Shown: piece by piece, positions 1 to 5,169 of the stretch
How positions within the stretch are numbered: the stretch's first letter is position 1
Layout of the letters: every line of letters starts with the position of its first letter
IMG/VR virus record: IMGVR_UViG_3300029518_000077
Strand: one strand, 5' to 3'
From: a virus
Taxonomy: Duplodnaviria; Heunggongvirae; Uroviricota; Caudoviricetes
DNA length: 5,169 nucleotides
The notes under the pieces: generated by a model
The model's database searches: none
Seen by the model: only the letters and a program-made list of their open reading frames with translations
Told to the model about the DNA's origin: nothing
Program-made: the position numbers and the translations under genes

Positions 1-450
1 AACAAATTAATTTTTATAAATAACGATAATGCAGATGTGTTTTTAATGGCTCCATGCTTTGCTCTTGGCGCATTGTATGCTATAAACAAGGACAAAATAT
101 ACATTTCACCACATGCACCAATAGGATTTGCAATATTATATAATTTTGTGTCAGACCCAACACTCAAGCATATGCTTTTTTACTTTTGCGCATGTACATT
201 TTTCGTGTATTTATCAACAACAAAAATAATAAAATCAGTAAGAATAAAACATGATGTGTCATATGGCGTTTACTTGTGGGGCTTTTTAATACAGCAGATA
301 ACATTCAGGTTATTACCTGATATAAACCTGTACTTAAATCAAGTTTTATGCATAGCACTATCACTTATTGCTGGACTGATATCATTTATTGCGATAGAAA
401 AACCAGCAATGGATATTGGGAAAAAGATATCAAACAAATTCAGATATTAG
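1..450 (+). CDS. Acyltransferase family 3 membrane protein, C-terminal portion (likely phage-borne O-antigen acetyltransferase, Oac/OafA-like); 5' end outside the window
   Basis: ORF 37..450 is open in the same frame back to base 1 (NKLIFINNDNADVFLMAPCF...), so the gene probably starts upstream of the window. The product is strongly hydrophobic with multiple predicted transmembrane segments and has acyltransferase-3-like C-terminal motifs (SYGVYLWGF..., ...IEKPAMDIGKK). GC is about 25-30% against about 50% for the neighbouring genes. Stop TAG at 448-450 is followed directly by an intrinsic terminator. The position, convergent with the tailspike, matches where O-antigen modification genes sit in P22-like phages such as Sf6. 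Family assignment is by recalled motifs only. Confidence 0.62.
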   Translation, partial: NKLIFINNDNADVFLMAPCFALGALYAINKDKIYISPHAPIGFAILYNFVSDPTLKHMLFYFCACTFFVYLSTTKIIKSVRIKHDVSYGVYLWGFLIQQITFRLLPDINLYLNQVLCIALSLIAGLISFIAIEKPAMDIGKKISNKFRY

Positions 451-453
451 ATA

Positions 454-480
454 AAAAGGGGCTGAAAGCCCCTTTTTTTT
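454..480. terminator. Bidirectional rho-independent terminator shared by the convergent acyltransferase and tailspike genes
   Basis: Perfect inverted repeat AAAAGGGGC (454-462) / GCCCCTTTT (468-476) with loop TGAAA, followed by a T-run to 480 on the plus strand and flanked by an A-run (453-457) that gives a U-tract for minus-strand transcripts. It lies between the two convergent stop codons. Confidence 0.8.
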
Positions 481-2305
481 ACGTGGTAGTTGCGGATACC
501 TTCCATTCACCAGTTGATACGTATGTCCACTTCCACGGTCCGGTAGAAACCTGACCAAGCAATTCCCACTTGGTGCCAAACGGGAAATTAGTTGTATCTC
601 CCGTGGGTGGTGATACTNNNNNNNNNNNNNNNNNNNNNNNNNNNNNNNNNNNNNNNNNNNNNNNNNNNNNNNNNNNNNNNNNNNNNNNNNNNNNNNNNNN
701 NNNNNNNNNNNNNGTTGATCCTGCTCTGCCCACTACCCCATCTAATAGAATCAGTGGTGTTGTCGGGAATTACCGTACCATTAAAATTTGCAGTTGCATC
801 ATTAAGATATATGTATTTGCTAGATGAGCCTCCAGAGTAACTAGAAAAATGAGATGAAACCAATGAGATGAAACACGATTCCAGAGATACAGCTTCAACT
901 CCTCCATCATGATGATTAACCCCTCTAAATGCAGTTACGTTAATTCGACTACCATTTATATCAAATATTTTACCAGTGCTTTCTTCGCTTCCGCATCCAG
1001 ATAGATTCACTCCAGTACAATCTTTAAATTTATAGCCAGTACCATTAACGAAGTCAGCAGCCAAACAAGTCAGGCTGCTATATGTAATGTTATTAAAATC
1101 ATATGCAACACCTGAACATGTTTTCACATAAATATTGTTTAAATTATATGTGGTTCCACCTGCTTCGATTTTAACTCCAGTAACGACATCCTGAATAGTA
1201 ATGTTTTCCCATGTCTGCAACCAACTATCACTAGTGCGATAACCGGTTTTCACCCTATGAATATACAGGTCCTGAAGGCGCACATTGTAACTGATAGCGC
1301 TATATATCCCGTAATCACAAGGATTGGGCGCAGTATTTAGAATACTCAATCCAATTATTCTGGTGCTTCTTGTTTGTGTCCCGCTTAAATCACCTGATGT
1401 GTCACTATCCATATCTACCGCAACAATAAAGTCTNNNNNNNNNNNNNNNNNNNNNNNNNNNNNNNNNNNNNNNNNNNNNNNNNNNNTTTAATATCGTTAC
1501 CTGTTTTAATTAATCCACAGGAATCCATACCGCACCCCTCCAGCGTGACACGTGGAGGCACGATAGCGCCATACTTAATATCGTAAAATCCATTGAGTCT
1601 GAGCGTACCTCCTTCATATGGAAGGCATGCAGTCAGGCGTTCAAAGGCTTCACTGTTTTGCTCAGCCGTACATGATGTCATCATGCCACCGTTCTCTACC
1701 GGAATATCGATGTGGCTACCTGCTCTCTTCCATCGCTTACCGCCGGGGGTAACAAAAATATTCACACCATCGTCAGCTTCAGAACTGGAAAAGGCTATAA
1801 ACGTTCCTCCCCCAAGCCCGGGTGTGTCAGAGTAGTATCCACGAACAGTTATATTTTGCCCGACGAATGATGGCTCAATTGTTCTGAGCGTAGAAACGTC
1901 AGGGCATATTCCGATATATTTCTCTCCATCATCTTTCGCAATTTCTTCTTTTAACCTGATAATTCCCTGGTCAGGGTCGTACTTCAACACATTAGGAAAA
2001 TAGAACTGCTGCGCACCATACGCATCGTATACAGCCATAGAATGGCCTTGCACAGTTACGAACTTGGCAATCTGTCCGTTATATACCGGGTAACCAGCAG
2101 CGTTAATGATGATTGGCTGTGCAACAGGAACATGAGAACCATCTTCGTTCTCCACATAAACCTGAATCTGGTTTTCAGGATTTACCGGGTCAGTGTCAAT
2201 TTTACCGATATAAATTTTGCCATTGGCTACAGCTTTAAAAGAACGAGCCATAGTGAAGAGTTGAGAAGGCATGCTTACCACAACATTTGCGGTGATATCT
2301 GACAT
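479..2305 (-). CDS. Tailspike protein: P22 gp9-like N-terminal head-binding domain fused to a divergent receptor-binding domain; interrupted by two N-runs, 3' end uncertain (479 or 588)
   Basis: Minus-strand ORF 1415..2353 contains [59 protein letters not shown]...[31 protein letters not shown], a near-colinear match to the P22 tailspike head-binding domain as I recall it ([59 protein letters not shown]...[31 protein letters not shown]). The start is placed at ATG 2303-2305 (M of MSDITANV), with GGAG (complement of 2314-2317) 8 nt upstream. After YDPDQ the sequence is a different G/N/T/S-rich, beta-helix-like region. The ORF continues past the 1435-1486 gap in another frame (ORF 588..1412, open upstream to the gap: [11 protein letters not shown]...) and a third open segment in the original frame ends at TAA 479-481, abutting the terminator. 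Overall span of about 608 codons fits known P22-like tailspikes of roughly 620-710 aa. Confidence 0.82.
618..713. other. Run of 96 N (masked or unresolved sequence) inside the tailspike receptor-binding region
   Basis: Directly visible as n characters; the bases are not available for analysis. Confidence 0.97.
1435..1486. other. Run of 52 N (masked or unresolved sequence) inside the tailspike; reading frame differs on either side
   Basis: Directly visible. 52 is not a multiple of 3, and the open frames flanking the gap differ (codon phase 2 upstream, phase 0 downstream on the minus strand). Confidence 0.97.
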
Positions 2306-2426
2306 TTCATTGCTCCAGACGAATGATATGATGCAACCATGATGTGATTGCATACAGAAATGGTACTATTGAGTATTTATCCAGTAGGTTACGATGCCAT
2401 TCCACCCAACTGGTGAGGCATCAAGG
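2306..2426. promoter_or_regulatory. Divergent intergenic control region between tailspike and mnt starts; expected to hold the promoters and a repressor operator
   Basis: 121-bp non-coding gap between two divergent start codons. Contains inverted repeat ATGCAA (2331-2336) N11 TTGCAT (2348-2353), several ATGAT repeats (2323-2327, 2328-2332, 2339-2343) and an imperfect 22-bp dyad at 2366-2387. A possible minus-strand -10 TATCAT (complement of 2324-2329) lies upstream of the tailspike RBS. The -35/-10 assignment is not confident. Confidence 0.4.
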
Positions 2427-2687
2427 ATGTACAGCAAATACGACGAGGCGCAGTTTCACTTGAGACTTCCGCATGAACTCCACGCGAAAATTAAACAGCG
2501 TGCGAAGATGAATAACAGGTCTCTGAACTCAGAGATAATTGCAGCGATTGAAGAATCATTGGCTAAACAAAGCTCTGCATCCGTTTACATTGACGATGCA
2601 GAGCGTATGGCAGAACAACAATCTGATATGGTTAAGAAAATTGTCTTTGATACGCTCAAAGAGCTATATAAAAAAGACAGCAGCTAA
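2427..2687 (+). CDS. mnt: Mnt-like repressor, ribbon-helix-helix (Arc/Mnt/MetJ family)
   Basis: The 86-aa product MYSKYDEAQFHLRLPHELHAKIKQRAKMNNRSLNSEIIAAIEESLAKQSSASVYIDDAERMAEQQSDMVKKIVFDTLKELYKKDSS aligns along its length with P22 Mnt as I recall it (...HFNFRMPMEVREKLKFRAEANGRSMNSELLQIVQDALSK...NDAERLADEQSELVKKMVFDTLKDLYKKTT). Start is placed at ATG 2427 rather than the ORF-track ATG 2394 because GAGG (2415-2418) sits 8 nt upstream and the length then matches Mnt (83 aa). Stop TAA at 2685-2687. Confidence 0.85.
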   Translation: MYSKYDEAQFHLRLPHELHAKIKQRAKMNNRSLNSEIIAAIEESLAKQSSASVYIDDAERMAEQQSDMVKKIVFDTLKELYKKDSS

Positions 2688-2742
2688 CTANNNNNNNNNN
2701 NNNNNNNNNNNTGGTTTTTGCACGTTCCTGGTGTTTGCGAAG

Positions 2743-4740
2743 CTATTCTGACAACGCATCAGACTTGGCACCTTGAGTCAGGGCGTTAATGGCCTTTTGC
2801 GCCTGCTGCATGGCTTTCTCAAACGCTGTTGATCCGCGTGGGGTGTTTGCCATTCTGAGCATTGCATTTCTGAATGGTTCGCTCTCATAGGCGCGAGTAA
2901 GAAGTCCGTAGCTTACCGCTGCGCCAGTTGTCGCCGGGTTCATTGCCGTCCCATACCCGATAATGAACGGGATGGTTTGCTGCCCTGTTGGTGTTGTTAC
3001 TGCCGCTTTTGCAGCCTGCTGCGTGGATTGCAGGTAGTTTTTTAATCCCTTCAGATAAGCAGCGTCCTGCCCCTTAAATGTGATGCCAGTCTGGTTTTGC
3101 AGGATGTTAAGCTGCCGAAGGAACTGGTCAGGGGATCCGCCAGATTTCTCCATCGCCTTTCCAATGATGCCATTGCGCATTTGCGCCCTGCCAACACGAC
3201 CAACTGAGTTATACAGCGTCTTAATTTCAGATTTGTTCTTGCTGAATAGCATGTTGTTGACAACTTCCGGCGTCAGGTCGCCTTTCATGAGAACATTCTT
3301 CAGCCTGGTATTCTTTAGTTTCGCCGCTTCGTCAGCGTAGACGGCATTGGCCTGCTGATATTTACGGAGAGTATCGTTGCCAAGATTCTGACCAATGGCA
3401 CCATTGATATCGTCTGTCATCGCCTTGTAAACGCGCTGAATGGCGGCATCGGAACGGTTTGGTAACACTGGTCGCTCACCCTTCACGTCCATTCTGAACT
3501 GGCTGCGCAGGTCGCTTAATTGCTTCAAATCCAGATTTACCGGACCATCAGGGCCAGCATTGCGAACAAGCTCATCACGATATGACTGAAGTTTTGAAAT
3601 TGTCTCGTTATCAGCTACCTTACCAAGCTTCTGCAGATTAGATATCTCAGTATCAATCTGCTGAATTGCTCGCGCAGGCTGAATGTTTACTCCAGCCATA
3701 GCATTCTGAACCTGCTCCAGTCGATTACCGGCGGCACGACGAATTCCTGATGTTTTCGCTTTAAGGCTGTCAATAACAACCGCTGGATCATACTCACCAA
3801 ATTTATCAGCAAATCTCTGCACCAACTGGCTTCTCGCTTCCTGTTGCGTTGCTCTCATTCCGCTTGTGCCAGCCAGAGGGATATTTTCTGCTGTAGTCTG
3901 CGCCATTTTTCCGACGCGGGAAGTTGGTTGTAACAGGTCTGTGGTGTGCAGAGGAATTCCTTCACGCTCTGCAAATCTGATGGCCTGCTGCGCTTCTGGC
4001 GCGATAGCACCACGAACGCCACGATAAGCAGCACCTAATCCACGTCCAGCAGCGTTAATAGCACCGCCAGCAAGTACACCAACGCCTAAATCGGTGGCGA
4101 GTGCTTCCGCATCATCTTTCGCACTATTTGCAGCAAGTGACCCGACTGCGTTTTCTGCTAGAAGGCGAGTTGCACCATGAACAATTCGACCAGCAAGTGT
4201 TGGTGCCTGTGTTGCAGCTCTCTCAACTCCAGCAGGAGTGAGGTAAGGCAATGCTTCAGCAAATACCCTTCCCTCTGTCGTTTGTGGAGTCAGCACGCCT
4301 TGCTGAAGGCCAAAGTCCTGTTCTAATCCCTGCGTTGTTACTCGTGGCGCTGGGTGATATGTCCCATCGCCAATTCCGAGTTTACCGCCAGCCCAAGCCG
4401 CCGCGCTTGTTACAGCATCGGCAACTGATGCAGGTATGTTTGCCACGTTCACGCCAGCCTGCACCAGTCCGCGACCAGTTTCTTTCACGGCTTCACCAAG
4501 ATCAGACACAAATCCACTTTGCTGTGGTTGTTGCTGTGCTTCTGGTTGTTGTGTCTCCACTGGCTGCACAGATGGCAATGGATAGGCAGCATAGAAAGCT
4601 TGCTTAGCCTGCTCTGCATTTTCTCCGGCTTGCGGGGCCACGACTTCATTGAAGTATTGCTCCTGAGCCTGCGCTTTTTGTTCTGGTGCTAACGCCTGAT
4701 ACTGTGGAGAGGCGATAACATCTTTCCATGCTTTAGCCAT
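2743..4740 (-). CDS. Ejection / DNA-transfer protein, probably P22 gp16-like (665 aa)
   Basis: Long minus-strand ORF at about 52% GC. The product is low-complexity and A/Q/G-rich (...QAQEQYFNEVVAPQAGENAEQAKQAF..., PEAQQQPQQSGF...) with no obvious enzymatic motif, typical of podovirus ejection proteins. It is the last late gene before the mnt/tailspike module, which is the position of gene 16 in P22. Its start ATG (4738-4740) overlaps the upstream gene's stop, and a G-rich Shine-Dalgarno (GGGGTGA) precedes it. Assignment rests on synteny and composition, not on a remembered alignment. Confidence 0.6.
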   Translation of the reverse strand: MAKAWKDVIASPQYQALAPEQKAQAQEQYFNEVVAPQAGENAEQAKQAFYAAYPLPSVQPVETQQPEAQQQPQQSGFVSDLGEAVKETGRGLVQAGVNVANIPASVADAVTSAAAWAGGKLGIGDGTYHPAPRVTTQGLEQDFGLQQGVLTPQTTEGRVFAEALPYLTPAGVERAATQAPTLAGRIVHGATRLLAENAVGSLAANSAKDDAEALATDLGVGVLAGGAINAAGRGLGAAYRGVRGAIAPEAQQAIRFAEREGIPLHTTDLLQPTSRVGKMAQTTAENIPLAGTSGMRATQQEARSQLVQRFADKFGEYDPAVVIDSLKAKTSGIRRAAGNRLEQVQNAMAGVNIQPARAIQQIDTEISNLQKLGKVADNETISKLQSYRDELVRNAGPDGPVNLDLKQLSDLRSQFRMDVKGERPVLPNRSDAAIQRVYKAMTDDINGAIGQNLGNDTLRKYQQANAVYADEAAKLKNTRLKNVLMKGDLTPEVVNNMLFSKNKSEIKTLYNSVGRVGRAQMRNGIIGKAMEKSGGSPDQFLRQLNILQNQTGITFKGQDAAYLKGLKNYLQSTQQAAKAAVTTPTGQQTIPFIIGYGTAMNPATTGAAVSYGLLTRAYESEPFRNAMLRMANTPRGSTAFEKAMQQAQKAINALTQGAKSDALSE

Positions 4741-5169
4741 TAATCACCCCATAGTGAAGAAAAGTTACTGCTGGCTGCTGGCTGTGATACCTGCTCAGAT
4801 TGCGGCAATGTCTGCGACGAAGAAGAAGTTCCTCTGTCAACTGCTGAAATAACCCGCAAAGCATCATAAGCTCGACCAGAAGCAGCTTTCAGCGAATTGA
4901 ACTGGTTTTCCATCTTCCGGCGCTTGGTATCAATGGTTTTTGTGGAGTCGCCAGGCTGAGGGAAATACATTTGATAATATTTTGACATTTCAGCAGGTGC
5001 GATAGCTGCCCCTGTTTCCTGACGGAGTATTGCCATTATTGCGTCATTAGCATTAACAACGTATTGCTGCTCTGTTGGGCTGAGCGTTAAGTTAGCCAGC
5101 GTCCCATTACCCAAAGCATTATTAATGATCGCCACTCGCTGTGGGCTAAGCTGGTCTTTCAGTGTATCT
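4740..5169 (-). CDS. Ejection protein, probably P22 gp20-like; C-terminal portion, 5' end outside the window
   Basis: The minus-strand frame is open from the window edge (5169) to stop TAA at 4740-4742. The ORF track begins it at a GTG (5133-5135), but the frame continues upstream without a stop (...DTLKDQLSPQRVAIINN...). It is translationally coupled to the downstream gene. Identity is inferred from gene order only. Confidence 0.45.
   Translation of the reverse strand, partial: DTLKDQLSPQRVAIINNALGNGTLANLTLSPTEQQYVVNANDAIMAILRQETGAAIAPAEMSKYYQMYFPQPGDSTKTIDTKRRKMENQFNSLKAASGRAYDALRVISAVDRGTSSSSQTLPQSEQVSQPAASSNFSSLWGD

What the first reader, a model, noticed from the sequence alone, without database searches (positions are those of the whole stretch)
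1..480. AT-rich acyltransferase moron convergent on the tailspike: likely lysogenic-conversion (O-antigen acetylation) gene
GC drops from about 50% to about 25-30% at the terminator, a sign of separately acquired cargo. The product has the features of an integral-membrane acyltransferase-3 enzyme, the family of phage Sf6 Oac and Salmonella OafA. Prophage-encoded O-antigen modification commonly sits next to the tailspike and changes the very receptor that tailspike recognises, giving superinfection exclusion and serotype conversion. The two genes may therefore form one receptor-specificity module. The exact substrate is not determinable here.
Basis: partly seen in the sequence, partly recalled or inferred. 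Interest (0 to 1): 0.5.

Follow-up and report, generated by a model that had tools for sequence, protein, structure and literature searches.

The report
Prophage O-acetyltransferase gene beside tailspike
The first 450 bases are the tail end of a prophage gene for a membrane acyltransferase that most likely acetylates the cell-surface sugar chain recognised by the neighbouring tailspike, which is a known kind of lysogenic-conversion gene, though here it travels with the tailspike's receptor-binding part between unrelated prophages.

The parts
1..450 (+). 3' end of the acyltransferase-3 gene: residues 199-347 of a 347-aa protein (predicted TM6-TM10) plus the TAG stop at 448-450. About 594 nt of the gene lie upstream of the window.
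   Evidence: Open frame. DNA is 99.8-100% identical to full genes in L001, L019 and L030. Pfam PF01757 on the full length; PHROG 3333 on the fragment. The family-invariant residues F218, G221, D283, S285, Y286, G287, Y289, L290, Q297 and E331 fall at window 58-399.
253..297 (+). Most conserved motif inside the window: D-x-S-Y-G-x-Y-L-W-G-F-x-x-Q-Q (residues 283-297), also present in Sf6 Oac as DYSYGVYIYAFPVQQ.
   Evidence: Invariant or nearly invariant columns in the 58-sequence alignment; alignment with Sf6 Oac.
451..478 (.). Intergenic spacer filled by a bidirectional intrinsic terminator: A5, a 6-bp G+C stem with a 3-nt loop at 457-471, then a T8 run at 473-480.
   Evidence: Folds at -15.7 kcal/mol on both strands, z -2.7 and -4.4. 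Sf6 has an annotated oac terminator at the same place.
479..1787 (-). Receptor-binding part of the tailspike (about residues 175-605, stop at 479-481). It is inherited together with the acyltransferase. Mask Ns interrupt it at 618-713 and 1435-1486.
   Evidence: 98-100% identical in P22-like and phiV10-like contigs. The protein comparison shows near-identity from about residue 175. GC is 42%.
1788..2305 (-). Backbone-specific N-terminal part of the tailspike (P22-type head-binding domain, residues 1-113, plus linker). It is not part of the shared cassette.
   Evidence: Pfam PF09008 8e-68. It is common to 1406 E. coli genomes, whereas window 1-1967 is found in only one.

Best explanation
Window 1-450 is the C-terminal 43% of a single-domain AT3 integral-membrane O-acyltransferase carried as a moron by a P22/Sf6-like prophage.

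Shown:
- The protein belongs to the AT3 family and has the family's motifs.
- It has a 10-helix predicted fold like acetyl-CoA-dependent transmembrane acetyltransferases.
- It occupies the conversion slot next to the tailspike.
- It is intact in all 6 copies compared, with mostly synonymous differences.
- It is inherited as one block with the tailspike's receptor-binding part.

Inferred:
- In the lysogen it is transcribed from its own promoter region and stopped by the shared hairpin.
- It takes an acetyl group from cytoplasmic acetyl-CoA through the R18/H29 and R85/R88 site and transfers it to a sugar of the O-antigen on the periplasmic side.
- The sugar chain it modifies is the one the linked tailspike binds and cleaves. 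Acetylation would therefore block adsorption of the same and similar phages (superinfection exclusion) and alter the serotype.
- A phage that acquires the cassette gains a new host specificity and the matching receptor mask in one recombination event.
For: Family membership:
- The full gene scores PF01757 at 2.2e-25 and PHROG 'O-acetyltransferase' at 5.6e-37.
- R18-X10-H29, FFFISG and S84-R85-x-x-R88 are invariant or nearly invariant across 58 relatives. These match the residues found critical by mutagenesis in Oac and OacB (PMC8952252, PMC9558356).
- The AF2 model has pLDDT 93.9 and 10 long helices.
- Sf6 Oac aligns at 27% identity over 94% of the protein, E 5e-24.

Context:
- The order tRNA-Arg, intS, AT3, then convergent tailspike is the same as in Sf6.
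- In phiV10-like copies the gene replaces phiV10 oac, whose record annotates O-antigen acetylation and superinfection immunity.
- The cassette is at least 98% identical in both backbones.
- All 6 copies examined are intact. Between backbones there are 13 nt differences and only 3-4 amino-acid changes.
- Five of the 6 relatives examined, at 41-55% identity, sit beside phage receptor-binding genes.
- The sole carrier among 5426 complete genomes is one of the 20 with an O107/O117-type O-antigen cluster.
Against: - No experiment links this protein to any substrate.
- Identity to the characterised Oac proteins is low: 27% to Sf6 Oac and only marginal to phiV10 Oac (E 0.002).
- AT3 enzymes also modify other glycans (PMC9558356).
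- The prophage AT3 NeaT affected virulence, and its substrate was not identified: deleting it did not change sensitivity to lysozyme, which would be expected for a peptidoglycan modifier (PMC3573123).
- All catalytic motifs lie outside the window, and the window's own upstream sequence was not recovered.
- The promoter is only a consensus match.
- The O107/O117 link rests on one genome.
- By my recollection, not checked here, the published O107 and O117 structures carry no O-acetyl group.
Confidence: 0.72

Rival explanations
1. The enzyme acylates a different envelope glycan (capsule or K-antigen, enterobacterial common antigen, colanic acid, periplasmic glucans or peptidoglycan), not the O-antigen. 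The linked tailspike may then target that glycan, or the linkage may be incidental.
For: AT3 proteins have many substrates (PMC9558356). The tailspike's receptor-binding part has no close characterised relative: the best phage hit is 56.6% to an uncharacterised Kuttervirus tail protein, and there are only weak PDB matches. The target glycan therefore cannot be read from it.
Against: The AT3 peptidoglycan O-acetylase OatA and the O-antigen acetylases OafA/OafB carry an SGNH domain (PMC9558356), and this protein has none. Both characterised phage AT3 proteins in this exact slot act on O-antigen. The carrier VE-T9 has an ordinary wzx/wzy O-antigen cluster plus a colanic acid cluster in the 50 kb inspected, which showed no group 1 capsule locus.
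Confidence: 0.13
2. It is a host-fitness or virulence moron of the NeaT type. Its benefit would be to the bacterium in an animal host (immune evasion or serum survival), with no role in phage exclusion. It lies beside the tailspike only because that is a permissive moron site.
For: NeaT is a low-GC AT3 gene beside a tail fibre gene in a P2-like prophage, and it promotes bacteraemia fitness (PMC3573123). AT3 genes recur at moron positions in many phage types.
Against: A permissive site alone does not explain why the same acyltransferase and the same receptor-binding domain are inherited together in two different backbones, with breakpoints outside both. The two roles are also not mutually exclusive.
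Confidence: 0.08
3. It is a decaying remnant, or a short unrelated membrane protein that starts inside the window (GTG 37 or ATG 46).
For: The window shows only a partial ORF. The fragment alone is below the Pfam threshold.
Against: The frame is open to base 1. It continues for 198 more codons in every near-identical contig. All copies examined are intact, with mainly synonymous differences. The exact protein is indexed in 217 blocks of the assembly collection.
Confidence: 0.02

Closest known systems
Oac (OacA) of Shigella phage Sf6, the serotype-converting O-antigen O-acetyltransferase
   Same: It is a single-domain AT3 protein of similar size (333 against 347 aa). It has the same R-X10-H, FFxISG and SRxxR motifs and the same C-terminal D-x-SYGVY motif. 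The genomic slot is identical: attP/int, oac, terminator, then a convergent tailspike in a P22-like phage.
   Different: Identity is only 27%. GC is lower here: 32% for this gene against 42% for Sf6 oac as tabulated in PMC3573123. It is linked to an unrelated tailspike receptor-binding domain, so the acceptor sugar is almost certainly different. The activity is not demonstrated.
Oac of E. coli O157:H7 phage phiV10 (epsilon15-like)
   Same: It is an AT3 gene convergent on the tailspike, between the tailspike and the holin/lysis genes. Its record is annotated as acetylating the O-antigen and giving superinfection immunity. The cassette studied here occupies this same slot in phiV10-like prophages L020, L021 and L030.
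   Different: Sequence similarity is marginal (E 0.002 over 64 residues). It is a functional and positional analogue within the family, not an orthologue.
OafA / OafB (GtrC family II) of Salmonella
   Same: They share the AT3 domain with the R/K-X10-H motif and carry out O-antigen acetylation. OafB acetylation protects against the BTP1 tailspike (PMC9558356, PMC4413052).
   Different: They have a fused periplasmic SGNH domain and an eleventh helix. This protein ends after the AT3 domain (347 aa).
NeaT of E. coli CFT073 (P2-like prophage)
   Same: It is a low-GC, unameliorated AT3 moron transcribed opposite to the adjacent tail fibre gene. The paper already lists Sf6 and phiV10 homologues as part of a recurrent pattern (PMC3573123).
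   Different: It sits in a different phage type, its substrate is unknown, and its phenotype is virulence. Similarity to this protein was not measured.
Human HGSNAT and fungal GWT1 (transmembrane acyl-CoA acyltransferases)
   Different: Identity is about 11%. They have extra domains, are eukaryotic, and act on unrelated acceptors. No sequence-level PDB match was found, and Foldseek was not significant.

Membership tests
Acyltransferase-3 (Pfam PF01757, AT3) | PF01757 domain above the curated threshold | tested here: met
   The full-length copy, whose last 149 residues are identical to the window's, scores 89.9 bits against a cut-off of 31, E 2.2e-25, residues 12-324. The window fragment alone scores only 12.2 bits.
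Acyltransferase-3 (Pfam PF01757, AT3) | R/K-X10-H motif in the first transmembrane helix | tested here: met
   R18 is invariant and H29 is conserved in at least 90% of 58 relatives; the sequence is LIRIFCAISVIFAHS. The motif lies upstream of the window and is seen only in near-identical contigs.
Acyltransferase-3 (Pfam PF01757, AT3) | RXXR (SRxxR) motif after the third helix | tested here: met
   S84-R85-F-F-R88, with R85 and R88 invariant. These align with Oac R73 and R76 (PMC8952252). The motif lies upstream of the window.
Acyltransferase-3 (Pfam PF01757, AT3) | Polytopic membrane protein of about 10 helices | tested here: met
   The AF2 model (pLDDT 93.9) has 10 long helices, and hydropathy peaks agree. 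The window covers roughly helices 6-10. No dedicated topology predictor was available.
Acyltransferase-3 (Pfam PF01757, AT3) | Transmembrane acyl-CoA acyltransferase fold | tested here: met
Phage serotype-converting O-antigen O-acetyltransferases (Sf6 Oac, phiV10 Oac) | AT3-only protein encoded in a temperate phage beside, and convergent on, the tailspike gene | tested here: met
   Window 448-481, plus loci L001, L024-L032 and L020, compared with Sf6 and phiV10.
Phage serotype-converting O-antigen O-acetyltransferases (Sf6 Oac, phiV10 Oac) | Close sequence relationship (orthology) to a characterised Oac | tested here: not met
   27% identity to Sf6 Oac and only marginal similarity to phiV10 Oac. 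It is a homologue within AT3, not an orthologue.
Phage serotype-converting O-antigen O-acetyltransferases (Sf6 Oac, phiV10 Oac) | Demonstrated O-acetylation of the O-antigen with serotype change or loss of phage adsorption | not testable with these tools
   This needs LPS chemistry and adsorption assays. The only lead is that the one complete-genome carrier has an O107/O117-type cluster.
OafA/OafB-type AT3-SGNH O-antigen acetyltransferases | C-terminal periplasmic SGNH domain fused to the AT3 domain | tested here: not met
   The protein stops at residue 347, right after the AT3 domain. Pfam reports no second domain, and the stop codon is at window 448-450.

The most novel reading that the evidence does not exclude
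The acyltransferase, its promoter region, the bidirectional terminator and the tailspike receptor-binding domain form a self-contained 'key plus lock-changer' cassette about 2.6 kb long. The cassette is selected as a unit and hops by recombination between unrelated podovirus prophage lineages (P22-like at argW and phiV10/epsilon15-like near ppk-ppx). A phage would then switch host O-type and gain the matching exclusion function in a single event. If the target is O107/O117, the enzyme would create an O-acetylated variant that I do not recall being described.
Probability: 0.5. Interest if true: 0.45.

Novelty: new member of a known kind. Interest (0 to 1): 0.3.

Why it matters
Phage-borne O-antigen acetylases change serotype, vaccine epitopes and phage susceptibility. 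This one is uncharacterised, but the exact protein is indexed in 217 blocks of the assembly collection. The finding that it shares breakpoints with a tailspike receptor-binding domain across two phage lineages gives a concrete, testable case. It would show that receptor recognition and receptor masking are exchanged together, which bears on predicting phage host range and on designing phage therapy or typing. It does not reveal a new mechanism.

Tried and rejected
- Megablast of window 1-600 against the phage collection found nothing. The window's exact source contig was not found: every related contig differs by 2-4% in the backbone.
- NCBIfam gave no hit.
- Rfam found no RNA family in the window.
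- The terminator scanner missed the 457-480 hairpin, so it was checked by folding instead.
- I tested whether acyltransferase relatives at about 50% identity pair with related tailspike domains. They do not, so there is no evidence of long-term co-divergence, only of the recent shared cassette.
A protein search was not spent on it, because near-identical places are collapsed in the output and the sample list would have been hidden.
- Phage Hf4s was checked as a possible precedent. It uses gtrABC rather than an acyltransferase.

Full report
**The observation.** Frame 1 of the + strand is open from base 1 to a TAG at 448-450, which is 149 codons. The stretch has 30.9% GC, and 27.5% at third codon positions. 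With that composition an open frame of this length has a chance of about 5e-6, and the other five frames contain 4-18 stops. The low third-position GC shows the AT-richness is compositional and does not simply follow from a hydrophobic protein.

A hairpin follows directly: GGGGCU-GAA-AGCCCC at 457-472, preceded by A5 and followed by T8. It folds at -15.7 kcal/mol on either strand, with z -2.7 and -4.4. The tailspike gene on the - strand ends at 479-481, so the two genes converge with a 28-nt spacer that the hairpin fills.

Two details in the finding are inexact.
- GC is 31% left of the terminator but only 42% to its right, throughout the tailspike (479-2305). About 50% is reached only in the ejection-protein gene beyond 2.7 kb.
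- 'ATG 37' is a GTG at 37-39.

Runs of N at 618-713, 1435-1486 and 2691-2711 are masks. They make the ORF lister split the tailspike in two.

**What the gene is.** The 149-aa fragment alone is below Pfam's AT3 threshold (12.2 bits against 31), although it hits PHROG 3333 'O-acetyltransferase' at 4e-9.

E. coli VE-T9 (NZ_AP027963.1) carries DNA 99.8% identical to window 1-617, with one synonymous difference in the gene. There the gene is 1044 nt and encodes 347 aa; the window begins at residue 199. The full protein has a complete PF01757 domain (E 2.2e-25, residues 12-324) and nothing else, so there is no SGNH domain.

In an alignment of 58 relatives the following are invariant or nearly invariant:
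- In the N-terminal half: R18, H29, F60-F61-F62, S64-G65, R85 and R88.
- Inside the window: F218, G221, D283, S285, Y286, G287, Y289, L290, Q297 and E331.

R18-X10-H29, FFxISG and SRxxR are the motifs that mutagenesis identified as critical in Oac, OacB and OafA (PMC8952252; PMC9558356).

**Context.** In VE-T9 and eight further E. coli contigs the order is the same:
- fadL, mlaA, yfdC and tRNA-Arg (argW);
- intS, then 251 bp of spacer;
- the acyltransferase;
- the convergent tailspike;
- Mnt and the P22-type ejection proteins.

Sf6 has exactly this order: attP, int, oac, an annotated terminator, then the tailspike. Sf6 Oac aligns with this protein over 94% of its length at 27% identity (E 5e-24). 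The window's own upstream DNA could not be recovered, because no contig matches the window exactly across the backbone.

**The shared cassette.** Only one of 5426 complete E. coli genomes has window 1-1967, whereas 1406 have the backbone to its right. Draft assemblies are richer: the exact protein is indexed in 217 blocks of the assembly collection.

Among the loci fetched, the same acyltransferase and the same tailspike C-terminal part occur at 98-100% DNA identity in two unrelated backbones:
- P22/Sf6-like prophages at argW (window, L001, L018, L024-L029, L031, L032); L019 carries the same cassette and tailspike head-binding part but different DNA upstream and no integrase there.
- phiV10/epsilon15-like prophages next to the holin and lysis genes near ppk-ppx (L020, L021, L030).

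One phiV10-like copy (L030) is 100% identical to window 1-617.

The left breakpoint is about 210 bp upstream of the ATG in all backbones. The cassette therefore brings its own 5' region. That region contains a promoter-like site with an extended -10 (GTGAAA, 17 nt, TG-n-TACAAT) and an AGGTGA ribosome-binding site. This is a consensus match only.

The right breakpoint lies inside the tailspike at about residue 175, which is window ~1787. It falls within a domain that both backbones' spikes share at lower identity.

In phiV10 itself this slot holds oac, convergent on the tailspike and annotated as acetylating the O-antigen and giving superinfection immunity. phiV10 Oac is only marginally similar to the present protein. 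The cassette therefore replaces an analogous pair of genes; the two acyltransferases are not orthologues.

All six copies compared are intact. Copies from the two backbones differ by 13 nucleotides and 3-4 amino acids, which fits a functional gene.

**Relatives.** Homologues at 41-55% identity also lie beside receptor-binding genes:
- an argW siphovirus-like prophage (P0004);
- a Salmonella serovar Veneziana P22-like prophage at the equivalent site (P0005);
- an E. coli phiV10-like prophage (P0006);
- a Klebsiella Mu-like tail module (P0068), where one contig has two AT3 genes flanking a fibre gene.

The E. fergusonii copy is the exception and sits by an IS transposase. Their neighbouring spikes are unrelated to this one, so there is no sign of long co-divergence.

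The general pattern is already in the literature: low-GC, unameliorated AT3 genes at moron sites next to tail fibre genes, with Sf6 and phiV10 listed as examples (Wiles et al. 2013, PMC3573123).

**Mechanism.** Shown: family membership, motifs, fold, position, intactness and joint inheritance with the receptor-binding domain.

Inferred from the family and from Sf6, phiV10 and OafB (PMC9558356, PMC4413052):
- The enzyme moves an acetyl group from cytoplasmic acetyl-CoA to a sugar of the O-antigen on the periplasmic face.
- The modified chain is the one the linked tailspike recognises.
- Lysogens therefore resist adsorption by the same spike and change serotype.

The substrate cannot be read from sequence. 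One lead is that VE-T9, the sole complete-genome carrier, has an O107/O117-type wzx/wzy cluster, a type present in 20 of 5426 genomes (PMC7685785 for the O107/O117 pair). That is a single observation.

Rivals are another glycan as target, a NeaT-like host-fitness role without exclusion, or a remnant. The last is contradicted by the data.

**Verdict.** This is an uncharacterised member of a well-known class (phage AT3 O-acetyltransferases in the conversion slot), so novelty and interest are modest. The cassette exchange between P22-like and epsilon15-like prophages is the part worth following up.

Noticed in passing
window 618-713, 1435-1486, 2691-2711: Runs of N (masks) interrupt the tailspike and the spacer after mnt. 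The ORF lister therefore shows two tailspike pieces (588-1412 and 1415-2353). Near-identical contigs show one 605-aa gene at window 479-2305 (-).
   Followed up: yes
window 2306-2742; L001 14361-15211; L028 12991-14719: The immunity-I region between the tailspike and the ejection genes varies among otherwise near-identical prophages. The window and L026 have only an Arc/Mnt-family repressor gene (2394-2687, Pfam Arc 1e-14 and Mnt 3e-14). VE-T9 and L024 have an HNH endonuclease gene inserted. L028 has an antirepressor plus arc.
   Followed up: partly
L033 (NZ_AP027963.1 1742623-1757302): VE-T9, the only complete E. coli genome with the cassette, has an O107/O117-type O-antigen cluster, a type found in 20 of 5426 genomes. 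Its wzzB is annotated as a pseudogene with an internal stop.
   Followed up: partly
window 479-1787; phage STML-13-1 NC_042061.1 94542-95966: The tailspike receptor-binding part is 56.6% identical over residues 127-603 to a tail protein of virulent Salmonella phage STML-13-1 (157-kb genome). This suggests the domain is shared between temperate podoviruses and large virulent phages.
   Followed up: no
L039 848-5613 (Klebsiella Mu-like prophage contig): Two AT3 acyltransferase genes flank a Peptidase_S74 tail fibre or spike gene next to a Mu-type baseplate module. One of them is 41% identical to the protein studied here.
   Followed up: no
L034-L036 7001-8071 (E. fergusonii): A 48%-identical homologue lies outside any prophage, next to a DDE transposase gene between eut/pdu-type microcompartment genes and sbcB. 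This family is therefore not always phage-borne.
   Followed up: no
window 2743-5135 (-): A gp16-type ejection protein gene (665 aa, 2743-4740) overlaps by one base (4740) the stop codon of the upstream gp20-type gene, whose C-terminal end is at 4740-5135 and which runs off the window. GC here is 47-51%, typical for the host.
   Followed up: no

Follow-up and report, generated by a model that had tools for sequence, protein, structure and literature searches.

A domain-swapped tailspike of an Sf6/P22-like Escherichia coli prophage, with an exchanged beta-helix receptor module most likely directed at the O107/O117 O-antigen

Domain-swapped tailspikes of P22-like phages are textbook. In Lederberg-, Uetake- and Kutterviruses, the anchors of these proteins follow phage taxonomy while the receptor domains follow host serogroup and move horizontally, and serogroup-specific receptor-binding-protein (RBP) subtypes are delimited by a receptor-domain identity of at least 30% at the amino-acid level (Pas et al. 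2023, PMC10408124). Here, we analyzed a stretch of 5,169 nucleotides (IMG/VR record IMGVR_UViG_3300029518_000077; hereafter the window) and found that it is part of an Sf6/P22-like (Lederbergvirus-type) temperate phage that resides as a prophage at argW in E. coli. We estimate a probability of about 0.8 that its tailspike joins a conserved adaptor to an exchanged beta-helix receptor module acting as an endoglycosidase, most likely on the O107/O117 O-antigen, a specificity that we infer. Shigella phage Sf6, which integrates at argW as this prophage does, carries ejection proteins, an mnt-type repressor, tailspike, O-antigen acyltransferase and integrase in the same order, and its tailspike gp14 (7sg7/7ukj) resembles the window protein in the head-binding domain. 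The tailspike of Salmonella phage P22 (gp9, an endorhamnosidase; 2xc1, 1lkt) is similar in the same domain and in its overall plan of adaptor, hinge, beta-helix and C-terminal domain. The features of the window are as follows.

1..450, plus strand: 3' part (last 149 codons and stop) of the gene for a 347-aa membrane acyltransferase, convergent with the tailspike gene; putative O-antigen O-acetylase (serotype converter).
453..477, both strands: bidirectional hairpin of an intrinsic terminator, situated where the acyltransferase and tailspike genes converge (GGGGC-loop-GCCCC stem with flanking A and T runs).
479..2305, minus strand: tailspike coding sequence, 605 codons and TAA, broken only by N masks at 618-713 and 1435-1486 (from open reading frames and translations, and a colinear gap-free blastn alignment to E. 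coli VE-T9).
1967..2305, minus strand: head-binding (virion adaptor) domain, residues 1-113, ending in YDPDQ (from PF09008, the Sf6 and P22 alignments and a DNA breakpoint).
1706..1966, minus strand: linker and small 'head/neck' module ahead of the beta-helix, residues 114-200 (motif [21 protein letters not shown]...[12 protein letters not shown]).
1392..1705, minus strand: proximal beta-helix, residues 201-303, 70-100% conserved across the receptor-module family (mask 1435-1486 inside).
482..1391, minus strand: distal variable half, residues 304-605, with the remaining beta-helix rungs and C-terminal beta-sandwich (mask 618-713 inside).
482..1106, minus strand: near-unique part of the distal half, residues 399-605.
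2427..2687, plus strand: mnt-like Arc/Mnt repressor gene, divergent from the tailspike gene, an immI remnant (PF03869 Arc, E 7.7e-15; PF11423 Repressor_Mnt, E 3.4e-14).
2743..4740, minus strand: gene for a gp16-type DNA ejection/transfer protein of 665 aa, upstream of the tailspike gene in the late operon (PHROG 770 DNA transfer protein, E 1.6e-239).
4740..5169, minus strand: 3' end of a gp20-type ejection protein gene (PHROG 917; PF16928 Inj_translocase on the homologue in L005).

The initial annotation had placed a mosaic tailspike at 479-1500, where tailspike sequence does lie, but this range holds only the C-terminal half of a gene that runs on the minus strand from an ATG at 2305 to a TAA at 479-481. 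The gene closes the late operon, following gp7/gp20/gp16 and the immI remnant, within a P22-like virion gene set. The prophage gene order is scaffold, coat, gp4, gp10, gp26, gp7, gp20, gp16, mnt, tailspike, acyltransferase, int and yfdC/mlaA, adjoining the argW tRNA-Arg gene; the run from the P22 coat gene through gp4, gp10, gp26, gp7, gp20, gp16 and mnt to the tailspike was seen at L005, and in VE-T9 the integrase and argW lie beyond the acyltransferase. PF26808 Phage_P22_gp16 was found on a gp16 gene of identical length in L005, and the mnt-like gene carries an Arc family annotation in VE-T9. Lacking an HNH insertion and having another gp16 N-terminal part, the window does not come from VE-T9 itself. 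Folding of the terminator hairpin gave -15.7 kcal/mol on both strands (z -3.1 and -4.8); a promoter/terminator consensus scan of the window returned counts not above those of shuffles and missed this hairpin, which folding confirmed, and an Rfam scan of the whole window found no family at threshold. The acyltransferase part in the window is 100% identical to residues 211-347 of the VE-T9/L005 acyltransferase, and the gene (GC 0.309) matched PHROG 3333 O-acetyltransferase (E 5.6e-37) and, at full length, PF01757 Acyl_transf_3. The protein is distant from Sf6 Oac, Sf6 being among weak tblastn matches of <60% identity. By analogy with Oac, and with its substrate read from family and position only, it probably acts on the O-antigen as an O-acetylase, and O-acetylation of the lysogen's O-antigen would leave related phages unable to adsorb.

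In a Pfam scan, residues 1-113 matched the full PF09008 Head_binding profile (positions 1-113; 226.7 bits against a cutoff of 24; E 5.8e-68), the domain that marks P22-like (Lederbergvirus) gp9/gp14-type tailspikes. Against solved structures, the adaptor matched Sf6 gp14 (7sg7, E 2.7e-65; about 91% identity by alignment count) and P22 gp9 (E about 1e-51; about 76% identity), with both alignments stopping at YDPDQ. The earlier observation that the first ~115 residues closely resemble the P22 gp9 head-binding domain was therefore upheld, with Sf6 gp14 closer still, and by alignment the domain is of the Sf6 subtype rather than P22 proper. At the DNA level, about 1100 E. coli genomes match the adaptor with 95% identity or more, and this similarity stops at window position 1966/1967, which is codon 113/114. 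The region had low pLDDT in the AlphaFold2 monomer model; by homology to P22 and Sf6, it would dock the trimeric spike on the tail hub.

After YDPDQ, the window spike showed no sequence similarity to the Sf6 endorhamnosidase module, and the search against solved structures gave no significant match to the receptor modules of P22, Sf6 or HK620. In phmmer comparisons with 2xc1, 8tvr and 7sg7, the alignments stopped at about residue 120-148, and a second Sf6 stretch scored only -0.5 bits. The complete divergence from the P22 endorhamnosidase beyond YDPDQ proposed in the initial annotation was thus confirmed, the P22 and Sf6 alignments terminating there, and neither phmmer nor the solved-structure search found the receptor part to be a close P22 gp9 homologue. 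An AlphaFold2 model, with pLDDT mostly >85 for residues 131-605 and 86-96 in the proximal beta-helix, confidently predicts a right-handed beta-helix tailspike after the adaptor, bearing out the beta-helix-like character read earlier from the letters. The structures closest to this model in a fold search were the Acinetobacter phage tailspikes Belisarius gp86 (24qi) and AS12 gp42 (6eu4), together with CBA120 TSP2 (orf211; 5w6p/6w4q), an O157-specific tailspike glycosidase, ahead of the P22, Sf6 and HK620 receptor modules; the nearest solved structures are mostly capsule depolymerases and share only 14-19% identity. In fold, neck module and C-terminal domain, the spike falls in the beta-helix tailspike depolymerase class of CBA120 TSP2 and AS12 gp42. 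It differs from TSP2 (14-16% identity) in anchor domains and serogroup, and from the two podovirus capsule depolymerases of Acinetobacter phages (16-19%) in host genus and N-terminal anchor. By sequence, residues 114-200 matched the TSP2 N-terminal module (5w6p/6w4q, E 1e-7), WceF (6tgf) and Klebsiella K2 depolymerases (7vyv/7lzj). PF27114 Phage_tail_beta is precomputed for the matching database protein P0001, as for nearly all homologues, on the whole protein and not mapped to residues 114-200; a local Pfam scan of the window tailspike returned PF09008 alone, the local copy possibly being without the recent PF27114 model. GC is 0.437 in the head-binding segment, 0.458 in 1487-1966, 0.384 in 714-1434 (with a minimum of 0.32-0.34 around 1019-1198) and 0.489 in the last 139 nt, so that the lower GC previously noted after the N-terminal part is real but does not start at the head-binding junction. 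Domain search, solved-structure search, structure prediction and fold search agree on the earlier domain-swap reading of a P22-type adaptor joined to an unrelated receptor module, a module also seen on three or four other virion-anchor types. The mosaic is an ordinary domain-swapped tailspike of a well-known kind and no new system.

The receptor module is horizontally exchanged and belongs to a family other than the P22, Sf6 and HK620 modules. True homologues of residues about 126-605 (56-73% identity; 70-100% in the proximal part) were found in tailspikes of phiV10/epsilon15-type prophages (P0027, P0016 and VE-T9 L014), which lie in O107/O117 genomes beside acyltransferase genes, and in Kuttervirus TSP1 of the Salmonella phages STML-13-1, BRM 13313 and vB_SenAc-pSC20. 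These relatives differ from the window tailspike in their N-terminal anchors and in their distal halves, whose 'consensus' type has just 28-52% identity to the distal half encoded in the window. The anchors bearing the module are PF09008, a phiV10-type anchor (89.6% to phiV10), PF18668 TSP1 and a fourth N-terminus; the PF18668 copy is the fourth gene of the tailspike row in Kuttervirus STML-13-1, whose TSP1 has no receptor assigned in PMC8432352. The family shares at least 30% identity, as in an RBP subtype of Pas et al. 2023, and displays the same exchange phenomenon as the serogroup-specific subtypes of that study (PMC10408124).

Within the protein, the mosaic is nested rather than two-part, with an adaptor, a conserved proximal receptor module and a highly variable distal half. 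Among 33 homologues, full-length identity to the window tailspike was 38-81%, and the lowest distal blocks fell to about 24-30%. Residues 126-300 are conserved, and the proximal beta-helix shares 99% DNA identity with the otherwise different tailspikes of PSS-08-1, GZ2408P and APEC-O117H42, while the low-GC distal half, above all residues 399-605, is nearly unique. The breakpoint falls at about residue 303 against the P0013 type and at about residue 398 against the P0003/P0008 types, and identity beyond it is only 28-56%. The window-type distal variant occurs in 1 of 5426 complete E. coli genomes, and an exhaustive search of 1.84 billion representatives found nothing of >53% identity beyond fragments of that variant itself. 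A conserved C-terminal recombination anchor was considered and rejected: the last 46 residues have the higher GC yet are conserved no more than the rest of the distal half.

As to the host glycan, the receptor-module family was found in 4 of 5426 complete E. coli genomes, as six copies in two prophage types and on two anchor types. All four carriers have O107/O117 wzx/wzy and are among 20 genomes with O107/O117 wzy (hypergeometric 1.3e-10, assuming independent genomes), the other 16 being without the module. The serogroup is consistent across transfers (4/4 genomes, 6 copies), although the carriers have numerous protein accessions in common around the O-antigen locus and probably represent a single lineage, so that the statistical association is with a lineage. 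One carrier strain is named O117:H42, and another database match also came from an O117:H42 isolate. Three WclY substitutions have been published as distinguishing O107 from O117. We considered whether VE-T9 is O107, given that its WclY differs from the allele of an O117-named strain by exactly three residues, but rejected this assignment, since about 15 billion proteins include the VE-T9 allele just once, indicating a private change or assembly error and not an O107 reference allele. O107 and O117 are not separable in the present data. Neither serogroup is among the 14 assigned by Pas et al. 2023 (PMC10408124) or in its supplementary files, nor was either assigned a tailspike in the surveys of serogroup-linked tailspikes that we considered. 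Our literature search turned up no tailspike described for O107 or O117, the single paper on an O117 phage concerning a Dhakavirus with tail fibres, and no experimental report of O107/O117 O-antigen binding or cleavage by the receptor module. The initial annotation had left the host genus open and held that glycan specificity could not be read from the sequence; both points are now answered in part, with E. coli as host and, by association, the O107/O117 O-antigen as the most likely substrate.

By homology and modelling, the YDPDQ hinge is followed by the small neck module, a right-handed parallel beta-helix and a C-terminal beta-sandwich, and the trimer would bind the host surface polysaccharide and cut it as an endoglycosidase, as in CBA120 TSP2 and AS12 gp42, bringing the virion down to the outer membrane. 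Acidic residues conserved in the family are D261, D271, D277, D290, D296, D298, D344, D358, D416 and E439, of which D290, D296, D298 and D344 are invariant and D358 and E439 at least 94% conserved in the family alignment; catalysis may involve those on the helix (D344, D358, D416, E439 and others). The TSP2 catalytic residues D506/E568/D571 were not mappable onto the window tailspike, and in a profile search against PDB sequences the TSP2 and AS12 alignments covered the neck and early helix only, too weakly for residue-level transfer.

Three other readings were weighed against an O-antigen endoglycosidase. It is improbable that the module is directed at capsule or exopolysaccharide (K antigen, O-antigen capsule, colanic acid) of the E. 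coli lineage in place of the LPS O-antigen, even though Acinetobacter and Klebsiella capsule depolymerases rank first among its structural neighbours, its neck resembles the stewartan-modifying enzyme WceF, and the O107/O117 association may be a lineage effect, with most O107/O117 genomes lacking the module. The best PHROG match, PHROG 8280, is labelled 'colanic acid degradation', but most of the alignment (profile positions 1-331 of 632) covers the head-binding and neck segments. Most E. coli carry the colanic acid cluster, which is annotated beside the O-antigen locus in both genomes inspected, yet among the 5426 complete genomes the module is confined to the four carriers. Every prophage examined has a neighbouring gene of the O-antigen-modifying kind (acyltransferase or gtrABC), and P22-like, phiV10-like and Kuttervirus spikes of E. 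coli and Salmonella phages are typically O-antigen specific (PMC10408124, PMC8432352), which we count against a capsule target.

Still less likely is a module that only binds the glycan, or whose reaction on it is a different one, such as that of a deacetylase or a lyase. The beta-helix fold is common to epimerases, lyases and adhesins (2pyg, 9ozd and PfbA were among the fold matches) and no catalytic residues have been mapped; however, the Pfam scan found no SGNH/esterase domain, several acidic residues on the helix are invariant, and TSP2, the closest functional relative, is a hydrolase. The O107/O117 polymer, to our knowledge, contains no uronic acid, making hydrolysis likelier than lyase chemistry; its repeat units, by the published description, hold five neutral or N-acetylated sugars, which offer no substrate for beta-elimination. 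Hardly credible is the reading of the post-gap segments as separate genes or a decayed pseudogene, which draws on the unreadable masked bases of the window copy and on the three reading frames that the unmasked pieces occupy in the ORF list. Compared with the 99.8%-identical VE-T9 locus, the masks do not preserve length (96 N for 92 nt and 52 N for 47 nt), so the three apparent frames are one uninterrupted 605-aa ORF, and the gene is a single intact 605-aa ORF in VE-T9 and four other assemblies. The pieces also align gap-free to P0001 (605 aa), with 555 of 558 unmasked residues identical and 3 different, confirming that the post-gap segments belong to the same gene; the exact window protein is already present in NCBI.

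The O-antigen-modifying neighbour of each distal variant differs, being an Acyl_transf_3 protein of 347, 350, 324 or 326 aa, or gtrABC; the acyltransferases beside other variants are 48% or about 20% identical to that of the window, while the integrase beyond the modifying gene is 99% identical in three of the variants compared. Tentatively, the distal half and adjacent O-antigen-modifying gene might form one low-GC replaceable island between the conserved proximal spike and the conserved integrase, in which recognition and modification would be swapped as a linked cassette and distal variants tuned to alternative decorations (acetylation or glucosylation) of a single O-antigen backbone and not to separate serogroups; we regard this as possible but doubtful. 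That the distal variant follows the host glycan allele was rejected as tested, since the distal half of the second (phiV10-type) spike of VE-T9 is, as in the O117 strains, of the consensus and not of the window type.

The tailspike changes no concept. It enlarges the catalogue of serogroup-linked tailspikes by a receptor-module family and a rare distal variant of that family, with a testable O107/O117 prediction. Serogroup O117 also includes Shiga-toxin-producing strains. Avian-pathogenic strains belong to it as well (PMC13000508), APEC-O117H42 being among the DNA matches here. Modules of this kind supply starting material for serogroup diagnostics, for the engineering of host ranges and for depolymerase reagents, and the nested beta-helix breakpoints, together with the pairing of distal variants and modifying genes, offer a concrete system in which to ask whether recombination in the catalytic helix tracks O-antigen decoration.

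The unmasked sequence of the tailspike region translated cleanly as three pieces, each in a different frame, as would be seen if the segments beyond the masked bases were separate genes or a pseudogene. This is almost certainly not the case, being contradicted by mask lengths in a comparison with VE-T9, the nearest complete E. coli genome (99.8% identity to the unmasked pieces, gap-free alignment), in which the 96 Ns at 618-713 correspond to 92 bases and the 52 Ns at 1435-1486 to 47 bases. Frames and coordinates spanning the masks are thus not trustworthy; a third mask (2691-2711) corresponds to 55 bases in VE-T9. In VE-T9 and in Logan assemblies with the same prophage, the region is a single intact gene of 605 codons, and the database protein P0001 (605 aa; NCBI name 'phage head-binding domain-containing protein [Escherichia coli]'; cluster of 53 sequences) shows 3 mismatches to the window tailspike among 558 unmasked residues. 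Because the mask lengths are false, the reading frame is intact elsewhere and P0001 is nearly identical, the tailspike is one gene, 479-2305 on the minus strand. The interval 479-1500 proposed in the initial annotation is part of it, but only its C-terminal half. The window contains the following features:

1-450, plus strand: 3' end of an acyltransferase gene
453-477: hairpin between the convergent acyltransferase and tailspike genes
2305 down to 479, minus strand: long coding region of the tailspike, with N masks at 618-713 and 1435-1486
2427-2687, plus strand: mnt/arc-type small gene
2743-4740, minus strand: ejection-protein gene
4740 to the window end, minus strand: ejection-protein gene

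The hairpin is perfect and GC-rich, with A and T runs on its flanks and a folding energy of -15.7 kcal/mol on both strands, and would act as a bidirectional terminator for the two convergent genes. A consensus terminator scan missed it, and an Rfam scan of the window found nothing.

Residues 1-113 of the tailspike (the adaptor) matched the Pfam Head_binding family PF09008 end to end (226.7 bits, E 5.8e-68), bearing out the P22-type head-binding N-terminus proposed earlier, although Sf6 gp14, the best match among solved structures (E 2.7e-65, about 91% identical, counted from the alignment), is closer than P22 gp9 (E about 1e-51, about 76% identical). The two alignments stop at YDPDQ, past which there was no significant sequence similarity to the receptor modules of P22, Sf6 or HK620. 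At the DNA level, about 1100 of the 5426 complete E. coli genomes contain 1967-2400 at 95% identity or more, and this similarity breaks at 1966/1967, the boundary of codons 113 and 114. The lower GC reported downstream is real (0.384 at 714-1434, with a minimum of 0.32-0.34), but it starts well inside the receptor module and not at the adaptor junction (adaptor, 0.437; 1487-1966, 0.458; last 139 nt, 0.489).

The protein was modelled with AlphaFold2 using an alignment of 34 homologues. The monomer model is poor in the adaptor; over residues 131-605 (pLDDT about 80-98), a small neck module leads into a long right-handed beta-helix and, at the C-terminus, a beta-sandwich, in keeping with the beta-helix-like character first read from the sequence. 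When compared with known spikes by Foldseek against the PDB, the receptor module was nearest to AS12 gp42 (6eu4, E 1.2e-16), Belisarius gp86 (24qi), CBA120 TSP2 (6w4q/5w6p) and a Klebsiella K2 spike, and not to P22 and Sf6, which were retrieved through the adaptor only (TM about 0.2-0.4). In addition, residues 115-198 gave a weak but significant sequence match to the TSP2 N-terminal module, WceF and K2 depolymerases, as did residues 200-463 to 6eu4. Together, these fold and sequence matches place the receptor module, a predicted depolymerase, in the TSP2/AS12 structural class of tailspikes, with identities of 14-19%. For TSP2, experiments have established an O157-specific glycosidase activity, and its acid/base site lies between trimer subunits (PMC7506556). 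The domain-swapped reading was therefore correct: the adaptor is joined to a distinct family, not to a variant of the P22 endorhamnosidase.

Searching 5.8 billion clustered proteins brought up 64 relatives, and among the full-length ones there are no fewer than four kinds of N-terminus: the P22/Sf6 adaptor; an anchor of roughly 220 residues that shares 89.6% identity with the phiV10 one (Uetakevirus type); the PF18668 TSP1/gp66 anchor, found in Kuttervirus STML-13-1 in the TSP1 gene of a four-spike row; and a fourth, unassigned one. This shows exchange of the receptor module among virion types. Block-wise identity to the window-type protein showed a nested mosaic, in which residues 1 to about 125 vary with virion type, residues about 126-300 are 70-100% conserved in all relatives, and the distal half diverges (28-56% identity) beyond breakpoints at about 303 (P0013-type relatives), about 398 (P0003 and P0008 types) and about 375-450 (P0005 and P0007). 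Among the 5426 complete E. coli genomes, only 1 contained the distal-half DNA of the window. Residues 399-529, used in an exhaustive HMMER search of 1.84 billion representatives, retrieved 22 proteins, with more than 53% identity seen only in the window-type variant's own fragments.

In two E. coli genomes, APEC-O117H42 (10001-12100 of locus L012) and VE-T9 (3001-5103 of L014), a second prophage also encodes this receptor-module family, there attached to a phiV10/epsilon15-type anchor and adjoining an Acyl_transf_3 gene and then holin and endolysin genes. PSS-08-1 (1999-5533 of L002) has a prophage remnant of a P0013-type tailspike and gtr genes; the start of the tailspike lies directly against a truncated LysR gene and an ISVsa5 transposase (IS4 family), and the annotated CDS begins at the adaptor's internal Met.

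In VE-T9 and in L005, a prophage of this tailspike family, the P22-type virion genes are followed by gp7, gp20, gp16, mnt, tailspike, a convergent Acyl_transf_3 gene (347 aa), IntS and the chromosomal genes yfdC and mlaA; in VE-T9, the argW tRNA-Arg gene lies next to them. This is the plan of Sf6, in which the gene between tailspike and int is an O-antigen acetylase; Sf6 Oac itself gave only a distant tblastn match to the window acyltransferase. The closest phage-borne tblastn matches were Burkholderia and Halomonas phage acetyltransferases (27-30% identity), and the GC of 1-450 is very low (0.309), like that of O-antigen gene clusters. The neighbouring gene differs with each distal variant of the spike: a 350-aa acyltransferase (48% identity to the window's) beside the P0007 type, acyltransferases of 324 aa and 326 aa encoded on the opposite strand (about 20%) beside the P0003 and P0005 types, and gtrABC beside the P0013 type. 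The integrase past it is 99% identical in three of the variants compared (L005 and the related prophages L008 and L009). A variable low-GC island therefore starts at a breakpoint within the spike and extends through the modification gene, and the receptor module is shown to be linked to O-antigen-modifying genes.

Other parts of the prophage also vary. Window 2712-4449 is 98% identical to VE-T9, whereas 4450-5169 (5' part of the gp16-type gene, 3' end of the gp20-type gene) gave no alignment to it in default megablast blastn, and the gp16-type protein has 797 aa in VE-T9 (annotated lytic transglycosylase domain) versus 665 aa in the window; the ejection-protein genes are thus likewise mosaic. 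Between mnt and the tailspike start, VE-T9 carries a 459-nt HNH endonuclease ORF (L001, 6361-6819), located at the window gap between 2248 and 2291; neither the window nor L005 has it. The VE-T9 tailspike departs from the window's over its first 19 codons (MPEQLYNVVVSQ...); this may reflect insertion of a homing endonuclease and co-conversion of the flank. The interval between gp16 and tailspike (2394-2687) holds only an mnt-type repressor, without arc/ant or sieA, as in L005 and L009; sieA, arc and ant are present in L008.

The subtype of this receptor module is assigned neither in Pas et al. 2023 (PMC10408124) nor in Sorensen et al. 2021 (PMC8432352). Of the 5426 complete E. coli genomes, only 4 contain the conserved proximal DNA of the module: VE-T9, PSS-08-1, GZ2408P and APEC-O117H42. 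In two of these, a further prophage has a second copy, with a phiV10-type anchor and once more adjoining an acyltransferase. The O-antigen clusters of VE-T9 and PSS-08-1 have wzx/wzy annotated as the O107/O117 family, and O107/O117 wzy was found in 20 of the 5426 genomes, including all four carriers; among complete E. coli genomes, the module is restricted to O107/O117 genomes, 16 others of which are without it. The overlap has a hypergeometric probability of 1.3e-10 if genomes are independent, and the four carriers, with many identical protein accessions in common, are probably one lineage. One carrier has O117:H42 in its name, and an O117:H42 isolate is also the source of another database relative. 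From these associations, we infer recognition of the O107/O117 backbone by the family. The sole difference between the five-sugar units of O107 and O117 is GlcNAc versus Glc (PMC7685785).

That the module instead targets a capsule or exopolysaccharide would fit its structural neighbours, which are capsule depolymerases, and one PHROG label; it is nevertheless unlikely, since the module is rare, whereas most E. coli make colanic acid, and the neighbouring genes are O-antigen-modifying. A non-catalytic or non-hydrolase role is possible but more doubtful still. By homology, the spike would trimerise and dock on the tail hub via its adaptor; by structural analogy and host association, it would bind and hydrolyse the O107/O117 O-antigen, so that the virion reaches the membrane. 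The catalytic residues may be among D344, D358, D416 and E439, acids that are conserved across the family. By analogy with Sf6 Oac, the adjoining acyltransferase would acetylate the lysogen O-antigen and block re-adsorption.

In the O-antigen region of VE-T9 (L003, 30344-31405 and 36326-37303), WclY carries R194L, P285S and T339A relative to the common O107/O117 allele, the sole three differences in 3.6 kb, all non-synonymous, and wzzB has an internal stop. These could be private mutations, phage-driven selection on O-antigen or assembly errors. The three residues resemble the published O107/O117 difference, but the assignment of VE-T9 as O107 was rejected, the allele being a singleton in a 15-billion-protein collection. 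We also rejected the idea that the distal variant simply tracks the host, as the second spike of VE-T9 carries the consensus distal type.

Overall, the domain-swapped tailspike is real, is of an ordinary kind and is already listed in databases with an automatically assigned name. The analysis adds a corrected gene model, the host species (E. coli), a structural class for the receptor module, the nested-mosaic architecture with its linked modification gene, and a testable prediction, O107/O117 specificity.

Follow-up and report, generated by a model that had tools for sequence, protein, structure and literature searches.

A described counterpart of the locus reported here is the immI region of phage P22, which lies between gene 16 and gene 9 and is present as a full set of genes in both P22 and epsilon34. 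Reduced forms of this region have been reported as well. Phages L, ST64T and ST104 have been described as 'ant morons' that contain mnt only (PMC2629481; 10.1101/2020.10.05.325894), and according to Villafane et al. (2008) ST64T, ST104 and a Paratyphi prophage carry mnt and one small gene only (PMC2629481). The orphan mnt of L and ST64T was left as 'another function or a remnant' (PMC2629481; 10.1101/2020.10.05.325894). Comparison of the immI gene content between phages, as suggested by the original prediction for this locus, agrees with these descriptions: mnt alone is found in L, ST64T and ST104, the full set in P22, and no mnt in Sf6 and HK620, for which only the flanking genes were matched. 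Furthermore, no immI gene other than mnt is present in Sf101, VE-T9, L, Gally and VSe13, and mnt is divergent from the tailspike gene across 121–146 bp in L, Gally, VSe13, Sf101 and IME10, while the gap in JEP4 amounts to 323 bp and contains a vestigial tailspike start. CUS-3 carries two mnt genes and ant, but no arc. The orphan mnt–tailspike layout is already known and is common: among 5,426 complete E. coli genomes, 253 (about 5%) have the mnt–tailspike junction of the window analysed here.

The window, which is the whole analysed stretch of 5,169 nucleotides, is where the late operon of a P22-like prophage (Lederbergvirus) ends. The complete relative nearest to it is E. coli VE-T9, in which the prophage adjoins intS, tRNA-Arg and yfdC. 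The C-terminal part of the preceding ejection protein at the gp20 position (4740–5169, minus strand; ORF 4740–5135), the equivalent of which is annotated as 'phage DNA ejection protein' in E. coli relatives, is followed by a P22 gp16-type DNA ejection protein of 665 aa (2743–4740, minus strand; phrog_770 'DNA transfer protein', E = 1.6e-239) that shares 33% identity with P22 gp16 (tblastn E = 2.7e-73). This gene is convergent with mnt (2427–2687, plus strand), which in turn is divergent from the tailspike gene (479–2305, minus strand; start codon CAT in plus-strand letters at 2303–2305). The tailspike contains a head-binding domain at about 1967–2305 (Pfam Head_binding, E = 5.8e-68), shares 75% of its first 110 residues with P22 gp9, and has a reading frame that is interrupted by N runs at 618–713 and 1435–1486; its end was placed by mapping from the VE-T9 tailspike (L002 3479–5296). 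The similarity of the window to most E. coli prophages ends at about 1967, within the tailspike gene, and the junctions of Sf101 and IME10 are 97–98% identical to that of the window. Convergent with the tailspike gene lies the C-terminal part of an acyltransferase of the O-antigen acetyltransferase type (37–450, plus strand; phrog_3333 O-acetyltransferase, E = 1.2e-8), with counterparts annotated as 'acyltransferase family protein' in VE-T9 and 'O-acetyltransferase' in Sf101.

The original prediction of an mnt gene placed against the tailspike start without arc, ant or sieA is confirmed by this gene order and by searches for the missing genes. Tblastn of the window with P22 Arc, Ant, SieA and orf59a, Kapi1 Arc and Ant, CUS-3 Ant, the epsilon34 hkcB homologue and an HNH gene gave zero matches at E ≤ 1e-4 to arc, ant, sieA, orf59a, hkcB or HNH remnants, and the gap between mnt and the tailspike gene contains no Arc-like ORF. 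The lengths of the N runs in the window are unequal to the real lengths (96, 52 and 21 nt in the window versus 92, 47 and 55 nt in VE-T9). Since these lengths are unreliable, and the N run at 2691–2711 corresponds to 55 nt in close relatives, about 55 nt are probably hidden there, which is too short for arc. Rfam, which we take to include a sar family, yielded no sar match in the window even at E ≤ 1, the only two matches being weak, far under the gathering scores and located elsewhere. Likewise, P22 Omnt is absent from the window with up to 3 mismatches allowed. By computation, the window thus has neither arc/ant nor sar nor a strong Pant overlapping the operator, as a P22-type immI region does, but it has the organisation of an mnt-only 'ant moron': no other immI gene accompanies mnt between the homologues of genes 16 and 9, and mnt and the tailspike gene point away from each other across 121 bp, within the about 120–150 bp of such loci, with a candidate operator inside. 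This is shared with L, ST64T and ST104, in which an orphan mnt is divergent from the tailspike gene across a gap of about 135 bp and arc, ant and sieA are absent.

The mnt gene starts with an ATG at 2427, stops at 2685–2687 and encodes 86 aa, comprising an Arc-like ribbon-helix-helix domain and an Mnt tetramerisation helix. The N-terminal domain belongs to the ribbon-helix-helix proteins, as it matches Pfam PF03869 (Arc) with E = 7.5e-15 (54.9 bits; cut-off 20.4) and PDB 1mnt over residues 6–79 with E = 3.4e-19, and the C-terminal helix is of the Mnt tetramerisation type, matching Pfam PF11423 (Repressor_Mnt, E = 3.4e-14) and PDB 1qey, the Mnt tetramerisation domain, over residues 56–84 (E = 1.7e-8). 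The window and P22 share the protein family and this pair of domains, the location between gene 16 and gene 9, the orientation, and the distance from the operator dyad to the −35 element of Pmnt. Overall, the two Mnt proteins are 48.8% identical, and the recognition strand differs as noted originally, with QFHLRLP in the window and HFNFRMP in P22. The ribosome-binding site of mnt is GAGG (2415–2418, plus strand), with AGGCAT being kept in all leaders of the specificity classes B and C described below. The annotation of Sf101 would place the start of a 97-codon mnt at 2394, but this was rejected, as the ATG at that position is formed by the conserved −10 element TACGAT and the following G; the alignment with P22 Mnt and the GAGG site also disfavour it, both pointing to 2427.

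For mnt, a dN/dS of 0.17 was obtained against Escherichia sp. E1V33, which forms a close pair with the window (about 0.15–0.17). Between the subtypes of class C the synonymous sites are saturated (pS 0.70–0.98), whereas pN amounts to 0.20–0.26, and the gene has a length of 84–88 codons in 163 class C genes. On these codon comparisons, the orphan mnt is intact and under purifying selection, and therefore not a decaying relic.

The divergent intergenic region (2306–2426) measures exactly the predicted 121 bp between the start codons at 2303–2305 and 2427. A gap of 121 bp recurs in 67 class C loci, the other spacings being 131–135 bp, and the gaps of class B and C loci are mostly 121–148 bp with occasional insertions. 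At the tailspike side of the gap, a ribosome-binding site GGAG can be read from the sequence (2313–2316, minus strand), and P22, L, Gally and VSe13 all keep TCTGGAGCA ahead of the tailspike start. The gap also contains a tailspike-leader hairpin (2331–2353, minus strand), an inverted repeat with a 9-bp stem formed by AUGCAAUCA and UGGUUGCAU, that is present in both the MFE and the centroid fold, although the stretch as a whole folds no better than shuffled sequences do. The hairpin found at this position in P22, L and Gally is a different one; the conserved 'boundary' hairpin that phage L keeps upstream of its tailspike gene is replaced in the window. The 23-bp palindrome at 2331–2353 was rejected as an operator, as it is confined to a single subtype and class-mates have unrelated sequence at its position, whereas the adjacent 15-bp dyad is kept in all of them.

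This dyad, ATACAGAAATGGTAC (2352–2366; class C consensus rTACC-nAAAn-GGTAC), is the candidate Mnt operator. It is positioned homologously to P22 Omnt, immediately left of the ATTG in the −35 element of Pmnt, and from sequence comparison it has the properties of a dyad operator next to its own promoter and matched to the recognition strand. The expectation of an operator different from that of P22 is therewith supported, the P22 operator being AGGTCCACnGTGGACCT and that of the window rTACC-N5-GGTAC. The candidate is the only match in the window and carries a rare C→A change at 2356; the resulting variant, ATACAG, is rare, and Sf101, IME10 and the E. coli argW–yfdC prophages have the majority form ATACCGAAATGGTAC while sharing the junction, the operator class and the 121-bp gap with the window. 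The Sf101 genome, 38.7 kb in size, contains a single TACCN5GGTA (0.07 expected) and JEP4 likewise has one, and phage L retains an operator, of class B, that is unique in its genome. The pattern used to scan viral contigs for operators carried the flanking ATTG, so that only the known context was recoverable.

A footprint alignment was made of 13 class C leaders from Escherichia, Citrobacter, Serratia, Buttiauxella and uncultured viral contigs (five genera). Invariant in this alignment are the operator arms, ATTG (−35), TTACGATGC (containing the −10 TACGAT) and AGGCAT, while the stretch to the left of the arms and the −35/−10 spacer of mnt are variable. The distance between the operator centre and the first base of the mnt −10 is 31 bp in the window and 33 bp in P22, L and JEP4, and the operator centre lies at about −43 to −45 relative to the inferred mnt start, abutting the −35.

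The comparison of Mnt genes, sorted into three main classes that each pair with an operator, is the new part of this study. The sample consisted of 372 Mnt-like genes of at least 70 residues from about 330 loci, with a single-protein scan of genome contigs giving 5 loci, and palindromes were sought within 130 nt upstream of mnt. Class A, with the strand DDPHFNFRMP, includes P22 and epsilon34; its palindrome GGTCCACnGTGGACC is found in 75/75 genes with their own upstream region, and the neighbour is arc–ant in 81/82. Class B (DDPQFNLRLP), to which L, ST64T and Gally belong, has the palindrome AGACCACnGTGGTCT in 85/85 and the tailspike gene as neighbour in 85/85. Class C (YDEAQFHLRL) contains the window, Sf101, JEP4 and VSe13, and has the palindrome TACC-N5-GGTA in 161/161 and the tailspike gene as neighbour in about 160/161. 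The Mnt of the L type, with QFNLRL and the class B operator, is consequently of a class other than that of the window. JEP4 and VSe13 form a second subtype within class C, sharing with the window the N-terminal strand, the operator arms and an mnt that faces the tailspike gene, but differing from it by a protein identity of 63% and by a 17-bp spacer in Pmnt. In addition, JEP4-type prophages have, upstream, a second ribbon-helix-helix repressor together with arc and Rha/KilA antirepressor-like genes.

Across 321 loci, the type of dyad covaries 1:1 with the N-terminal class of Mnt, and in all classes the palindrome ends 1–2 bases ahead of the mnt −35 ATTG, as in the annotated P22 Omnt. Residues 2, 6, 8 and 10 of the P22 Mnt strand are said to read the operator, as reportedly established by Knight and Sauer in 1989. 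The differences between the classes fall on the equivalents of P22 Mnt residues 6 and 8 (H/N, Q/N and Q/H). The 1:1 covariation at a homologous position is good indirect evidence that the dyad at 2352–2366 is the Mnt-binding site. Either Mnt and its operator diverged together in the orphan condition, or this condition has multiple origins. The main addition of this comparison is evidence that the orphan Mnt and its operator are functional and co-evolving. The three natural protein–operator pairs provide a ready series for studies of ribbon-helix-helix specificity.

On balance, the locus is probably a self-regulated Mnt cassette, with the tailspike being expressed by read-through of the late operon. 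The 'ant moron' would here be reduced to the gene of an Mnt-family repressor, the product of which, presumably a tetramer like P22 Mnt, would bind the single 15-bp dyad at 2352–2366. As this dyad abuts the mnt −35 and is centred about 43 bp upstream of the predicted mnt start, Mnt is expected to set its own level, and in relatives probably also that of a downstream 25-codon membrane-peptide ORF. The strong antirepressor promoter that faces the opposite way in P22 appears not to be kept, so that the tailspike would be made chiefly from the antiterminated late-operon transcript, which would read mnt in antisense. Sf6 and HK620 are without mnt and express their tailspike nevertheless, indicating that a promoter at this position is not needed in this phage group (PMC2629481), and expression from the late transcript has been assumed for the virion genes of phage L (10.1101/2020.10.05.325894). 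Bound Mnt might also cover the start region of residual tailspike-directed initiation and would at most silence weak leftward transcription in the lysogen; a modest role of this kind is possible because transcripts would meet no terminator on the way from the operator to the tailspike start, the orphans not having kept the ant terminator of P22.

Binding, the sign of autoregulation and the origin of the tailspike transcripts are all inferences from sequence. At its own promoter Mnt may stimulate or damp, either being compatible with the sequence. P22 Mnt stimulates Pmnt in vitro, largely via shutting off the competing Pant. Searches of the literature for transcript maps or binding measurements on an orphan Mnt came back empty.

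The mnt promoter of the window (2369–2395, plus strand), the homologue of P22 Pmnt, was found by alignment to the annotated P22 sequence TTGAGA-17-TATCAT and consists of a −35 TTGAGT (2369–2374), a 15-bp spacer and a −10 TACGAT (2390–2395). Promoters were scored with a sigma-70 matrix approximated after Harley and Reynolds, which weak or activator-dependent promoters would escape, giving Pmnt scores of 12.69 bits for P22, 9.24 for L, 9.05 for Gally, 7.63 for JEP4 and VSe13 and 5.5 for the window, the last being low because of the short spacer. Two plus-strand candidates are located over the tailspike start (2299–2332), CTGACA-17-AATGAT and ATTTCA-17-TATGAT, with 8.7 and 9.0 bits; being upstream of the operator, they would change the regulatory logic. 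Both this pair of candidates and the weak Pmnt of the window count against the self-regulated cassette. In addition, a repressor with itself as its only target has no obvious benefit, yet gene and operator are strongly conserved, so a further target or effect is to be expected. The self-regulated cassette leaves this conservation of a seemingly target-less Mnt unexplained, which keeps other explanations alive.

One of these, and an improbable one, is that the tailspike is transcribed from a promoter in the gap that derives from Pant and is repressed by Mnt, providing a lysogeny-linked switch on the receptor-binding protein, as the original prediction proposed. The arrangement of the sites derives from P22, with the operator lying over +1 to about +13 of a transcript that would start from ATGGCA-17-AATACT and no terminator following before the tailspike start. 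This sequence is the best tailspike-facing sigma-70-like match (2372–2400, minus strand; ATGGCA at 2400–2395, AATACT at 2377–2372) and scores 7.06 bits, compared to 14.98 bits for P22 Pant, the strong hexamers of which are not kept in the window. It is at chance level, as 29% of random 121-nt windows of the Sf101 genome reach the same score and the 95th percentile of this null is 8.99 bits. The equivalent sites in other orphans score worse (L 5.6, Gally −0.5 and JEP4 1.4 bits). A consensus promoter scan of the gap, moreover, gave no minus-strand promoter. The variability of the mnt spacer is relevant here, because the tailspike-facing −10, homologous to TATATT of P22 Pant, would sit inside it; among the 13 class C leaders this −10 is variable and hence not conserved. 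The surviving Pant-like promoter is therefore the part of the original interpretation that is not supported, whereas the orphan, intact mnt with an altered strand and operator stands.

The neighbourhood of the orphan genes can be read both ways. The orphan Mnt classes adjoin the tailspike gene (246 loci) and are under purifying selection, and no other operator was found in the genomes of Sf101, JEP4 and L, leaving the tailspike as the only other neighbouring gene to act on; in P22, Mnt and Arc may influence the tailspike level (PMC2629481). However, the constant adjacency also follows from the location of the moron, which is fixed between genes 16 and 9, and relatives in which an HNH gene or other insert, or 260–420 bp, lies between operator and tailspike gene, as is sometimes seen in class C, are viable-looking prophages. 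It is rather doubtful that Mnt of the L type and of the window type has long been kept as a tailspike-linked regulator, gating transcription of the receptor-binding protein from the single operator, whether by repression of a weak non-consensus leftward promoter or by a block of non-antiterminated read-through. If such gating occurred, the phage would make its tailspike according to whether it is in the lysogenic or the lytic state, without involvement of the main immunity region. Direct control of the tailspike by Mnt is, on the sequence, possible but unsupported, and no new kind of receptor-binding-protein control is revealed on present evidence.

Equally tentative is an explanation in which the operator serves autoregulation only and the selected function of Mnt lies elsewhere, such as in the 25-codon ORF as cargo or at sites in the host chromosome or other phages. 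It would give a reason for the conservation of an otherwise target-less repressor. The window probably contains this small hydrophobic ORF, of which the 3′ end GFCTFLVFAKLF followed by the stop is visible (2713–2751, plus strand) and the start is hidden in the N run at 2691–2711. In the relatives L021, L077 and L002 the ORF starts 20 nt past the mnt stop behind a GGAGG site, and it is found in 76/163 class C loci. No PHROG or PADLOC match was obtained for it, and it is unannotated in VE-T9. On the other hand, Sf101, JEP4, VSe13, L and Gally lack the ORF, and their mnt is just as well conserved; phage L has orf62 between gene 16 and mnt. Furthermore, the three whole phage genomes mentioned above contain no second operator. 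Immunity in trans, directed at superinfecting phages with the same operator ahead of ant, was considered and rejected, as class B or C operators were never found before arc–ant in the 246 orphan loci, the one apparent exception (L152) being an inserted ant/rha-like fragment.

That mnt is a functionless remnant of an immI region degraded after deletion of arc and ant, a possibility raised for phage L (10.1101/2020.10.05.325894) and in line with the loss of the strong P22-type Pant and all other immI genes, is very improbable given the low dN/dS with saturated synonymous sites between subtypes, the normal length of the 163 class C genes, operator arms and promoter hexamers that are invariant across Escherichia, Citrobacter, Serratia and Buttiauxella, the co-divergence of protein and operator into distinct classes, and the fact that the orphan classes are common.

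In IME10 the mnt gene carries no annotation, and the record of Sf101 names it 'partition protein ATPase'.

The class C mnt genes, which encode a QFHLRL N-terminal strand and are paired with a TACC-N5-GGTA operator, are represented in the window by the gene at 2427-2687, with a candidate operator at 2352-2366. The left arm of this operator carries an A at position 2356 (ATACAG). A C is present instead (ATACCG) in 158 of the 161 class C loci and in all 12 of the diverse class-mates that were aligned. The A variant is common only to the window and its relatives L021 and L077, and it may reduce the binding of Mnt to the candidate operator. Upstream of the operator, two sigma-70-like matches are present on the plus strand at 2299-2332, CTGACA-17-AATGAT (8.7 bits) and ATTTCA-17-TATGAT (9.0 bits), which overlap the tailspike start and face mnt. 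If one of these two matches is used, the operator would be located downstream of the mnt transcript start, and Mnt would therefore probably repress transcription of its own gene.

On the minus strand, the RNA of the tailspike leader can form a hairpin with a 9-bp stem (2331-2353), situated 26-48 nt ahead of the tailspike start. In P22, epsilon34, L, Gally and VSe13, this place is instead taken by another conserved hairpin-containing "boundary" sequence, CCGTAGCCAyGCTGCGGCgATTCCTTG, of which P22 has two copies. The tailspike start is also the exact insertion site of an HNH endonuclease gene (L002 5361-5819; L010 743-1243) in E. coli VE-T9, in about 14 further class C loci and in phage Kapi1, and a duplicate of the initial bases of the tailspike gene flanks the inserted gene. 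Unlike VE-T9 and Kapi1, the window has no HNH gene at this site.

Many prophages in which a class C mnt adjoins the tailspike gene encode a second ribbon-helix-helix repressor about 2 kb away. Such regions are found at L005 3270-5930 and in viral contigs of the JEP4-type, the second class C subtype (e.g., L109 and L108). These second repressors have the N-termini MSKFPSHEMDRFNIRLP or MSEKDESNFIERFTVRMP, are each preceded by palindromes of their own, and are arranged divergently to an arc-like gene and genes resembling Rha/KilA antirepressors.

In PHROG 795 (phrog_795), as in many phage records of RefSeq, Mnt homologues bear the label "partition protein ATPase", a misannotation that has been propagated. 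Furthermore, the mnt gene of Sf101 (L001 4145-4438) is annotated as a 97-codon form, the ATG of which is made by the promoter -10 TACGAT together with the adjoining G. Behind mnt, 76 of the 163 class C loci have an unannotated ORF of 25 codons encoding a small hydrophobic peptide, MQRDMLNIAFYIFGFCTFLVFAKLF (window 2691-2751; L002 6232-6309; L021 about 3285-3362). It starts 20 nt past the mnt stop with a GGAGG site, its 3' end overlaps that of the opposite-strand ejection-protein gene, and it yielded no match in PHROG or PADLOC. Only its last 12 codons are visible in the window, because the start falls inside an N run. The three N runs (618-713, 1435-1486 and 2691-2711) are 96, 52 and 21 nt long versus 92, 47 and 55 nt of true sequence, with VE-T9 as reference, so window coordinates and reading frames that span these runs cannot be relied on.

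Most E. coli prophages cease to resemble the window near position 1967, where the head-binding domain of the tailspike ends, and among those compared the remainder of the tailspike is matched by VE-T9 alone. This joint is the usual mosaic site of receptor-binding domain exchange. At the far end of the gene, the space separating it from the convergent acyltransferase gene (449-480) holds a G+C-rich hairpin with A and T runs at its sides, aaaaaGGGGCtgaaaGCCCCtttttttt, which looks like a bidirectional terminator.

Follow-up and report, generated by a model that had tools for sequence, protein, structure and literature searches.

Which DNA does an Mnt repressor recognize in a P22-like prophage whose intergenic region lacks the P22 Mnt operator? 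The question arises in a stretch of 5,169 nucleotides, here called the window, which is a piece of a P22-like (Lederbergvirus) prophage and ~98% identical to phages Sf101 and IME10 (97–98% over positions 2150–2700). A sequence-only reading had noted that the P22 operator GGTCCACCGTGGACC is absent, and indeed it does not occur in the window, where the homologous position reads ATACAGAAATGGTAC. The same reading put forward three motifs in the span 2321–2390 as the best candidates for the Mnt operator. The operator does likely lie inside this span, at 2352–2366, in a conserved dyad that sits between the proposed candidates and had been overlooked; it coincides with none of the three.

Gene content of the locus and the Mnt protein

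The gene order is tailspike (minus strand), a 121-bp intergenic region, mnt (plus strand) and an ejection-protein gene:

37–450, plus strand: acyltransferase-like gene, 3' end; the Sf101 gene at this place encodes an O-acetyltransferase
1487–2305, minus strand: 5' part of the tailspike gene, with a P22 gp9-type head-binding domain; start codon at 2305–2303
2313–2316, minus strand: Shine-Dalgarno sequence of the tailspike gene, GGAG (CTCC on the plus strand), from reading the sequence
121 bp between the tailspike gene and mnt: intergenic region
2427–2687, plus strand: mnt, 86 aa, a ribbon-helix-helix (RHH) repressor with an Mnt tetramerisation domain and the recognition strand AQFHLRLP, from Pfam and PDB matches
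2743–4740, minus strand: ejection-protein gene, 665 aa

Residues 1–113 of the tailspike match Pfam Head_binding (PF09008, E = 6e-68), and the protein is annotated as tail or tailspike protein in Sf101 and in E. coli prophages. Of 5426 complete E. coli genomes, 336 have matches to the mnt/tailspike junction. Neither arc nor ant nor sieA is present among the ORFs and domain matches of the window, no arc or ant ORF lies between mnt and the tailspike gene, where the intergenic region is just 121 bp, and sar is likewise absent, unlike in P22 immI. Three runs of N (masked sequence) occur in the window, at 618–713, 1435–1486 and 2691–2711. The last of these conceals the gap of 55 bp from the mnt stop codon to where the ejection-protein gene ends; at the matching place VSe13 has a bidirectional terminator-like hairpin, and the Sf101 gap is only 17 bp long and of different sequence.

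Morons of the ant type that hold only mnt, lying between the ejection genes and the adjoining tailspike gene, are known in ST64T, ST104 and L (PMC2629481; bioRxiv 10.1101/2020.10.05.325894), and the phage L paper poses as a question why P22-like phages without an antirepressor keep mnt (bioRxiv 10.1101/2020.10.05.325894). The span 2321–2390 is best explained as the regulatory region of a reduced immI module of P22 type (“ant moron”) that retains only mnt. The Mnt/operator system and mnt-only morons are already known. What is new, as a prediction from sequence comparison, is the cognate operator of a widespread uncharacterised Mnt class, together with the reassignment of the flagged motifs to a leader hairpin and promoter elements; a literature search for Sf101 and mnt found nothing.

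The gene at 2427–2687 had been read as an Mnt variant, and domain matches bear this out. Residues 7–49 match Pfam Arc (PF03869, RHH; E = 7.5e-15) and residues 57–82 match Repressor_Mnt (PF11423, E = 3.4e-14), the C-terminal tetramerisation, coiled-coil domain. The protein matches two PDB entries, 1mnt (the structure of P22 Mnt; 74 aligned residues, E = 3.4e-19) and 1qey (E = 1.7e-8). DEAQFHLRLP of the window is aligned with DDPHFNFRMP of P22 in the 1mnt alignment, which gives the recognition strand AQFHLRLP vs PHFNFRMP in P22. In RefSeq the Sf101 homologue (gp14, L001 3245–3538) is named 'partition protein ATPase' and starts at an upstream ATG (window 2394), giving 97 aa. The true start of mnt is most likely 2427, with the Shine-Dalgarno sequence GAGG 8 nt upstream, because 11 of the 43 aligned relatives have a gap between the two in-frame ATGs and the PGAP products for E. 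coli copies of mnt are 84–86 aa long.

We gathered more than 300 loci with a DEAQFHLR Mnt from phage records, E. coli genomes, IMG/VR and GTDB (the GTDB genome scan contributed only 4) and condensed their upstream regions to 43 non-redundant representatives, which include Serratia, Buttiauxella and Citrobacter loci. GGAG followed by ATG stands at the same place of the tailspike leader in 41 of these 43. DEAQFHLR is kept in every homologue examined, including those of Serratia, Buttiauxella, Citrobacter, Klebsiella and Rahnella; E. coli, Shigella, Salmonella, Klebsiella, Serratia and others host the QFHLR class. An intact mnt ORF is carried by hundreds of prophages and recurs across genera. For the RHH-coding part, comparison with relatives gives a dN of ~0.1 and a saturated dS; judged by these values mnt is under strong purifying selection, and positions of the non-coding DNA that are invariant among the same relatives are therefore under constraint.

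The predicted operator and the mnt promoter

The alignment of the relatives divides the intergenic region into halves, lineage-specific to the left of ~2348 and conserved from there rightward to the mnt ATG. The following elements of the conserved half are discussed here:

2352–2366, no strand: predicted operator ATACA-GAAAT-GGTAC, from conservation and alignment to the P22 Mnt operator
2369–2374, plus strand: probable Pmnt -35, TTGAGT, aligned with the annotated P22 Pmnt -35 TTGAGA
2390–2395, plus strand: probable Pmnt -10, TACGAT, aligned with the P22 Pmnt -10 TATCAT
2366–2387, no strand: 22-bp imperfect dyad of the sequence-only reading, corresponding to the Pmnt -35 and spacer by alignment with P22
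2372–2400, minus strand: weak candidate leftward promoter ATGGCA-N17-AATACT, 8/12 matches, from our own PWM scan (score 5.4)

The dyad at 2352–2366 belongs to a family with the consensus (A/G)TACC-N5-GGTAC (CATACCGAAATGGTAC), of which the window carries the allele CATACAGAAATGGTAC. The arms TACC (2353–2356) and GGTA (2362–2365) are identical in 42–43 of 43 diverged relatives, with positions 2357 and 2361 varying, and are thus invariant where synonymous sites are saturated; the whole block 2351–2398 is conserved, the central AAA included, so that the invariance of the arms does not by itself set the dyad apart, nor does conservation alone establish that Mnt reads it. In the MAFFT alignment the dyad shares columns with the annotated P22 Mnt operator GGTCC-ACCGT-GGACC, and both directly precede TATTGAG. 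A third class is formed by ST64T, Gally and 59 IMG/VR loci with the strand PQFNLRLP, which carry AGACC-N5-GGTCT at the position of the dyad; the arms of this class are invariant and its spacer varies (ACTGT, ACGGT, GCCGT, ACAGT). The dyads of all three classes lie directly 5' of (T/G)ATTG. Three strand classes (QFHLR, HFNFR and QFNLR) thus appear to correspond to three arm sequences within a common 5-5-5 geometry and a common inner CC/GG. Among the QFHLR relatives, the most distant ones have a strong plus-strand promoter directed toward mnt, TTGATA-N17-TATTGT, whose 17-bp spacer is exactly filled by the dyad. Taken together, these comparisons make 2352–2366 the best-supported candidate operator of this Mnt class, and we consider it a reasonably probable one.

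The window itself has A at 2356, where nearly all relatives have C, so that its left arm reads ATACA vs ATACC. Owing to this C2356A change and to the A at 2352, only 3 of 5 arm pairs are symmetric in the window. The ATACA allele is rare, with two other distinct contexts (L014, L070) among ~100, and C2356A may weaken Mnt binding in this particular prophage. A match to TACC-N5-GGTA with one mismatch is expected by chance ~0.9 times per window-sized sequence. A search of the complete Sf101, JEP4 and VSe13 genomes gave no second operator site: each has a single TACC-N5-GGTA, at mnt, apart from an additional chance-level match at position 31041 of VSe13; a target in the mnt/tailspike intergenic region is therefore the only one visible. 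In Sf101 (L332) the sequence GTACCAGATGTGTAC at 18350–18364, just upstream of the integrase gene (start 18400), has one mismatch to the consensus. With 0.6–1.1 one-mismatch sites expected per genome (~0.65 for Sf101), it is probably a coincidence.

Immediately to the right of the dyad lies the probable mnt promoter. Positions 2390–2397, which begin with its -10 element, are identical in 43 of 43 relatives. In the window its spacer has 15 bp, a poor length for sigma-70; JEP4-type relatives have 17 bp, and there TTGTTG-17-TACGAT is a top-scoring plus-strand site of a PWM scan. The 22-bp imperfect palindrome CTATTGAGTATTTATCCAGTAG is present at 2366–2387 as described, and its identification as the -35 element and spacer of the mnt promoter follows from its alignment to the P22 Pmnt -35 and -10: CTATTGAG in the window matches CTATTGAG in P22, which contains the annotated Pmnt -35 TTGAGA. 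The weak leftward candidate falls at the position of P22 Pant in the alignment, and transcription from it, if it is used at all, would begin within the dyad's right arm. A standard scan places this promoter below threshold, and it is not kept in JEP4-type relatives.

The P22 Mnt tetramer is reported by Vershon, Knight, Sauer and co-workers to bind with one RHH dimer per operator arm. Starting from the observed gene identities, motif positions, conservation and alignment with the P22 site, we infer binding, promoter activity and regulatory outcome as follows. By analogy with P22, an Mnt tetramer would place one ribbon-helix-helix dimer on each arm of 2352–2366. Bound there, Mnt would abut the Pmnt -35 at 2369; if a leftward promoter toward the tailspike gene persists at the Pant position, Mnt would also cover its start region. 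Because the site lies in this way, Mnt would autoregulate and, in the lysogen, prevent leftward transcription from entering the tailspike gene. Late transcription running antisense through mnt would still extend into the tailspike gene.

A more far-reaching proposal, which we put forward tentatively, is that two residues of the strand and three outer operator bases co-vary on a fixed scaffold and make up a natural RHH recognition table: HFNFR with GGTCC/GGACC, QFNLR with AGACC/GGTCT and QFHLR with GTACC/GGTAC. In addition, the orphan Mnt of Sf101-type prophages might be kept for a role other than the control of ant, either silencing a residual promoter into the tailspike gene or repressing the ant genes of superinfecting relatives with the same class of operator. 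The relation of strand to arm is not a simple code, because the ST64T/Gally class has the QFNLR strand of Arc but lacks the TAGA boxes of Arc.

The strongest competing explanation is that there is no working operator. In that case mnt would be a decaying remnant of immI, the conserved block would reflect promoter elements and recent common ancestry, and the symmetry of the dyad would be a disused ancestral legacy. The mutated left arm (ATACA) and the 15-bp Pmnt spacing of the window count toward it, as do the loss of arc and ant and the finding of one dyad site only in each genome searched; the phage L paper also raises the possibility that mnt-only genes are remnants (bioRxiv 10.1101/2020.10.05.325894). 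An ORF that stays intact in hundreds of prophages and across genera, at a dN of ~0.1, speaks against decay, and so do dyad arms that are unchanged at saturated synonymous divergence and the rarity of the ATACA allele, which besides the window is seen in 2 of ~100 distinct contexts. We regard the remnant explanation as unlikely, and continue to favor a functional operator at 2352–2366.

Inverted repeats in the mnt and tailspike leaders

On either side of the predicted operator lies an inverted repeat within the leader of a gene:

2393–2422, plus strand: inverted repeat GATGCC-N18-GGCATC of the mnt leader, from an inverted-repeat search
2331–2353, minus strand: hairpin of the tailspike 5' leader (stem 9 bp, loop 5 nt), from an inverted-repeat search and natural variants

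The first of these could itself be the relevant element, whether as a site in DNA or as an RNA hairpin that occludes the mnt ribosome-binding site. It is a perfect 6-bp repeat with additional inner CCACC/GGTG pairing, encloses the mnt Shine-Dalgarno sequence GAGG (2415–2418), has arms that are nearly invariant in the 43 relatives and lies within a stretch (2376–2440) that folds with -16.8 kcal/mol (z = -2.2); a C2422T variant retains a G.U pair in the mnt sense. As a DNA site, however, its centre-to-centre spacing of 24 bp misfits the geometry of the P22 Mnt tetramer, and it has no counterpart in the P22 operator map. As an RNA element it suffers from the promoter position, since a transcription start ~7 nt past TACGAT would leave the GATGCC arm outside the RNA, and its arms vary too little for a pairing test. 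The repeat may control translation of mnt only if a transcript starts upstream of 2393. We judge it very improbable that this element takes the place of the dyad at 2352–2366.

The second repeat concerns two of the motifs from which the analysis started. ATGCAA (2331–2336) and TTGCAT (2348–2353), 11 bp apart, and ATGAT at 2323, 2328 and 2339 are all present where the sequence-only reading had found them. RHH proteins can bind dyads or tandem repeats, and together with the 22-bp dyad these motifs had been put forward as its candidate binding sites for Mnt. As a background for the motifs, we shuffled the 121-bp intergenic region 2000 times with its dinucleotides preserved. Of these shuffles, 42% have some perfect 6-bp inverted repeat (gap of 3–20 bp), 13% have one of 9 bp with no more than 1 mismatch, 5% have a pentamer occurring three times inside 25 nt, and 68% have a 22-bp segment in which 7 or more of the 11 pairs are symmetric. 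In the whole window ATGAT has 22 sites vs 17.0 ± 3.9 expected, which is no enrichment. None of the motifs is clearly above chance when taken alone, and the comparison of relatives backs only the inverted repeat among them, as a hairpin and not as a protein site.

The repeat extends to 9 bp with one mismatch, ATGCAACCA/TGATTGCAT, and in the tailspike sense it forms the hairpin AUGCAAUCA-CAUCA-UGGUUGCAU with one G.U pair. The sole mismatch of the stem, C.A on the plus strand, is this G.U pair in tailspike-sense RNA; natural variants replace it with A-U (IME10 type) or G-C (L063/L069), and an Escherichia sp. locus (L089) has a compensatory change from G-C to U-A. The sequence ATGCAA...TTGCAT is restricted to the Sf101/IME10 lineage. 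In P276M, JEP4, VSe13, LAM_HS and most IMG/VR relatives the segment is fully replaced by unrelated sequence, which is homologous to the stretch immediately upstream of P22 gene 9, while the DNA-binding strand is unchanged. P22 and all other lineages have a non-homologous hairpin at the same position of the tailspike leader (CCGUAGC-CAU-GCUGCGG, CCGCAGC-UCU-GCUGUGG, CGCAUC-UCC-GAUGUG, CCGCAAG...CUUGUGG and others). Sequence-by-sequence folding gives a hairpin in 74 of 74 distinct leaders, and the tailspike sense is the more stable one in 54 of the 74, which are not independent sequences. In a length-matched alignment of 16 sequences, pairing holds in 93.8% of cells; G-C and G.U alternate at many pairs, and a double change is seen once only. 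The single-sequence fold of 2331–2353 is not significant (z = -0.9). We conclude from these natural variants that 2331–2353 is a predicted structural hairpin in the leader of the tailspike (late) transcript and not a repressor site, of a kind whose structure seems conserved across P22-like phages and whose sequence is lineage-specific. An intrinsic (Rho-independent) terminator was considered at 2331–2353 and rejected, as a terminator scan was empty on both strands and the A/U-rich stem has no U tract; downstream of the hairpin the tailspike-sense sequence is CAUAUCAUUCGUCU. A search of 2200–2760 on both strands against Rfam, including P22 sar, found no match at E values up to 1.

The ATGAT repeats belong to the lineage-specific segment as well. 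Within them is an extended -10-like sequence, TGnTATGAT (2324–2332, plus strand), with TTTCAT 16 bp upstream; reading toward mnt, it would cross the hairpin and the dyad. Only the Sf101/IME10 lineage has it; TATGAT is retained in the diverged locus L089.

That Mnt should bind ATGCAA-N11-TTGCAT, the ATGAT repeats or the 22-bp dyad is the least probable explanation: the motifs do exist, an exact ATGCAA-N11-TTGCAT is rare (0.01 expected in the window) and parts of the 22-bp segment are conserved (ATTG, CAGTAGG), but 2321–2347 is unrelated in P276M, JEP4, VSe13, LAM_HS and many IMG/VR loci with an identical DEAQFHLR strand and is therefore not the operator, the variants of the inverted repeat swap bases and still pair (C.A to T.A or C.G; G-C to T-A), as expected of a hairpin and not of base-specific protein recognition, and the 22-bp segment corresponds in alignment to the -35 and spacer of P22 Pmnt and has a symmetry of 7 of 11 positions, a chance-level value, which relatives alter at 2367, 2372–2374, 2379 and 2381 without preserving it. 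Conservation across relatives, the check proposed for these motifs, thus points away from them and toward the dyad at 2352–2366.

Relatives and known systems

P22 (L008) contains GGCTACGGTGAATTTT twice, at ~5149–5164 next to gene 9 and at ~5042–5057 at the ant terminator. Homology of P276M, JEP4 and ST64T to P22 stops right after GGCTACGG, at a junction left of window position 2348, and a further relative (L243) is joined at the other copy of the P22 short repeat. These junctions suggest that arc-ant was lost or replaced via recombination at the short repeat. Several relatives have antirepressor-like genes (KilA-N, Rha or BRO-N) downstream of and convergent with mnt, as in Serratia (L091 1072–2745), JEP4 (L007 3072–4523) and VSe13 (L002 3570–3860). 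They are not under an mnt-proximal operator, unlike in P22, and those of JEP4 adjoin a second, C2-like repressor gene. No dyad-like motif was seen on reading the regions upstream of the VSe13 and JEP4 antirepressor-like genes. Their control looks different from that of P22 immI.

If confirmed, the dyad would be the cognate site of a widespread Mnt class and, with P22 and ST64T/L, would provide three matched repressor-operator pairs for DNA reading by a beta-strand. It would also give a handle on the question of the phage L paper, why antirepressor-less P22-like phages retain mnt. The picture of how immI works is unchanged, and from its sequence the locus appears to be an ordinary natural variant of a well-known phage switch.

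The closest comparison is with P22 immI itself. Both have a homologous Mnt with RHH and tetramerisation domains (49% identity), a 15–17 bp dyad of 5-5-5 architecture with inner CC/GG directly 5' of a Pmnt -35 in (T/G)ATTG and ~65–70 bp ahead of the mnt ATG, and a position between the ejection-protein genes and the tailspike gene. They differ in the strand (QFHLR here vs HFNFR in P22), in the arms ((A/G)TACC/GGTAC here vs GGTCC/GGACC) and in gene content, as arc, ant, sar and sieA are missing here. P22 has the strong Pant TTGACA-N17-TATATT, whereas the match here is at most 8/12 and there is no divergent Pant-arc-ant to control. In ST64T, ST104, L and Gally a lone mnt is likewise divergent from and adjoins the tailspike gene (PMC2629481; bioRxiv 10.1101/2020.10.05.325894). 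These phages also share a dyad just ahead of TATTG and a hairpin in the tailspike leader; they have the QFNLR strand and AGACC-N5-GGTCT arms, unlike the window, and their leader hairpin is of the P22 type (CCGCAG...), not ATGCAA...TTGCAT. P22 Arc lacks the C-terminal domain of Mnt, and its operator lies within the Pant spacer and has inner arm bases GA vs CC here, where there is no arc gene. Arc nevertheless has the same RHH fold, its strand QFNLR is one position apart from QFHLR, and its operator arms are also spaced by 5 bp (TAGA-N5-TCTA), with the outer TA in common with TACC-N5-GGTA.
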